Origin: an uncultured Dehalococcoidia bacterium
GTDB taxonomy: Bacteria; Chloroflexota; Dehalococcoidia; Lucifugimonadales; UBA3495
Direction: 5' to 3'
Assembly: GCA_958296385.1 (NCBI GenBank)
Contig: OY282494.1
Span: 2,622,981-2,686,980 of the forward strand
Length of the DNA: 64,000 bases
This document shows, piece by piece, positions 1-64,000 of the stretch (position 1 is its first letter; each line of letters opens with the position of its first letter). Made by a program: the position numbers and the translations under genes. The notes beneath the pieces were generated by a model that did not search any database, was not told the DNA's origin, and worked only from the letters and a program-made list of their open reading frames with translations.

Positions 1-332
1 TCGGCGCTGCGGGAGAGGCCGTTGGCGCCGCGCAGCTCGTTGCCCAGGGCCGCCAGCTGCGCTGCTTTGTCCGCAACGTCGGATACGCCAAAGGCCAAGT
101 GGTAGGGGCCGGGGCCAAAGGTGGTGAGGTACTGGCCCATGGGGGAATCCATGTCCAGCGGCTCGGTGAACTCAACGTTAGTTGGGCCTACCTTGTAAAT
201 GGCGTTTTTCATCCCGCGGGCCTCGTACACCTGAACTTTCTCCGGGGTCAGGCCGAAGTTGTCCTGGATATACTGGGCCATTGCGTCGGCATCGTGGACC
301 AGGATGCGGACGTGATGGATATAATCAAACAT
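1..332 (-). CDS. VOC/glyoxalase-family protein (methylmalonyl-CoA-epimerase-like); C-terminus runs off the left edge
   Basis: Absent from the ORF track because it is truncated. Reverse translation from ATG (332-330) gives MFDYIHHVRILVHDADAMAQYIQDNFGL...GPGPYHLAFGVSDV, a VOC-fold pattern. GGAGG lies a few nt upstream of the ATG. Confidence 0.7.
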   Translation of the reverse strand, partial: MFDYIHHVRILVHDADAMAQYIQDNFGLTPEKVQVYEARGMKNAIYKVGPTNVEFTEPLDMDSPMGQYLTTFGPGPYHLAFGVSDVADKAAQLAALGNELRGANGLSRSA

Positions 333-369
333 CTTTCCTCCAACTTGGATTAGACAGGCGGTAAGCGTA

Positions 370-1113
370 ATGACCAGCGAGAATCAATCAGATTGGAACC
401 AGTCAACATCAAGGCGGCGCATCCTGCTGGTGGGGGGGGATGAGTTTCGGGCGGCGGGGCGGGAGATGGATTGGCGTTTGCTGGCGCTGACGGGGGTGGG
501 GCGCCCGCGTGTTGCCATCATACCAACGGCGGCGGCGTTCGAGAACCCGCAGCGGGCGGCCAGCAACGGGGTAAATCATTTTGCCAGCCTGGGGGCGGAG
601 GCTATCGGGGTGGCGGTTACGGAACGGGCCGACGCCGATAATCCGGGGCTGGCCGGCCAGGTTGCCGATGCGGACGTCATCTATTTTACGGGGGGTAATC
701 CGGAGCATCTGCTGGCAACGCTGGCCGGGTCGGTGTTTCTGGAGGCGGTGCTGGCGGCTGTTGACGGAGGGGCGATACTGGCCGGTTCCAGCGCGGGGGC
801 GATGGCGCTGGGCGCAAGGATGCGGCGGCCGTCGGCACGGGGGGCGACGACGGCGGCGCTGGGGCTAATTCCGGGGGTGATGACGCTGCCGCACCACGAA
901 CGCAGCGACCCGGCGACGGTGGCATCCGAGCTGGCCGGCGGCGACACGGGCGGGCTGACGGTGCTGGGCATCGACGGGGCTACCGGGGTGCTGCTGGAAC
1001 CGGGGCGGGCAACGGCGCTGGGGGCGGGGAACGTGGCCGTCTATCGCGCCGGCGGGTGGCAGCGGTATTCTAACGGGGCGATTATTCCGGGGTTGAGCGT
1101 GGACGGGGGCTAG
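370..1113 (+). CDS. Peptidase S51 / cyanophycinase-like serine peptidase
   Basis: 247-aa ORF with YFTGGNPEHLL and AGSSAGAMALG (GxSAG nucleophile elbow), as in the S51 dipeptidase E / cyanophycinase family. Confidence 0.7.
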   Translation: MTSENQSDWNQSTSRRRILLVGGDEFRAAGREMDWRLLALTGVGRPRVAIIPTAAAFENPQRAASNGVNHFASLGAEAIGVAVTERADADNPGLAGQVADADVIYFTGGNPEHLLATLAGSVFLEAVLAAVDGGAILAGSSAGAMALGARMRRPSARGATTAALGLIPGVMTLPHHERSDPATVASELAGGDTGGLTVLGIDGATGVLLEPGRATALGAGNVAVYRAGGWQRYSNGAIIPGLSVDGG

Positions 1114-1733
1114 GCGCGGCGGGAGCGTAGTTCGTTCCATACGGCGTTGGGGGATACGCCGGCGGCGGCCATCAGGGTCAGGGTGTGGTAGAGGAGGTCG
1201 GCGATTTCGCCGGGGAGGCTGCCGGTGTCGCCGGTAGCGGCGGCGAGGGCGGTTTCGCCGGCTTCCTCAATGACCTTTTGGGCTACGCGGGCGGTGCCCT
1301 CGCTGAGCAGTTGGGCGGTGTAGCTGTCGGCGGGTTGGGCGTGCTGGCGGTCTTTGATGACGGCAAAGAGTTCGTCAAGGATGCGGGGGCCGCCGTCGGA
1401 GGGGTCGTATTCGTCGGGCAAGCCGTCCATTTTAGTGTAAAAGCAGGACACCGACCCGGTGTGGCAGGCCGGGCCGTCGGGGTCAACTTTGAGCAGGATG
1501 GTGTCGGAATCGCAGTCCACGTACCACTCGCGGAGATTGAGGTAGTTGCCGGACACTTCGCCCTTGTGCCACAAGTCCTCCTGGCTGCGGCTGTAAAACC
1601 ACACCTGGGTGCCCTCAACGGTGCGTTTCAGGGAGCCGGGGTTCATATAGCCCAGCATCAGCACCTGGCCGGTGTTGATGTCCTGGGCAATGGCCGGCAC
1701 CAGGCCCTTGTCGTCCAGTTTTACGTTGGTCAT
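1110..1733 (-). CDS. hisIE: Bifunctional phosphoribosyl-AMP cyclohydrolase / phosphoribosyl-ATP pyrophosphatase
   Basis: MTNVKLDDKGLVPAIAQD...GPACHTGSVSCF (HisI) followed by LDELFAVIKDR...SYTAQLL...EEAGE (HisE). Start ATG 1733 has GGAGG upstream. The longer track ORF (to 1943) has an implausible Pro/Cys-rich N-terminus. Confidence 0.9.
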   Translation of the reverse strand: MTNVKLDDKGLVPAIAQDINTGQVLMLGYMNPGSLKRTVEGTQVWFYSRSQEDLWHKGEVSGNYLNLREWYVDCDSDTILLKVDPDGPACHTGSVSCFYTKMDGLPDEYDPSDGGPRILDELFAVIKDRQHAQPADSYTAQLLSEGTARVAQKVIEEAGETALAAATGDTGSLPGEIADLLYHTLTLMAAAGVSPNAVWNELRSRRA

Positions 1734-1797
1734 AAGTTCCTCCGATTTGCTAACGTCATTCTCAGCGGCGCGGGGAATGACCGGGGGCGGGTGTAAG

Positions 1798-2496
1798 TCA
1801 CAGCGATTGCAGGATGGCGGGCAGTTGCAGCAGGGTTTGGATTTCGCCGTCGGGGGTGGGCAGGTCGGGATTGAGGGGGGCGCCGGCACGGTTGATCCAG
1901 ATGGCGGCCATGCCGGCGCCGTGGGCGCCCAGCACGTCCTCAAACTGCTTGTCGCCGACGTAGGCGCATTGGGACGGGTGAACTTTCAAGCGGGTGAGGG
2001 CGGCGTCAAAGAGGCGGCGGTCGGGTTTGTAGCAGCGCAGGGCTTCGGAGGATATGACGGCGGCAAAGTCGGCCGGGATGCGGGCGACGACGGGGTTGAG
2101 GTAGGAATCGTCGGCGTTGGAGATTACGGCCAGGCGGCGGTTTTGTCCGATTTGGGCCAGGGCCGGGGGCGAATCGGAAAAGAGGGGGCGTTCGCCCAGA
2201 TTGGCAATGGACTGCTGCGCGGCGGCCATAGCATCGCCAGCGAGATTCAGGCGGGCAAAGGCGGTGGCAAAAGCGCCGGCCCAGCCGTCAAGGTAGGATA
2301 TGAAAGGGGCGCCGGGGGTGGTGCGCTGCTCCCGGAAACTGCCGGCGCCGTAATCCCAGGCGTGGCGCAGGGCCTCCGGGGTGGTGTCCAGCTGCTGCGC
2401 GGCGATGATTTCGGCAAAAGTTTGACGCCAATGCTCCGGGCTGTCCTGCGCTATCGTGTTGAACATATCAAAAATTACGGTGGTGACAGCGCTCAT
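1798..2496 (-). CDS. HAD-superfamily hydrolase (subfamily IA-like)
   Basis: N-terminal VIFDMFNT (DxxxT-type motif I), ISNAD, K-x-D and YVGDKQFEDV (motif IV). Located between hisF and hisIE on the same strand. Confidence 0.75.
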   Translation of the reverse strand: MSAVTTVIFDMFNTIAQDSPEHWRQTFAEIIAAQQLDTTPEALRHAWDYGAGSFREQRTTPGAPFISYLDGWAGAFATAFARLNLAGDAMAAAQQSIANLGERPLFSDSPPALAQIGQNRRLAVISNADDSYLNPVVARIPADFAAVISSEALRCYKPDRRLFDAALTRLKVHPSQCAYVGDKQFEDVLGAHGAGMAAIWINRAGAPLNPDLPTPDGEIQTLLQLPAILQSL

Positions 2497-2526
2497 GGGC
2501 GGCCTCGCGGGGGTTGGCAGGGCGTT

Positions 2527-3351
2527 TCAGATTCGCATTGGGATGTCGCGGGCGGCCAGGTACTGCTTGGCCTCGGCGATGGAATAAGTGCCGAAATGAA
2601 AAATGCTGGCGGCAAGCACGGCGTCGGCGGCGCCGGCGATAAAGGCGTCGTAAAGATGCTCGAGGTTGCCCGCGCCGCCGCTGGCGATAACTGGGACGGA
2701 TACGGCGTGGGAGATGGCCTGGGTCAGGGCCAGGTCGTAGCCGTTGAGCTGGCCGTCCTCGTCCATGCTGGTGAGGAGGATTTCGCCGCAGCCCAGAGCG
2801 ACGGCGTGTTGGGCCCAGCGCATGGCGTCCATGCCGGTGGGGTTGCGGCCGCCGTGGGTGAAAACCTGCCAGCGGGAGTAGGGATGCAGGGCCAGCGCGG
2901 CGTTGGCGGGGGTGGGATACTGCTCGCCGGGAACGACGCGGCGGGCGTCAATGGCGACGACGATACACTGGCTGCCGAACTGGTCGGCGCCCTGGGCGAC
3001 GAGCTGCGGGGTGTTGATGGCGGCGGTGTTGATGGAAACCTTGTCGGCGCCGGCGTTGAGCAGACGGCGCACGTCGTCGATGGAACGAATCCCGCCGCCG
3101 ACGGTGAGGGGGATGAACACCTGCTCGGAAACGCGCTGCACCACGTTGACCATAGTAGCGCGGGAGTCGCTGCTGGCGGTGATGTCCAGGAACACCAGCT
3201 CATCGCCGCCGGCGGCGTCATAACGGGCGGCCAGCTCAGCCGGGTCGCCGGCGTCGCGCAGATTGACGAAACTGGCGCCCTTAACGACACGGCCCTCGTC
3301 AACGTCAAGGCAGGGGATGATACGGCGCGTCAGCAAAACAGCAGTCCACAA
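2527..3351 (-). CDS. hisF: Imidazole glycerol phosphate synthase cyclase subunit
   Basis: [17 protein letters not shown]...[11 protein letters not shown]...TVGGGIRS...[10 protein letters not shown]...ASGGAG. The start is ambiguous: GTG 3351, or TTG 3336 giving [12 protein letters not shown]. Confidence 0.92.
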
Positions 3352-3479
3352 AAAAGCAATCGCAAAGGCAGTGGCAAAATCGCCAACCAGTATAGCATCC
3401 GGGCCGGATGTTGACAGCGGCTGGGGACGGGGCTAGGCTAACGCTGGTCGGGCGATGGCCCGGGTTTATGGAGGGCGTG

Positions 3480-4148
3480 ATGTCTTTTTGTGATGATATT
3501 GAACGGGAATCGGCGGCGCAGCGGGAGGCGATGGCGGAGCATCCTTTTGTGCGGGGCATCGGTGACGGCACGCTGCCGCTAGAGCGTTTCCGGCATTTCA
3601 TCACGCAGGATTACGTGTATCTGGTGGACTTTGCCCGCTGCCTGGCGATGGGGGTGGTGAAAGCGCCCGATTTGGAGACGATGGGCTGGTTTGGCCGGGC
3701 GGTGGATTACATCCTGAATACGGAGATGGACTTGCACCGCTCGTACTGCGCCACTTTCGGCATCACCGAGGCGGAGCTGGACGCGACGCGGCACGCGCCG
3801 ACGACGTATTCGTACACCAGCTATCTGCTGCGAGTGGCGCATCAGGGGACGTTTGGCGAGCTGGCGGCGGCGCTGCTGCCGTGCATCTGGGGGTACTGGC
3901 AGGTGGGCGAGCGGCTGGCCGACCGGGGGCTGCCGGAGGATGCGCCGGGCTACGTGGAGTGGATACGGATGTACGCGGCGCCGGAGCAGCGGGCGGTGGC
4001 CGAGGAATGCCGGGCCATCTGCGACCGCGCGGCGGCAACGGCGGGGCCGGCGGAACTGGCCGCGATGAAAGAGGCGTACATCACCTGCACGCGCTACGAG
4101 CAGGCGTTTTGGGAGATGGGCTGGACGCTGGAGGACTGGCCGGTTTAG
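3480..4148 (+). CDS. tenA: TenA-family aminopyrimidine aminohydrolase (thiaminase II)
   Basis: HPFVRGIGDGTLPLERFRHFITQDYVYL...LLPCIWGYWQVG...YITCTRYEQAFW, typical of TenA/PqqC-like proteins. GGAGGG lies 4-5 nt before ATG 3480; the track ORF starts earlier, at 3408. Confidence 0.8.
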   Translation: MSFCDDIERESAAQREAMAEHPFVRGIGDGTLPLERFRHFITQDYVYLVDFARCLAMGVVKAPDLETMGWFGRAVDYILNTEMDLHRSYCATFGITEAELDATRHAPTTYSYTSYLLRVAHQGTFGELAAALLPCIWGYWQVGERLADRGLPEDAPGYVEWIRMYAAPEQRAVAEECRAICDRAAATAGPAELAAMKEAYITCTRYEQAFWEMGWTLEDWPV

Positions 4149-4193
4149 GGCGATGTTCCGGGTTCCGGCGGCGCAGGATTGGCGGCGCAAGAC

Positions 4194-4268
4194 TGGTCGG
4201 GGTGGGCAGATTCGAACTGCCGATCTCCTGCTCCCAAAGCAGGCGCCTTGCCGCTAGGCCACACCCCG
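4194..4268 (-). tRNA. tRNA-Pro (anticodon UGG), CCA encoded
   Basis: The reverse complement folds by hand: acceptor CGGGGTG/CACCCCG, D stem GCCT/AGGC, anticodon stem CCTGC/GCAGG with loop TTTGGGA, T arm GGCAG-TTCGAAT-CTGCC, then ACCA. Confidence 0.85.
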
Positions 4269-4314
4269 ACGGCGCCGGCTGGCTACTGACTACGCGCAAC
4301 GCGTCAGCGTCAAG

Positions 4315-4386
4315 TACCCCCGTGGAGATTCGAACTCCAGTCTCTGGCTCCGGAGGCCAGCACTCTATCCACTGAGCTACGGGGGC
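4315..4386 (-). tRNA. tRNA-Arg (anticodon CCG), no encoded CCA
   Basis: Reverse complement is GCCCCCGTAGCTCAGTGGATAGAGTGCTGGCCTCCGGAGCCAGAGACTGGAGTTCGAATCTCCACGGGGGTA. Anticodon stem CTGGC/GCCAG with loop CTCCGGA, T arm TGGAG-TTCGAAT-CTCCA. Confidence 0.85.
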
Positions 4387-4462
4387 ACCTTAAATCGTAA
4401 CATAACCGGGGCGGGGCCGCCAAACGAATCCGGGGCGAAAGATGGGGGACTTTGACCCCGTA

Positions 4463-5686
4463 TCAAAACAGGGGTTGCTGGGGTTCGGGGGTGGGGGTGG
4501 GGTTGATGCGGCTGATGGCTTCGTACCAGTCCTCCAGCCCGTGAAAGGTGCGGTGGTTGAAGTTGCGCAGGAAGGGGTGTTCCAGGCCGTCGTCTGTCGG
4601 GTCGGCGTACATCAGCACCGGGCGGGCCGGCTCGGCGGTGTGCGAGGCGTACAGCAGCTCGGAGTACATCCCGGTGGACAGCCGCCCGCCCATGGTGATG
4701 CGGTAGGCGGCAACGCATTGGGCCTGCTCCACCATCGTCAGGTCGCGGTGGCGAATCTGATTTTCCAGGTCGTCCCACACTTCCAGCGCCTCGCCGGGGT
4801 CAAGGGACATGGGGTAGGTGGGTGGGCGGCCCTGGCTCAGGGTGCCGGCCAGTTCCAGCGGCCAGCGGGCCTCATCCTCGTACACCGTAATCCGGTCAAC
4901 GGAATCCGCGTAGGCGGTGCGCGCTTTGTCAAAGACTTCGGGCGTCCCCTCGTCCAGCGTGAGGGGGTCAAAGACGATGAACCGGCGGTGCAGTTCGGCG
5001 CGGATGCCGTCAATCAGCGCACGCAGGCCGGTGTCGTAGCGCACGGCGGTGATGGGGAAGCTGGCATAGACGAGGGGGTACTGGCGACGGCGAAAGATGA
5101 GGCGGTACAGCATTTCGGCGGGGTGCTTCAGGCCGACGACGTAGTGGGGGATGGCGCGCATTTCGTAGAGGTTGCGGGCCAGCAGGTCGGCCATGGCGAT
5201 TTCGGCGGTGCGCCAGGCCAGGATTTCCCGCAGCCGCAGCCGGAAGTTGGTATGCTGCGCGGCGTCCCGGCGCTGCAAAGCGGCGTGAATGTCCAGCATA
5301 TCGTCCACCAGCGTGATGATGCAGTCGGGCCGCCAGCGCCGGATGGTGGGGACGTCAATGAGCGAGAACTGCCGCCCGCTGGTGTAGTAGGTGAGATGGG
5401 CGTCGATGAGGCTGTGGCGGGGGTCGATAGCCTCCAGCCGCTCGGCGATTTCCAGCCCGGCCCGCTGCCAAGCCGCCAGCTGATAACGGGGGCGGAACGA
5501 CGCCAGCGAACTGGCCAAATCGTCGCCCTGCTCAGCAATGACATCCTCAACACTGGCCACCAAAACAGCGCGGGGGTCAACCGCCGGCGCCTCAGGAACA
5601 TCCCCATGAGCCGCCAGCCGCCCCAGCAAATTAGCCACCACAACCCCCTTATCCACCCCGGAAGTACCAGCCAACAAAGCGCGCAT
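4463..5686 (-). CDS. Hypothetical protein: degenerate P-loop-kinase-like N-domain fused to a nucleoside 2-deoxyribosyltransferase-like C-domain (tentative)
   Basis: 407-aa ORF with normal composition. N-terminus LLAGTSGVDKG resembles a degraded Walker A. The C-half has LVYASFPIT...FDP and GGRLSTGMYSELLYA, reminiscent of the YxAGP / DxGTxxE motifs of the deoxyribosyltransferase fold. No clear SD sequence. Confidence 0.55.
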   Translation of the reverse strand: MRALLAGTSGVDKGVVVANLLGRLAAHGDVPEAPAVDPRAVLVASVEDVIAEQGDDLASSLASFRPRYQLAAWQRAGLEIAERLEAIDPRHSLIDAHLTYYTSGRQFSLIDVPTIRRWRPDCIITLVDDMLDIHAALQRRDAAQHTNFRLRLREILAWRTAEIAMADLLARNLYEMRAIPHYVVGLKHPAEMLYRLIFRRRQYPLVYASFPITAVRYDTGLRALIDGIRAELHRRFIVFDPLTLDEGTPEVFDKARTAYADSVDRITVYEDEARWPLELAGTLSQGRPPTYPMSLDPGEALEVWDDLENQIRHRDLTMVEQAQCVAAYRITMGGRLSTGMYSELLYASHTAEPARPVLMYADPTDDGLEHPFLRNFNHRTFHGLEDWYEAISRINPTPTPEPQQPLF

Positions 5687-5983
5687 GGGGACAGGATGGG
5701 GGCAAGCGGGGGAGATGTCAAGGGGGGGATGGATGGTAGCGTTGCGTTTCAGGTGGTTTGGTTTATGAGTCCCCGGTTTTGGAGCAGTGCCAGCAGGTTG
5801 TGGGGTATCAATACCGTGCCCATCTTTTCCCAGCCGCCAAACGACCCCAGAGCCACGCCGTTTTCATCATCGTAAAGCAATCCTATAGCAACATCCCTCT
5901 CGTTGACGGCAAAGCCGGCATTTGCAGCCATCCTGCAACCAAACCACCCAAACCGAAACGCTGCCTTTGCGTTGCCGCCGCTA

Positions 5984-6012
5984 TTGACCTTAGCCGGCTG
6001 GTGTAGTATTGT
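5984..6012 (+). promoter_or_regulatory. Candidate sigma-70-type promoter for the TPP riboswitch leader
   Basis: TTGACC (5984-5989), 17-nt spacer, TATTGT (6007-6012). The riboswitch begins about 20 nt downstream. Confidence 0.45.
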
Positions 6013-6029
6013 GCTGGCACAACCGAATA

Positions 6030-6125
6030 GTTCCGGCGGGAGCTTGGGTAGCCAGGCTGAGAGGGTGGCCGCAAAGCCATCGACCGCAATACCTGATCCG
6101 GGTAATGCCGGCGTAGGGATATGCA
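6030..6125 (+). promoter_or_regulatory. TPP (THI-box) riboswitch
   Basis: GGCGGGAGC...GGCTGAGAG...ACCTGATCCGGGTAATGCCGGCGTAGGGA matches the conserved CUGAGA and ACCUGAUCNGGNUAAUGCCNGCG cores of the thiamine pyrophosphate riboswitch. Confidence 0.85.
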
Positions 6126-6138
6126 GCGCATCTTTCGT

Positions 6139-6176
6139 ACCGCCAGAATTGAACAGCCTGGCGGTTTTGCTTTCTC
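6139..6176 (+). terminator. Intrinsic terminator (riboswitch expression platform)
   Basis: Perfect 8-bp stem ACCGCCAG / CTGGCGGT (6139-6146 / 6158-6165), followed by TTTGCTTTCTCC. Lies between the aptamer and the GGAGG + ATG 6213. Confidence 0.6.
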
Positions 6177-6212
6177 CAACGCCGCCGGCCCACATCACAA
6201 CCCGGAGGCAAA

Positions 6213-7709
6213 ATGCTGGATACCGGAGTAGGCATTGCAACGGTCGTGCTGGTCTGCGCAACCTTTCTGTTCCTCGGCGTCACCTACATCGGGCGCCGCC
6301 GCCAAAGCGTGGAGGATTACACCGTCTCACGCAACCACGCCCCGGCCAACGTGGGCATCGCCACCCTGGTGGCGTCCATGTTCGGCACCTGGGTGCTGCT
6401 CAGCCCCGGCGAAACCGGCGCCAACTTTGGCATCATCTCCCTCGTCGGCTACGCCCTGGGCATCGCCGCCATACCCGTAATGTTCATGTTCGTCGGCCCC
6501 CGCATCCGCCAGCTGATGCCTAACGGCCACTCCATAACCGAGTACGTCAAACACCGCTTTGGCCTGATTCCATTCGTCGCCATCTCGGTGGTAATCATCT
6601 TCGTAATCGGCATATTCATTACCGCCGAGATGACCGCCATCACCGCCGCCGTCAGCATCCTGACCGGCTCGCCGGCGTGGGCTACCGCCGTTGCGGTGGG
6701 CGTGGTGGTGGTGGCCTACACCGCATACGGCGGCCTGCGCGTGTCCATCTACACCGACCGCATCCAGTTCTGGGTGCTGATTCCGGTGCTGCTGCTGCTG
6801 GTCATCGTCGCGGCGGTTATAGTTACCGGCGATGGCGTCTGGGATGTGGCCGGCCAGGCCGGGCTGCTGTCGGTTTCCACGCCGGGCAGCTACTACTTTG
6901 GCATCGTGCTTATCATCGGCATCGTAGCGTCCAACGCGTTCCACCCCGGAATGTGGCAGCGGGTGTACACCGTAGAGAGCCAGCGCGCGCTCAACCGCAG
7001 CCTGCTGGGCGCGGCGGCCCTGGCGATACCGATTACGTTCCTGATGGGAATGGCCGGCATCGCGGCAGTAGGCAACGGCTCCGTCGGCCCCTTCGAGTAC
7101 CCCGCAGTTGCCGCCGCCCTGTTCACCCTGGCCTCCGACGTGTTCCCCCTGTGGATGCACTTCCTGATGCTGGTCTGTGCCCTGATGCTGGCCATGAGCA
7201 CGCTGGACACCCTGATGAACGGCCTCGCCAGCGGCATCGCGGCCGACCTGGCCGGCGCCGGCATGGGGCGCAGCATCCTGATGCTGCTGGCCCGCTCCGT
7301 AACGGTAATCGTCGCAATCCCGGCCGTCATCGTCGGCGCGCAGGGCTTCAGCGTGCTGTACGTATTCCTGATTGCCGACCTGCTGGGCGCCGCCATCGCC
7401 GTGCCGATGCTGGTGGGGCTGTACTCCCGCCGGATGCCGGGCTGGGCCGTGCTGCTGTCCGGCGGCGCCGGCATCATCATCGGCGCCCTGTTCTACCCCA
7501 AACCCGACTTGATTTCGCCCTGGGCCATCGCCGCCCCCTTCGGCGGGCAAATGTTCTTCGCCTTCGCCTCGGCAGTGGTAGTGTCATCGGCAATCGCCGC
7601 CGCAGTCATCCTGCTGCGCCGCCTGGCCGCCCCCCAGCAGCAGTACGACTTCCGCATCCTCAACACCGGCGTACAGCTGATTGACGAGCCGTCAGCCGCC
7701 GACGACTAG
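6213..7709 (+). CDS. Sodium:solute symporter (SSS) family transporter, probably thiamine or thiamine-precursor uptake (ThiV-like)
   Basis: 498-aa multi-pass hydrophobic protein with an SSS-type N-terminus (EDYTVSRNHAPANVGIATLVASMFGTWVLLSPGE). Sits directly downstream of the TPP riboswitch, with a GGAGG RBS. Confidence 0.85.
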   Translation: MLDTGVGIATVVLVCATFLFLGVTYIGRRRQSVEDYTVSRNHAPANVGIATLVASMFGTWVLLSPGETGANFGIISLVGYALGIAAIPVMFMFVGPRIRQLMPNGHSITEYVKHRFGLIPFVAISVVIIFVIGIFITAEMTAITAAVSILTGSPAWATAVAVGVVVVAYTAYGGLRVSIYTDRIQFWVLIPVLLLLVIVAAVIVTGDGVWDVAGQAGLLSVSTPGSYYFGIVLIIGIVASNAFHPGMWQRVYTVESQRALNRSLLGAAALAIPITFLMGMAGIAAVGNGSVGPFEYPAVAAALFTLASDVFPLWMHFLMLVCALMLAMSTLDTLMNGLASGIAADLAGAGMGRSILMLLARSVTVIVAIPAVIVGAQGFSVLYVFLIADLLGAAIAVPMLVGLYSRRMPGWAVLLSGGAGIIIGALFYPKPDLISPWAIAAPFGGQMFFAFASAVVVSSAIAAAVILLRRLAAPQQQYDFRILNTGVQLIDEPSAADD

Positions 7710-7732
7710 CCGCGCACAACGCAGCACAACCA

Positions 7733-7768
7733 AAGGGGCGGGCTTGTAACACCCGCCCCTTATTGCAT
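7733..7768. terminator. Bidirectional intrinsic terminator between convergent genes
   Basis: Perfect 10-bp stem AAGGGGCGGG / CCCGCCCCTT (7733-7742 / 7752-7761), with A/T-rich flanks on both sides. Confidence 0.5.
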
Positions 7769-7797
7769 TGGCCCGTCATTCGGAAGGGCAAGTTGCC

Positions 7798-8847
7798 TCA
7801 CTTAAACACGGCCAGGCACTTGGTAGAGTTAAAGATGTAGGTTTCGCACCAGTCCACAATGTCGGCCCGGTAGCCCAGTTCGTCCATAGCCCCGGCGAGG
7901 CACATCCAGTTGAGCAATTCCTGCTGCCCGGCATCCTCAATCTGCGCCGTAGCTATTCGCCCCCAAGCCTGATAGTCGCCGGCTTTCAGCTCCGCGAACC
8001 GGGCCCGGTCAGACTCAATATCGGGGTACAGCCAATGGTGCTTTTCAGTCAGGAAAGCGTGCGACCACGATGACGACGCGATGAGCGCCACCCGCCACGG
8101 CGATTCTTGCAGCGCTTGCGCCGCCGCCGCGCCCACCTGCAAACACCGCTTGGGCGATGGGCCCGGCGGGTCCGGATCCGGCGAATGCTCAAAGCTGCCG
8201 CCCCGATTGCGGATAACCCGGCTGCCGTAGCAGTTCACCAGAAACGGCACCACCGGATAGTCAAACCCCTTGCGGTCGTAGTCCAGGTACAGCAGCGTGT
8301 TCAGGATGGCGTGGCCCAGCCCCGGCTCGTGCAGCGGCTGGTAGGCGTAAGCCATGTCAACGCCCCGGTCAATCAGTCCCGACACCAGCGCGCGGGCGCC
8401 GTTCTTGTGGCCGGAGTAGCGGAACCTCGCATCCGCCGTTTCGCCCCACACGTTGCGCCGGGTAGAGCCGTCGCTGCTGGCAAAAGGCCGGCAGTCAAAG
8501 TCATCGTAGGCCAGCACGCAGAAAGGCGGAATGATGTCCTCCCGAAAGTTCTCGTACTGGTCATCGCCCCAGATGACGACAAAATCGGGATTAAAAGCGT
8601 CCAGCTCCGCCCGCAGCCGGCGAAACCCGGCAACCAAACGCTCACGCAGCCGCACCGCCGCGGTGAACCCCTCATCCTCCCCATACTCAACCCGCATCGG
8701 TTCCGGCCAGTTCAGAGGATTCTTCATCGCAGCGGGCACCAACTCATTGGTACGCAGCGTCCGCTTGAGCGACGATTCGCCGTCCTCATCAGGACGGATT
8801 AGCGACGGCGAGTGCGTCAACCCCAATCCAAGCAGTTCAGCCATCAT
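7798..8847 (-). CDS. LigB/MhpB-like class III extradiol dioxygenase family protein (paralog A)
   Basis: LGLGLTHSP..., NPDFVVIWGDDQYENFREDIIPPFCV, GLGHAI, ASSSWSH line up by eye with the LSHSP / APDHYNGFF..PPFC / VDHGF / GGLSH blocks of MhpB-type enzymes. Confidence 0.7.
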   Translation of the reverse strand: MMAELLGLGLTHSPSLIRPDEDGESSLKRTLRTNELVPAAMKNPLNWPEPMRVEYGEDEGFTAAVRLRERLVAGFRRLRAELDAFNPDFVVIWGDDQYENFREDIIPPFCVLAYDDFDCRPFASSDGSTRRNVWGETADARFRYSGHKNGARALVSGLIDRGVDMAYAYQPLHEPGLGHAILNTLLYLDYDRKGFDYPVVPFLVNCYGSRVIRNRGGSFEHSPDPDPPGPSPKRCLQVGAAAAQALQESPWRVALIASSSWSHAFLTEKHHWLYPDIESDRARFAELKAGDYQAWGRIATAQIEDAGQQELLNWMCLAGAMDELGYRADIVDWCETYIFNSTKCLAVFK

Positions 8848-8922
8848 ACCCTCCTGTGGATTTGTCTCCGGGATAGATCTCCGGAGATGTGTCTCCAGCC
8901 GGTGCGTTACATGGACTGGCGG

Positions 8923-9969
8923 CTACTTGAAAATAGCCAGGCACTTGTTGGAGTTGAACACGTAGGTTTCCACGTAGTCCAGGATTTCGGGCTTGTACTT
9001 CAGAGTGTCCATCGCCCCGGCGAGGCACATCCAGTTGAGCATCTCCTGCTGCCCGGCATCCTCAACCTGGGCGGTAGATATGCGCCCCCATGCCTGATAA
9101 TCGCCGGCTTTCAGTTCCTCAAACCGCGCCCGGTCCGAGTCCACGTCGGGCCACAGCCAGTGGTGCTTTTCCACCAGAAAGCCGTGCGACCACGATGAGG
9201 ATGCGATGACAGCAACACGCCACGGCGATTCTTGCAGGGCCTGCGCCGCCGCCGCGCCCACCTCCATGCACCGCTTGGGCGATGGGCCGGGAGGGTCCGG
9301 GTCCGGCGAGTATTCAGTGCTGCCGCCCCGGTTGCGGATGACCCGGCTGCCGTAGCAGTTCACCAGAAAAGGCACCACCGGATAATCAAAGCCCTGCCGG
9401 TCGTAGTCCAGGTAAAGCAGCGTGTTCAGGATGGCGTGGCCCAAACCCGGTTCGTGCAAAGGCCGGTAGGCGTAAGCCATGTCAACGCCCCGGTCAATCA
9501 TACCGGACACCAGCGCGCGGGCGCCGTCCTTGTGCCCTTGATAGTTAAACACCTTGTCCCCGGGCTCACCCCAAACATTGCGCCGCTCCGACCCGTCCCG
9601 CCCGACAAACGGACGGCACTCGAAGTCATCATAGGCCAGCACACAGAAAGGCGGGATGATGTCCTCCCGAAAGTTCTCATACTGATCGTCGCCCCAGATG
9701 ACCACAAAGTCAGGGTTAAAGGCGTCCAGCTCGGCGCGGATGCGGCGAAAGCCGGCAACCAGCCGGGCCCGGTGTTCCAGCGACGACGCATAGCCCTCAT
9801 CCTCGCCATACTCCACGCGCATGGCTTCAGGCCAGTTGCTGGGATTCTGCAACTCCGCCGGCACCCGGTCATTGGTACGCAGCGTCCGCTTGAGCGGGAT
9901 AAGCTTGTCCTCGTCAGGCGCAATCAGGGGCGGATAATGGGTAAGGCCAAGGCCCAGAATTTCTGCCAT
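8923..9969 (-). CDS. LigB/MhpB-like class III extradiol dioxygenase family protein (paralog B)
   Basis: Colinear with paralog A and mostly identical by eye. Start chosen at MAEILGLGLTH (ATG 9969); the track ORF extends to 10032. Confidence 0.7.
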   Translation of the reverse strand: MAEILGLGLTHYPPLIAPDEDKLIPLKRTLRTNDRVPAELQNPSNWPEAMRVEYGEDEGYASSLEHRARLVAGFRRIRAELDAFNPDFVVIWGDDQYENFREDIIPPFCVLAYDDFECRPFVGRDGSERRNVWGEPGDKVFNYQGHKDGARALVSGMIDRGVDMAYAYRPLHEPGLGHAILNTLLYLDYDRQGFDYPVVPFLVNCYGSRVIRNRGGSTEYSPDPDPPGPSPKRCMEVGAAAAQALQESPWRVAVIASSSWSHGFLVEKHHWLWPDVDSDRARFEELKAGDYQAWGRISTAQVEDAGQQEMLNWMCLAGAMDTLKYKPEILDYVETYVFNSNKCLAIFK

Positions 9970-10130
9970 ATCGTCACCATCCGTAGCCGGAGTGTCAGCG
10001 GGATAATACAGCCGCCATTGTGCGTTCACCACCCCAACCTGTCAACCGAAAAGCAGCGCCCATTCGCCAGCGCGGGATAGCACGCTATCAGATATAGATG
10101 TGAACGGTAACTGCCAGATGCGAGGCTAAA

Positions 10131-10958
10131 CTATTCCGCCGGAGAATCCGGCTCAGAAACTCCGGCTTGCTCTTTGACCCGATTACGCAGATAGCGCCTC
10201 TCGGGCTCCGCCAGATCGCGTCCAATCTTTGACCTGCCGGCGCCGATCAATCGGGAATCATGTCCAGGAGCTAGTAAATCTCTGATCGAGAGAACGGCAA
10301 TACTGTTCCGCTCCGCCTGGCTTAGCGGTGCCAAAAATCCGTCAACGACGTTGTCTAAAATCGCCGATACTTCCGGGCTGATTTGGGAAACGTCGCTATC
10401 ATCAGCCGTCCAATGGGCGATGGTTGAATTGAAACTTAAAATCGCCTCAATGTCGGCTTTGCTCCATTCGGTGGTGGTGTCGGCCTCTTGCATAAGAAGC
10501 AGGGACTGATTCCCCCGGCTGGGTTCGATGCCGATCAGATGCACGCGAACCCCAAAGCTCTGCGCTATCTGTACGCCGATTCTGAGGTCTTCGTCTCCGG
10601 CGAGCAGAACTGCGTCGGAGATTGCATGATTGCGCGCCAGTTCAATAAGGTCGGTTACAATCAGCGAATCAACGCCTTTTTGCCGTCCGTCACGTACTAC
10701 GCCAAGTCGCAGCTTTACGTCGTCCATATAAGCCAAAAATTCTTGCGCCGGCGAAGGCCGTCCACCCAGCATACCGTCGTACCAATAGATACGAAGGAGG
10801 CGAATGTTATCCGCTTGTTTGCTTGCAGTTAAGCGCAACTTTGCAACAGCTTCCGGCAGGTTCAATTGACCCGCTCTACGGGGCTGCCTGGAGCCAGTAA
10901 GAGCCCTCAATCCGCCACTGTACAGATAGCCGGCATCCACAAATACCGCAACGGACAT
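10131..10958 (-). CDS. NYN-domain (LabA/DUF88-like) putative RNase with a C-terminal extension
   Basis: MSVAVFVDAGYLY...KGVDSLIVTDLIELA...DAVLLAGDEDL matches the NYN/PIN-like acidic motif pattern. The gene is visibly more A/T-rich than its neighbours. Confidence 0.7.
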   Translation of the reverse strand: MSVAVFVDAGYLYSGGLRALTGSRQPRRAGQLNLPEAVAKLRLTASKQADNIRLLRIYWYDGMLGGRPSPAQEFLAYMDDVKLRLGVVRDGRQKGVDSLIVTDLIELARNHAISDAVLLAGDEDLRIGVQIAQSFGVRVHLIGIEPSRGNQSLLLMQEADTTTEWSKADIEAILSFNSTIAHWTADDSDVSQISPEVSAILDNVVDGFLAPLSQAERNSIAVLSIRDLLAPGHDSRLIGAGRSKIGRDLAEPERRYLRNRVKEQAGVSEPDSPAE

Positions 10959-11105
10959 CAGCACACCGTCCCTTAAAAAATAACGGGGGGCCCGCGGGTC
11001 CCCCCTATCTAGTCCACGCTCCAACACTATCTACTATCCGGGAGTCGCTGGACAATGCCATATTACCAGTCGGGCAACGGCGTGTCAACCGAAATTCAGC
11101 CCCCT

Positions 11106-13547
11106 CTACCTCAGCTGCACCACTGTCACGCCGGCGGCGTCGCTGCCTTCGCCGGGGGTGGTGGTGGATACCAGGGGGTGGCCGGTTAGGTATTCGCGGA
11201 CGGCGCGGCGCAGGGCTCCGGTGCCTTTGCCGTGTACTATTTTTAGCGATGTCATCCCCTCCAGTGCGGCGTCGTCCAGCAGGGAATCGATGACGGACAG
11301 GGCCTCGTCCACCCGGTAGCCGTGCAGGTTGACTTCCGGGCTGAGCGTGCGCTTGTTGGCGGGGCGCCGGTACACCACGCCGGCCTGCTCGGCCGCCGGA
11401 TGCACCCGGTCGGCGGGGCGATCCAGCTGGTACACCGGGATGCGCGCCCGCATACTGCCGATGACTACCTCAACTTCCCGCTGGCTGTTGGGCGCGGACA
11501 CTATCTCAACGGGACGGGATACGCCCCGAATAAACACCCGGTCGCCCACCCGCAAATCCTCGTACCAGGGCGGCGCCGCCACCGGAATGGGCTGCCAGTC
11601 GGGAGCGGCGACCTCCCGCCGGGCCTGGGTGAGACGCTGCCGTTCCTGGCGCAATTCTGATTCGGAATCATCCCGCCCGGCGGTATCCTGCCCGGCGGCA
11701 TCCCGTCCGGCAGCGGCCCGCGTTTCCTGGCGCTGGGCGGCGCGCTCGGCGTTGCGTATCCGGCTCACCACGTCGGCAATCTGTCCCGTCAAATCCCGGC
11801 GCGCTTCCTCCACCAGTTCGGCTTTGGTTTCCTCCACCGCCGCCAGTCGTTCCGCCGCCGCCTGCTCGTGCGCGCGGGCGGCCGCCAGCGTCTGCTCCAC
11901 TTCCTGGCGCAGTTCGGACACCGTTACCCGTTCCTCTTGCAATTCCTGCAACAGCCGGTCGGTTGCAACGTGGGCGGGTATGAGGTGCGATTGGGCGCCG
12001 CTGATTACCGAGTCGGGCAGCCCCAGCCGGGCGGCGATGGTGAGGGCGTAGCTGCGGCCCGGCACGCCGTGCGTGAGCTGGTAGGTGGGTTCCAGCGAGC
12101 GGGGGTTCAGGTCAACGCTGGCGTTGGCCATGCCGGGCTGTTCCTGGGCCAGGCGGGCCACGTTGCGATGATGCGTGGTGGCCACCACCATAACGTTGCG
12201 GTTGCGAAACTCGGCCAGCAGCGCCGCCGCCAGCGCCGAACCCTCCTCCGGGTCCGTGGCCGAACCCAGCTCGTCAATCAGCACCAGCGAGCGGGGCGAT
12301 GCCTCGGCCATGATGAGGCGCAGGTTGCGGATGTGGCTGCTGAACGTGGACAGCGACTCAAAGATGCTCTGCTGGTCGCCGATGTCGGCGTAGATGCCGT
12401 CCAGCAGGGGTAGTTCGGCGGCGTCGGCCGGCACTTGCAGCCCGGCGTGGGCCATCATTGACAGCAGGCCCACCGTCTTGAGCGCCACCGTCTTGCCGCC
12501 GGCGTTGGGGCCGGTAATCAGCAGGACGCACTGGCCGTCGCCGATGGAAATAGCGGTAGGCACCACGTCGCCGGTGAGCAGCGGGTGCCGGGCGCCGGTC
12601 AGCCGGAGCCGGCGCGGTTCGCCGGGGCCGCTGACGTCGGGGGTAATCGCCCGCAGCGATGCGGCGTAGCGGCCTTTGGCGGCGGCCAGGTCCAGGCGGC
12701 CCAGCAGGTGCAGCGCCAGGTTGACGTCCTCGGCGCAGCGGCCCACCAGCGACGACAGGCGGCGCAGCACCCGTTCCTCCTCCCGCTGCTCGGCCAGACG
12801 AGTCTCCCGCCAGCGATTGCCCAGGTCGATGGCCGGCATCGGTTCGATAAACACGGTAGCGCCGCTGTCGGATACGTCGTGAACGATGCCGGGCGCCTGC
12901 CCCTTGAACTCGGTCTTGATGAGCAGCACCATCCGCCCGTTGCGCTCGGTGACCAGATTTTCCTGCGTAACCCCCGCCCGCTGGTAGCGGCGCAAAGAGC
13001 GCTGCATGATGTCGTTCAGCGACGAGAACGCGCTGCGGGAATCACGCCGCAGCCGGGCCAGCTCCGGAGATGCCGAGTCCAGCACCTCGCCGGCCGGGCT
13101 GATGGCCTGGCGAATTGTGCTTTCCAGGTCGGGCAAGTCGGGGAAATTCTGAGCGAGGGAGGCCAGCAGGGGCAGGTCATCCCGCTGTCCCAGGGCCTCA
13201 CGGTTCCAGCGGGCCGCCGCCGCCAGCGCGCCAAAATTGCGCAGCTCCTCGCCGCGCAGGACGCCGCCCAGCAAAGCCCGCTGCACGGCGGGGCGCAAAT
13301 CCTCAGCGGGGCCAAGCTCCAAAGCCCCGGTAGTATCCAGCAAACGGCGGGCCTCGGCCGATTCCTGCTGCCGCATCGCCACATCCCGCCCATCGGCCGA
13401 GGGCGCCAACGCCAAAGCCGCCTCCGCGCCGATTACAGTCCGCGTAGTAGCCGCCAGCCGCTGCCGAATCTGGTCAAACTCCAGCAACCCCAAAGCCCGC
13501 TGAAACCCGTCAACCGGCGGGGCCGTCATATCATCCAATGCTGTCAT
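11106..13547 (-). CDS. mutS2: Endonuclease MutS2 (MutS domain V ATPase + C-terminal Smr domain)
   Basis: ITGPNAGGKTVALKTVGL (Walker A), LVLIDELGSATDPEEG (Walker B), and a C-terminal Smr domain: EVNLHGYRVDEAL...KIVHGKGTGALR. Confidence 0.92.
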   Translation of the reverse strand: MTALDDMTAPPVDGFQRALGLLEFDQIRQRLAATTRTVIGAEAALALAPSADGRDVAMRQQESAEARRLLDTTGALELGPAEDLRPAVQRALLGGVLRGEELRNFGALAAAARWNREALGQRDDLPLLASLAQNFPDLPDLESTIRQAISPAGEVLDSASPELARLRRDSRSAFSSLNDIMQRSLRRYQRAGVTQENLVTERNGRMVLLIKTEFKGQAPGIVHDVSDSGATVFIEPMPAIDLGNRWRETRLAEQREEERVLRRLSSLVGRCAEDVNLALHLLGRLDLAAAKGRYAASLRAITPDVSGPGEPRRLRLTGARHPLLTGDVVPTAISIGDGQCVLLITGPNAGGKTVALKTVGLLSMMAHAGLQVPADAAELPLLDGIYADIGDQQSIFESLSTFSSHIRNLRLIMAEASPRSLVLIDELGSATDPEEGSALAAALLAEFRNRNVMVVATTHHRNVARLAQEQPGMANASVDLNPRSLEPTYQLTHGVPGRSYALTIAARLGLPDSVISGAQSHLIPAHVATDRLLQELQEERVTVSELRQEVEQTLAAARAHEQAAAERLAAVEETKAELVEEARRDLTGQIADVVSRIRNAERAAQRQETRAAAGRDAAGQDTAGRDDSESELRQERQRLTQARREVAAPDWQPIPVAAPPWYEDLRVGDRVFIRGVSRPVEIVSAPNSQREVEVVIGSMRARIPVYQLDRPADRVHPAAEQAGVVYRRPANKRTLSPEVNLHGYRVDEALSVIDSLLDDAALEGMTSLKIVHGKGTGALRRAVREYLTGHPLVSTTTPGEGSDAAGVTVVQLR

Positions 13548-13752
13548 AGCTAGAGATTATAACCGCACCGGCGCAATACGCATCACCTTCAACGCCGATT
13601 TCCGGCTGTCCTGTCCCCGTCATTGTTCAGCAGGCAGTAGAATCTCAACCCGTGCAACGCACACTGCGCGGGACAATGCCGGAACCGCGCCATTTAGGGT
13701 ATTATATGGGCCTGAATCCTAGTCCGTTTCACCGTCTGCCGCGCTGAGAGCT

Positions 13753-15059
<1,307 letters not shown>

Positions 15060-15063
<4 letters not shown>

Positions 15064-16151
15064 CCCCGGCAAGCACATCAGCCGCAACCGATACGTCCGC
15101 CGCAAACAAGCCGGCATCAGGCCAGGGTGCTTTTGCCGGCCCGTGGCGCATTACGTTTGACACCAACCCCGACGATTGCAACCTGCGCTGCATTATGTGC
15201 GAGGACCACTCGCCGTACAGCAGCACGCAGCGCGACCGCCGCGCCGCCGGGCTGCCCAAGCGCCGTATGGACATCGGCCTAATCCGGCGGGTCATTGCCG
15301 ACGCCGCCGGCAGCGGCCTGCGGGAAATCATCCCGTCCACCATGGGCGAGCCGCTGCTCTATCGCCACATCGACGAAATCATTGACCTGTGCGGCGAATA
15401 CGGCGTCAAGCTGAATCTGACCACCAACGGCACCTTTCCCAGCCGGGGCGCGCGGGCTTGGGCGGAGCGTATCGTGCCGGTGGGTTCCGACGTCAAAATA
15501 TCCTGGAACGGGGCGACGAAAGCGACGCAGGAACGGGTGATGCTGGGTTCCAACTGGGAGCGGGTGGTGGAGAACGTGGGGACGTTTGTTGACGTGCGGG
15601 ACGCGCACGCGGCGGCCGGCGGCAATAGGTGCCGGGTTACTTTCCAGCTGACTTTTATGGAAACCAATCAAGTCGAGCTGCCGGACGTGGTGGAGTTGGC
15701 CGCTCAGCTGGGCGTTGACCGCGTAAAGGGGCATCATCTGTGGGTGCATACTCCGGAGATGCGCGGCCAGTCGATGCGACGCAGCCCGGAGGCCGTCGCC
15801 GGGTGGAATGCAACGGTGGCGGCGGCTTACGCGGCCGCAGAACGCCGGCGGCTGCCCGACGGACGCCGGGTGCTGCTGGAGGGCATCTTTCCGCTGGATG
15901 ATGCCGACGGCGGCGATATTGCTCAGGGCGGCGAGTGTCCCTTTCTGGGGCAAGAGGCGTGGGTGGCGTCCGACGGGCGGTTCAACCCCTGCTGCGCCCC
16001 CGACGTACTCCGCAAAACGCTGGGCGATTTTGGCAACCTCAACGAGCAGAGCCTGCGCGCAATCTGGCAAAGCGCCGGCTATCAGGATTTGCGCGCCGGC
16101 TACATGGCCAAGCCCCTCTGCCAGGGCTGCAATATGCGGCGTCCGCAATGA
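15060..16151 (+). CDS. Radical SAM enzyme with C-terminal SPASM/twitch domain
   Basis: CNLRCIMCE (CxxxCxxC). C-terminal CPFLGQEAWVASDGRFNPCC...GNLNEQSLRAIW...CQGCNMR is typical of an auxiliary-cluster SPASM domain. Coupled by ATGA overlaps at both ends. Confidence 0.85.
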
Positions 16152-17875
16152 GTCCGTCTGCAACAAATCCGGCGGGCAGCTGGCGGGAATACGCCATCGC
16201 TATTGACGGCACCCATCATCTGCATCGGGGTCGTCCGGCCTACGACCGGCGCTTTGCGGAGGTGCTGAAGTTTCACGAACCCGGCCTGGCTCCGGTCAGC
16301 GATGCCGGCGGGGCCTATCACATCAAGCCAGACGGCGGGGCCGCTTACGACGGGCGCCACCGGCGTACTTTCGGATTTTACGAGGGCTGCGCCGCCGTCC
16401 AATCGGCAGACGGCTGGCATCACATCCGGCCCGACGGCGCGCCGCTTTACGCCCAACGCTACGGCTGGTGCGGCAACTTTCAGCAGGGGCGCTGTCCGGT
16501 TCGGGATGCCGCCGGCCGCTACTTTCACATCCGGCCCGACGGAACGCCGGCTTATGCGGAACGCTACCGCTACGCCGGCGATTACCGGGATGGCTGCGCC
16601 GTCGTGCAGAACGACGCCGGCGGCCATACGCATATTGATGCTGATGGCGTGCAACTGCACGGCCGATGGTTCCGCGATTTGGACGTGTTTCACAAGGGCT
16701 ACGCCCGCGCCGCCGACGCCGGGGGCTGGCACCACGTGGACGCGGCGGGGCAGCCGTTGTACGGCGGGCGGTTCCGGATGGTGGAACCCTTTTACAACGG
16801 GCAGGCGCGGGTGGAGGGACACGACGGTGCGCTGGCGGTCATTGACGAATCGGGCCGCGAAATCGTGCGGCTCCGGGAACCGATGACTTCCTCTTTAATG
16901 GCGCTGTCCGGTTTAATGGCGCTGTCCGGCGATATGGTGGGAGTGTGGAAAACGCAGGCCATCCGCGGGGCGGTTGAGCTGGGGATTTTTGACATCCTGC
17001 CGGCCGCATCCGATGCCGTCGATGCGATATTGGGCCTGGCGCCGTCGCATGGGGCGCGGCTGCTGCGGGCGCTGCGGGAGCTGGGGCTGGTTCAGCTTGA
17101 TGCCGCCGGGATTTACCACGCCACCGGCAAGGGCGCGCATCTGCAAACCGGCCACGATTTGTCGCTGGCCGCCGCCGCTCAGCATTGGGGCGAACTTTCC
17201 AATCAGGCATGGCGCGGGCTGGCCCACTCGTTGCGCACCGGGCAGCCGGCGTCTGCGGACGGCAGCGGCAACTTTTTCGACCGGCTGTCCCGGCAACCGG
17301 ACGAACTGGCGGCTAGTCACCGGATGTACGCCGCCTACGCCCGGCACGATTACGCTGCCCTGCCTGCAATCTGGGATTTCAGCATCCACGATGCCGTGCT
17401 GGACGCCGGCGGCAGCACCGGCGAACTGGCCTTCGCCCTGCTGCGGGCCAACCCGTCAATGCAAGCCGCCGTGCTGGACCGGCCGGAGGTTGAAAGCCGG
17501 TTTGACCCGCCGGCTGACGTCAAAGGCCGCTGCCGGTTCGTGGCCGGCGATTTATTCCGGGAATGGCCGGCGCAATGCGATGCGGTGATACTGGCCCGCG
17601 TGCTGCACGACTGGCCCGATGACGACGCCCGCTGGATTCTGGCCCGTGCCAGAGAATCTATGCCCGCTGGCGGCAGTCTTTACGTAGTTGAGATGCTGTT
17701 AGATGACGACACCGGCGCCGGCGGGCTGCTCGACCTGAATATGCTGGTGATGACCGGCGGGCGGGAACGCACGGCGGCGCAGTTCCGGCAACTGCTCGCC
17801 GACGCCGGATTCCATCTGTTCGAGATACGCCCTACCGGAACGGTGAACGCCCTGCTGTGCGCGCAGGCAGAATGA
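16148..17875 (+). CDS. WG-type beta-repeat domain fused to a class I SAM-dependent O-methyltransferase (family-2 OMT with dimerisation domain)
   Basis: About seven ~30-aa repeats (Y..R[FY]....F..G.A.V....G..HI.PDG.P.Y), then LDAGGSTGELAFALL (SAM motif I), GDLF..WP, ILARVLHDW. ATG 16148 overlaps the upstream stop. Confidence 0.8.
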   Translation: MSPSATNPAGSWREYAIAIDGTHHLHRGRPAYDRRFAEVLKFHEPGLAPVSDAGGAYHIKPDGGAAYDGRHRRTFGFYEGCAAVQSADGWHHIRPDGAPLYAQRYGWCGNFQQGRCPVRDAAGRYFHIRPDGTPAYAERYRYAGDYRDGCAVVQNDAGGHTHIDADGVQLHGRWFRDLDVFHKGYARAADAGGWHHVDAAGQPLYGGRFRMVEPFYNGQARVEGHDGALAVIDESGREIVRLREPMTSSLMALSGLMALSGDMVGVWKTQAIRGAVELGIFDILPAASDAVDAILGLAPSHGARLLRALRELGLVQLDAAGIYHATGKGAHLQTGHDLSLAAAAQHWGELSNQAWRGLAHSLRTGQPASADGSGNFFDRLSRQPDELAASHRMYAAYARHDYAALPAIWDFSIHDAVLDAGGSTGELAFALLRANPSMQAAVLDRPEVESRFDPPADVKGRCRFVAGDLFREWPAQCDAVILARVLHDWPDDDARWILARARESMPAGGSLYVVEMLLDDDTGAGGLLDLNMLVMTGGRERTAAQFRQLLADAGFHLFEIRPTGTVNALLCAQAE

Positions 17876-18540
17876 CCAAGCCCGATGGCGCCGCCCGCAC
17901 GTTGGCGCTGCTGGACAGGACGCCGGCCGATTCCGCCGTTGCCATCGTGCTGCGCCACGCGGAACGAGAGGTAATCCCGCCGGGCGCTTTCGGCAACGAC
18001 GTACCGTTGACCCGGCGGGGCCAAGATTCCGCGCATCGCCTCGGTGCCGGCTTGTCGCATCGGATGGCGGCAACCGTGCAGACTAGCCCGCTGCTGCGCT
18101 GTACGCAGACTGCCGACGCCATCATCGCCGGCGCCGGATGGACGATTGACGCAATCCCCAATCAACTGCTGGGCAGCCCCGGCCCTTTCGTAACGCAGCC
18201 AGACTTGGCCGGGCAACTCATTCTGGACATCGGCATCGCGGCGGCGGTGCGCCGGCAACTGGCGGGGGGTGAACCGCCCGACGGTATGCGCGCCGCCGCT
18301 GCTGGGGTGCGGCTGGTGCTGGGCCAACTGGCCAAGGCACTGGCCGCGCCGGGCAGCATCAGCCTGTTCGTTACCCACGACGCCGTGCTTGCGGTGCTGG
18401 TGGGCAGTCTGTACGGCTTGACACCGCCGGGTTTTGGCTGGCCCGATTACCTGGACGGCCTGGTGATGTGGCCGGAATCAGGCCGGCTGCGGTTTCTCTG
18501 GCGCGGATTGGACGAGGGTTCGCACCCAATCGGCGGTTAG
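17872..18540 (+). CDS. Histidine phosphatase (phosphoglycerate-mutase-like) family protein
   Basis: AIVLRHAERE (RHG-type motif) and a downstream FVTHDAVL histidine. ATG 17872 overlaps the upstream stop (ATGA). Confidence 0.7.
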   Translation: MTKPDGAARTLALLDRTPADSAVAIVLRHAEREVIPPGAFGNDVPLTRRGQDSAHRLGAGLSHRMAATVQTSPLLRCTQTADAIIAGAGWTIDAIPNQLLGSPGPFVTQPDLAGQLILDIGIAAAVRRQLAGGEPPDGMRAAAAGVRLVLGQLAKALAAPGSISLFVTHDAVLAVLVGSLYGLTPPGFGWPDYLDGLVMWPESGRLRFLWRGLDEGSHPIGG

Positions 18541-19497
18541 ACGCACCGCCGCTTGGGGCGATACCTGGGGCGCGTGGCCCAGGATGCGGCGCGCTTTGTC
18601 GGTGCTGAACGCCTCTCGCTGTCCATCCTCGCCAGGACGGTAGCCGACGTATTCGATGGGCACGTCAGCGCCGGCGGCCTCAAGGCACCATCCGGCCAGC
18701 TCGGCGACGGTATGCTCCGCGCCGCTCCCCACAAAGAACTTCTCGCCAACGACCAACTCGTCCGGCGCCTCGATGACCCGCACCCACGCCGCGATGACGT
18801 CATCTATAAACGACAAATCCCGCGTCTGCCGCCCGCCCTCAACCACTAACGGCAGGCCGTGCAGAGCGTTCCAAAGCCACTTAAAGATGAACACTTCCCG
18901 GCGCATCTGCGGCCCAATGACCACGCCCGTGCTCAGCACCACCGCCGGGACGCCGTAGGCCCGGTGCCACGCCCACATCGCCAGTTCCGCCGCCGCTTTG
19001 GAGAACCCGTAGGGGTTGTGCGGCGTCAACGGGTGGCTTTCGTCGATGGGCAGCTGCGACGGCCTCCCTATCTCGTTGCCGGAGCCGGCGAACAGCACTT
19101 TTCCGACGCCGCCGGCGCGACGCACCGCCTCCAGCAGGGCCAGCGTGCCGTCAATGTTCTGCATTGCAGTATAGCGGGGCGAAGCAAAAGCCATCGGAGT
19201 ATCAGCCTGCGCCGCCAGATGCGCCACCACCGAATGCCCTGCCACATCCCCCGGCTGCAAGTCCTGAAGGCTCTGCCAAAGATAACGAAAATCCGGATGC
19301 TCCAACTCCCAACGCAGCAACCCCGCGTGCAGCGGCGGCACAACATCCAGCCCGGTAACCCGGTGGCCACGATTCAGCAGTTCCCGAACCAGCCGAGAAC
19401 CCCCAAACCCGGCGGCCCCGGTGACCAGCGCCGTTGCCGGAGGGCTTTCCACCGGGCCATCTTGATGTTGGTTATCCTGTAGCTGCAAGGGTAACAA
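18478..19497 (-). CDS. NAD-dependent epimerase/dehydratase (extended SDR)
   Basis: LVTGAAGFGGSRLVRELLNRGHRVTGLD Rossmann motif, with YGFSKAAAE (YxxxK). The start is ambiguous (TTG 19497 or GTG 19452). The 3' end overlaps the convergent phosphatase gene by about 60 nt. Confidence 0.85.
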   Translation of the reverse strand: MLPLQLQDNQHQDGPVESPPATALVTGAAGFGGSRLVRELLNRGHRVTGLDVVPPLHAGLLRWELEHPDFRYLWQSLQDLQPGDVAGHSVVAHLAAQADTPMAFASPRYTAMQNIDGTLALLEAVRRAGGVGKVLFAGSGNEIGRPSQLPIDESHPLTPHNPYGFSKAAAELAMWAWHRAYGVPAVVLSTGVVIGPQMRREVFIFKWLWNALHGLPLVVEGGRQTRDLSFIDDVIAAWVRVIEAPDELVVGEKFFVGSGAEHTVAELAGWCLEAAGADVPIEYVGYRPGEDGQREAFSTDKARRILGHAPQVSPQAAVRLTADWVRTLVQSAPEKPQPA

Positions 19498-19663
19498 GCC
19501 TCCCGGCGAATGTATTTACGGGGGTAAGATTGAGCCCGACAGCGCCCAGCATACCACCGGACGCGTGATTATAACTACACTAGCCCTGGCCATTATGAGC
19601 GCACGTCAGGGGGTGATAGCGCCGGCAAAAGCCCGTTATACTACGGCACACCGCACCCCGCCG

Positions 19664-21175
19664 GGTTCCAGAGGTTCAGTATGACTACCACAACCATCAC
19701 CGCCGTCAAGAAGCCGCCACCGCCACCGTTACCGTCCGCACCGGCCCCGGCCCGTTTCCGGTTCCCGGACCCGCCTGAACGTGAGATTGATGAGTCAATG
19801 ACTAACCACCGACAAATGACCTATACGGGCCACTGCCACCACTTGGCCCGGTATCTCGGCAATGAGGCTACCACCCTGGTCACCGCGGACCGTTGGATTG
19901 CGCGTGGGCCGCGCCCCGGCACTACCGGCCTGCGTCTGCCTGATTTGCTCGTGGCTTTTGACGTTGACCCGCAGGCTTACCATGCCACCCGGGGTTATCT
20001 AATCACGGAGCAGGGCAAGCCGCCGGACTTTGTGCTGGAAATAGCCTCGCCAAGCACGGGCAAGGTGGACGTTGAGGAGAAGCCGGCTGATTATGCGGGG
20101 CTGGGCATCCTGGAGTACTGGCGCTTTGACGAGACGGGGGATTCTCACGGAGTGCGGCTGGCCGGCGACCGTTTGGTGAATGGCCGGTATGAGCCTATCC
20201 CTATTGAGGAACTGCTGGATGGGTCTTTGCAGGGGTACAGCCCCGTGCTGAACGTGTACCTCCGGTGGGAGCCAGTGCAGGGGGAGCAGGGTATGTTGGG
20301 CTGGTATGACCCGGAAACGGGGCAGCACATCCCGACGTTTGACGAGGAGAGGGAGGGGCGCATCATGGAGAGGGAAGGCCGCATCATGGAACGGGAGGGG
20401 CGCCTCCGGGCCGAAGCCAGGGTTCGCGAATTGGAGGAGGAAAACCGGCGACTGCGTGGCGGCTAGCCCCCGGCGCTGCTCAAACCGTGTCCCATCAGGT
20501 TCCAGAGGTTCAGTATGACTACCACAACCATCACCGTCGTCAAAACGCCGCCACCGGCACCGTTACCGTCCGCACCGGCGCCGGCCCGTTTCCAGTTTCC
20601 GGACCCGCCTGAACGTGAGATTGATGAGGCAATGACTAACTACCGACAAATGACCTATACGGGCCAATGCCACCATCTCGTCCGGTATCTCGGCAATGAG
20701 GATACTACCCTGGTCACTGCGGACCTTTGGATTGCGCGGGGGCCGCGCCCTGGCACTAGCGGCCTGCGCCGGCCTGATTTGCTCGTCGCTTTTGACGTTG
20801 ACCCGCAGGCTTACCATGCCACCCGGGGTTATCTAATCTCGGAGCAGGGCAAGCCGCCGGACTTTGTGCTGGAAATAGCCTCGCCAAGCACGGCCAAGGT
20901 GGACGTTGAGGAGAAGCCGGCTGATTACGCGGGGCTGGGCATCCTGGAGTACTGGCGCTTTGATGAGACGGGGGATTCTCACGGAGTGCGGCTGGCCGGC
21001 GACCGTTTGGTGGATGGGCGGTATGAGCCTATTCCGATTGAGGAATTGCCGGATGGCTCGTTGCAGGGGTACAGCCCCGTGCTGAACGTGTACCTGCGGT
21101 GGGAGCCCGTGCAGGGGGAGCAGGGTATGCTGGGCTGGTATGACCCGGAAACCGGGCAGCACATCCCGACGTTTG
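19664..21175 (+). repeat. Tandem direct duplication (two ~0.67-kb copies, period 834 nt) spanning both Uma2 genes and their 17-nt leaders
   Basis: GGTTCCAGAGGTTCAGTATGACTACCACAACCATCACC occurs at 19664 and again at 20498. The copies stay colinear with scattered substitutions until the C-terminal tails diverge. Confidence 0.85.
19681..20466 (+). CDS. Uma2-family (DUF820) PD-(D/E)xK endonuclease, copy 1
   Basis: PDLLVAF...PDFVLEIASPST...EEKPADYAGLGILEYWRFD is the Uma2 D...E-x-K signature. The C-terminus carries EREGRIM tandem repeats. Confidence 0.8.
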   Translation: MTTTTITAVKKPPPPPLPSAPAPARFRFPDPPEREIDESMTNHRQMTYTGHCHHLARYLGNEATTLVTADRWIARGPRPGTTGLRLPDLLVAFDVDPQAYHATRGYLITEQGKPPDFVLEIASPSTGKVDVEEKPADYAGLGILEYWRFDETGDSHGVRLAGDRLVNGRYEPIPIEELLDGSLQGYSPVLNVYLRWEPVQGEQGMLGWYDPETGQHIPTFDEEREGRIMEREGRIMEREGRLRAEARVRELEEENRRLRGG

Positions 21176-21405
21176 ACGAGAGGCAGGAAGCCCAACTCCG
21201 AGCCGAGGCCCGCACCGAACAGGAGCGAGCCGCCCGACTCCAGGCTGAATCCCGGGCTGAACAGGAACAGGCCGCCCGACTCCAGGCTGAAACTCGCGCC
21301 GAGCAGGAGCGGTCTGCCCGCCTCCAGGCCGAGGCTCGCTCCGCGCAGGCTGAGGCGGAGGTGCGGGCTTTGCGGGAGCGGCTGCGGTTGCAGGGGGGTG
21401 GCTGA
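20515..21405 (+). CDS. Uma2-family (DUF820) PD-(D/E)xK endonuclease, copy 2
   Basis: Near-identical to copy 1 over roughly the first 220 aa. It has a different C-terminal tail made of three 14-aa R(A/T)EQE(R/Q)(A/S)ARLQAE(S/T/A) repeats. Confidence 0.8.
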   Translation: MTTTTITVVKTPPPAPLPSAPAPARFQFPDPPEREIDEAMTNYRQMTYTGQCHHLVRYLGNEDTTLVTADLWIARGPRPGTSGLRRPDLLVAFDVDPQAYHATRGYLISEQGKPPDFVLEIASPSTAKVDVEEKPADYAGLGILEYWRFDETGDSHGVRLAGDRLVDGRYEPIPIEELPDGSLQGYSPVLNVYLRWEPVQGEQGMLGWYDPETGQHIPTFDERQEAQLRAEARTEQERAARLQAESRAEQEQAARLQAETRAEQERSARLQAEARSAQAEAEVRALRERLRLQGGG

Positions 21406-21524
21406 CCCGGCCGGGGGGTGGGGGCCGTGCTTTAGTCTGGCAGCTGACCTGTAAAGGCTGAGTCAGCTGGCCGGGGTGGGGGCCGGGGGGGTTGTTTTGC
21501 TTGAAGTGGGTTTTGGGGGGGTGT

Positions 21525-21552
21525 TTGTTTGGGGGTGGGTTTGTGGTATTAT
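21525..21552 (+). promoter_or_regulatory. Candidate promoter of the giant gene (TTGTTT, 16-nt spacer, TGn-extended TATTAT)
   Basis: TGGTATTAT at 21544-21552 with TTGTTT at 21525-21530. Motif resemblance only. Confidence 0.3.
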
Positions 21553-21688
21553 GCGCTATTGTGATGTTTGCTGTTAATTTTTGCCGCTCGGCTCCCTTTG
21601 GGGGTTGGAGGGTTTGCTTATGGTAGCCGGTTGGGGACGCGCTTTGCCGGCGCTGGGTCTGGGTCTGGGTCTGGTGGGTGTGAAAGTC

Positions 21689-21708
21689 GGGGGGGGGGGG
21701 GGGGGGGG
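21689..21708 (+). repeat. Homopolymeric G20 tract at the 5' end of the giant gene
   Basis: Counted directly: 20 consecutive G, ending 7 nt before ATG 21716. Confidence 0.95.
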
Positions 21709-21715
21709 TAGTGTG

Positions 21716-24700
21716 ATGCCCCGCCTGGGCCAGCGCCAGGGCTATCGCCGTCGCTTTGGGCGCGGCCGGTTTGTGCTGGCCGGGTTGGTTGCGCTTTTGC
21801 TGCTGCTGGCGGGGCTGGCTCTGTTTGGCGGCGCCGGGGATGTGTTGGCGCAAAGCACCACCGACTACGATACCAACGACAACAACCTCATCGACATCAC
21901 CACCCTGGACCAGCTTAACGCCATCCGGCACGACCCGGACGGCGACGGCGACCCGACTTCCGGGGGAGCTACGGCTTACAACGACGCCTTTCCATCTCGC
22001 GAATCCGGCGCTACCGGGCGCATGGGCTGCCCCAATACCTGCGCCGGCTACGAGCTGCGGGCTGACCTGGACTTTGACACTACCGGCAACGACGACATCG
22101 CCGACTCGCCTTATGCCAGCTGGACGCCCATCGCGGGTTACACAAACACGTTCCGGGGCAACGGGCATACCATATCTAACCTGACCATCAACGCAACCGG
22201 CAGCTCGGGCGTCTTGTACGCCGGGTTGTTCGCCAGTATCAGCAGCGCCGTCTCCGGCGTGGGCTTGCCTAACGCCAAGATAACGTCATCCCACACCGGC
22301 AACTTCCTGCTGATGGGGCCGCTGGCCGGCAACGTGGCTACCGGCGGGACGGTAACCTCCAGCTGGGCCACCGGCAGCGTTACTTCCACCGCTACCGGCA
22401 GCGGCTTCAAGTTCATCGGCGGGCTGGTGGGTCATAACGAAGGCCCGGTGCGGGCCAGCTATTCCGGGGCATCGGTAACGGCAACGACTACGGCCACGGC
22501 GGTGAGAGTCGGCGGGCTGACCGGAGGGCTGAACCTCGCTAGTGGCACGGTGACCGCCAGCTATGCCACCGGCGCGGTATCCGGCGGCAGTGGCAACGGC
22601 TCCCACGTGGGCGGCCTGGTCGGTCAGTTCCGCTCCGACGACCCCAGCATCATCGCGTCTTACGCCACCGGAGCCGTTACCGGCGACGCCGGCGCCAAGG
22701 GCGGGCTGGTCGGCAGCGCGGGCAGCGGCACCATCACCGACAGCTATTGGGATGTTACCGCCAGCGGCGTTGCCGATGATGCCGACAGCCCGGCCGGCGA
22801 GGGCAAGACTACCAGCGAGTTGAAAACGCCCATCGCCTACGGCACCGGCGCCAGCATCTACGCCAACTGGAACGTGAACGCGGACGGCGATACTACCACC
22901 GGCGCAATGACGACCGGCAACGACGACCCCTGGCACTTTGGCACGGCCAGCCAGTACCCCATCCTGCAATTCGACCGGGATGCCGCCGCCATCGACCGGC
23001 AGTACGGCAACGCCGCCGTGAACTACGACGCCAATAACAACAATCTGATTGACGTTGCGACGCTGGCCCGGCTGGACGCCATCCGCTACGATTTGGACGG
23101 CGACGGGGTGACGGCAACCGGGGCGGACGCCGTTAAATACGCCAGTGCGTTCCCCGGCCTGACCGCCGGGATGGGCTGCATGAGTGCCTGCATTGGTTAC
23201 GAGGTGCGGGACGACCTGGACTTTGACACGGGCACGGCCGGCAATCGTGGCGATGATACTTATGCCAACGGCACTCTGGGCTGGGAACCCATCGGCAACG
23301 CTACTACCACGTTCACCGCTATCTTTGACGGCAACAGCGACGACTACACCATCTCCAATCTGTACATCAACCGCCCTACTGGGGACGGGGTGGGGCTGTT
23401 TGGGCGGACTAACGGCGCTACCCTGCGGAACATCGCCCTGGAGGACGTGGCGGTAACCGCCGCCAGTCGGACTGGCGCGCTGGTGGGCCAGGCCGACGGC
23501 GGCACTATCAGCAGCAGCCACTCCACAGGCGGCACGGTTACGGTAAGCGGCGACGTGGCCGGCGGGCTGGCGGGGCAGGTTAATGGCGCCGGCGCCATCA
23601 GCGGCAGCTACTCTACCGTCAACGTTGTCGCGTCGGGGGGCGAGGCCGGCGGGCTGGTTGGGCTGCTGATGAGGGAAAGAGTCCTGGTGAACGTCGCTAA
23701 CGTCAGGTTTGATACCGGCAGCGTTAGCGGCAGTTATGCTACCGGCACGGTTGGGGGGACGACTAACGTGGGCGGGCTGGTGGGCCGCGTCTATCTGGGC
23801 AGCATATCCGACAGCCACGCTACCGGCGCCGTCAGCTCGGCCAGCGCCGGTGCCAAAGTGGGCGGGCTGGTGGGCTATTTGCAGATCGAAGCCGAAACCG
23901 CCAGCGCGCCACCAGTGCAGGCAGCCGGCAGCATTAACGCCAGCTACGCCAACGGCGCGGTCAGCGTTACCGGCGCCAACGTCCACGCCGGCGGGCTGGT
24001 GGGAGAAAACTACGCCGGTCTGATCAAGGATGAATTCACCCAAAGCCGGGCCACCGCCAGCATCCGGGCCAGCTACGCTACCGGCGCAGTGGGGGGCACC
24101 GGCGCGGCCAACCGGCTGGGCGGGCTGGTCGGCTACAACAACGCCAACCGCACCGAGCCGAGACCGGGATTCGCCCCGCGCGGCACTGCCACCGCTGAAA
24201 TCATCGCCAGCTACTCCAACGGCCGGGTAACCGGCGCCGGCGCCGGCACCCAAAAGGGCGGCCTGGTGGGCGGAAGCCGGGGCCGACAAAGCACCCCCGG
24301 AGCCAGCGGGTACAGCGATACCGTCATTACCGACAGCTATTGGGATGTTACGGCCAGCACGGTTGCCGATGATGCTGACAGCTCGACCGGGGTGGGCAAG
24401 ACGCTCAGCGAGTTGCAGACGCCCACCGCTTACGGCACGGCTACCAGCACGCCGCCCAGCATTTACGCCAGCTGGAACCTGAACCTGGACGCCAGCGCCG
24501 GCAACGACGACCCCTGGGACTTTGGCACTAACAGCCAGTATCCCGTCCTCAAGCACAACCGCGACGCCGACGCCATCGCCCGGCAAAGGGCCGCCAACCA
24601 GGTCATCGACTACGATGCCAACAGCAACAACTTGATTGACGTTAAGACGCTGGATCAGCTGAACGCCATCCGGCACGACCTGGACGGCAACGGCGATGCG

Positions 24701-27700
24701 ACGCACGCTGATTACGTTGCCGCTTTTCCCAACGCCGTAACCGGGATGGGCTGCCCGGATACCTGTGCCGGCTACGAGCTGCTGAATGACCTGGACTTTG
24801 ACACTGACGACGATAACGACGTGGACAGCAACGACGACTACCCCAACTGGACGCCCATCGGCACCGCCGTCGCGCCGTTCACCACCACCTTTGACGGCAA
24901 CAACAACGTCATCTCCAACCTGACCATCACCAGCAACAGCAACCGCGTGGGGCTGTTCGGGCAATCCGAGGGCACGCTCTCCGGCATAGGACTGGAAAAC
25001 GTCAACGTTACCGGGAGCGCCCAATTTGGCTACATCGGCACGCTGGCCGGCCGCAACCTGGGGACGGTGATTTCCAGCTGGGCCACCGGCACCGTGGAGG
25101 GCAGTAACCGGGGCGCCCAAACCGGAGGGCTGGTGGGGCGTTCCTTCAATAGCTCCATACGCGCCAGCTATGCCGACGTGGCGGTAACCGTAGCCTCCTC
25201 AGCCCAGCAGGCAAGTTTCGGCGGCCTGGTGGGGCGGGCCTACGGAACACGGATAATCGCCAGCTACGCCACCGGCAGCGTCAGCGGCGGCTTTTCCAAC
25301 AGCTCTAACGCCGGCGGTCTGGTGGGCAATCTGGTCGTCAATTCCTCCATAGAGGAGTCTTATGCTACGGGGCGGGTTACGGTCGGCGTGGGGGTCCTCA
25401 TCGGCGGTCTGGCGGGGCGCCTCGAGAACAGCTCAACCCCCCGCAGCTATTGGGACTCCATCGCCAGCGGCCGGGGCGGGAGCGGGAGCAAAACCACTTA
25501 CGAGCTGCGCGGCCCCACCGCCTACGGTACTGCGACCAGCACGCCGCCCAGCATTTACGCCAGCTGGAACGTGAACGTTGACGGCAATGCCGCTACCGGA
25601 GATTCGACCGGCCGGGACGACCCCTGGGACTTTGGGACTGACACGCAGTATCCGGTACTGAAATTTGACGGGATGGACGTGGCGGCGCAGCAGGGCCGGC
25701 AGCCCAACATCTCTAACGACAGCAGCCTGTCGGCCCTGGCCGTGTCGGAGGTTACGCCGCTGGTGCCGGCTTTTGCCACGGGCACCGACACTTACACCGC
25801 AATGCTGCCAGTCGGCTCAGCCGCCCGGACGGTTACGGTGACGGCGACGACGACGGACATGACTCTGGCCGCCAGTGTGACTTACAGCGCCGTCGCCGGC
25901 GGCGGCAGCGCGGTTACGGCCGACGCGGACCCGGGCACGGCCGGCCATCAGGTTGTGCTGGGCGGCCCCAGCACGGTCATTACGGTTACCGGGCGGGCCC
26001 AGGACGGCTCGAGGTCGTCCTACACCGTCACCATCACCGGCATCCCGGAGAACGACTACGACACCAACAATAACGACCTGATTGACGTCATTTCGCTGGA
26101 TCAGCTGAACGCGATGCGCTACGACCTGAACGGCGACGGCACGGCGGAGAGCAACGGGGTTTTGTACGCCAACGCCTACCCGCTGCCCGCCGCCCGGATG
26201 GGCTGCCCCAATGGCTGTACCGGCTACGAACTGCGGAACGACCTGGACTTTGACACCATCAACGACGATAACGAGGCCGACGCGCCCTACGACAACTGGG
26301 TGCCCATCGGAACTGACGGGGCGCAGTTCAGCGGGGCGTTCCAGGGCAACGGGCATAGCATCTCCAACCTGAACGTCAACGCCGGTGCGAACGTCGTCAC
26401 CCTGGGCCTGTTCGGCACGGTCAGCGGCGCCATCTCCGGCGTGGGCCTGCCCAACGCCCGGATAGCCGGGGCCCGGGCGCAAGCTACCGCCATCGGCACG
26501 CTGGCCGGCACGCTGGGGGGCGGCGGAACGGCAACGTCCGTCTGGGCTACGGGCAGCGTAGCTTCCAGCGACGCCGGCGGCGGCACTAAATACATCGGCG
26601 GGCTGGTGGGCTATCAAGCCGGCACGGTGCTGGCCAGCTATTCCGGGGCGACGGTAACCGTAGATAACGCGGCCACGTCGGTGTACGCCGGCGGCCTGAC
26701 CGGACTGGTGCAGGGCTCAGTTATCGCCAGCTACGCTACCGGCGCGGTGTCGGGCGGCACCGGCGCCGGCGCTCACGTGGGCGGGCTGGCCGGACGGGTG
26801 AACGCCGCCGGGTCCCGCATCACGGCGTCTTACGCTACGGGAACGGTAACATCCGGCGGCGCCAACGTGGGCGGGCTGACCGGCAGTGTGACCAACAGCG
26901 TCAACGTCGGCAGCAGCTATTGGGACACCATCACCAGCGGCATTGCGGACGACGCCGACAACACCGCCCCGGAGGGCAAAACCACTTACGAACTGCGGAT
27001 GCCCACCGCCTACGGCAGTTCCAGCGCCGACCTCTACGCGTTCTGGAACCTAGACCTTGACAACGCGGACAACGACAACACCCTGACTACCGGCCGAGAC
27101 GACCCCTGGGAGTTTGGCACGAACGCCCAATATCCCATCCTGAAGTACGGCGGCCTGGCGTCCAGCACCCAGCGGGCCATCCTGCCGTCGCCGTCCTCCA
27201 CCGACAGCACGCTGTCCGCGCTCAGCGTGACCGGGGTTGCGCTGCGGCCGGTGGTGTTTGACGCGGCAACGCTGGCCTACACCGCAGCGCTGGGGGCCGA
27301 CTCTGACCTCAGCAGCGTTACCATCACGGCTACGCCCACCGACATGGCCAGCGTGTCCATCAGCGCGGTCATCGGCTCCGGCGCCGCCGTTACCAGCGAC
27401 GCCGACACCGTTGCCGCCGGCTATCAGGTTGCCCTGGGCAGCCCCACCACGACCGTTACGATTACCGTTGCCGCAGCGGACGGCTCCCGCACCACGTACA
27501 CCGTCACCATCACGGTTCCCCCCGCCGACTACGACGCCGACAACGACAATCTGATTGACGTCAGGACGCTGGACCAGCTGAACGCCATCCGCTACGACCT
27601 GGGCGGCAACGGCGTGGCGGACGACAGCACCGATCAGGCTACGTACAGCATGGCCTTCCCCCGGGCCGCCGCCGGGATGGGCTGCCCGTCCACCGGCTGC

Positions 27701-30700
27701 ACCGGCTACGAGCTGCTGAACGACCTGAGCTTTGACACCAACGGCGACGGCGTCATCAGCTTCCTGGACGGCGCCTACGAGCACTGGGAGCCCATCGGCA
27801 AGTCCGGTGCGCCGTACACGGCTACCTTTAAGGGCAACGGCCATACCATTGACCGGCTGAACATCGTCGCTGAGGACGTCGGGCAGGTGGGGCTGTTCGG
27901 CGCGGTTGGTGTCGCTAGGGACAGCGGCAACAATATCACCATGACGGGGGCCATTTCCGGGGTGGGCCTGCCCAATGCCAACGTAAGCACCCAAAGCACC
28001 GCCACCAACGTGGTGGGCACGCTGGTCGGATACCTCGACGGCGGGTCGGTAACCTCCAGCTGGGCGGCCGGCAAAGTGGAGGAGAAAAGCGAGGACAACA
28101 GTGGCAAACAGGTCGGCGGGCTGGTGGGCATTGCCAGCGGCGCGGTGCGGGACAGTTATGCCCGGGTGTCGGTGATGACCGACGCAAGAATCTCGGACGT
28201 GCACGCCGGCGGCCTGGTGGGGCAGCTGAACGGCGGCACGATAACCGCCAGTTATGCCACCGGCGCGGTATCCGGCGGCATCCAAAACGGCTCTTACGTC
28301 GGCGGCCTGGTCGGATGGGTGTCCAACACGGCCAGCATCACGGCCTCTTATGCTACGGGGCAGGTTAGTATTAACACCGGCGTCAACGGCGGCGGGCTGG
28401 CCGGCAATATGGCCGGCAGCATCATGAACAGCTATTGGGATGTTACCACCAGCGGCGTTGCCGATGATGCTGACAGCCCGGCCGGGGAGGGCAAAACCAC
28501 CATCGAGTTGCAGACGCCCACCGCCTACGGCGCCACCGGCATTTACTCCGCCTGGAACGTGAACGTGGATGGCGTTAGCGGCATTGACGACCCCTGGTAT
28601 TTTGGCACGTCCTCGGAATACCCCATCCTGAAACACCAGCGCAGCGTCATTAACATTGACTGGCAGCGCAACCCGACGCTGACGAAAAAGAATTACGACG
28701 ACGATGGCGACAATCTCATTGACATCACTACGCTGGCCCAGCTGGACGCCATGCGCTATGACCTGTCTGCGGGCGGCGAGGGCAGCATTGCGGAGGCCAA
28801 CCGGATTAAGTACGCGGCGGCTTTCCCCGGCCTGACTCCGGGGATGGGCTGCGACGACGGCTGCACGGGCTACGAACTGCGGCGGAACCTGGACTTTGAC
28901 ACCGACAACACCGGCGCGGTGGACAGCAGCGACGCTTACCCCAACTGGACGCCCATCGGGAGCTCCGGCTCGCCCTACGGCGGCGAATTCAAGGGCAACA
29001 ACTTCACCATATCCAACCTGACCATCAACGCCCCGGCCAGCATCCGCGAGATGGGGCTGTTCGGCGGGGCCGGCGGGGCCATCTCCGGAGTGGGCCTGCC
29101 CAACGTCAAAATTACCGGCGCCGCTGTCGCCCTCAATGCCGGCGCGCTGGCCGGCGTCCTTTCGGGGTCGGTAACGTCCAGCTGGGCCACCGGAACGCTG
29201 GAAGCCCGCAATAGCGGGCTCGGCGGCTTCAAATATGTCGGCGGGCTGGTGGGCTGGATGGTCTCTAGCGGCGACTACGTGCGCGCCAGCTGGGCCAACG
29301 TGGCGGTAACCGCCCCCACGTCCTTTGTCTCCGCCGGCGGCCTGATTGGTTTGCTCGATTCCGGCGACGTAATCGCCAGCTACGCCCTCGGCGCGGTATC
29401 CGGCGGCGAAGGCGGCCCCTCTCGCACCGGCGGGCTGGTCGGCGCTGTGACCGGCAACGGCTCCACCATCACGGCCTCTTACGCCACCGGGCCGGTTACC
29501 GGCCAAGATGGCAGCAGCGTGAGCGGCCTGTTCAACACGTTGATCAACACCCCCACCATCGCCAACAGCTATTGGGACTCCATCCGCAGCGGCATCGCCG
29601 ACGACTCTGACGACGACGCGCCGGAGGGGAGAGCGACTTACCAGCTGCGCGGCCCCACGGCCTACGGCGCCAGCACGACTACCGACCTTTACTTCGCCTG
29701 GAACGTGGACGTTGACAACGCCGACGGCGATAACGACCTGACCACCGGCACCGACGACCCCTGGGACTTTGGCACCAACCTGCTATACCCCGTGTTGCAG
29801 TACGACGGGATGGACGCCGCCGGGCAGAAAGCCGTGCAGCCCACCATCTCTACCGACAGCACGCTGTCCGGGCTCAGCGTGGCCCCGGCGAGGCTGGTGG
29901 AGACCTTTGCCGCCGGCACCGACAGCTACACGGCTACGCTGCCCGCCATGTCAACCGCCCTGTCGGTTACCGTGACCGCGACGACGACGGCCATGACCGC
30001 CCGTGGCGTGTCGTACAGCGCCGTCGCCGGCGGCGGCAGCCCCGTCACCGCCGACGCCGACACCGGCGCCGACGGACACCAGGTAACGCTCGTCGGCCCC
30101 ATGACCGACATCACCATTACCGTCATGGCCGAGGACGGCTCGACGCAAAGCTACACGGTGTCCATAACGGTGCCGGAGAACGACTACGATGACAACGACA
30201 ACGGCCTGATTGACGTCCGGACGGTGGAGCAGCTGAACGCCATTCGCTACGACCTGAACGGCGATGGCACGACGAACGCCGGCGATGCGGCCGCCTACGC
30301 CGCCGCCTACCCCTACCCGATGGCCGGGATGGGCTGCCAGGCCGTTGACCACGACAACGACGCCAATACCGCCAACCAGCCCGTCTGCACCGGCTACGAA
30401 CTGCGGCAGAACCTGGACTTTGACACTACCGGCGATGATGACACTGCCGACGCGCCCTACGAGAACTGGGTGCCCATCGGGGCCGGCAGCACGCAGTACA
30501 GCGGGGAATTCAAGGGCAACAACTTCACCATTGCCAACCTGACCATCGACGCCCCGGCCAGCATCGACGAGGTGGGGCTGTTCGGCGGGCCCGTCGGCGC
30601 CATCTCCGGGGTGGGCCTGGAAAACGTCAAAATTACCGGCGCCGCTGTCGCCCTCAAGGCCGGCGCGCTGGCCGGGGTCAGCCAGGGGTCGGTAACCTCC

Positions 30701-33700
30701 AGCTGGGCCACCGGCACGCTGGCCGCCAGCGATGGCAGCAACAGCATCAAACAGCTCGGCGGGCTGGTGGGCCGGCTGGTTAACAGCGACGTAATCGCCA
30801 GCTGGGCCAACGTGTCGGTAAGCGCCCCCGACAGCGCCATCGGCATCTACGTCGGCGGCCTGGTTGGGATCGTTAACAACAGCGACGTAATCGCCAGCTA
30901 CGCCACCGGCGCGGTATCCGGCGGCGGCGCAGGCTCTCGCATCGGCGGCCTGGCCGGCTTTATGGAGGGCGGCGGTTCCACCATCACGGCCTCTTACGCC
31001 ACCGGGCCGGTAACCGGCGGCAACGGCAGCACCCAGAGCGGCCTGCTCTCCGCGTTTGTGGGCACCATCACCAACAGCTATTGGGACGCCATCCGCAGCG
31101 GCATCCCCGACGACGCTGACGACGCGGCGCCGGAGGGGAAAACGACTTACGAGCTGCGCAGCCCCACCGCCTACGGCGCCAGCACGAGTACCGGCCTTTA
31201 CGTCGCCTGGAACGTGGACGTTGACAACGCGGACGGCGACAACAACCTGGCCACCGGCGGCGATGACCCGTGGGACTTTGGCACCAACCTGGAATACCCC
31301 GTGCTGAAGTACGACGGGGCGGACGCCGCCGGGCAGAAAACCGGCCAGCCCACCCCCTCCACCGACGGCACGCTGTCCGGGCTCAGCGTGGCCCCGGCGA
31401 TGCTGACGACGACCTTTGCCGCCGGCACCGCCAGCTACACGGCAACGCTGCCCCCCGGCGCAACCCCCCTGACGGCTACCGTGACCGCGACGACGACGGC
31501 CGCGACCGCCCGTGGCGTGTCGTACAGCGCCGTCGCCGGCAGCGGCAGCCCCGTCACCGCCGACGCCGACACCAGCGCCGACGGCCACCAGGTAACGCTC
31601 GTCGGCCCCCTGACCGTCATCACCATTACCGTCATGGCCGAGGACGGCTCGCCCCAAACCTACACCGTGTCCATAACGGTGCCGACCCACGACTACGATA
31701 CCAACAACAACGGCCTGATTGACGTCACCACGCTGGAGCGGCTGAACGCCATTCGCTACGACTTGAACGGCGATGGCACGGCGAACGCCGGCGATGCGGC
31801 CGCCTACGCCGCCGCCTACCCCTACCCGATGGCCGGGATGGGCTGCCCCTCGGCAACCTGCACCGGCTACGAACTGCGGAACGCGCTGGACTTCAACACC
31901 GGCGAGGCCAACATCCGCACCGACGATACTTATTACAACGACGGCGAGGGGTGGGCGCCCATCGGAGGGGTTACCGGCCGGTTTGCTACCGCCCCGTCGG
32001 AGACGTACACGGGCGCTTTCAACGGCAACGGATTCGCCATTTCCAACCTGCAAATTGACCGCACCGGCAGCGACAGTTCCGACGCCGACTCTTACATCGG
32101 CCTGTTTGGAGACGCATCGGGCCGCATTGAGCAGGTTGCGCTGGTTAACGCGGAGGTCAAAGGCGAGACCGTCGTTGGCACGCTGGTCGGCCGGCTGGCC
32201 AGCGGCGGCAGCATCGTCGCCTCCTACGTCCAGGGCGGCCTGGTCGAAGGCCACAGCTATATTGGCGGGCTGGTGGGCATTAACCAACCCAACGCCAGCA
32301 TCACCGCCAGCTATACCGACATCCGGGTCAACAACACGTACACGGGCAGCATCTTTGGCGGCACCGGCTATGCTACCGGCGGCATCGCCGGCATCCACGC
32401 CGGCCGCATTATCGCCAGCTACGCCATGGGTTCGGTAGAGCGCCAGCCCCTCACCGGCACCCGGGCCTCCACCGGCGGCCTGTCGGGATTCACCGGCAGC
32501 AATTCCCCCGCGCAGGCAACCACCAACAGCTATTGGGATACCGTCCGCACCGGGCAGGCTACCGAATTCGGCTTCCCACGCACCACCGCCGGCGGCAAAG
32601 CGACTTACGAACTCCGCACGCCCACCAACGCCGGCGGCTATGCCGGCATCTACGCCAACTGGAATCTGAACATTGACGGCGATACCGGCACCGGCACGCC
32701 GACCACCGGGCTGGACAACCCCTGGGACTTTGGCACCGGGATGCAGTACCCGGCCCTGCGCTACGGCGGACATTCGGCGGCGGCCCAGTTCGCCCGCCAG
32801 CCGGATATTGGCACCAACGACGAGCTTTCGTCGCTCACGGTGGCCCCGGCTACGCTGGCGCCGGACTTTAGCGCGAGCGTCATTGAGTACACCGCAACGC
32901 TGCCGGACTCCAACCCCGCCGCGCTCACCGTTGCCGGGGTTACGGCTACCACCACCGACGTATCCATCAGCGCGGTCATCGGCAGCGGGGCCGCCGTTAC
33001 CACCGACGCCGACGCCGTTGCCGCCGGCTATCAGGTTACCCTGGGCAGCCCCAACACGGTGATTACCGTTACCGCCACCGCCCCGGACGGCTCCACCACC
33101 ACCTACACCGTCACCATCAGCATACCCGCCAACGACTACGATGCCGACGACGACGGGCTGATTGACATTACCACCCTGGCGCAGCTGAACGCCGTCCGCT
33201 ACGACCTGGACGGCGATGGGGCGGTGAGCTCCGGCGATGCCGCCAACTACGCCAGCGCCTTCTACTACCCGGCCGCCGGGATGGGCTGCGCGGCCGTTGA
33301 CCACGACAACGACGCCAACACTGCCGACCAGCCCGTCTGCACCGGCTACGAGCTGATGGCCGACCTGGACTTTGACACCGACGACAGCGGCGGCGTGGAC
33401 AGCAGCGACACTTACCCCAACTGGGCGCCCATCGGCAGTGTTAGCTCGTCGTTCACCGGCGATTTCGAGGGCAACGGACATACCATCGCCAACCTGACCA
33501 TCAACAACACGTCGGGCTCGGGCGCCCTGCGGCTGGGGCTGTTTGGCAATATCGGCGGCAGCGTTTCCGGGGTGGGCCTGCCGGACGCCAGCATCAGCTC
33601 GTCGTATAGCGGCACTCTCCTGATGGGGCCGCTGGCCGGCAACGTGATCGGCAATGGGACGGTAACTTCCAGCTGGGCCACCGGCAGCGTGGAATCCACC

Positions 33701-36700
33701 GACACCGGCGGCGCCAAGTTCATCGGCGGGCTGTTGGGCCATAGCGAGCGGCCGGTGCGGGCCAGCTATTCCGGGGCATCGGTAACTGCACCCAATACGG
33801 CCACGGGAGTGAGCGCCGGCGGCCTGGCCGGAGCGCTGTTCAGCACTAGCACAGTCACCGCCAGCTATGCCACCGGCGCGGTATCCGGCGGCACGGGCAG
33901 TGGCTCCCATGTCGGCGGCCTGGTCGGCCAGTTCCGCTCCAGCACCGCCAGCATCATCGCGTCTTACGCTACGGGAGCGGTAACCGGCGGCGGCACCGGC
34001 GCCAACGTGGGCGGCTTGGTCGGCAGTGCGGGCACCGCCACCATCACCAACAGCTATTGGGATGTTACCGCCAGCGGTGTTGCCGATGATGCTAACAGCC
34101 CGGCCGGGGTGGGCCAGACTACTACTGCCCTGCAAACACCCACCGGCACCACCGGCATCTACTCCGGCTGGGACGTGAACGTTGACGGGGAAAGCGGCAA
34201 CGACGACCCCTGGCACTTTGGCACGGCCAGCCAGTACCCCATCCTGCAATTCGACCGGGACGTCATCGCCATCGAACGGCAGTACAGCAACGTTGGCAAG
34301 GATTACGACGACGACAACGACAATCTGATTGACGTTACGACGCTGGCCCAGCTGGACGCTATCCGCTATGACTTGAACGGCGATGGCGCCGGGTGGGCCA
34401 AGGGGAGCGCCAGCGCCCGGTACGCAACGGCGTTCCCCGGCCTGTCCGCCGGCATGGGCTGCCCGGACGGGTGCGCGGGCTACGAGCTGCTGGCCGACCT
34501 GGACTTTGACAGCAACGACGACGGCGAGGTGAACAGCAGCGACGCGTATCCCAACTGGACGCCCATCGGCACCGCCGCCGCGCCGTACACCGCTACTTTC
34601 AACGGCAACCACCGCACCATCGCCAACCTCACGGTCAACGCGGCCGCCAGCGTTGGGCGGGTGGGGCTGTTTGGCGAGGCCAGCGGCGCCATCTCCCGCG
34701 TGGGCCTGCCCGACGTCAGCATTAGCGCGGCCGCCGCCGGACTCCTGGCCGGCGCGCTGGTCGGCTTCCTGGACGAGGATGGGACGGTAACCTCCAGCTG
34801 GGCCACGGGCAGCGTGACGGCCACCGATACCGGCAGCGACGCCCAATCCATCGGCGGGCTGGTGGGCGAGACCAGCGGCGCGGTGCGGGGCAGCTATGCC
34901 GGCGTGTCGGTAACCGCCCCCAATACTGCTACGAACGTGCGCGCCGGCGGCCTGGTCGGATACTCCGCCGTGGTGACGGCCAGCTATGCCACCGGCGCGG
35001 TAGCCGGCGGCGCCGGCAACGACTCTGACACCGGCGGCCTGGTCGGTCTGTCGGGCGCCACCGGCGCCGGCTCAGCCGTCGCAACGGCGTCTTATGCAAC
35101 GGGAGCGGTTACGTCCGGCATTGGCGCCAACGTGGGCGGGCTGGCCGGGCGTTCGGTATTCATGTCGATCCCTACGGTCAACAGCTATTGGGACACCGAA
35201 AAGAGCGGCATCGCCGCCGGGGCCAGCAGCTACGGCGTGGGCAAGACTACCAGCGAACTGCAAACCCCCACCGCCTACGGCGACATCTACGCCATGTGGA
35301 ACGTGGACGTTACCGACACTGGCAACATCGACGACCCCTGGGACTTTGGCCTCAACTCGCAGTACCCGGCATTGAAGTACGACGGCATGGACGTGCTGCG
35401 GCAGGGCCGGAACACCATCCTGTTCTCCACCGACGCGCTGGACGTGACGGAGGAGGACAGCGCCGGCGCAAATTACACCGTGCGGCTGGGCGGCGCGCCC
35501 AAAGCGGGGACGACGGTAACCGTAGCCATCACCAGCCCCGCCGACGACGACGTAACCATCGCCACCGACGGCACTTTCAGCGACAGCGCAACGCTGCGCT
35601 TTACCGACGCTGACTACACGACGGGGCAGACGGTAACCGTCAAGGCGGGCGGCGATGCCAACCTGGCCAACGAAAGCCTCACCCTGACGCACACCGCCAG
35701 CGGCGCCGGCAGCGGCTTTGCGGACGCTACGGCCGACCTGACCGTAACCGTCATCGACAACGACACCGGCGCCATCCTGCTGCGGCAAAGCGGCAGCGAC
35801 ATCACCGCGCTAACCATCACCGAGGAGGCCAGCAGCGACACTGAGTACCAGGTGTCCCTGGACCAGCCCCCGCTGGCCAGCGTAAGCATCACCATCACCA
35901 GCAGCGATGCCGACGCCGTTAGAATCCACGACGGCAGCAGCACTTTCACTGACTCCGACTTCGGCAGCAGCCACACGCTGACTTTTGCCGCCGGCACCAC
36001 TACGGCGCAGACGGTAACCATCCGGGCGCCGCATGACAGCGACGGCAACGAAGGCAGCGCCACGCTCACCCACACCGCCGCCGGCACGGGCCACGGCTAC
36101 AACAACGCCAGCACTACCCTGTCCGTAACCGTCACCGACGACGACACGCCGGCCGTCCTGCTGTGGGAGGCGGCGGCCGAGACCGCCAGCTCCACGCTGA
36201 CCGTAGCCGAGGAGGGCAGCGGCAGCTACCGCGTGCGCCTGCAAACCCAACCCACCGCCGACGTAACCGTAACCGTAACCGCATCCGGCGACTTGACCAT
36301 CGACGACAGCACCGGCAACGACTTTGCCACTACCAAAACGCTGACCTTTACCGGCGGCAGCGGCGGCAACTGGGAAACGGCGCAGACGATACGGGTCAGA
36401 GCGGCGGCCGACGTCAACCTGGCTAACGAAACCCTCACGATTACCCACGCCGTCACCAGCACTGACCCCGCCTACACCGGCCTCAGCGACGTATCCCTGA
36501 CCGTAACCGTTGAGGACGACGACACCAACGCCGCCGCCATCATCCTGAAGCAGAACGGCACCGCTACCAGCACGCTGTCCCTAATCGAGGGCGCCGCCGC
36601 CGCCGAGTACACCGTAGAGCTGAGCCACGAGCCGTCCCACGACGTGGAGGTAACCGTAACCGCCGCCGGCGACGTAACCATCGACGGCCCCGACGTCCCC

Positions 36701-39700
36701 ACCACGCTCACCGTCAGCGAAACGCTGACCTTTACCGCCGGCAGCTATGGGCCGCAAATCATCCGGGCGCAAGCCGCCTCCGACAGCGACCTGTTCGACG
36801 ACACCCTCACCATTACCCACGCCGCCGCCGACGCAACGAGCGGCATGGCCAGCGGCTACGCCGGCGTCAGCAAAGACCTGGCCGTAACCGTTGCGGACGA
36901 CGACCAGGGCGAAATCCGCGTAACCTCGGGCGGCTCGGTAGTCGAGCTGGGCGTAACCGAGGAACACAGCGGCACCGTAACTTATGACGTGGAGCTGGTG
37001 CAGACCCCGCTGGCCAACGTAACCGTAACCGTAGCCGTCCCCAGCGACTACACCGACGTCCTGGAAATCGACGGCCCCGACGCCGGCCTAACGTTCAGCA
37101 GCAGCGAAACGATAAACTTCACCCCCACGGACCATGGGAAAAAGACGATAACCCTGCGGGCGAAAGCCGACGACGACGACGACGGCGCCACTTTCTCCCT
37201 GACGCACACCGCCGCCGACGCAACGTCCACGGCCAGCGGCTATGACGGCGTGACCAAAGACCAGCTCGTCAGGGTAACCGACAACGACGTACCCGGCATC
37301 ACGCTGTCCGTAACCACCGCACTGGCCGTACGCGAGGAAAACGCCAGCCCCGTAACCTACACCGTCGTGCTGGACACCAAGCCCGGAGCCGACGTAATCG
37401 TAACCGTAACCGCCGGCACCAACCTGGAAATCGACGACAGCGCCGGCGACGATTTTGGCGGCAGCGAAACGCTCACTTTCACGTCCATGGACTGGAACAC
37501 GGCGCAAACCATCCGGGTCAACGCGCTGGCCGACGACAACGTGGTCCACGAAACCACGGCGATTACCCACGTCGTCACCAGCACGGACACCGCCTACAAC
37601 GCCGTCGGCGACGAATCCCTCGCCGTCAACGTAACCGACAGCGACACCGCCGCCATCGTGCTGGCCACCACCACCCTGATGATTACCGAGGGCGGCAGCG
37701 ACACCTACACCGTCAAGCTGAGCAACGAACCGTCCGCCGAAGTAACCGTAACCATCACCAGCCCCGCCGACGACGACGTAACCATCGCCACCGACGGCAG
37801 CACTTTCAGCGACAGCGAAACGCTCACCTTTGATGCGGACTGGAATACCGGCAAGACGGTAACGGTCCAAACGGCCGAGGACGACGACGACCTGGGCAAC
37901 GACACCGCCATCCTGACCCACACCGCCAGCGGCGTCGGCAGCGGCTACGAAAGCGCCAGCACCACCGCCCTGACGGTAACCGTGGAGGACAACGACAGCG
38001 GCGACATCCTGCTGCGGCAAAGTGGCGCCGACATAGCCACGCTAACCATCGACGAGGAGGCCAGCGACACTACTTACCAGGTGTCCCTGGCCCAGGCCCC
38101 GCTGGCCGACGTAAGCATCACCATTACCAGCAGCGATGCCGACGCCGTTAGAATCCACGACGGCGGCAGTACTTCCACCGACGCCGATTTCGGCAGCAGC
38201 CGCACGCTGACTTTTGACGCCGGCGTCACTACGGCGCAGGATGTAACCATCCGGGCGCCGCATGACCACGACGGCATCCCCGGAAGCTCCACCCTCACCC
38301 ATGCCGCCGTCGGCACGGGCCACGGCTACAACAACGCCCGCGCTACCCTGGACGTAACCGTCAACGACAACGACACGCCGGCCGTGCTGCTGTGGGAGGC
38401 AACGGACGATAGCGCCAGCTCCACGCTGACCGTAGCCGAGGAGGGCAGCGCCAGCTACCGCGTGCGCCTGCAAACCCAACCCTCCGCCGACGTAACCATC
38501 GACGTAACCGCCGCCGGCGACTTGACTATTGACGACGGCGACGGCACTTTCGGAACCACCGAAGAGCTGACTTTCACGTCCGGCAGCTCCGGCAACTGGA
38601 ATACGCCGCAGACCATCACGGTAAGAGCGGCGGCCGACAACAACCTGGCCGACGAAACCCCGGCGATTACCCACGCCGTCACCAGCACGGATACCAACTA
38701 CGGCAGCCTCAGCGACGTATCCCTGACCGTAACCGTTAAGGATAACGACACCGGCAGCATCGTGCTGACCGACAGCAGCAACGACCCGCTAACCGCGCTA
38801 ACCATTGACGAGGGCGCGGCCCCCATCACCTACAAAGTAGCCCTGAGCCATAAGCCGTTGGCCGACGTAACCGTCACCTTTAACCGGACCAGCGGCAACG
38901 TGACCATCGACACCAACAACGACAATACTTTCGCCGCCACCGGCGAAACGCTGACCTTTACTACCACCAACTGGAATGTGGCGCAGCCGGTACGGGTGCA
39001 GGCGGGGGACGACTTCAACCTGGCCGACGACAGCGGCAGCATCAACCACGTCGCCAGCAACGCCGCAACGGGCGTGGCCAGCGGCTACGCCGGCATCAGC
39101 AAAGCCCTGTCGCTAACCGAAACCGACACCGACACGCCCACCATCAAGCTGACCCATGCCACCACCGGCAACGCCATCACCGAGCTGACCGTAACTGAGG
39201 GCAACGACGTTGAATATAAGGTGGAGCTGAGCCATCAGCCCCTGCACCCGGTAACCGTAACCGTCACCAGCAACGATAGCGACGCCGCAATCATTGAGGG
39301 CCCTGACTCCGGCAGCGACTTCAGCGACAGCGAAACGGTGCTGTTCACCGTCAGCAACTGGAATACGGCGCAGACGGTAACCGTCCGGGCGCCGCAGGAC
39401 AACGACGACGATAACGAAAGCCCCACCCTGACGCACACTCCCACCGACACCACGTCCGGCTCGGAAAGCGGCTACGCGGGCATCACCGCCGTAACCCTGC
39501 CCGTAACCGTTATGGACGACGACCTGCCCGGCATCCTGCTGTGGGAGGCCGCGGCCGATACCGCCAGCTCCACGCTGACCGTAGCCGAGGAGGGCAGCGC
39601 CAGCTACCGCGTGCGCCTGCAAACCCAACCCTCCGCCGCCGTAACCGTAACGATAACCGCCGGAACCAACCTGGAAATCGACGACAACAATGACAATGAC

Positions 39701-42700
39701 TTTGGCACCACCGAAACGCTGACTTTCACGGTCATGAACTGGAACACGGCGCAAACCGTCCGGGTGAACGCGCTGGCCGACGACAACCTGGCCGACGAAA
39801 CCCCGGCGCTTACCCACGACATCGCCAGCATCTCGGACACCGCCTACAACGCCGTCAGCAACGTAACCCTGACCGTAACCGTTAAGGACAACGACGACGC
39901 CGCCATCATCATCAAGCAAAGCGGCTCGGAGATAACCGCGCTGTCCCTCACCGAGGCCGCCGCCGCCAGCAGCTACACCGTAGAGCTGAGCAATCAGCCG
40001 TCGGCTAACGTGACCGTGCTCGTTACCGCAACCGACGACGTAACCATCGACGACAACAGCGGCACCGATTTTGACACCACCGAAACGCTAACCTTTACCG
40101 CCAACACCTGGGACGATCCGCAGACCATCCGGGCGCGCGCGGCCACCGACCCCGACCTGTCCGACGACGACACCACCATTACCCACGTCGCCTCGGACGC
40201 AACGGTGGGCAGCGTCAGCGGCTACGCCGGCGTCAGAAAGACCCTGGACGTAACCGAAACCGACTCCACCACGCCCACCGTCGTCCTGACCGATTCCGGC
40301 GGCGACGCCATAACCACGCTGGACGTAACCGAGGACGCCGGCAACGTCACTTACAATGTCGGGCTGAGCAACCCGCCGCTGGCCGCCGTAACCGTAGTCA
40401 TCACCAGCGGCGATGCCGACGCCGTGCAAATTGACGATGGCGGCACTTTTGGCACCAGCCGCACGCTGAATTTCGCCATTGGGGCCACTGCGGCGCAGCC
40501 GGTAACCGTCAAGGCGCCCCACGACAACGACGACGATAACGAAAGCGTCACCATCAGCCACAACCCCGACGGCGCCGGCAGCGGCGGCTACGAGACCATC
40601 GCCAGCCAGGACCTGACCGTAGCCGTTGACGACGACGACGACCCGGCCATCGCGCTGTACCACGCCACCGATCTTACCGCCACCACCACGCTAACCGTAA
40701 CCGAGGAGGCTACCGCCACCTACCGGGTGCGCTTGGCCAGCCAGCCCACGCAGAGCGTAACCGTAACCATCACCCCGTCCGCCGGCCTGCAAGTTGACGA
40801 CGGCGGCGGCACTTTCGCCAACAGTGGAACGCTGACTTTCCCGGCCTCTGATTGGGATGACCTGCAAACGGTAACCGTGCAGGCCGCCGAGGACGTCGAC
40901 CTCACCGATACCACCATCACGATTGCCCACAGCACCGACAGCACCGACACCGACTACGCCCGCGCCGCCGGCCTGAGCGCAACCCTCACCGTAACCGTTG
41001 AGGACAACGACACCGCCAGCATCATCCTGTCCGAAACCGGCACGCTGGCCCTCACCGAGCAGGCCGCCGCCGTCAACTACACCGTAAAGCTGAGCCACCA
41101 GCCGGCGGCCAGCGTAACCGTAACCGTAACCTCCGCCGGCGCCGTAACCATTGACGACAATACCGGCACCGATTTCAGCACCAGCGAAACGCTGACCTTT
41201 ACCGGCGGCGGCAGCGGCAACTGGAACACGCCGCAAACCATCCGGGTGCAAGCCGGGGACGACAGCAACCTGGAGGCCGAAACCAGCACGATTACCCACG
41301 CCATCGCCAGCACCGGCGACGCCAACTACAACGCCCTCGAGGACGTATCCCTGTCCGTATCCATCGCCGACAACGACACCGGCGATATTGAGCTGACGCA
41401 AAGCGGCTCGGCCATAGCCGCCAACACGCTGGCCATCAACGAGGAGGCCAGCAACACTACCTACAGCGTAGGGCTGAGCGAGGCGCCGCTGGCCCAGGTA
41501 ACCGTAACCATAACCAGCGGCGACGCCGACGCCTTGCAAATCCACGACGGCGGCTCCGATTTCAACGACGCCGATTTCAGCGGCAGCCGCACGCTCACCT
41601 TTGCCTCCGGGGTCACGACGGCGCAGGAGGTAACCATCCGCGCGCCCCATGACGGCAACTCCATCAGCGAAAGGGTCACCATCACCCACGTCGCCGGCGG
41701 CACGAACAACGGCTACGTCGGCGTCAGCAAGTCCCTGACCGTGAACGTCGCCGACAACGACACGCCGGGCATCGCCCTGGTAATAAGCGAGCTAACCGTA
41801 ACCGAGGAGAACACCTCTGGCGGCACCTACGACGTAGCCTTGCAAACCCAACCCAACGCCGACGTAACCGTAACCGTAACCGCGCCCGACGGCCTGACTA
41901 TCGACGGCCCCGCCGCCGGTACTAATTTCACCAGCAGCGTTACGCTGGACTTCACTACCATCAACTGGGAAACGGGGCAGACTATCGCGGTCAGAGCGGC
42001 GGCCGACGACAACCTCTCCCACGACACCCATCAGATTAGCCACGTCGCTGCCGACGCCACGAGCACCGCCAGCCTCTACGCCGGCCTCAGCAAAGACCTG
42101 GCCGTAACCGTTGAGGACAACGACAACCCAACCATCATCGTAGCCACCAGCACCCTGACGGTTATGGAAGGCGACACGGAAACCTACACCGTCCGGCTCA
42201 GCCACCAGCCGGCCCACGGCGTAACCGTAACCATCGCCAGCGGCGCATCCGATGGCGTAGAAATCGACGGCCCCGACAACGGCGCAACGTTCAGCAACAG
42301 CGAAACGCTGTTCTTTACGAACTCCGCCTCCAGCTGGCAGACGCCGCAAACGGTAACGGTGCGGGGCCTCAGCGACGCCGACCTGTCCGACAGCACGGGC
42401 AACACGCTAACGCACACCGCCAGCAATACGGTGTCCAGCCAGGACAGCCTGTTCACCTCCGCGCCCGCCGTCACGCTGACCTTTACCGTTGACGACGACG
42501 ACACCGGCGACATCCTGCTCACGCAAAACAGCGCGGCCATAACCTCGCTGACCATCAACGAGGAACACGCCACCGACACCACCTATCAGGTAGCGCTCAG
42601 CGAGGCGCCGCTGGCCGACGTAACCATAACCGTCACCACCGACGACAACGACGCCGTGACCATCGACGGCCCCGACGGCAATTCCGATTTCACCAACAGC

Positions 42701-45700
42701 GAAGCGTTGCTGACTTTCAACTCGACGAACTATGCAACGCCGCAAACGGTTACCATCAAGGCGCCGGCGGACAACGACCCGGACAACGAAAGCGTCACGC
42801 TGACCCACACCGCCAGCGGCGGCACGAACAACGGCTACGGCGGCGTCAGCAAAGACCTGTCCATAACCGTAAGCGACGACGACTCGCCCAACATCGCGCT
42901 GTCAGTTTCCGCGCTAACCGTAGCCGAGGAAAACACCAGCCCCGCAACCTACACGGTGGTACTGGCTACCCAGCCCACTGCCGACGTAACCGTAACCGTA
43001 ACCGCATCGGGCGATTTGGAAATCGACAACAACACCGGAAACGACTTCGGTTCCAGCGAAACGCTGACCTTTACCGGCGGCGCTACCGGCAACTGGGAGA
43101 CGGCGCAGACCATCCGGGTGAACGCAACGGGGGACAACGACCTCAAGGACGACACCCCCACGATTACCCACAACCCGTCCAGCACGGACAACGACTACAA
43201 CGTCCTCGACAACAAAACCCTGAACGTAACGATTACCGACGACGACACCGGCAGCATCGTCCTGGAGCAAGGCGGCTCGGCCCTGACCACGCTGGCCCTC
43301 AGCGAGGGCGGCTCCACCGTCAACTACACCGTAGAACTGAGCCACCAGCCCACCGCCAACGTGGACGTCACCCTGACCGCAACCGACGACGTAACCATCG
43401 ACAACGCCAGCGGCAACGACTTTGACACCACCGAAACGCTGCGTTTCACTCCCGGTAACTGGCAGACGGCGCAGACAATCCGGGCGCGCGCGGCCAACGA
43501 CAACGACCTGGGCAACGACACCACCACCATTACCCACGTTGCCGCCGATGCCGCAACGGGCGTAACCAGCGACTACGCCAGCGTCAGCAACACCCTGGAC
43601 GTAACCGTAACCGACACCACCACGCCCACCGTCGTCCTGACCGATTCCGGCGGCGACACCATAACCGCGCTGGCCGTCGACGAGGAGGGCAGCAACGTCA
43701 CCTACGACGTGGCGTTGAGCAACCGGCCTCTGGATTCGGTAACCGTAACCGTCACCAGCGGCAACGTCGCCGTAACCGTCGACGATGGCGATGGCACTTT
43801 CGGCAGCAGCGATGCGCTGACTTTCACCACCACGAACTGGTCAACGGCGCAACCGATAACCGTCAAGGCGCTGGCCGACGACAACTCCACCAACGAAAGC
43901 GTCACCCTCACCCACGCCGCCGCCGACGCAACGAGCGGCATGACCAGCGGCTACGCCGGCATCAGCGACGTAACCCTGACCGTGAACGTTGACGACGACG
44001 ACGACCCGGAAATCCTGCTGTGGCACCCCACCGACGACACCGCCACTACCTCCCTAACCGTAACCGAGGAGGGCACCCAATCCTATCGCATACGCCTGAA
44101 CACTGAACCCAGGGCGGCGGTGAACGTAACCGTCAGCGCGAGGGCCGGCCTGGAAATCGATAACGGCAGCGGCACCTACGGCAGCAGCCGCACGCTGAAC
44201 TTCTCAACGACTAACTGGAACTCGCCGCAAACGGTAACGATACGCGCCACGGCCGACGACGACCTGGCTGTCGGCAGCGGCACCCTGTCCCACGCCGCCC
44301 GCAACGCCGGCAGCACGGCCAGCGACTACCACGGCCTCAGCAAGTCCCTGCCCGTAACGATTACGGACAACGACACGCCAACCATCATCATCTCCGAAAC
44401 CGGCACCCTGTCGGTGGACGAGGGCGGCAACACCACCTACACCGTCTGGCTGAGCAACCGCCCGGCCGCCGGCGTAACCATCACCATCACCAGCAGCGCA
44501 ACCGACGACGTGGAAATCGCAACCGACGGCACTTTCGGCGACAGCGCGACGCTGCGTTTCTCGACCGGGGACTGGAACAGTAGGAAAACGGTAAGGGTGC
44601 AGGGCTTGCCCGACAACGACCTGTCTAACGACCTCAACAACACCCTGACCCACGCCGCCAGCAACACGACGGCCGCCGACAGCCTGTTCGCCAGCGCCGC
44701 CGACGCCGAGCTGTCCGTAACGGTAACCGACACCACCACGCCGAGTATCGTGCTGACCCAAAGCGGCGCGGCCATCAGCGGCGCGCTGGGCATCAACGAG
44801 GAGGGCGGCAACGTCACTTACGGCGTGGGCCTGAGCAACGCGCCGCTGGCTCCCGTAACCGTCACCATCACCAGCGGCAACGCCGCCGTGGAAATCCACG
44901 ATGGCAGCAGCGCTTACAACGACGCCAATTTCAGCAGCAGCCGCACGCTGACTTTCGCCACCGGGGCCACCGCGGCGCAGATGGTAACGCTCCGGGCGCC
45001 CAACGACCCCGGCCCCGACCACGAAACCGTCACGCTAACCCACGCCGGCAGCGGCTCGCTCAGCGGCTACGAAAGCGTCAGCGACGCAACCCTCACCGTG
45101 AACGTTACTGACAACGACACGCCCGCCCTCCTGCTAACTCCAACCGTGCTGACCGTAACCGAGGAGGACAGCGCCGGCGAGAGCTACACCGTAAGCCTGA
45201 CCACCCAACCCTCGGCTGACGTAACCGTAGCCGTAACCGCGCCCGCCGGCCTGACCATCGACGGCCCCGACGACGCTACCGATTTCACCAGTAGCGAAAC
45301 GCTGACTTTCACCAACGCGAACTACGCGGCAAAGACGATAACGGTAAAAGCGGATGCGGACGATAACCTCATCGCCAACAACTTCACGATTACCCACAAC
45401 CCATCCAGCACGGATAGCAACTACAACGCCCTCCCCAACTCATCCCTGTCCGTAACGGTTACGGACGACGACACCGGCAGCCTAATCCTGTCCGAAACCT
45501 CCCGCACCGTAATTGAGGGCGAAACCACCGGCCAGACCTACACCGTCAAGCTGAGCCACCGGCCCAATGCGGCAGTAACCGTAACCATCACCAGCACCGG
45601 CAAAGCCGCCGCAACCCCGGCATCCCTGACCTTTAACACCAGCACCTGGGATAGGGAGCAGACGGTAACCGTCAAAGCGGTAGCCGACGTCAACATTATC

Positions 45701-47317
45701 GACGACATCGACACGCTAACGCACACGCCCAGCGCCGGCGGCTACCTGGCCACCGCAGCCGCTACGGTATCCGTAATCGCGCGGGACACCACCGCGCCGG
45801 TCATCACTTTGACCCCGGCCAGCCTGCCGTCCCTGAATGAGAACTCCACCGACGACTACACCGTGCGACTGGCGTCTGAGCCGGCGGCTACTACCACCGT
45901 CGCCATCGCCAGCAGCAACGCCGGCGTCACCGTTTCACCGAACTCCCTGAGCTTCACCACTGCCAACTTTGGCACTGCCCGGCCGGTAACGGTAACCAGT
46001 ACCACCGACAGCGACGCGGTGCACAACGCGTTCGGGATAACGCACACGCCCACCATCCGGGGCATCGCCAGCCCGGCCACGCCGCTGCCCCTGCTGTTCC
46101 TGGAGCCGGTTCCCCCCGGCGGCGGCGCCACGACGACTCCCATCGAATTCCTGGCGCCGACGCCCGGCAACACCGCAAGGTACGCCGTTGACGCCTCAAC
46201 GACGCACACGATAACCACCGACGCCGGCGTCCCCGAGGGCGTAATCATCCGGTCAGTAGGCGGCGTGGGCCTGGCCTCGAGCACCACCATAACCATCGGC
46301 ATCGCGGCGCCCGCCCCCCCAATCACACATCCCGGCTACACCCTGGACCCGGATACACTGGTGGACATCACCGTAACGCCGGTGCCAACAGTCGGCCTGC
46401 AAGTCTGCCTGCCCCTGCCCCAGGCCGGCGGCCCCGGCGGCCCCCGGATGCTGCACTACGATGGCAGCCGCTGGCGGCTCGTGTCGGGCTCCCGGCAAAT
46501 CGGCAGCCAAGTCTGCGGCACCGCAACCGACTTCTCCCCCTACATCGCCGGCCGCCTCGCCCAACCCATCGCTGAGCCGTTGCCTCCGTCCGATGGCGGT
46601 GGCGGCGGCGGTGGCGGCGCTGGCGGTGGCAGCTTCGGCGGCGGTGCACCGGCCCCGACAGCCACGCCGGCCCCAACGCCTACGCCCACGCCAACTCCGG
46701 CCGCACCGGCGCCAACCCCGACGCCGGTAACGCCCACGCCGGCCCCCGAGCGGCCCACGCCCACGCCGGCCCCCACACCCACGCCAGCGCCGCCGCCGGC
46801 CGCATCCCCCACGCCAACGCCGGCCGCCCCGCCAACAGCGGCCCCGCCGCCGCCGCCCCCGGTAGCCGCCGCTATCCAGCAGCCGGCCATCATCGGAGAT
46901 ATAACCTTCAGCAACGACAGCCCCGAACCGGGCAGCGGAATACTGGTAAGGTTCCCCGTAACCAACCCCGGAACCATCACCGCGGAGTACCAGCTAATCC
47001 TCGAAGTAGCCGGCGAAACCGTCCAGCGCCAAACGGTAACCATCCCGCCCGGCGCAACCCAGGATTTGCGCCTGCCCATCATCGCCCCGGACGCCCGCGC
47101 TGCGGTAATCGTCAGGGTGGACGAGCAATCCCGGACGGTAATCCTGACGCCAGCCCGCCCAGCAACCGGAACGGGAACCGGCACCGGCGCCGGAACCGCC
47201 GCGCCTGTCGACGAACCGGCCGGCGGCGCGCCCTGGCTGCTAATCGGCATAATCGCCGTAATCGCACTGGCCATCATCGGCGGCGGCATCGCCCTGCTGA
47301 TGCGTAGGCGCGGCTGA
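21716..47317 (+). CDS. Giant (~8,500 aa) secreted, C-terminally membrane-anchored modular surface protein (GLUG beta-helix modules, cadherin-like and Calx-beta-like beta-sandwich arrays, CARDB-like domain)
   Basis: One uninterrupted frame (the track gives 21581-47317, 8578 codons). ATG 21716 yields MPRLGQRQGYRRRFGRGRFVLAGLVALLLLLAGLALFGGAGDVLA/QS, a classical signal peptide. The protein sequence is coherent and repetitive but not degenerate throughout. It ends with PWLLIGIIAVIALAIIGGGIALLMRRRG. Confidence 0.9.
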   Translation: MPRLGQRQGYRRRFGRGRFVLAGLVALLLLLAGLALFGGAGDVLAQSTTDYDTNDNNLIDITTLDQLNAIRHDPDGDGDPTSGGATAYNDAFPSRESGATGRMGCPNTCAGYELRADLDFDTTGNDDIADSPYASWTPIAGYTNTFRGNGHTISNLTINATGSSGVLYAGLFASISSAVSGVGLPNAKITSSHTGNFLLMGPLAGNVATGGTVTSSWATGSVTSTATGSGFKFIGGLVGHNEGPVRASYSGASVTATTTATAVRVGGLTGGLNLASGTVTASYATGAVSGGSGNGSHVGGLVGQFRSDDPSIIASYATGAVTGDAGAKGGLVGSAGSGTITDSYWDVTASGVADDADSPAGEGKTTSELKTPIAYGTGASIYANWNVNADGDTTTGAMTTGNDDPWHFGTASQYPILQFDRDAAAIDRQYGNAAVNYDANNNNLIDVATLARLDAIRYDLDGDGVTATGADAVKYASAFPGLTAGMGCMSACIGYEVRDDLDFDTGTAGNRGDDTYANGTLGWEPIGNATTTFTAIFDGNSDDYTISNLYINRPTGDGVGLFGRTNGATLRNIALEDVAVTAASRTGALVGQADGGTISSSHSTGGTVTVSGDVAGGLAGQVNGAGAISGSYSTVNVVASGGEAGGLVGLLMRERVLVNVANVRFDTGSVSGSYATGTVGGTTNVGGLVGRVYLGSISDSHATGAVSSASAGAKVGGLVGYLQIEAETASAPPVQAAGSINASYANGAVSVTGANVHAGGLVGENYAGLIKDEFTQSRATASIRASYATGAVGGTGAANRLGGLVGYNNANRTEPRPGFAPRGTATAEIIASYSNGRVTGAGAGTQKGGLVGGSRGRQSTPGASGYSDTVITDSYWDVTASTVADDADSSTGVGKTLSELQTPTAYGTATSTPPSIYASWNLNLDASAGNDDPWDFGTNSQYPVLKHNRDADAIARQRAANQVIDYDANSNNLIDVKTLDQLNAIRHDLDGNGDATHADYVAAFPNAVTGMGCPDTCAGYELLNDLDFDTDDDNDVDSNDDYPNWTPIGTAVAPFTTTFDGNNNVISNLTITSNSNRVGLFGQSEGTLSGIGLENVNVTGSAQFGYIGTLAGRNLGTVISSWATGTVEGSNRGAQTGGLVGRSFNSSIRASYADVAVTVASSAQQASFGGLVGRAYGTRIIASYATGSVSGGFSNSSNAGGLVGNLVVNSSIEESYATGRVTVGVGVLIGGLAGRLENSSTPRSYWDSIASGRGGSGSKTTYELRGPTAYGTATSTPPSIYASWNVNVDGNAATGDSTGRDDPWDFGTDTQYPVLKFDGMDVAAQQGRQPNISNDSSLSALAVSEVTPLVPAFATGTDTYTAMLPVGSAARTVTVTATTTDMTLAASVTYSAVAGGGSAVTADADPGTAGHQVVLGGPSTVITVTGRAQDGSRSSYTVTITGIPENDYDTNNNDLIDVISLDQLNAMRYDLNGDGTAESNGVLYANAYPLPAARMGCPNGCTGYELRNDLDFDTINDDNEADAPYDNWVPIGTDGAQFSGAFQGNGHSISNLNVNAGANVVTLGLFGTVSGAISGVGLPNARIAGARAQATAIGTLAGTLGGGGTATSVWATGSVASSDAGGGTKYIGGLVGYQAGTVLASYSGATVTVDNAATSVYAGGLTGLVQGSVIASYATGAVSGGTGAGAHVGGLAGRVNAAGSRITASYATGTVTSGGANVGGLTGSVTNSVNVGSSYWDTITSGIADDADNTAPEGKTTYELRMPTAYGSSSADLYAFWNLDLDNADNDNTLTTGRDDPWEFGTNAQYPILKYGGLASSTQRAILPSPSSTDSTLSALSVTGVALRPVVFDAATLAYTAALGADSDLSSVTITATPTDMASVSISAVIGSGAAVTSDADTVAAGYQVALGSPTTTVTITVAAADGSRTTYTVTITVPPADYDADNDNLIDVRTLDQLNAIRYDLGGNGVADDSTDQATYSMAFPRAAAGMGCPSTGCTGYELLNDLSFDTNGDGVISFLDGAYEHWEPIGKSGAPYTATFKGNGHTIDRLNIVAEDVGQVGLFGAVGVARDSGNNITMTGAISGVGLPNANVSTQSTATNVVGTLVGYLDGGSVTSSWAAGKVEEKSEDNSGKQVGGLVGIASGAVRDSYARVSVMTDARISDVHAGGLVGQLNGGTITASYATGAVSGGIQNGSYVGGLVGWVSNTASITASYATGQVSINTGVNGGGLAGNMAGSIMNSYWDVTTSGVADDADSPAGEGKTTIELQTPTAYGATGIYSAWNVNVDGVSGIDDPWYFGTSSEYPILKHQRSVINIDWQRNPTLTKKNYDDDGDNLIDITTLAQLDAMRYDLSAGGEGSIAEANRIKYAAAFPGLTPGMGCDDGCTGYELRRNLDFDTDNTGAVDSSDAYPNWTPIGSSGSPYGGEFKGNNFTISNLTINAPASIREMGLFGGAGGAISGVGLPNVKITGAAVALNAGALAGVLSGSVTSSWATGTLEARNSGLGGFKYVGGLVGWMVSSGDYVRASWANVAVTAPTSFVSAGGLIGLLDSGDVIASYALGAVSGGEGGPSRTGGLVGAVTGNGSTITASYATGPVTGQDGSSVSGLFNTLINTPTIANSYWDSIRSGIADDSDDDAPEGRATYQLRGPTAYGASTTTDLYFAWNVDVDNADGDNDLTTGTDDPWDFGTNLLYPVLQYDGMDAAGQKAVQPTISTDSTLSGLSVAPARLVETFAAGTDSYTATLPAMSTALSVTVTATTTAMTARGVSYSAVAGGGSPVTADADTGADGHQVTLVGPMTDITITVMAEDGSTQSYTVSITVPENDYDDNDNGLIDVRTVEQLNAIRYDLNGDGTTNAGDAAAYAAAYPYPMAGMGCQAVDHDNDANTANQPVCTGYELRQNLDFDTTGDDDTADAPYENWVPIGAGSTQYSGEFKGNNFTIANLTIDAPASIDEVGLFGGPVGAISGVGLENVKITGAAVALKAGALAGVSQGSVTSSWATGTLAASDGSNSIKQLGGLVGRLVNSDVIASWANVSVSAPDSAIGIYVGGLVGIVNNSDVIASYATGAVSGGGAGSRIGGLAGFMEGGGSTITASYATGPVTGGNGSTQSGLLSAFVGTITNSYWDAIRSGIPDDADDAAPEGKTTYELRSPTAYGASTSTGLYVAWNVDVDNADGDNNLATGGDDPWDFGTNLEYPVLKYDGADAAGQKTGQPTPSTDGTLSGLSVAPAMLTTTFAAGTASYTATLPPGATPLTATVTATTTAATARGVSYSAVAGSGSPVTADADTSADGHQVTLVGPLTVITITVMAEDGSPQTYTVSITVPTHDYDTNNNGLIDVTTLERLNAIRYDLNGDGTANAGDAAAYAAAYPYPMAGMGCPSATCTGYELRNALDFNTGEANIRTDDTYYNDGEGWAPIGGVTGRFATAPSETYTGAFNGNGFAISNLQIDRTGSDSSDADSYIGLFGDASGRIEQVALVNAEVKGETVVGTLVGRLASGGSIVASYVQGGLVEGHSYIGGLVGINQPNASITASYTDIRVNNTYTGSIFGGTGYATGGIAGIHAGRIIASYAMGSVERQPLTGTRASTGGLSGFTGSNSPAQATTNSYWDTVRTGQATEFGFPRTTAGGKATYELRTPTNAGGYAGIYANWNLNIDGDTGTGTPTTGLDNPWDFGTGMQYPALRYGGHSAAAQFARQPDIGTNDELSSLTVAPATLAPDFSASVIEYTATLPDSNPAALTVAGVTATTTDVSISAVIGSGAAVTTDADAVAAGYQVTLGSPNTVITVTATAPDGSTTTYTVTISIPANDYDADDDGLIDITTLAQLNAVRYDLDGDGAVSSGDAANYASAFYYPAAGMGCAAVDHDNDANTADQPVCTGYELMADLDFDTDDSGGVDSSDTYPNWAPIGSVSSSFTGDFEGNGHTIANLTINNTSGSGALRLGLFGNIGGSVSGVGLPDASISSSYSGTLLMGPLAGNVIGNGTVTSSWATGSVESTDTGGAKFIGGLLGHSERPVRASYSGASVTAPNTATGVSAGGLAGALFSTSTVTASYATGAVSGGTGSGSHVGGLVGQFRSSTASIIASYATGAVTGGGTGANVGGLVGSAGTATITNSYWDVTASGVADDANSPAGVGQTTTALQTPTGTTGIYSGWDVNVDGESGNDDPWHFGTASQYPILQFDRDVIAIERQYSNVGKDYDDDNDNLIDVTTLAQLDAIRYDLNGDGAGWAKGSASARYATAFPGLSAGMGCPDGCAGYELLADLDFDSNDDGEVNSSDAYPNWTPIGTAAAPYTATFNGNHRTIANLTVNAAASVGRVGLFGEASGAISRVGLPDVSISAAAAGLLAGALVGFLDEDGTVTSSWATGSVTATDTGSDAQSIGGLVGETSGAVRGSYAGVSVTAPNTATNVRAGGLVGYSAVVTASYATGAVAGGAGNDSDTGGLVGLSGATGAGSAVATASYATGAVTSGIGANVGGLAGRSVFMSIPTVNSYWDTEKSGIAAGASSYGVGKTTSELQTPTAYGDIYAMWNVDVTDTGNIDDPWDFGLNSQYPALKYDGMDVLRQGRNTILFSTDALDVTEEDSAGANYTVRLGGAPKAGTTVTVAITSPADDDVTIATDGTFSDSATLRFTDADYTTGQTVTVKAGGDANLANESLTLTHTASGAGSGFADATADLTVTVIDNDTGAILLRQSGSDITALTITEEASSDTEYQVSLDQPPLASVSITITSSDADAVRIHDGSSTFTDSDFGSSHTLTFAAGTTTAQTVTIRAPHDSDGNEGSATLTHTAAGTGHGYNNASTTLSVTVTDDDTPAVLLWEAAAETASSTLTVAEEGSGSYRVRLQTQPTADVTVTVTASGDLTIDDSTGNDFATTKTLTFTGGSGGNWETAQTIRVRAAADVNLANETLTITHAVTSTDPAYTGLSDVSLTVTVEDDDTNAAAIILKQNGTATSTLSLIEGAAAAEYTVELSHEPSHDVEVTVTAAGDVTIDGPDVPTTLTVSETLTFTAGSYGPQIIRAQAASDSDLFDDTLTITHAAADATSGMASGYAGVSKDLAVTVADDDQGEIRVTSGGSVVELGVTEEHSGTVTYDVELVQTPLANVTVTVAVPSDYTDVLEIDGPDAGLTFSSSETINFTPTDHGKKTITLRAKADDDDDGATFSLTHTAADATSTASGYDGVTKDQLVRVTDNDVPGITLSVTTALAVREENASPVTYTVVLDTKPGADVIVTVTAGTNLEIDDSAGDDFGGSETLTFTSMDWNTAQTIRVNALADDNVVHETTAITHVVTSTDTAYNAVGDESLAVNVTDSDTAAIVLATTTLMITEGGSDTYTVKLSNEPSAEVTVTITSPADDDVTIATDGSTFSDSETLTFDADWNTGKTVTVQTAEDDDDLGNDTAILTHTASGVGSGYESASTTALTVTVEDNDSGDILLRQSGADIATLTIDEEASDTTYQVSLAQAPLADVSITITSSDADAVRIHDGGSTSTDADFGSSRTLTFDAGVTTAQDVTIRAPHDHDGIPGSSTLTHAAVGTGHGYNNARATLDVTVNDNDTPAVLLWEATDDSASSTLTVAEEGSASYRVRLQTQPSADVTIDVTAAGDLTIDDGDGTFGTTEELTFTSGSSGNWNTPQTITVRAAADNNLADETPAITHAVTSTDTNYGSLSDVSLTVTVKDNDTGSIVLTDSSNDPLTALTIDEGAAPITYKVALSHKPLADVTVTFNRTSGNVTIDTNNDNTFAATGETLTFTTTNWNVAQPVRVQAGDDFNLADDSGSINHVASNAATGVASGYAGISKALSLTETDTDTPTIKLTHATTGNAITELTVTEGNDVEYKVELSHQPLHPVTVTVTSNDSDAAIIEGPDSGSDFSDSETVLFTVSNWNTAQTVTVRAPQDNDDDNESPTLTHTPTDTTSGSESGYAGITAVTLPVTVMDDDLPGILLWEAAADTASSTLTVAEEGSASYRVRLQTQPSAAVTVTITAGTNLEIDDNNDNDFGTTETLTFTVMNWNTAQTVRVNALADDNLADETPALTHDIASISDTAYNAVSNVTLTVTVKDNDDAAIIIKQSGSEITALSLTEAAAASSYTVELSNQPSANVTVLVTATDDVTIDDNSGTDFDTTETLTFTANTWDDPQTIRARAATDPDLSDDDTTITHVASDATVGSVSGYAGVRKTLDVTETDSTTPTVVLTDSGGDAITTLDVTEDAGNVTYNVGLSNPPLAAVTVVITSGDADAVQIDDGGTFGTSRTLNFAIGATAAQPVTVKAPHDNDDDNESVTISHNPDGAGSGGYETIASQDLTVAVDDDDDPAIALYHATDLTATTTLTVTEEATATYRVRLASQPTQSVTVTITPSAGLQVDDGGGTFANSGTLTFPASDWDDLQTVTVQAAEDVDLTDTTITIAHSTDSTDTDYARAAGLSATLTVTVEDNDTASIILSETGTLALTEQAAAVNYTVKLSHQPAASVTVTVTSAGAVTIDDNTGTDFSTSETLTFTGGGSGNWNTPQTIRVQAGDDSNLEAETSTITHAIASTGDANYNALEDVSLSVSIADNDTGDIELTQSGSAIAANTLAINEEASNTTYSVGLSEAPLAQVTVTITSGDADALQIHDGGSDFNDADFSGSRTLTFASGVTTAQEVTIRAPHDGNSISERVTITHVAGGTNNGYVGVSKSLTVNVADNDTPGIALVISELTVTEENTSGGTYDVALQTQPNADVTVTVTAPDGLTIDGPAAGTNFTSSVTLDFTTINWETGQTIAVRAAADDNLSHDTHQISHVAADATSTASLYAGLSKDLAVTVEDNDNPTIIVATSTLTVMEGDTETYTVRLSHQPAHGVTVTIASGASDGVEIDGPDNGATFSNSETLFFTNSASSWQTPQTVTVRGLSDADLSDSTGNTLTHTASNTVSSQDSLFTSAPAVTLTFTVDDDDTGDILLTQNSAAITSLTINEEHATDTTYQVALSEAPLADVTITVTTDDNDAVTIDGPDGNSDFTNSEALLTFNSTNYATPQTVTIKAPADNDPDNESVTLTHTASGGTNNGYGGVSKDLSITVSDDDSPNIALSVSALTVAEENTSPATYTVVLATQPTADVTVTVTASGDLEIDNNTGNDFGSSETLTFTGGATGNWETAQTIRVNATGDNDLKDDTPTITHNPSSTDNDYNVLDNKTLNVTITDDDTGSIVLEQGGSALTTLALSEGGSTVNYTVELSHQPTANVDVTLTATDDVTIDNASGNDFDTTETLRFTPGNWQTAQTIRARAANDNDLGNDTTTITHVAADAATGVTSDYASVSNTLDVTVTDTTTPTVVLTDSGGDTITALAVDEEGSNVTYDVALSNRPLDSVTVTVTSGNVAVTVDDGDGTFGSSDALTFTTTNWSTAQPITVKALADDNSTNESVTLTHAAADATSGMTSGYAGISDVTLTVNVDDDDDPEILLWHPTDDTATTSLTVTEEGTQSYRIRLNTEPRAAVNVTVSARAGLEIDNGSGTYGSSRTLNFSTTNWNSPQTVTIRATADDDLAVGSGTLSHAARNAGSTASDYHGLSKSLPVTITDNDTPTIIISETGTLSVDEGGNTTYTVWLSNRPAAGVTITITSSATDDVEIATDGTFGDSATLRFSTGDWNSRKTVRVQGLPDNDLSNDLNNTLTHAASNTTAADSLFASAADAELSVTVTDTTTPSIVLTQSGAAISGALGINEEGGNVTYGVGLSNAPLAPVTVTITSGNAAVEIHDGSSAYNDANFSSSRTLTFATGATAAQMVTLRAPNDPGPDHETVTLTHAGSGSLSGYESVSDATLTVNVTDNDTPALLLTPTVLTVTEEDSAGESYTVSLTTQPSADVTVAVTAPAGLTIDGPDDATDFTSSETLTFTNANYAAKTITVKADADDNLIANNFTITHNPSSTDSNYNALPNSSLSVTVTDDDTGSLILSETSRTVIEGETTGQTYTVKLSHRPNAAVTVTITSTGKAAATPASLTFNTSTWDREQTVTVKAVADVNIIDDIDTLTHTPSAGGYLATAAATVSVIARDTTAPVITLTPASLPSLNENSTDDYTVRLASEPAATTTVAIASSNAGVTVSPNSLSFTTANFGTARPVTVTSTTDSDAVHNAFGITHTPTIRGIASPATPLPLLFLEPVPPGGGATTTPIEFLAPTPGNTARYAVDASTTHTITTDAGVPEGVIIRSVGGVGLASSTTITIGIAAPAPPITHPGYTLDPDTLVDITVTPVPTVGLQVCLPLPQAGGPGGPRMLHYDGSRWRLVSGSRQIGSQVCGTATDFSPYIAGRLAQPIAEPLPPSDGGGGGGGGAGGGSFGGGAPAPTATPAPTPTPTPTPAAPAPTPTPVTPTPAPERPTPTPAPTPTPAPPPAASPTPTPAAPPTAAPPPPPPVAAAIQQPAIIGDITFSNDSPEPGSGILVRFPVTNPGTITAEYQLILEVAGETVQRQTVTIPPGATQDLRLPIIAPDARAAVIVRVDEQSRTVILTPARPATGTGTGTGAGTAAPVDEPAGGAPWLLIGIIAVIALAIIGGGIALLMRRRG
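21863..35400 (+). repeat. Ten tandem coding modules (1.1-1.6 kb each) of the GLUG type
   Basis: Module starts ((D/N)YDxNxNxLID) at 21863, 23021, 24608, 26054, 27527, 28691, 30182, 31691, 33134 and 34301. Each module contains GNGHTISNL, many GGLVG repeats, and a SYWD...DDPWDFGT..QYP.L end. Confidence 0.85.
35411..46108 (+). repeat. About 29 tandem coding units (~105-128 aa) of a Calx-beta/cadherin-like beta-sandwich, including a 6-unit super-repeat
   Basis: Each unit has the pattern LTV.E....Y.V.L...P.A.VTVT.T......ID.......LTFT..NW.T.QT..V.A..D.D...E...I.H........L.VTV.D(N/D)D. Units 1-6 (35411-37654) are colinear paralogs of units 7-12 (37655-39904). Confidence 0.8.
46595..46862 (+). repeat. 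Low-complexity Gly run followed by a Pro/Thr/Ala linker (coding)
   Basis: GGGGGGGGAGGGSFGGGAPAPTATPAPTPTPTPTPAAPAPTPTPVTPTPAPERPTPTPAPTPTPAPPPAASPTPTPAAPPTAAPPPPPP. Confidence 0.9.
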
Positions 47318-47339
47318 TAGCGGCCGACATCAGACGGCA

Positions 47340-47386
47340 AATCGCCGGGCCTGGTTCGTAATCAGGCCCGGCGATTCCTCTTTAAC
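47340..47386. terminator. Intrinsic terminator after the giant gene
   Basis: Perfect 14-bp stem AATCGCCGGGCCTG / CAGGCCCGGCGATT (47340-47353 / 47363-47376) with a 9-nt loop, followed by CCTCTTTAAC. Confidence 0.7.
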
Positions 47387-47412
47387 AGGCCGCACACAGC
47401 GGCATAACAGCG

Positions 47413-47441
47413 TTGACAGCCGACGGCCTTGCCGATAGACT
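47413..47441 (+). promoter_or_regulatory. Candidate promoter for the iron ABC operon
   Basis: TTGACA (47413-47418), 17-nt spacer, TAGACT (47436-47441), about 50 nt upstream of ATG 47491. Confidence 0.4.
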
Positions 47442-47490
47442 GATTTGCGTTTTCTGATAGCCTTATCCCGGTTGCCAATGCACACGTCAA

Positions 47491-48618
47491 ATGCAGTTCG
47501 TACCGTCTAAAAACCGCGTACAACCCGCCGGCAGCCCGGCTGTATCGGATGGCTGCGCCCTCCGGTTGTCGGGGTTGTGCAAGTCCTTTCGCGATGTTGC
47601 GGCGGTTGATAGCGTGGACCTGGACTTGGCCCACGGCGAGATTCTCTGCCTGCTGGGCCCCAGCGGCTGCGGCAAGACTACCACGCTGCGCCTGATTGCC
47701 GGGTTTGACCAGCCTGACGCTGGCACCGTCCGTATTCGCGACCGGATGGTGTGCGGCTCCGGGGTGAACGTGGCCCCGGAGAAACGGCGGGTGGGCATGG
47801 TTTTCCAGGAGGGCGCGCTGTTCCCCCATCTCACGGTGGCGCAAAACCTGGCCTTCGGACTGAAAAAGGGACGCCAGCGCAAGCAGCAGGTGGCCGAGGC
47901 CCTGCATCTGGTCAACCTATCTGATTGCGCCGCCCGCTATCCCCACCAGCTTTCCGGCGGCCAGCAGCAGCGCGTCGCCCTGGCCCGCGCCCTGGCCCCG
48001 GCGCCGGACTTGATGCTGATGGACGAACCCTTCTCCGGCCTTGAACCCGGCCTGCGTGGGCAGCTGCGCGCGGAAGTGCGGGCCATATTAAAGGAACGCG
48101 GCGCCACCGTGGTCTGCGTAACCCACGACCAGGATGAGGCGATGCAGTTGGCCGACCGGGTGGCCGTGATGAACCAGGGCCGCATCGAGCAGCTGGGCTC
48201 GCCGGAGCAGGTGTTCAGCCACCCCAACACCCGGTTTGCCGCCGAGTTCTTTGGCACCGCCGACTTTCTACCCGCCTGGCAGGACGGCGCTTATCTGGCC
48301 AGCGAGGTCGGACGGGTGCCCTGGTCTGCATCGTGGGCGACGCCCCCCCGTCAAAATGGCGAGCTGCTGGTAATGCTGCGCCCCGACTGCCTTGACCTGG
48401 AATCCGATCCGGAGAGCAACGGGGCCGAAAGCAACGGCGCAGTCGTCCGGCGGGAGTTTCTCGGCGGGTTCAACCTGTACTCAGTAGAGCTGGACTCCGG
48501 GAACCGGGTACAGGTAATACAGTCGCACTTGACGCGTTTTGATGCGGGTATGCGGGTCAGAACGTTCCTGCGCGCCGGCCACCAGCTGCTGCCGTTCCGC
48601 GACGGGCGCGCGCTGTAA
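47491..48618 (+). CDS. ABC transporter ATP-binding protein (Fe3+/polyamine-import type, FbpC/PotA-like)
   Basis: LLGPSGCGKTTTLRLIAGF (Walker A), LSGGQQQRVALARAL (signature), LMLMDEPFSGLE (Walker B), plus a C-terminal TOBE-like extension. Confidence 0.85.
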   Translation: MQFVPSKNRVQPAGSPAVSDGCALRLSGLCKSFRDVAAVDSVDLDLAHGEILCLLGPSGCGKTTTLRLIAGFDQPDAGTVRIRDRMVCGSGVNVAPEKRRVGMVFQEGALFPHLTVAQNLAFGLKKGRQRKQQVAEALHLVNLSDCAARYPHQLSGGQQQRVALARALAPAPDLMLMDEPFSGLEPGLRGQLRAEVRAILKERGATVVCVTHDQDEAMQLADRVAVMNQGRIEQLGSPEQVFSHPNTRFAAEFFGTADFLPAWQDGAYLASEVGRVPWSASWATPPRQNGELLVMLRPDCLDLESDPESNGAESNGAVVRREFLGGFNLYSVELDSGNRVQVIQSHLTRFDAGMRVRTFLRAGHQLLPFRDGRAL

Positions 48619-48707
48619 GCAGGCCGCGCGGCGGTGTGGCGCCGGTTCCGTTGGGGTATAATCTGGCAACAACCTTGCGTCCCCAACGCGTCCCCACTGG
48701 ATATGCC

Positions 48708-49475
48708 ATGCCACGCCCCCGCCAATCCACCGCCGCCACCACCACCGCAGCATCGGCCCGCACGCCGCCGCCCAACGGCTCCGAGCGCCTGTCGCCCGTA
48801 ACCGAGAACTACCTGCTGTCCCTCTACAAAATGTGGGAAGTCGCGGAATCGCCCACCCTGACCCAACTCACCGAGGCGCTGCGCCAGCTGCCGCCTACCG
48901 AGGGCTTGGGAACGTCGGTGCCGTCGGTTGCCGGGATGCTGCGCCGGATGGAGAAGCAGGGACTGGTCGCCGTCGGCAGCGACAAGCGCATCCGGATGAC
49001 CGACCGGGGCAAGCAGGAGGGCGAGAACATCGCCCGCCGGCACCGCCTGGCCGAGTGGCTGGTCGTGCGCCTGCTGGGAATGGAACTCCACCAGGCCCAT
49101 ATCGAGGCCCACCAGCTGGAACACGGAATGTCCTCCGCCCTGGTAACCCGTCTGGTCGAGCAGCTGGACAATCCGACACATTCGCCCTTCGGCTGGCCCA
49201 TCCCCGGCAGCGGCGCAGCGTCGGCAACGCCGGGCGCCGTCACGCTGGACAACGCCGCCAGCGGCGCACCCTACGTGGTTGACCGGGTGCCGGAGGAGAA
49301 CAGCGAACTGCTGCGGTTCCTGGACGGCGCGCGGCTGGTGCCGGGCTGCCGGATGACGCTGCTGGAAGTGATGCCCTACCTGGGCGTGCTGCGGGTGGAA
49401 ACGGGCGTTGACCAGGTATCTATCGGCTACGACGTGGCCAAACAGATTGTAGTACGACCCGCCGAGGCCGAGTGA
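48708..49475 (+). CDS. DtxR/MntR-family metal-dependent transcriptional regulator with C-terminal FeoA/SH3-like domain
   Basis: TENYLLSLYKMWE...VAGMLRRMEKQGLV (wHTH), RHRLAEWLVV...HIEAHQLEHGMS (metal-site helix pattern). The C-terminal APYVVDRVPEE...LVPGCRMTLLEV is FeoA-like. Confidence 0.8.
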   Translation: MPRPRQSTAATTTAASARTPPPNGSERLSPVTENYLLSLYKMWEVAESPTLTQLTEALRQLPPTEGLGTSVPSVAGMLRRMEKQGLVAVGSDKRIRMTDRGKQEGENIARRHRLAEWLVVRLLGMELHQAHIEAHQLEHGMSSALVTRLVEQLDNPTHSPFGWPIPGSGAASATPGAVTLDNAASGAPYVVDRVPEENSELLRFLDGARLVPGCRMTLLEVMPYLGVLRVETGVDQVSIGYDVAKQIVVRPAEAE

Positions 49476-51112
49476 CTTCGGGAGACCGCTTCGGGTTAAT
49501 CCCCCGCGCTCCGTTGGAGTGGCTGTTTGAGGGACAAGCCCGCCCGCCCGTAGTCGTGTGGGCGCCGGCCGCCGTAGTTGCCGCCCTCCTGCTGACCGCC
49601 CCGCTGTACCTGGCCATCCGCACGCTGGGCGCCGGCCCGGACGCCGCCGACCTGATATTCCGCGCCCGCACCCTCTGGGTGGTTGTGCGAACCATAGCGC
49701 TGATGGCAACCGTAATGGCCGGCTGCATCGCCATCGCCGCGCCGCTGGCCTGGCTTACCGTCCGCACCGACTTGCCGGGGCGCGGTTTCTGGCGCGTCGC
49801 CACCATGCTGCCGCTGGCGCTACCGTCCTACATCGTCGGCTTCACCGTCGCCGTCGGCCTGGGGCCGCGCGGCATCCTGCAAGGCTGGCTGGAGGCCGCC
49901 TTTGGAATAGAGAGCATCCCCAGCATCTACGGTTTCCCCGGCGCCGCCTTTACCCTCATCATCATCAGCTTTCCCTACGTACTGCTCCCCGTCCGCGCCG
50001 CCCTCTGGAATCTGGACGTTTCGCTGGAGGAATCCGCCCGCGCTTTGGGACGGGATCGCTGGCAGACTTTCCGCAGCGTTACGCTGCCGATGCTGCGGCC
50101 GGCGATTCTGGCCGGCGGCTTGCTGACCGCCCTGTACGCGCTCAGCGACTTCGGCGCGGTGGCCATTATGCGCTACGAAACCTTCACCTGGAGCATATTC
50201 GTCCAGTACGGCGCCGCGCTGAACCGCACGCTGGCCGCCGCCTGGTCGCTGGCGCTCATCGTGCTGGCCCTGGGCGTGGTCTGGGGTGAGAACGCCGCCC
50301 GCAACACCGGCGGCGGCCGCTACTACCGCAGTCGGGGCGGGGCGACGCAGCGGACGGCGCCGGTTCCTCTGGGACGCTGGCGCTGGCCCGCCCTGGCCTA
50401 CTGCGCCAGCATCGTCCTGCTGGCGCTGGGCCTGCCCCTGGCCGTGCTGCTCTACTGGACGATACGCGGCGTCACCGCCGGCGAGCCGCTGGAACTGCTC
50501 TGGCGCGCGGCGGCCAACTCCATGGGCGTATCGGCGCTGGCGGCCATCCTCACCGTGATTTGCGGCGCCCCCATCGCGGTGCTGGCGGTGCGCTACCCCG
50601 GCCGGTTCAGCCGCTGGCTGGAGCGTCTGGGCTTCGTCGGTTTCGCGCTGCCCGGCATCGTCATTGCCCTCGGCCTGGTGTACCTCGGCGTCAACTACGC
50701 GCCCTGGCTGTACCAGTCGCTGGCCATGCTCGCCATCGCTTATGTAACGTTATTCCTGCCCGCCGCCGTCGGCTCCCTGCGCGCGTCGCTGGTGCAGGTG
50801 CGCCCGGAGTTCGAGGACGCCGCCCGCAGCCTGGGCCGGCGCCCCTGGCAAGTGCTGCTCACCATCACCCTGCCGTTAGTCCGCCCCGGCATCCTGACCG
50901 GCGCCGCCCTGGTATTCCTGCTCACGATGAAAGAGCTGCCGGCCACCCTCATATTAAGCCCCATCGGATTCACCACGCTGGCCTCATCCATCTGGGCCGC
51001 CGCCGAGGAAGCCTACTTCGCCCGCGCCGCCGCCCCCGCCCTGCTGCTGGTAGCAATCTCCTCCATCCCCCTAGCCTGCATAACCGCCCGCGAGGAACGC
51101 CGCCAGGAATAA
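49472..51112 (+). CDS. ABC transporter permease, duplicated BPD-type (iron(III) FbpB-like)
   Basis: 546-aa protein with two homologous halves, each carrying an EESARALG / EDAARSLG (EAA loop) motif. The GTG start overlaps the regulator stop (GTGA). Confidence 0.85.
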   Translation: MTSGDRFGLIPRAPLEWLFEGQARPPVVVWAPAAVVAALLLTAPLYLAIRTLGAGPDAADLIFRARTLWVVVRTIALMATVMAGCIAIAAPLAWLTVRTDLPGRGFWRVATMLPLALPSYIVGFTVAVGLGPRGILQGWLEAAFGIESIPSIYGFPGAAFTLIIISFPYVLLPVRAALWNLDVSLEESARALGRDRWQTFRSVTLPMLRPAILAGGLLTALYALSDFGAVAIMRYETFTWSIFVQYGAALNRTLAAAWSLALIVLALGVVWGENAARNTGGGRYYRSRGGATQRTAPVPLGRWRWPALAYCASIVLLALGLPLAVLLYWTIRGVTAGEPLELLWRAAANSMGVSALAAILTVICGAPIAVLAVRYPGRFSRWLERLGFVGFALPGIVIALGLVYLGVNYAPWLYQSLAMLAIAYVTLFLPAAVGSLRASLVQVRPEFEDAARSLGRRPWQVLLTITLPLVRPGILTGAALVFLLTMKELPATLILSPIGFTTLASSIWAAAEEAYFARAAAPALLLVAISSIPLACITAREERRQE

Positions 51113-51159
51113 CCCAACCGGACAGCGTTGCTGGAATGACCGTGCGGGATAAGCACGGG

Positions 51160-53427
51160 TTAGTTGCCGGCCGCAAAGGGGAACTCTGCTTCCCAGAGGT
51201 GCCCCTGTCCAGGGGCGTACTGGCCGGTTTTGATTGCGGAAATGTCGTATTCCGGGAGCGGTATGCTCGCCAGGCATTTGCCGCTGAATATCGTGCCGTG
51301 CCCGGAGAAGGCGAAGTCAAGGTTGTCAAAGCCGTATCGCTTGCGGTCGTCGGGGAGAGTATTCGGATCAGTGGGGATGACGTGCAGAAAGAACCGCGCT
51401 TCCGTGTCGGCGCGGACGCACGGCGCTTTGGCGTAGGTCAGCGTGTTCTCGCTGAGATAGACGTCAAAGGTGGCGCGGATTACGGGTTCTCCGGATACGA
51501 ACGTCTCGTAGTCGGAGCGGGCCGTCGCAACGCCGAACTCTTTAATCGCTTTGCCGTTGGCAATCAGAAAGACGCTGAGTCTTCCGCCGCTATAGACCTG
51601 CTCAGCCGAAACTTGCTCGCCCAGCTGTCCTATCCCCACTAGCGGGCTGATGGCGTCCGTCTGAACCCGATGCGTTGTGCCGTTCTTTTCGTAGGACACA
51701 TAGGCGCGCAGGAACTTGCCCGTGTCTGCGCCGGTTGGGGTGTACCGGTATTTGCGAGCATCAGCGATGTCCGTCCAGGTGGCGTCGTCGGGCGTATTAG
51801 GGACGCCGGGCCGGGCGTCGGCCCGCTGCCAGCGCCAGCGACTTGCCGGGTTGTCGTCAACCCGGTGCGGCTCGTCGTTAACCAGGTAGGCGATAAAGTT
51901 GGCGCCCTCTCTACGCCACTGCGCCTCGTTCGCGCCAGCAGCCCCGGCATTGTCGGGCGGTATCGTCCCTATTAAGTCGGATGGGTACACCAGAAAGATT
52001 CTATTTGGGACATTGGGGAGCGAGTCGACCAAGTTGACCATCTCCCGGTTACACGGTTCATAGGTGTCCCAACATTCTGTCTTTCCATAGAGGTAGTTGC
52101 CCGGTTTTGCATCTTGGTAGAACTGCATAGCAGCGACGGCACGGCTGGTTACGAAAACAACGTCGTCGTCTGCAACGCGTTCATCCAGAAAAGAAATAAC
52201 GGCCTTAGCGTTTTCCCGCGTCTTATAGGGACTGTCTAGCCGGATGTCGACCACTCCGGCCAGCGCAATTGCGCCGGCGGCGGCAACAGCCAACGCCGGA
52301 ACCGTCCAAGCCCGCCGCAACAGTCCGGCCAGGCTAACCGCCGTCCAATGGATGGCAACGCCGGCGGCCAGAAAGATGACCGGCCCCAGATAGAGGTTGG
52401 GCCGAAACTTGCCCAGCGGATAAACCGTCAGCAGGGCGGCGATGATGGCGATGCCCACGGCCAGCAGGGCCAGCGTTGCAATAGCGTCCAGTCGCTGCCG
52501 CCGCCATAGCGATACCAGCAGCATCAGCGCAAACGCCCCCACCGCCGCCACCGCAACGGCCGGCGGCAGGTGCCAGTTCAACATCATCCAGGTGCGCGAA
52601 ACCGCAAATCCCAGAATGTCGGCAACGTCAAACCCGCCTTGATAGTAGAAGCGCTCATAGCCGTCCCAACCCCCGGCCCGCCACTGGTAAATCACCGTAA
52701 CCGCGCCACTGATAACGCACCCCGCCAGCAAACACCCCGCCGGCCAGACCAGTGCGATGCGCTGTCCGAACCAATTACGAATCCGGCTGCGGTACGAATC
52801 CGATTCCGATTCTGGCCCGGCCAAAGTCGGGGCGGGCAAAATCAGAGCGGCGCCCATCACGGCGATGCCGAACAGGACCAAACCGTACTGGAGCAGCGGC
52901 GCCACGAACAGCGCCGCACAGAGCAGCCCCTTGCGCCCGTCCCGCAAATACCACAGCAGCCCGACTATTAGCAGCGTAGCCAGCAGTGCATCAATGGAAT
53001 ACTCCCGCGCATCCTGGGCGTGCTTTATCGCGGCAACCGAAAGCGTCGCCAGCAGAGCCGCCAGAAACGCCGCCCACCGGCTCACCCCAAAGCGCGGCAG
53101 CAGAAAGAGCATCACCCCCACCGTCAACACGCTGGCTATCGCCGGCAAGATGCGGATGCTGAAAGCCGAGACATCCACCTTCTGCACCGCCCACAGCGCC
53201 AGTGGGTACAGTATCGGCGATGAGTTCCGCGCGCGGGTATTGGAGACTACCTCCGCGAGTGAGCCCTTGGAATTAGCGGCGGCAACCGCCTCGTCATACC
53301 ATACGGAGTTCCCCGTCAGGTCGTAAAACCGCAGCCCCGCCGCCACCAGCAGCAGGCACACCAACGCCGCCAGCGCCAGCCGTTCCCGGGTAATTCGGAT
53401 GGAGAAAGATGGGATGGGGATGCTCAT
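51160..53427 (-). CDS. ArnT/PMT-family (GT39/GT83-like) membrane glycosyltransferase with a large C-terminal extracytoplasmic domain
   Basis: N-terminal LRFYDLTGNSVWYDEAVAAA...SPILYPLALW (the DE motif in the first loop) followed by many TM segments. The C-terminal ~300 aa are soluble. Confidence 0.75.
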   Translation of the reverse strand: MSIPIPSFSIRITRERLALAALVCLLLVAAGLRFYDLTGNSVWYDEAVAAANSKGSLAEVVSNTRARNSSPILYPLALWAVQKVDVSAFSIRILPAIASVLTVGVMLFLLPRFGVSRWAAFLAALLATLSVAAIKHAQDAREYSIDALLATLLIVGLLWYLRDGRKGLLCAALFVAPLLQYGLVLFGIAVMGAALILPAPTLAGPESESDSYRSRIRNWFGQRIALVWPAGCLLAGCVISGAVTVIYQWRAGGWDGYERFYYQGGFDVADILGFAVSRTWMMLNWHLPPAVAVAAVGAFALMLLVSLWRRQRLDAIATLALLAVGIAIIAALLTVYPLGKFRPNLYLGPVIFLAAGVAIHWTAVSLAGLLRRAWTVPALAVAAAGAIALAGVVDIRLDSPYKTRENAKAVISFLDERVADDDVVFVTSRAVAAMQFYQDAKPGNYLYGKTECWDTYEPCNREMVNLVDSLPNVPNRIFLVYPSDLIGTIPPDNAGAAGANEAQWRREGANFIAYLVNDEPHRVDDNPASRWRWQRADARPGVPNTPDDATWTDIADARKYRYTPTGADTGKFLRAYVSYEKNGTTHRVQTDAISPLVGIGQLGEQVSAEQVYSGGRLSVFLIANGKAIKEFGVATARSDYETFVSGEPVIRATFDVYLSENTLTYAKAPCVRADTEARFFLHVIPTDPNTLPDDRKRYGFDNLDFAFSGHGTIFSGKCLASIPLPEYDISAIKTGQYAPGQGHLWEAEFPFAAGN

Positions 53428-53578
53428 TCGCGTTCTATCAAGGGAATGTCCGTTTTGGGCCTAGCCATTCTACCATTCCCCCCGGTCATTCTGCGCTGCG
53501 CTCCGGCGATAAATCATGCCTGGCGCGGCACGGCAAACCCGGGTTAACGGGCCGGCGTAAATTGCGCTATGTCGGCTA

Positions 53579-53609
53579 TTGACAAAATGATTAGGCTATA
53601 CTAATTTAT
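53579..53609 (+). promoter_or_regulatory. Candidate promoter (TTGACA) overlapped by a DtxR/IdeR-box-like sequence
   Basis: TTGACA at 53579-53584. TTAGGCTATACTAATTTAT (53591-53609) matches 13 of 19 positions of the TTAGGTTAGGCTAACCTAA iron-box consensus as I recall it. Lies in an A/T-rich divergent intergenic region. Confidence 0.35.
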
Positions 53610-53615
53610 AGTAGG

Positions 53616-53653
53616 CATATCAGCGATACCAGAGATTACGGTATGCTGATATG
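53616..53653 (+). promoter_or_regulatory. 14-bp inverted repeat / hairpin in the leader of the iron-binding-protein gene
   Basis: CATATCAGC(G)ATACC - AGAGATTAC - GGTATGCTGATATG: perfect pairing apart from one bulged G. Confidence 0.5.
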
Positions 53654-53789
53654 AAAACAATCGGGGGGTTGCTATAGCGGCAGTAGCCCTCCGATAACCC
53701 GCCCAATCCCGGGCAACCGGCCTTGTCGGACCCTCCTCCCGGCAAGGCCGGAATCAGCAGGCCGCCGAACCGTCAAACGGGAGAATCCA

Positions 53790-54962
53790 ATGGAGAATCC
53801 AATAATGAATAGCATATCGCCCCGCAGCCTCCGGGCTGTCCGGTTGCCGGTCGTACTGGCGCTGTCGCTGTTGGCGCTGTCGCTGATTGGATGCAGTGGA
53901 GCCGGTTCGCCGCCGGCGCCGGCGCCCGCCCCAACGTCGGTTCCGCCCACGCCCGCGGCGGAACGGGAGCCCACCATGCCGGCGCCCACCAGCACCCCGG
54001 TTCCGCCCACGCCCACGGCGGAACGGGAGCGCACCCTCATCGTGTACTCCGGCCGTTCGCAAACCCTCGTTGACCCGCTGCTGGAATCCTTTGGCGCGCA
54101 GACCGGCGTCACCGTTCGGGTCAAGTATGCCGGCAGCGCGGCCACGGCGGCGACGCTGCTGGAGGAGGGCGACAAAACCCCGGCCGACGTGGTGTTTATG
54201 CAAGACCCCGGCTCGCTGGGCATCCTGGCCGACGCCGGGATGTTTGCCCCGCTGCCGTCGGCAACGCTGGACAAGGTTGACCCCAGGTTCCGTTCTCCGG
54301 CCGGCCTGTGGGTCGGCACGTCGGGCCGCGCCCGCACCGTCGTCTATAACACCGACGCCATCAACCCGGCAACCGACCTCCCGCCGTCCATCCTGGACTT
54401 CACCAAGCCGGAGTGGAATGGCCGGGTCGGTTGGGCGCCGCGCAACGGTTCCTTTCAGGCTTTCGTAACCGGCCTGCGCGCGCAGCTGGGCGAGGACGCC
54501 GCCCGCGCGTGGCTGGTGGGAATGCGGGACAACGGCGCAGTGGAATACCCCAAGAACACCCCCATCGTGGCCGCCACCGCCGCCGGCGAGGTGGACGTGG
54601 GCTTCGTGAACCACTATTACCTGGAACGGTTCCTGGCCGAGCAGGGGCCCGGTTTCGGCGCGCGCAACTACTTCATCGGCAACGGCGACCCCGGCGCGCT
54701 GGTGCTGGTGGCCGGCGTGGGCATCCTGTCCGCATCGGATAACCGGGATGTCGCCGCGGAGTTCGTGGACTTCATGCTGTCGGCCACGGCCCAACAATAC
54801 TTCGCCTCGGAAATCAGAGAGTACCCGGTAGCGGCCGGCATAGCCCCCGCCGGCGAGCTGCCCCCCCTGGAATCCCTGAACCCGCCCAACGTTGACCTGG
54901 GCAGTCTGAGCGACCTGGAGGGCACCCTGAAACTGCTGCAAGAAACCGGCGTACTCCCGTAA
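53790..54962 (+). CDS. ABC transporter substrate-binding lipoprotein (iron(III) FbpA/AfuA-like, family 1 SBP)
   Basis: Signal peptide with lipobox LSLIGC, a duplicated PT linker (PTPAAEREPT / PTPTAERERT), then LIVYSGRSQTLVDPLL...VVFMQDPG..., typical of ferric SBPs. Confidence 0.85.
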   Translation: MENPIMNSISPRSLRAVRLPVVLALSLLALSLIGCSGAGSPPAPAPAPTSVPPTPAAEREPTMPAPTSTPVPPTPTAERERTLIVYSGRSQTLVDPLLESFGAQTGVTVRVKYAGSAATAATLLEEGDKTPADVVFMQDPGSLGILADAGMFAPLPSATLDKVDPRFRSPAGLWVGTSGRARTVVYNTDAINPATDLPPSILDFTKPEWNGRVGWAPRNGSFQAFVTGLRAQLGEDAARAWLVGMRDNGAVEYPKNTPIVAATAAGEVDVGFVNHYYLERFLAEQGPGFGARNYFIGNGDPGALVLVAGVGILSASDNRDVAAEFVDFMLSATAQQYFASEIREYPVAAGIAPAGELPPLESLNPPNVDLGSLSDLEGTLKLLQETGVLP

Positions 54963-55136
54963 CGTCCGGCAACGGCGCGGGCGCACGCAACTACGGATAA
55001 AGCGCCGATGACGTCCGCAGTGAATACGCCCGCTGTCGTAAATAAGTGTTGACACAGCATCCGCTTAAGAATATCCTGACGGCAGGATGCTATGCGAGCG
55101 GATACCGGGTTTGCGGATACCGGATTGGGGGAGCTG

Positions 55137-55361
55137 ATGTTTCTGTGCGTGTGCAAGGCGGTACGGGTTTCCGAGGCGGTCGCGGCGGCCAAAGCCGGCA
55201 TCGATTCGCCGGAATCAATACGGGATTTTTTCGGCTTTGACGACGACGAATGCTGCGGCCGCTGCGCCGTTCACATCGAGTCGGTAGCCGCCCGCGTCCA
55301 GGTCGAGTTGAGCAAATCCGACAGCATCGTGAGCCCATCCCTGGCGCTGGGCCGCGTCTAG
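55137..55361 (+). CDS. bfd: Bacterioferritin-associated ferredoxin (BFD-like [2Fe-2S] domain)
   Basis: MFLCVCKAV...ECCGRCAVHI gives the CxC...CxxC ligand pattern. GGGGGAG RBS before ATG 55137. Lies immediately upstream of bfr. Confidence 0.8.
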   Translation: MFLCVCKAVRVSEAVAAAKAGIDSPESIRDFFGFDDDECCGRCAVHIESVAARVQVELSKSDSIVSPSLALGRV

Positions 55362-55457
55362 TCCGGCGCTAGCGTCCGGCGCATCGCATCCCCGTAGGGC
55401 CAGCGGCGGCGTGTTACCATTAAAGTAGCCGCCAAATGACCCGAGGAGGAACCTGCG

Positions 55458-55931
55458 ATGAAAGCCAAAGCCGGGGTTGTTGACCACCTGAACAACCTGC
55501 TGACCATTGAACTTACCGCCATCAACCAGTATTTTGTCCAGGCCGAGATGTGCAAAAACTGGGGCTTTGAGCGCCTCTACCAGCGGTTCCACGCCACCAG
55601 CATGGAGGAGATGGAGGACGCCCAGCACCTAATCCGGCACATCCTCTACCTGGAGGGCGTCCCCAACCTGCAACGCCTCAACCAGGTAATGGTAGGCGAA
55701 ACCGTGCCGGAAGACCTGGAACTGAACCTGCAAGCCGAACTAAACGCAGTCAACGCCCTGGTCAACGCCATCACCCACTGCGAACAAGTGCAAGACTACA
55801 CCACCCGCGGCATCCTCCAAGAGATGATTCGCTCCGAGGAGGAGCACGTCGACTGGCTGGAAACCCAACTCGAAACCATAAAAATCATCGGCCTGGAACT
55901 CTACCTCAACCAGCAAATACACGCAGATTGA
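55458..55931 (+). CDS. bfr: Bacterioferritin
   Basis: MKAKAGVVDHLNNLLTIELTAINQYFVQAEMCKNWGF...SMEEMEDAQHLI...EEEHVDWLETQL: ferroxidase-centre E/H residues and the Met heme-ligand context. Confidence 0.92.
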   Translation: MKAKAGVVDHLNNLLTIELTAINQYFVQAEMCKNWGFERLYQRFHATSMEEMEDAQHLIRHILYLEGVPNLQRLNQVMVGETVPEDLELNLQAELNAVNALVNAITHCEQVQDYTTRGILQEMIRSEEEHVDWLETQLETIKIIGLELYLNQQIHAD

Positions 55932-55954
55932 TTACCGCACCACTGAGGCTTTGC

Positions 55955-55992
55955 ACGCCGGCGCCGGAAACGCGCCGGCGTTTGCATTTTGC
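55955..55992 (+). terminator. Intrinsic terminator after bfr
   Basis: Perfect 10-bp stem ACGCCGGCGC / GCGCCGGCGT with a 7-nt loop, followed by TTGCATTTTGCG. Confidence 0.65.
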
Positions 55993-56068
55993 GAATCGCC
56001 GGCTTGACGTGGTGCCGCCCGCAATCCCAGACGTGCGGTCTGGCAGTTCCTGCGCCGGCCGACCTTTG

Positions 56069-56461
56069 CTAGGCTCCCTTCTGCTCCGCTATGGCGTCCA
56101 ACTCGGCGTTAATTCGTTTCCATTTCCACGGGATGGGCTTTCCATGATGGGATAGCCCGTTATAAGTCCGGCCTTGCGGCCTGATTTGGATGATGGGCTT
56201 CCGAAAGCTGTCAGCCATGTCCGTTTCTATTTTGACTCCAGGGGCATTGTGCGTGTCCTGACCAATCAGGACGACTACAACGCCACACGAGCGTATGGCG
56301 TTCCGCGCTTTGGCTTTCCACTCATCATTGGGATACGATTCACGGAGCGAACAATTGCGAATGCGATGATTGGTTTCGGTTTTGGCCTGCCCGAAAAAAT
56401 CGGCCCTGAGCTTGTTGTCTTTGTCGAACTCGAAACTCACAAAGATGTTGAGCGTAGCCAT
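56069..56461 (-). CDS. TIR-like domain protein (DUF1863 / ThsB-like), stand-alone
   Basis: MATLNIFVSFEFDKDN...SCGVVVVLIGQDTHNAPGVKIETDMA...KPIIQI follows the beta-alpha pattern of MTH538/ThsB-type TIR-like domains. AAGGAGA RBS 5 nt before ATG 56461. The gene is visibly A/T-richer than its surroundings. Confidence 0.65.
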   Translation of the reverse strand: MATLNIFVSFEFDKDNKLRADFFGQAKTETNHRIRNCSLRESYPNDEWKAKARNAIRSCGVVVVLIGQDTHNAPGVKIETDMADSFRKPIIQIRPQGRTYNGLSHHGKPIPWKWKRINAELDAIAEQKGA

Positions 56462-56543
56462 TGGTTCTCCTTTCGGTTTCCGCAAAGCGAACCGCCGCTT
56501 TGGTGACATTTGCCGGTGGACAGCGGCCCGTTGGGGGTGGTAG

Positions 56544-57878
56544 TTGTTGGGGGGGTGGTTTGTGGTGACTAATCGTAATCATAGCGGAGAAACGCCGGCG
56601 CCGGCGGCCCGGCCCGGCGATATTGCGCCGATTTCCGAGCGGCAGCTGGCTTTGTTGTGGGAGCGGCGGGCCAGCCGGAGCCGGGCGCTGCGCACGGACC
56701 AGGGCGCGCGGGTTCGGGTGCTGTATCCGGGCCGCCCCGGCGTTACGGCTGGGCCCGATTTCCGCGATGCCGTGCTGCTGGTGGAGGGCGCCGGCCTGGT
56801 GCAGGGCGATGTCGAAGTGCACCTGCGCCAGCGCGATTGGCTGGCCCACGGCCACCAGCGCGACCCCAACTACAACGGCGTGGCCCTGCACGTCGCCCTG
56901 GAACCCGACGCAACGCCGGCGGTTACCGTCAGCGGCGTCATCCCGCCGGTAGTAGCCCTGCGCGCGCTGGTCGATGCCGCAAACGATGACGCCGCTGAAC
57001 CATCCGACGCAACCCGATGCCAACTGTGGCGGATGCTGGCCACTCACGGCTACCGTCAACCGCAGTCGGCATCGGAAATGCGAACTTTGCTGAACCGGGC
57101 CGGCGATGACCGTTTCCTATCCCGCAGCCGGCTGGCCGCAGACTGGCTCGCCGGGCATCCAATCGACCAGCTGCTCTGGGAGGCAATCTGCCAGGCGTTG
57201 GGCTACCGGCACAATCAGCACCCGATGCTGCTGCTGGCGGCCAGTATGCCCATCGCAGCGTTATGTCCGGCCGTGCGACGGTTTCCATCCGAACAGCGAC
57301 CGCCGGCCCTGGCAGCATGGCTCACCGCCTGGGCCGGATTCGGCACGGATTACCGCTGGATGGAACGCTGGCCGCCGCCGGCCGGATTGGGCCTGCCGCT
57401 GGAAACCGGGCAGTGGCGGCTGTTTCGGGTACGCCCGGCGAACCACCCCCGCCGCCGGCTGTTGGGCGCCGCCGCCATCGTCGCGCGGCACTGCGCTGGC
57501 GGGCTGGCCGCCGGACTGTACCGCCGCGCGCTGTCCGGTCGGCCCAAAGAACTAACCGACGCATTGGCCGTGCCGGATGCGTCAGATGGCCTAACCGCCC
57601 CCATCGGCGCCGGCCGGGCCCGGGACATCGCCGTCAACGCCGTGCTGCCGAATCTGCACGCGTGGCGTCTGGCCAGCAATGACCCGCGCGGCGCCGGCGC
57701 GCTGCTGGAACTCTACCGGGCCTACGGCGCGCTGCCGGCCAACGAAATCACCCGGCAGATGACGCAATCGTTGCAGCCGCACGATTGGGGCCGTCCAGCC
57801 AGCAATGCCCGCCGCCAGCAGGGACTGCTGCACCTGCAACGCCTGCTGGCCGGCCAATCCCGCCCGGAGCCGATTTAG
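56544..57878 (+). CDS. DUF2851-family protein
   Basis: ERQLALLWE...LRTDQGARVRVLYPGRPGVTAGPDFRDAVLLVEG...GDVEVHLRQRDWLAHGHQRDPNYNGVALHV matches the conserved N-terminal DUF2851 pattern (G.N...GPDF, VE(I/V)H...SDW..H.H). The start is uncertain: TTG 56544 lies inside a G-rich motif. Confidence 0.7.
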   Translation: MLGGWFVVTNRNHSGETPAPAARPGDIAPISERQLALLWERRASRSRALRTDQGARVRVLYPGRPGVTAGPDFRDAVLLVEGAGLVQGDVEVHLRQRDWLAHGHQRDPNYNGVALHVALEPDATPAVTVSGVIPPVVALRALVDAANDDAAEPSDATRCQLWRMLATHGYRQPQSASEMRTLLNRAGDDRFLSRSRLAADWLAGHPIDQLLWEAICQALGYRHNQHPMLLLAASMPIAALCPAVRRFPSEQRPPALAAWLTAWAGFGTDYRWMERWPPPAGLGLPLETGQWRLFRVRPANHPRRRLLGAAAIVARHCAGGLAAGLYRRALSGRPKELTDALAVPDASDGLTAPIGAGRARDIAVNAVLPNLHAWRLASNDPRGAGALLELYRAYGALPANEITRQMTQSLQPHDWGRPASNARRQQGLLHLQRLLAGQSRPEPI

Positions 57879-57913
57879 CCGGAACCGCTTTACCGGATCT
57901 GCTTCATCCGGGA

Positions 57914-58246
57914 CTACTTCAGCGGAACGGCCAGCGAGATGCGGGCCTCCTCGCCGGTGTTGCGGATGATGTGGCCGTGTCCGGTCAGGTCTTCGGCAAC
58001 CAGCACGTCGCCGGGGCCAAACTGCCGCTTGGAACCGTCGGCAACCTCAATCTCCGCGCCGCCCGACATAAACACCACGTACTGATGACGCGGCGCAGTG
58101 TGGTAATCCTGCCACCAGCCCGCCGGACGCTGCCCAACGGTAATATCGCCGGGGCCAACGTCATTGGCAATCTCGGCAAACTCATCCGCCGTAACATCCT
58201 GAAAATGCGACTCCCCATCATCGCCAGCGTAAATGCGAACAATCAT
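57914..58246 (-). CDS. Cupin-domain protein (paralog 1)
   Basis: 110 aa. GESHF...HTAPRHQYVVFMSGGAEIEV.DGS...GPGDVLVAEDLTGHGH. GGGGGAGAG RBS. Confidence 0.7.
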   Translation of the reverse strand: MIVRIYAGDDGESHFQDVTADEFAEIANDVGPGDITVGQRPAGWWQDYHTAPRHQYVVFMSGGAEIEVADGSKRQFGPGDVLVAEDLTGHGHIIRNTGEEARISLAVPLK

Positions 58247-58290
58247 ACTCTCCCCCGTATCCGAATGACTGCGAACCCGGCCTTGACCGG

Positions 58291-58635
58291 CTAACCCTCG
58301 GCCAGCGGCACGGCCAGGGACACGCGGAACTCGTCGCCGATGCTGCGGGCGATGTGGCCGTGTCCGGTCAGGTCTTCGGCAACCAGCACGTCGCCGGGGA
58401 ACATCCGCACCGTAGTGCCGTCCGCCACCTCAAACTCGGCAATGCCGTTCATGTTGACCACGTACTGCCGGCGCGGCGCATTGTGGTAGTCGGAAAAGCT
58501 GGGCGACTCCCGCCGGTTCACGTTGATGTCGCCGGGGCCAACGTTATTGGCAATGTCGGCAAACTGGTCCGCCGTCAAATGCTCAAAATGGCTCTCCCCG
58601 TCGCTCCCGGTATAAACCCGTACAATCTGTCCCAT
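58291..58635 (-). CDS. Cupin-domain protein (paralog 2)
   Basis: MGQIVRVYTGSDGESHFEHL... is colinear with paralog 1. GGGAGG RBS before ATG 58635; the track ORF extends to 58722. Confidence 0.7.
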   Translation of the reverse strand: MGQIVRVYTGSDGESHFEHLTADQFADIANNVGPGDINVNRRESPSFSDYHNAPRRQYVVNMNGIAEFEVADGTTVRMFPGDVLVAEDLTGHGHIARSIGDEFRVSLAVPLAEG

Positions 58636-58760
58636 AATATGCCTCCCATTAGGCGTGGCGTGGATGTAAATGCAGATGCGGTTTCTCCGCCGATGCCCAT
58701 TATGCCACAAGTACCGCCCCAACCGGCGCCGACGATTGCCTGCGATTAGCAGGTTGGCGC

Positions 58761-59087
58761 TTACGGCTCGGGCAGTCCGAGAAAGTCACCGGAAACGACA
58801 AACAAGTACTCGCCCCAGCAGGCAACGCTGCCGTCGGCCTTGATACCGCAAGCGTGGATTGTTCCGGCGCTGATTTGACGAAAATTTCCTCCCGGCGGGT
58901 TGGCTTGTCCCAATTCATTACTACCCCAACAGGCAACGCTGCCGTCAGTCTTCACCCCGCAAGTGTAATCATTCGAGGAGCTAACTTGACTAAAACTCCC
59001 TTCCGGCGGATTAGCCTGTCCAAACTCATCACTGCCCCAGCAGGAAACGCTGGCGTTGGTCTGCTGGAACCGATGGGTCAAATCCAA
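58761..59087 (-). pseudogene. RCC1-like repeat fragment (about 2.5 blades); possible gene remnant or small ORF
   Basis: SVSCWGSDEFGQANPPEGSFSQVSSSNDYTCGVKTDG / SVACWGSNELGQANPPGGNFRQISAGTIHACGIKADG / SVACWGEY. Too short for a 7-bladed propeller, no signal peptide, and lower GC. Confidence 0.45.
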
Positions 59088-59314
59088 CTTCAGCGCAAGT
59101 TGAGAATACCGCCTGGGGGGTGGGGTTGCTTTTTTGGGGGTGGTGTGTATGATTGGTTTGTTTGACGCTGTGCTGGAGGTGGCTGGGTTTGCGGCTGCCG
59201 GAAGGCTTGGCGATTGATTGAGCTGATGCTGCTGATTCAGATGCGGCGGCGGATGCGATTCGGGGTGTATTTACAGTGACGTTGCTAGGTTCGTTCCGCG
59301 CTTTGCTATCATCT

Positions 59315-59336
59315 CCCCCCCCCCCCCCCCCCCCCC
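59315..59336 (+). repeat. Homopolymeric C22 tract upstream of the LRR surface-protein gene
   Basis: Counted directly: 22 consecutive C. They are in frame (Pro7) with the downstream KRR-hydrophobic signal sequence. Confidence 0.95.
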
Positions 59337-59393
59337 GCACTTGACCCGGTAAAAAGGCGTCTTATTGCGACGGCGGCGCTGCTGGCCGTCGTT

Positions 59394-61868
59394 TTGGCGG
59401 GGATTGGGGTTGCGCTCATGATGGATGGGCGGTCGGCGTCGGCGCAGTCGGCGCCTTGTACTGCGACCAGCCCGGCGCTGAGTACGTGGCTTAGTACGAC
59501 ACCGGCGCCGTCGACTACTACGACGGCCGCGCTGATTGCCGACTGCAACACGCTGCTGGGCCTGGAGGGCACCCTGGCCGGCACCACCCTGGATAGCATG
59601 GGCCAGCCCGTGGATAGCATGGGCAACGCCGCGGATAGGCTGGGTTGGGACCAAGTAGTGTCTTTGGATATGTGGCGGGGCATAACGGTAGAGGCTTCGC
59701 CGACGCCCGCCACCGGCGCTTACCGGGTTACCAAAGTGAATTTGGAATGGAGGTCGAGCACCAACTCGGCGAGGCAGCGTCTGCAAGGGCAGATTCCGGC
59801 GGCGCTGGCGAATTTGCCGGGGTTGAAGGAGCTGGATCTGTCAAGGAACCAGCTGACGGGGGGCATACCCACGGAATTGAGTACGCTGGCCCATTTGGAA
59901 ACGCTGAATTTGGATCGGAACACCGGTCTCACCGGGGGGATACCGGCGGAGCTGGGCAGCCTGACCGCGCTTAAGGAACTGGACTTGACGTTTATCCCGC
60001 TGACGGGCAGCATACCCGTCGAGCTGGGGAACCTGTCTAACCTGGAGCGGCTGGCATTGGTGCAAAATTCGCGTGTTTCCCAACGACTTTCCGGCACCCT
60101 GCCCACCCAATTAGGTAACTTGGGCAACCTGAAGCACCTGCTTATAATCAACACCGACATCACCGGAAACATCCCCGTCGAGCTGGGCAACCTGTCGAAT
60201 CTGGTGACCTTGCAGCTTTGTAATAATGATCTCACCGGGACGATTCCGAAAGAGCTGGGGCGGCTGTCTAATCTGGAGAACCTCTGTCTGCGGGGCAACC
60301 GGCTGACGGGGAGTATTCCGAAAGAGCTGGGGAGCCTGTCGAACCTGGAAACGCTGTCGCTGAACGAGAACCGGCTGACGGGGAGCATCCCCAAGGAGCT
60401 GGGGAGCCTGTCGAACCTGGAACGGCTGTATCTGTACGACAACCGGCTGACGGGGAGCATCCCCAAGGAGCTGGGGCAGCTGTCCAGGCTGGTGTATCTG
60501 TTTCTGAGGGATAACAGGCTGTCCGGGGCAATTCCGCCGGAAGTGACTGGGCTGACCGGCCTCGCAGGTTTGGGTCTCACAGGCAACTCACTGGAAAGCC
60601 GGGTTGCGCTAACGCTGTCCAGGACCGAAATCGGCGAGGGGGACGGGGCGACGGACGTGGTGGTGACGGTTAATCCGGCCGGCAGTGATACATGGGGGGC
60701 GAACCGTATCGGGGGGAACGTTGCCAGCGGGGTGACAATCCGGGCGGCGGCCAGCGGTGGGGCGAACGTCGTTACTTTTGCGGTGAATGAACCGGCGGCC
60801 TTCGATATACCCAGGGCGGCGACGACGACGGAGCGCAGCGTTACCCTGCGGATAACGCCCAATGACAACACCGTAATCAATGCTGACGAGACGATTACGG
60901 TAACGGTAAGCGGCACGGGGGCGCCGGGCGCGGCGAACACCGCGCTGAGAGCGGCGGCCGATTACGAGATTACGCTTACGGATGACGACCAGCCGGTGGT
61001 TGCCGACCCGACGCCGACGCCGACGCCAGCACCGACGCAGGCTCCGGCGCCGGCTCCGACTCCGGTGAATGATGATGACGATGACGATGATGACCCGCCG
61101 CTGACGCCAACGGCTACGGCAACACCGACGATGCCGGCCGCAACGCCGGCACCGACGACGCCGGCCGCGACGCCGGAGCGGGAGCCGGCCGCTACGGTGG
61201 CACCGACGGCGCCGGCCGCAACGCCTACTCCGACGGCGGCGCCTACTGTGGGGGCACCGACGGCGCCGGCGGCAAGGCGCACGGCGGCGCCGGCAGTTAC
61301 GGCAACGCCGCCGCCGCCCATGCCAACAGCGGCGCCGCCGGCGGATTCGCCTACGCCAACGCCGGCAGCGCCACCAACGGCGGCGCCACCGACGGAGCCG
61401 CCGCCGGCCGCGTCCGTCATCCAGTCGCCGGCGGTGATTGGTGAGATTACGTTCAGCAACCCCAGCCCGGCGCCGGGGAGTTCGGTGCTGGTGGAGGTTG
61501 CGGTGAGCAACCCCGGAACCGGGCCGGCCGGGTACCTGCTGGAAATCACCGTAGCCGGCGAGGTAGTGCAGCGGCAGACGGTGACGGTGGAGGCCGGGGA
61601 AACGGAGCAAGTGCGGCTGCCGGTGGTGTCCCCGGACGTGCCAGCTGAGGTGGTGGTTCGGGTACGGGATCAGTCGCAAACGGTGACGCTGACGCCGGCT
61701 ACGGACGGGAGCGGCGGGGGAGGCGGAACCGGCGGCGGAGGGGCGACGGGCGACGTGGAAACGGTCGGGGGGCCGCCGTGGCTGCTGATGGGGGTTCTGG
61801 CGGGGGCAGCGGCGGTAGTCCTGGGAGGGTTCGTCGTCCTGCTCCGGAGGCGGGGGCGGGCCGGCTGA
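59394..61868 (+). CDS. Leucine-rich-repeat surface protein (24-residue LRRs) with one Calx-like unit, a PT linker, a CARDB-like domain and a C-terminal TM anchor
   Basis: About 11 repeats of LxxLxxLxLxxNxLTGSIPxELGxLSN. The tail ...PPWLLMGVLAGAAAVVLGGFVVLLRRRGRAG matches the giant protein's. The annotated TTG 59394 cuts into the signal peptide (KRRLIATAALLAVVLAGIGVALMMDGRSASA/QS), so the true start is unresolved. Confidence 0.85.
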   Translation: MAGIGVALMMDGRSASAQSAPCTATSPALSTWLSTTPAPSTTTTAALIADCNTLLGLEGTLAGTTLDSMGQPVDSMGNAADRLGWDQVVSLDMWRGITVEASPTPATGAYRVTKVNLEWRSSTNSARQRLQGQIPAALANLPGLKELDLSRNQLTGGIPTELSTLAHLETLNLDRNTGLTGGIPAELGSLTALKELDLTFIPLTGSIPVELGNLSNLERLALVQNSRVSQRLSGTLPTQLGNLGNLKHLLIINTDITGNIPVELGNLSNLVTLQLCNNDLTGTIPKELGRLSNLENLCLRGNRLTGSIPKELGSLSNLETLSLNENRLTGSIPKELGSLSNLERLYLYDNRLTGSIPKELGQLSRLVYLFLRDNRLSGAIPPEVTGLTGLAGLGLTGNSLESRVALTLSRTEIGEGDGATDVVVTVNPAGSDTWGANRIGGNVASGVTIRAAASGGANVVTFAVNEPAAFDIPRAATTTERSVTLRITPNDNTVINADETITVTVSGTGAPGAANTALRAAADYEITLTDDDQPVVADPTPTPTPAPTQAPAPAPTPVNDDDDDDDDPPLTPTATATPTMPAATPAPTTPAATPEREPAATVAPTAPAATPTPTAAPTVGAPTAPAARRTAAPAVTATPPPPMPTAAPPADSPTPTPAAPPTAAPPTEPPPAASVIQSPAVIGEITFSNPSPAPGSSVLVEVAVSNPGTGPAGYLLEITVAGEVVQRQTVTVEAGETEQVRLPVVSPDVPAEVVVRVRDQSQTVTLTPATDGSGGGGGTGGGGATGDVETVGGPPWLLMGVLAGAAAVVLGGFVVLLRRRGRAG
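59781..60598 (+). repeat. LRR coding array with near-identical 72-nt repeats
   Basis: NRLTGSIPKELGSLSNLE(T/R)L occurs three times in succession between about 60290 and 60500. Confidence 0.85.
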
Positions 61869-62031
61869 CGCCGGGCGGCATTGGCTGACCCCCGCCGTAA
61901 TTCCCCTGCCCCCAACGGCGTTGCCCCCAAGCGTGCACCCACCGTTGCGCCCCGTGCGGTGACGTGGCAAACTCGCATATCCATCAGCCATCCATCCGCA
62001 GCGCCAACCGGCCCGCTGCAACGAGGACTTT

Positions 62032-62892
62032 ATGACCCAGCAGTTACCCCCTGAGGTTCTGAACCTCATCGACGCCGCCCTCACCGAGGACCAGGTGTTC
62101 AACGACCCCACGACGCAGACCCTGGTGCCCGACGCCATCGTCGGCAGCGGTATGCTGCGGGCCAAGGCCGACGGCGTGCTGGCCGGCGGCCCCGTTGCCG
62201 CCGCCGTGTTCCGCCGCATCGACCCGTCCCTTGACGTCGCGCTACTGCTGGATGATGGCGCACCGCTGGCCCCCGGACAGGACATCGCCAGCGTGTCCGG
62301 CCCGGCCGCCTCCATCCTGCGGGCCGAGCGCACCGCCCTCAACTTTATGCAGCGCATGAGCGGCATCGCCACCGCCACCAGCCACTACGTGCAGGCCATC
62401 GCCGGCACCGGCGCCCGCATCGTGGACACCCGCAAAACCGCACCCGGCCATCGCTACCTGGACAAGTACAGCGTCCGCATGGGCGGCGGCCACAACCACC
62501 GCCTCAACCTCGCCGACGGCATCCTCATTAAAGACAACCACATCGAAGCCAGAGCCTGGCTCGAGGAACGCCTCGGCGACGTAGTACGCCGCGCCATATC
62601 CCAGGCATCCCACACCATCCGCGTTGAGGTGGAAGTGGAATCCCTCGAGCAGGTGCAGGAGGCCGTGAACGCCGGCGCTCACATCATAATGCTGGACAAT
62701 ATGCCCGTCCCCCTAATGCAGCAAGCCGTCAACATCATCGCCGGCCGCGCCTCCGTAGAGGCATCCGGCGGCATCACCCTGCAAACCGTCCGCGCCGTAG
62801 CCGAAACCGGCGTCAACCTAATCAGCATCGGTAACCTAACCCACTCCCCAGACGCCCTGGACATATCCCTCGACCTGGAATTCCCTAGATAA
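62032..62892 (+). CDS. nadC: Nicotinate-nucleotide pyrophosphorylase (carboxylating) / quinolinate phosphoribosyltransferase
   Basis: ERTALNFMQRMSGIATAT...VDTRKTAPGHRYLDKYSVRMGGGHNHRLNLADGILIKDNHI...IMLDNM...EASGGI. Confidence 0.92.
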   Translation: MTQQLPPEVLNLIDAALTEDQVFNDPTTQTLVPDAIVGSGMLRAKADGVLAGGPVAAAVFRRIDPSLDVALLLDDGAPLAPGQDIASVSGPAASILRAERTALNFMQRMSGIATATSHYVQAIAGTGARIVDTRKTAPGHRYLDKYSVRMGGGHNHRLNLADGILIKDNHIEARAWLEERLGDVVRRAISQASHTIRVEVEVESLEQVQEAVNAGAHIIMLDNMPVPLMQQAVNIIAGRASVEASGGITLQTVRAVAETGVNLISIGNLTHSPDALDISLDLEFPR

Positions 62893-62914
62893 ACAGCGCA
62901 CCCGCACCCCGGCC

Positions 62915-64000
62915 TCACTCCCCCAGCGGCGGTTTCTCCCCGCCAAACAGCTGCGGCCGGGCCGCAATCTCCGCCTTGATACCGACGCCGTTCCCGTCCC
63001 GAACGCTAACGTCCAGCACGTTCCCAATCTCCGCGGCAACGGTTCGCACGTACCCCAACCCCACGATGCCATCGCCATCCGCCCCCGGCAGCCGGGCCAC
63101 CGACGTAACCAGCCCCATCGCCTTACCCGCACCATCCACCAACTGCGCCCCGGCCAACCCGTCCGGGCCATCAGAGCCACCATCATCAGAACCGCCGTCA
63201 ATCTGAAAGCGCAGCGCAACCAGATACTTCTGCACCTTTTCGTAGGTATCCAGCCGGGCGATGACTTCCTGCCCGATGTAACACCCCTTATGAAAGTCGA
63301 TGGCCCCGATAAGGCCCGCCTCCAGCGGATTGTAGGTATCGCTCATCTCGGCGCCGTAGCGGGGCCGCCGCCGGGCAATGCGCAGCGCCTCGGCGGTAGC
63401 ATCGCTGATACGGACGGCGCCGGCCGATTCCAAAGCCGCCACCGTCGTTGCCGCATCATCTCCGTCGGCCAGCAGATAAAACTCCGCACCATCACCGTCC
63501 GGGTGTGCCGGCGGAACAATCAGCCGGATTGGAACAGCGTCATCGCCCCCGGAAATAGTGCAGATTCCGGGGACGGTCAAATCGTCAACAACCGGCAGCG
63601 CGCGCCGCAGGACATCCCCGGCCGCCGGCCCGGTCACCGTGAACATCGCCAGCGCCCCGGACACGTCCTCCACCTCCAGGTCTTCCATTATGGTGTACTT
63701 GTCCAGAAACTCGATAACCGCCGCCTGCTGGCCGGGGCTGGTCAGCAGCAGCTGGCAATCCCCGCAGTGCGCAACGTACACCAGGTCAACAATCCGCCCC
63801 CGGTCGCTGGTCAGCACGGTAACGTCCACGCTGCCCGGCGCCGCATCCGGGTCAATCAGATTAGTGGACAGCCGGTTCAGCAAGTCGCGCGCATCCACGC
63901 CAACCAGCCGCAGCCGGCCGGCCGGAGATGCAAAGACGGCGGCCCCGTCAACGGCGGCCCGGTATTCATCGGCCCGGTATCCGGCATCGGCAAAGGCGGT
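62915..64000 (-). CDS. Folate-binding YgfZ/GcvT-family (aminomethyltransferase-like) protein; N-terminus runs off the right edge
   Basis: FHKGCYIGQEVIARLDTYEKVQK (the KGCYxGQE motif). The frame stays open from 63898 to the window edge (…AAVFASPAGRLRLVGVDARDLLNRL), so the track's M at 63898 is an internal GTG. Confidence 0.8.
   Translation of the reverse strand, partial: TAFADAGYRADEYRAAVDGAAVFASPAGRLRLVGVDARDLLNRLSTNLIDPDAAPGSVDVTVLTSDRGRIVDLVYVAHCGDCQLLLTSPGQQAAVIEFLDKYTIMEDLEVEDVSGALAMFTVTGPAAGDVLRRALPVVDDLTVPGICTISGGDDAVPIRLIVPPAHPDGDGAEFYLLADGDDAATTVAALESAGAVRISDATAEALRIARRRPRYGAEMSDTYNPLEAGLIGAIDFHKGCYIGQEVIARLDTYEKVQKYLVALRFQIDGGSDDGGSDGPDGLAGAQLVDGAGKAMGLVTSVARLPGADGDGIVGLGYVRTVAAEIGNVLDVSVRDGNGVGIKAEIAARPQLFGGEKPPLGE

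Follow-up and report, generated by a model that had tools for sequence, protein, structure and literature searches.

A 22-nt cytosine run in front of a leucine-rich-repeat surface-protein gene of an uncultured Chloroflexota bacterium: a candidate translational phase-variation switch

Repeat-driven phase variation is textbook biology of host-adapted pathogens. In the opa genes of Neisseria (CTCTT repeats) and the hopZ, oipA and sabA genes of Helicobacter pylori (CT repeats), the repeats lie in the 5′ end that encodes the signal peptide, and the several paralogues of each genome switch independently. The ‘phasome’ of Campylobacter jejuni consists of several G/C homopolymers per genome in genes for surface structures, with two of the three frames truncating; this organism is AT-rich, and its G8–G13 tracts lie mostly inside enzyme genes. 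Promoter homopolymers are another known class, in which the poly-C runs of Bordetella pertussis fim2/fim3, the runs of Neisseria porA/opc and the poly-G runs of Treponema pallidum tpr act on transcription via promoter spacing. The poly-G tract of the neisserial pilC1 and pilC2 genes measures approximately 10–15 nt. The tract lies in the signal-peptide sequence and causes phase variation by frameshifting (PMC13017665). Homopolymers can also act at the RNA level, as in the programmed transcriptional slippage of Thermus thermophilus dnaX (A9) and of an IS630 element of Roseiflexus, a member of the Chloroflexi (T5C5) (PMC5009743). In our searches of the literature, such phase variation was essentially undocumented for Chloroflexota.

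The locus described here lies in a 64 kb stretch of DNA (the window; 65% G+C) from an uncultured Chloroflexota bacterium, and nothing on habitat was found in the literature under the accessions. An earlier note on this DNA had drawn attention to a homopolymer of 22 cytosines in front of a leucine-rich-repeat (LRR) surface-protein gene, and the run is indeed present (C22; positions 59315–59336, plus strand). Apart from C22 and a G20 run, G/C runs in the window reach a maximum of 8 nt, and those of 7–8 nt are rarer than base composition predicts. As a repeat of hypermutable length, C22 is far beyond chance: arithmetic from the base composition of the window gives approximately 1e-6 expected runs of at least 22 C. 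On balance, we lean towards reading the tract as a switch of the pilC/opa type, which works by slipped-strand mispairing and translational phase variation and was sequenced in an OFF or leaky state. The mechanism itself is not new, in contrast to the phylum, the run length and the three-gene family.

The likeness to pilC1 and pilC2 of Neisseria gonorrhoeae and Neisseria meningitidis would lie in a G/C run that separates the start codon of a surface adhesin from its signal-peptide cleavage site, in frameshift ON/OFF control, and in a mature protein that is spared by in-frame changes (PMC13017665). Our tract is, however, about twice as long (22–23 nt) and precedes the n-region, whereas theirs is part of the signal peptide itself; its host belongs to the uncultured Chloroflexota and is not a proteobacterial pathogen, and both known alleles are OFF. 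With opa, hopZ, oipA and sabA the locus would share the placing of a repeat in a leader that is cleaved from outer-surface proteins, and it shares the occurrence in several paralogous genes, although those repeats are oligonucleotides in different protein families and ours are homopolymers of 13–23 nt. The C. jejuni tracts are similar in that several G/C homopolymers are found in surface-related genes and two of three frames truncate. Unlike them, those seen here occur against a G+C-rich background in which short runs are depleted, and are confined to one anchored-protein family.

As the earlier note had proposed, we made a comparison with sister genomes, and found the same locus with 23 cytosines in the sister-strain assembly L003 (ENA ERZ19489098 contig_39), its flanks of approximately 480 nt being 100% identical to those in the window. 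Because a second assembly carries the same locus, C22 is no assembly accident. An Illumina poly-G artefact or a chimeric join was also ruled out, as the tract is internal and its flanks match in two assemblies. A search with the exact flanks and a variable gap returned no third allele from genome collections or JGI metagenome collections.

The frame of the LRR ORF is open from the TAG at 59286–59288, through C22 read as Pro7, into ALDPVKRRLIATAALLAVVLAGIGVALMMDGRSASA/QS. Between that TAG and TTG 59394 the frame contains no ATG, GTG or TTG, and TTG 59394 itself sits within the hydrophobic core of the signal peptide; the near-cognate codons that precede it are ATT 59364 and CTG 59379/59382 only. 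The only canonical starts able to reach the signal peptide or its charged n-region are GTG 59276 and TTG 59282, which open a leader coding segment in the neighbouring frame (59276–59314, plus strand; VTLLGSFRALLSS). In the C22 state, translation from either codon gives VTLLGSFRALLSS followed by Pro7 and RT, and ends at the TGA at 59342–59344. All of this bears out what the earlier note had read from the frames. Its arithmetic of fusion, on the other hand, was wrong: it had expected the upstream start to join the LRR ORF at C23 or C20, and in simulations of lengths 15–30 the two fuse at 15, 18, 21, 24 and further multiples of three only. Since fusion needs 21 or 24, C22 and C23 are both out of frame. 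In the C23 state the leader ORF becomes VTLLGSFRALLSSP8HLTR*, with its stop at TAA 59350–59352. Relative to the leader, the LRR ORF is at +1 with C22 and at −1 with C23, and in silico the non-fusing frames stop 2 or 5 codons past the tract.

The signal peptide (59352–59444, plus strand) was read from the sequence as a von Heijne-type pattern, with the n-region KRR, the h-region LIATAALLAVVLAGIGVALMM and the c-region DGRSASA. Cleavage is predicted before QS (59445), and the tryptic peptide that starts there is QSAPCTATSPALSTWLSTTPAPSTTTTAALIADCNTLLGLEGTLAGTTLDSMGQPVDSMGNAADR. The mature protein, with its stop codon, occupies 59445–61868 (plus strand) and comprises an LRR domain, a Pro/Thr-rich linker, a CARDB-like module (about 61446–61664; Pfam CARDB, below its cut-off) and a transmembrane helix followed by RRRGRAG at the C-terminus (about 61773–61865). 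Pfam LRR_1, LRR_8, LRR_4 and LRR_14 all score above their cut-offs, as in bacterial LRR surface proteins, and the predicted signal peptide, the LRR domains, the weak CARDB-like match and the helix with its basic tail together indicate a surface-exposed product. A whole-protein homology search was dominated by LRR repeats and returned thousands of LRR relatives, none of them full-length and none informative on the N-terminus, and the product from each of three possible starts has no existing record.

In the phase-variation model, initiation would take place at GTG 59276 or TTG 59282, and the tract would be read as poly-proline, followed by the KRR n-region and the rest of the signal peptide, which these starts would reach only when the tract length is divisible by three. 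Slipped-strand mispairing during replication would add or remove cytosines, creating one ON and two OFF frames, and both sequenced lengths, C22 in the window and C23 in the sister strain, would be in OFF frames. Length changes of 3 nt would leave the mature protein unaltered, because the tract is in the part removed by signal peptidase. Switching would be reversible and would occur often, and the OFF state would yield no exported protein. The earlier note had taken the locus for a phase-variation switch in an OFF or attenuated state; the C23 allele, two paralogues and a strain-specific cassette speak for the switch, but its ON lengths are 21 and 24, which places both alleles in the OFF state, and no ON allele occurs among the two known lengths (22 and 23). 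A point against a switch is the weakness of the ribosome-binding site that precedes GTG 59276: the Shine–Dalgarno-like GGGGTG (59262–59267, plus strand; 8 nt before the GTG) is simply G-rich, so that we assign it a role tentatively. In this lineage GGAG, GAGG or AGGA precedes approximately 65% of called genes, and 41 of the 48 called genes start with ATG.

A paralogous layout precedes the gene for an 8578-aa surface protein (21620–21718, plus strand). Here GGAGGG lies 7 nt before ATG 21620, which opens the leader MVAGWGRALPALGLGLGLVGVKV; then come G20 (21689–21708), the sole other long run in the window and equivalent in place to C22, and TAGTGTGATG, in which ATG 21716 opens the n-region. Another gene of the same design, P0151 of a sister strain, has G13 between the start codon of its leader and its signal peptide. 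Both G-run genes have a GGAGG-type ribosome-binding site ahead of the leader ATG, both were sequenced in frame, and in both one frame fuses while two stop within 0–2 codons. A lineage-restricted C-terminal anchor module is common to the LRR protein, the 8578-aa protein and P0151, and in an exhaustive profile search of 1.84 billion representatives it matched only eight proteins at E<1e-30. Two word-indexed searches with this module returned only the fragment P0121, and module-based locus searches of genome and metagenome collections found no true relatives. At least three genes for anchored surface proteins in the lineage, the LRR gene among them, are built with a leader, a run and a signal peptide, and the two paralogues of the LRR gene support a system over an accident. 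The upstream regions of the C-run and G-run genes in the window share no homology beyond G/T-richness. Homology of the LRR leader to those of the paralogues via a shared CGCGCTTTGC was considered and dropped, as the match was not significant (140 of 2000 shuffles). In approximately 200 kb of related loci there are no other runs of 9 nt or more.

The three genes may form a small ‘phasome’, a possibility that we raise tentatively: a lineage-restricted anchored family (the giant adhesin, P0151 and the LRR protein), each with a translated leader ORF whose G/C run of 13–23 nt immediately precedes the signal peptide. After the run, the G-run genes have TAG and then TGATG, and the three frames lead to fusion, to a stop that lies 4 nt ahead of the main ATG or to an overlap of stop and start, so that tract length could set three levels of expression. 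The G-run genes have an ATG after the tract and the LRR gene does not; without a downstream ATG, the LRR gene would be the strict ON/OFF version. If this reading is true, the family would be, as far as we know, the first phase-variation system based on repeats to be reported from the phylum, and in a graded three-state form.

Codon usage bears on where translation of the LRR gene begins. Usage in the leader is poor (mean log-odds −0.54, GC3 0.54), and the ten codons after the tract are rare ones (log-odds −0.57, GC3 0.30); both segments lie beyond the range that 18 reference genes show over their first ten codons, as is expected for untranslated sequence. From 59367 the h-region has typical coding usage (log-odds +0.35, GC3 0.86), and translation therefore starts at or before approximately 59367. 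These values could mean that the tract belongs to a 5′ untranslated region, with initiation at ATT 59364 (or CTG 59379/59382), and that its length tunes transcription, mRNA stability or ribosome access rather than frame. We regard this as rather unlikely, despite several observations in its favour. The turn from non-coding-like to coding-like usage is sharp and falls exactly after 59366; neither known allele is in frame with the upstream GTG; the G-run paralogues have a start codon directly after the tract; and gtAAAAAGGcgtcttATT resembles real start regions of the lineage, such as aaaaaggaagatgcattATG. The candidate site, AAAAAGG with 6 nt before ATT 59364 (59351–59366, plus strand), consists of bases that, when read in the ORF frame, also specify the K-R-R n-region. 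However, ATT starts are very rare in general and account for none of the 48 called genes, and a signal peptide of M-ATAALLAVV... would have no positive n-region, whereas the n-regions of other exported proteins of the lineage are strongly basic (MPRLGQRQGYRRRF..., MMGRRRIRIS..., MDTRTRAANLHRP...) and K-R-R directly precedes it in the same frame. Secretory genes not infrequently begin with rare codons, and no promoter-like site was found.

The tract could also mix frames without changing length. A homopolymer longer than the 9–10 bp RNA–DNA hybrid may permit RNA polymerase slippage (PMC5009743), and ribosomes are known to slip by +1 on CCC-C proline codons (PMC7577736); the OFF state of a phase-variation switch may, as a result, be leaky. 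Taken further, RNA polymerase slippage, +1/−1 ribosomal slippage or both would give a constitutive, reduced level of protein from GTG 59276 at any tract length. The tract is well over the length of the hybrid, and runs of nine A or T support efficient slippage (PMC5009743); CCC-C proline sites are classic sites of +1 shifts (PMC7577736); and the ORF is intact in alleles that are in different out-of-frame states (+1 and −1). Even so, we consider constitutive slippage improbable. Slippage at a T5C5 motif is undetectable without a stimulatory nascent-RNA hairpin (PMC5009743), and no efficiency for a long pure C run was found in the literature read. No hairpin or significant fold was found at the C tract (z=−0.87), and the locus has no Rfam match. 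Programmed recoding normally keeps a site to a single frame, whereas two frames occur here. Poly-G tracts of approximately 9–13 nt give clean ON/OFF phenotypes in pathogens. The locus resembles dnaX and IS630 in having a homopolymer in a coding region that would mix frames at the RNA level, but those tracts are short, of fixed length and set a product ratio, in IS630 with a stimulatory hairpin; ours is long, differs in length between the two assembled alleles and has no stimulator that we could find.

Promoter geometry was the alternative offered by the earlier note, which pointed to a −35-like TTGACC (59341–59346) next to the tract. Tract length would then alter the spacing or position of such elements, as in Bordetella fim or Neisseria porA/opc. 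The hexamer is present and adjoins the tract, and long G/C runs upstream of surface-protein genes are a feature shared with fim, porA, opc and tpr, as apparently is variation of their length between strains. Yet no sigma-70-like hexamer pair exists in 58700–59700, and TTGACC has no −10 partner; with a −10 element placed 17 nt past it, the transcript would begin within the sequence that encodes the signal peptide and would lack the charged n-region. In the paralogues a strong ribosome-binding site and an ATG precede the run, which places it in a translated leader. In contrast to the fim3, porA and opc type, the tract lacks flanking promoter elements in this interval and has a complete frame logic. 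With promoter scan, RNA fold and Rfam all empty, we rejected both the promoter-spacer reading, which we hold to be extremely improbable, and a structured RNA.

The length of the tract deserves caution. Contig naming (hifiasm-style ‘ptg’, Flye-style ‘contig_’) suggests long-read assemblies, and the length is therefore uncertain by approximately one base; our comparison is of two alleles (22 and 23), both probably from such assemblies, and the difference may be one of consensus rather than biology. Long homopolymers are error-prone in long-read data, and the two assemblies differ by one base. If both lengths were consensus errors, the true tract would be 21 or 24, the gene would be ON, like the two in-frame G-run paralogues, with poly-proline in a long signal peptide, and the tract need not be a switch. 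There is a small chance that this is correct. It needs two independent consensus errors, and the G20 run was called as 20 in three contigs that are identical across the 441 nt aligned around it. The identity of these contigs shows reproducible calling, not stability, and indicates that runs of 20 nt are callable in this project. Mononucleotide runs of 13–23 nt are intrinsically unstable in replication, which makes a ‘fixed’ tract unlikely. In the phase-variation model, the difference between C22 and C23 would be biological.

A strain-specific cassette (59063–61888, plus strand) comprises the entire LRR gene together with the C run and the region upstream of it: homology to L002/L004 stops near 59062 and homology to L022/L023 starts at 61889. 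The cassette is absent from sister strains and adjoins an RCC1-repeat gene (58761–59087, minus strand) that is a truncated remnant. Accessory surface genes are often strain-variable. Cupin-neighbour loci in more distant relatives differ in synteny and contain no LRR gene and no tracts. From its absence in sister strains and its truncated neighbour, the LRR gene could be on its way to loss, silenced by the rearrangement that truncated the RCC1 gene or by drift of a tract without regulatory role. Neither allele has a canonical in-frame start, and dN/dS is approximately 0.6 over the variable half. We give decay only a slim chance. Although 152 substitutions and several in-frame indels separate two strains, both have kept the 2.5 kb ORF open, so that the gene is not simply decaying; the position of the tract recurs in two intact paralogues; and the cassette junction lies approximately 250 nt upstream of the tract, so that leader and signal peptide are both complete.

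In a single uncultured lineage, very long G/C runs are found in the same functional position in three paralogous genes for surface proteins. If the tracts switch, the bacterium would vary its surface stochastically, with a bearing on how uncultured bacteria cope with grazers, phages or hosts; the LRR protein is of a ‘eukaryote-like’ type that is often linked to host or cell–cell interaction. The locus yields a simple prediction that can be tested at the level of reads.

The opposite strand was considered as a target of the tract and set aside. There, G22 reads as Gly7 in a 103-aa ORF (59029–59340) with no Pfam match, and the RCC1 ORF beyond it is the truncated remnant. On the plus strand, the gene caller's start for the LRR gene is ATG 59418, and the product from this codon keeps the C-terminal membrane anchor without the export signal. 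Gene callers that place the start at this internal ATG miss the export signal, and tract length in genomes that are probably long-read assemblies decides whether such genes appear intact.

In front of the LRR surface-protein gene the window holds exactly 22 consecutive C residues (59315-59336). The window has a G+C content of 65 %, its base composition predicts about 1e-6 runs of at least 22 nt, and all other G or C runs, with the exception of a G20 tract at 21689-21708, are 8 nt or shorter; the C tract is not a chance event. Runs of 7-8 nt number 10 across the window, against roughly 30 expected from base composition, and short G/C runs seem to be avoided while two tracts of 20-22 nt are kept.

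The reading frame of the LRR gene is open from the TAG at 59286-59288 through VRSALCYHL and seven prolines into ALDPVKRRLIATAALLAVVLAGIGVALMMDGRSASA/QS, which has a basic n-region, a hydrophobic core of 21 residues and the cleavage motif ASA, and reads as a standard export signal when judged by pattern rather than by a predictor. As the earlier note described, this frame contains no ATG, GTG or TTG upstream of TTG 59394, a codon within the hydrophobic core; near-cognate codons are limited to ATT 59364 and CTG 59379/59382. The note was equally accurate for the neighbouring frame, in which GTG 59276 and TTG 59282 lead through VTLLGSFRALLSS, seven prolines and RT to the stop TGA 59342. Its prediction that C23 or C20 would fuse these starts to the signal peptide was wrong. 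When the locus was rebuilt in silico with tract lengths of 15-30, and again from the start of the leader (the short coding stretch between start codon and tract), fusion occurred solely at lengths of 3n (21, 24); at 3n+1 (22) the leader ORF stops at TGA 59342, and at 3n+2 (23) at TAA 59350. The observation, frame arithmetic excepted, is real.

Exact-protein look-ups with a nearby cupin gene led to three related contigs. One of them, L003 (ENA ERZ19489098 contig_39), shares gene order with the window and 98.6 % identity across 13 kb, and carries a tract of 23 bases within ~480 nt of otherwise identical sequence. Because the flanks agree in two assemblies, an assembly artefact was rejected and the tract is a real feature of the organism, differing in length between the assemblies and out of frame in both. 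The naming of the contigs (hifiasm-style 'ptg', Flye-style 'contig_') points to long reads, in which case a length difference of one base in a homopolymer of 22 nt needs read support before it counts as biological. The locus had no match among representative genomes or JGI metagenome contigs. Cluster mates at 90 % identity come from MAGs named 'Chloroflexi/Chloroflexota bacterium'.

Codon usage in the hydrophobic region is typical of coding sequence from 59367 on, and a start at ATG 59418, the choice of the gene caller, would yield a C-terminally anchored protein lacking an export signal; from these sequence features, the real start must lie at or upstream of ~59367. Upstream of that point, GTG 59276 and TTG 59282 are the sole canonical start codons. 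The best available reading, unproven and held with moderate confidence, is a translational phase-variation switch, as the earlier note proposed. Translation would begin at GTG 59276 or TTG 59282 and reach the signal peptide through the tract, and slipped-strand mispairing would shift the gene among one ON frame (leader fused to signal peptide) and two OFF frames. The LRR locus is arranged like those classical contingency loci whose repeat falls within the leader that is cleaved from a surface protein; the closest known case is Neisseria pilC (PMC13017665).

The G20 tract lies in the 5′ end of a giant gene, whose product, a surface protein of 8578 aa, shares with the LRR protein a C-terminal module of a CARDB-like domain, a Gly-rich stretch, a transmembrane helix and RRRG. 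This anchor module (61446-61865 and 46900-47317; ITFSN..PG..VAGE.VQRQTVT.., Gly-rich stretch, PWLL transmembrane helix, RRRG) stays under the Pfam cut-off for CARDB; an exhaustive profile search of 1.84 billion representatives returned only eight proteins at E<1e-30, and the module is almost restricted to this lineage. The search yielded one complete further member, P0151, a 1566-aa paralogue on the 2.14-Mb contig of a sister strain. In the giant gene (21581-21720), GGAGGG is followed after 7 nt by ATG 21620, a 23-codon leader, G20 (Gly7), SV and MPRLGQRQGYRRRF, a basic n-region; in P0151 (L024, ENA ERZ19488967 contig_1, 4001-4080), GGAGG is followed after 8 nt by ATG, a 19-codon leader, G13 (4056-4068), TAGAATGATGG and MMGRRRIRIS. 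The two 5′ regions are clearly homologous (0/2000 shuffles reached the score). In both genes one frame, the one sequenced, joins leader to signal peptide, and the other two terminate at once, either at a TAG adjoining the end of the tract or at a TGA that overlaps the ATG of the n-region. In the giant gene, where TAGTGTGATG carries these stops and the TGA overlaps ATG 21716, the layout could yield three expression states. A G/C run of 13-23 nt thus separates leader start from export signal in all three family members with readable 5′ ends (the giant and LRR genes and P0151); none of 9 nt or more was found in ~200 kb of other loci from the lineage and its relatives. Mechanisms of this kind are already known; the novelty lies in finding it across a family of three genes, with tracts of unusual length, in an uncultured lineage of Chloroflexota, and in how TAG and TGATG are arranged in the G-run genes.

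The giant-gene leader also contains a second small repeat, (GGGTCT)3 at 21655-21672 (LGLGLG). Directly upstream of that gene lie two tandem Uma2-family endonuclease paralogues (19681-21405; 94 % identity over 683 nt), the second with a C-terminal extension rich in RAEQE repeats. In the sister strain, P0151 is closely preceded by CRISPR-like repeats (GATTCCCCCGCACACGCGGGGATAGACC; three or more copies, separated by spacers of ~32 nt; L024 3700-3860).

Several points weaken the switch reading at the LRR gene. No ON allele is known from the two assemblies (22 and 23). The leader (log-odds -0.54, GC3 0.54) and the ten codons past the tract (log-odds -0.57, GC3 0.30) are rich in rare codons, with values outside those spanned by the opening ten codons of 18 reference genes. 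The leader has no significant similarity to the paralogue leaders and, in contrast to the G-run genes, no ATG follows the tract. If the C tract were instead 5′ UTR, translation would start at ATT 59364, which AAAAAGG precedes by 6 nt, resembling a start region of the lineage with ATT replacing ATG; the resulting signal peptide would lack a basic n-region, unlike the organism's other exported proteins examined. The 'OFF' state of a switch may also be 'low', since RNA polymerase slippage is favoured when a tract exceeds the 9-10 bp RNA-DNA hybrid (PMC5009743), as this one does, and its CCC-C proline codons are +1 slippery for the ribosome (PMC7577736). An effect on promoter geometry, the alternative in the earlier note, was rejected as no promoter hexamer pair was found. 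Also rejected were a structured RNA (fold z = -0.87, no Rfam match) and a minus-strand target, since that strand offers here only the remnant of a gene and an ORF without Pfam matches.

The remnant is the last 108 codons of an RCC1-repeat gene (58761-59087, minus strand). In sister strains L002/L004 (~96.5 % identity over aligned parts) this gene is intact, encoding 657 aa with an N-terminal lipoprotein-like signal, and homology to the window breaks within it near 59062. It resumes only at 61889, 20 nt past the LRR stop codon. NadC in those strains lies ~290 kb from the cupin genes on the same 2.14-Mb contig and in relatively inverted orientation. Because homology stops and restarts in this way, 59063-61888, comprising upstream region, C tract and LRR gene, is on this comparison a strain-specific accessory cassette at a rearrangement junction. 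Within the LRR gene the initial 300 codons are identical between window and L003, and the C-terminal half (linker and CARDB-like module; 60840-61868 versus L003 6369-7400) differs by ~150 substitutions plus several indels that preserve the frame; dN/dS is ~0.6 and the ORF is kept open. This mosaicism suggests recombination among paralogues with the common anchor module. The automatic call in L003 begins at the internal ATG (window 59418, L003 8828; MMDGRS) and so loses the export signal. The tract is likely to cause this mis-annotation wherever the gene is called.
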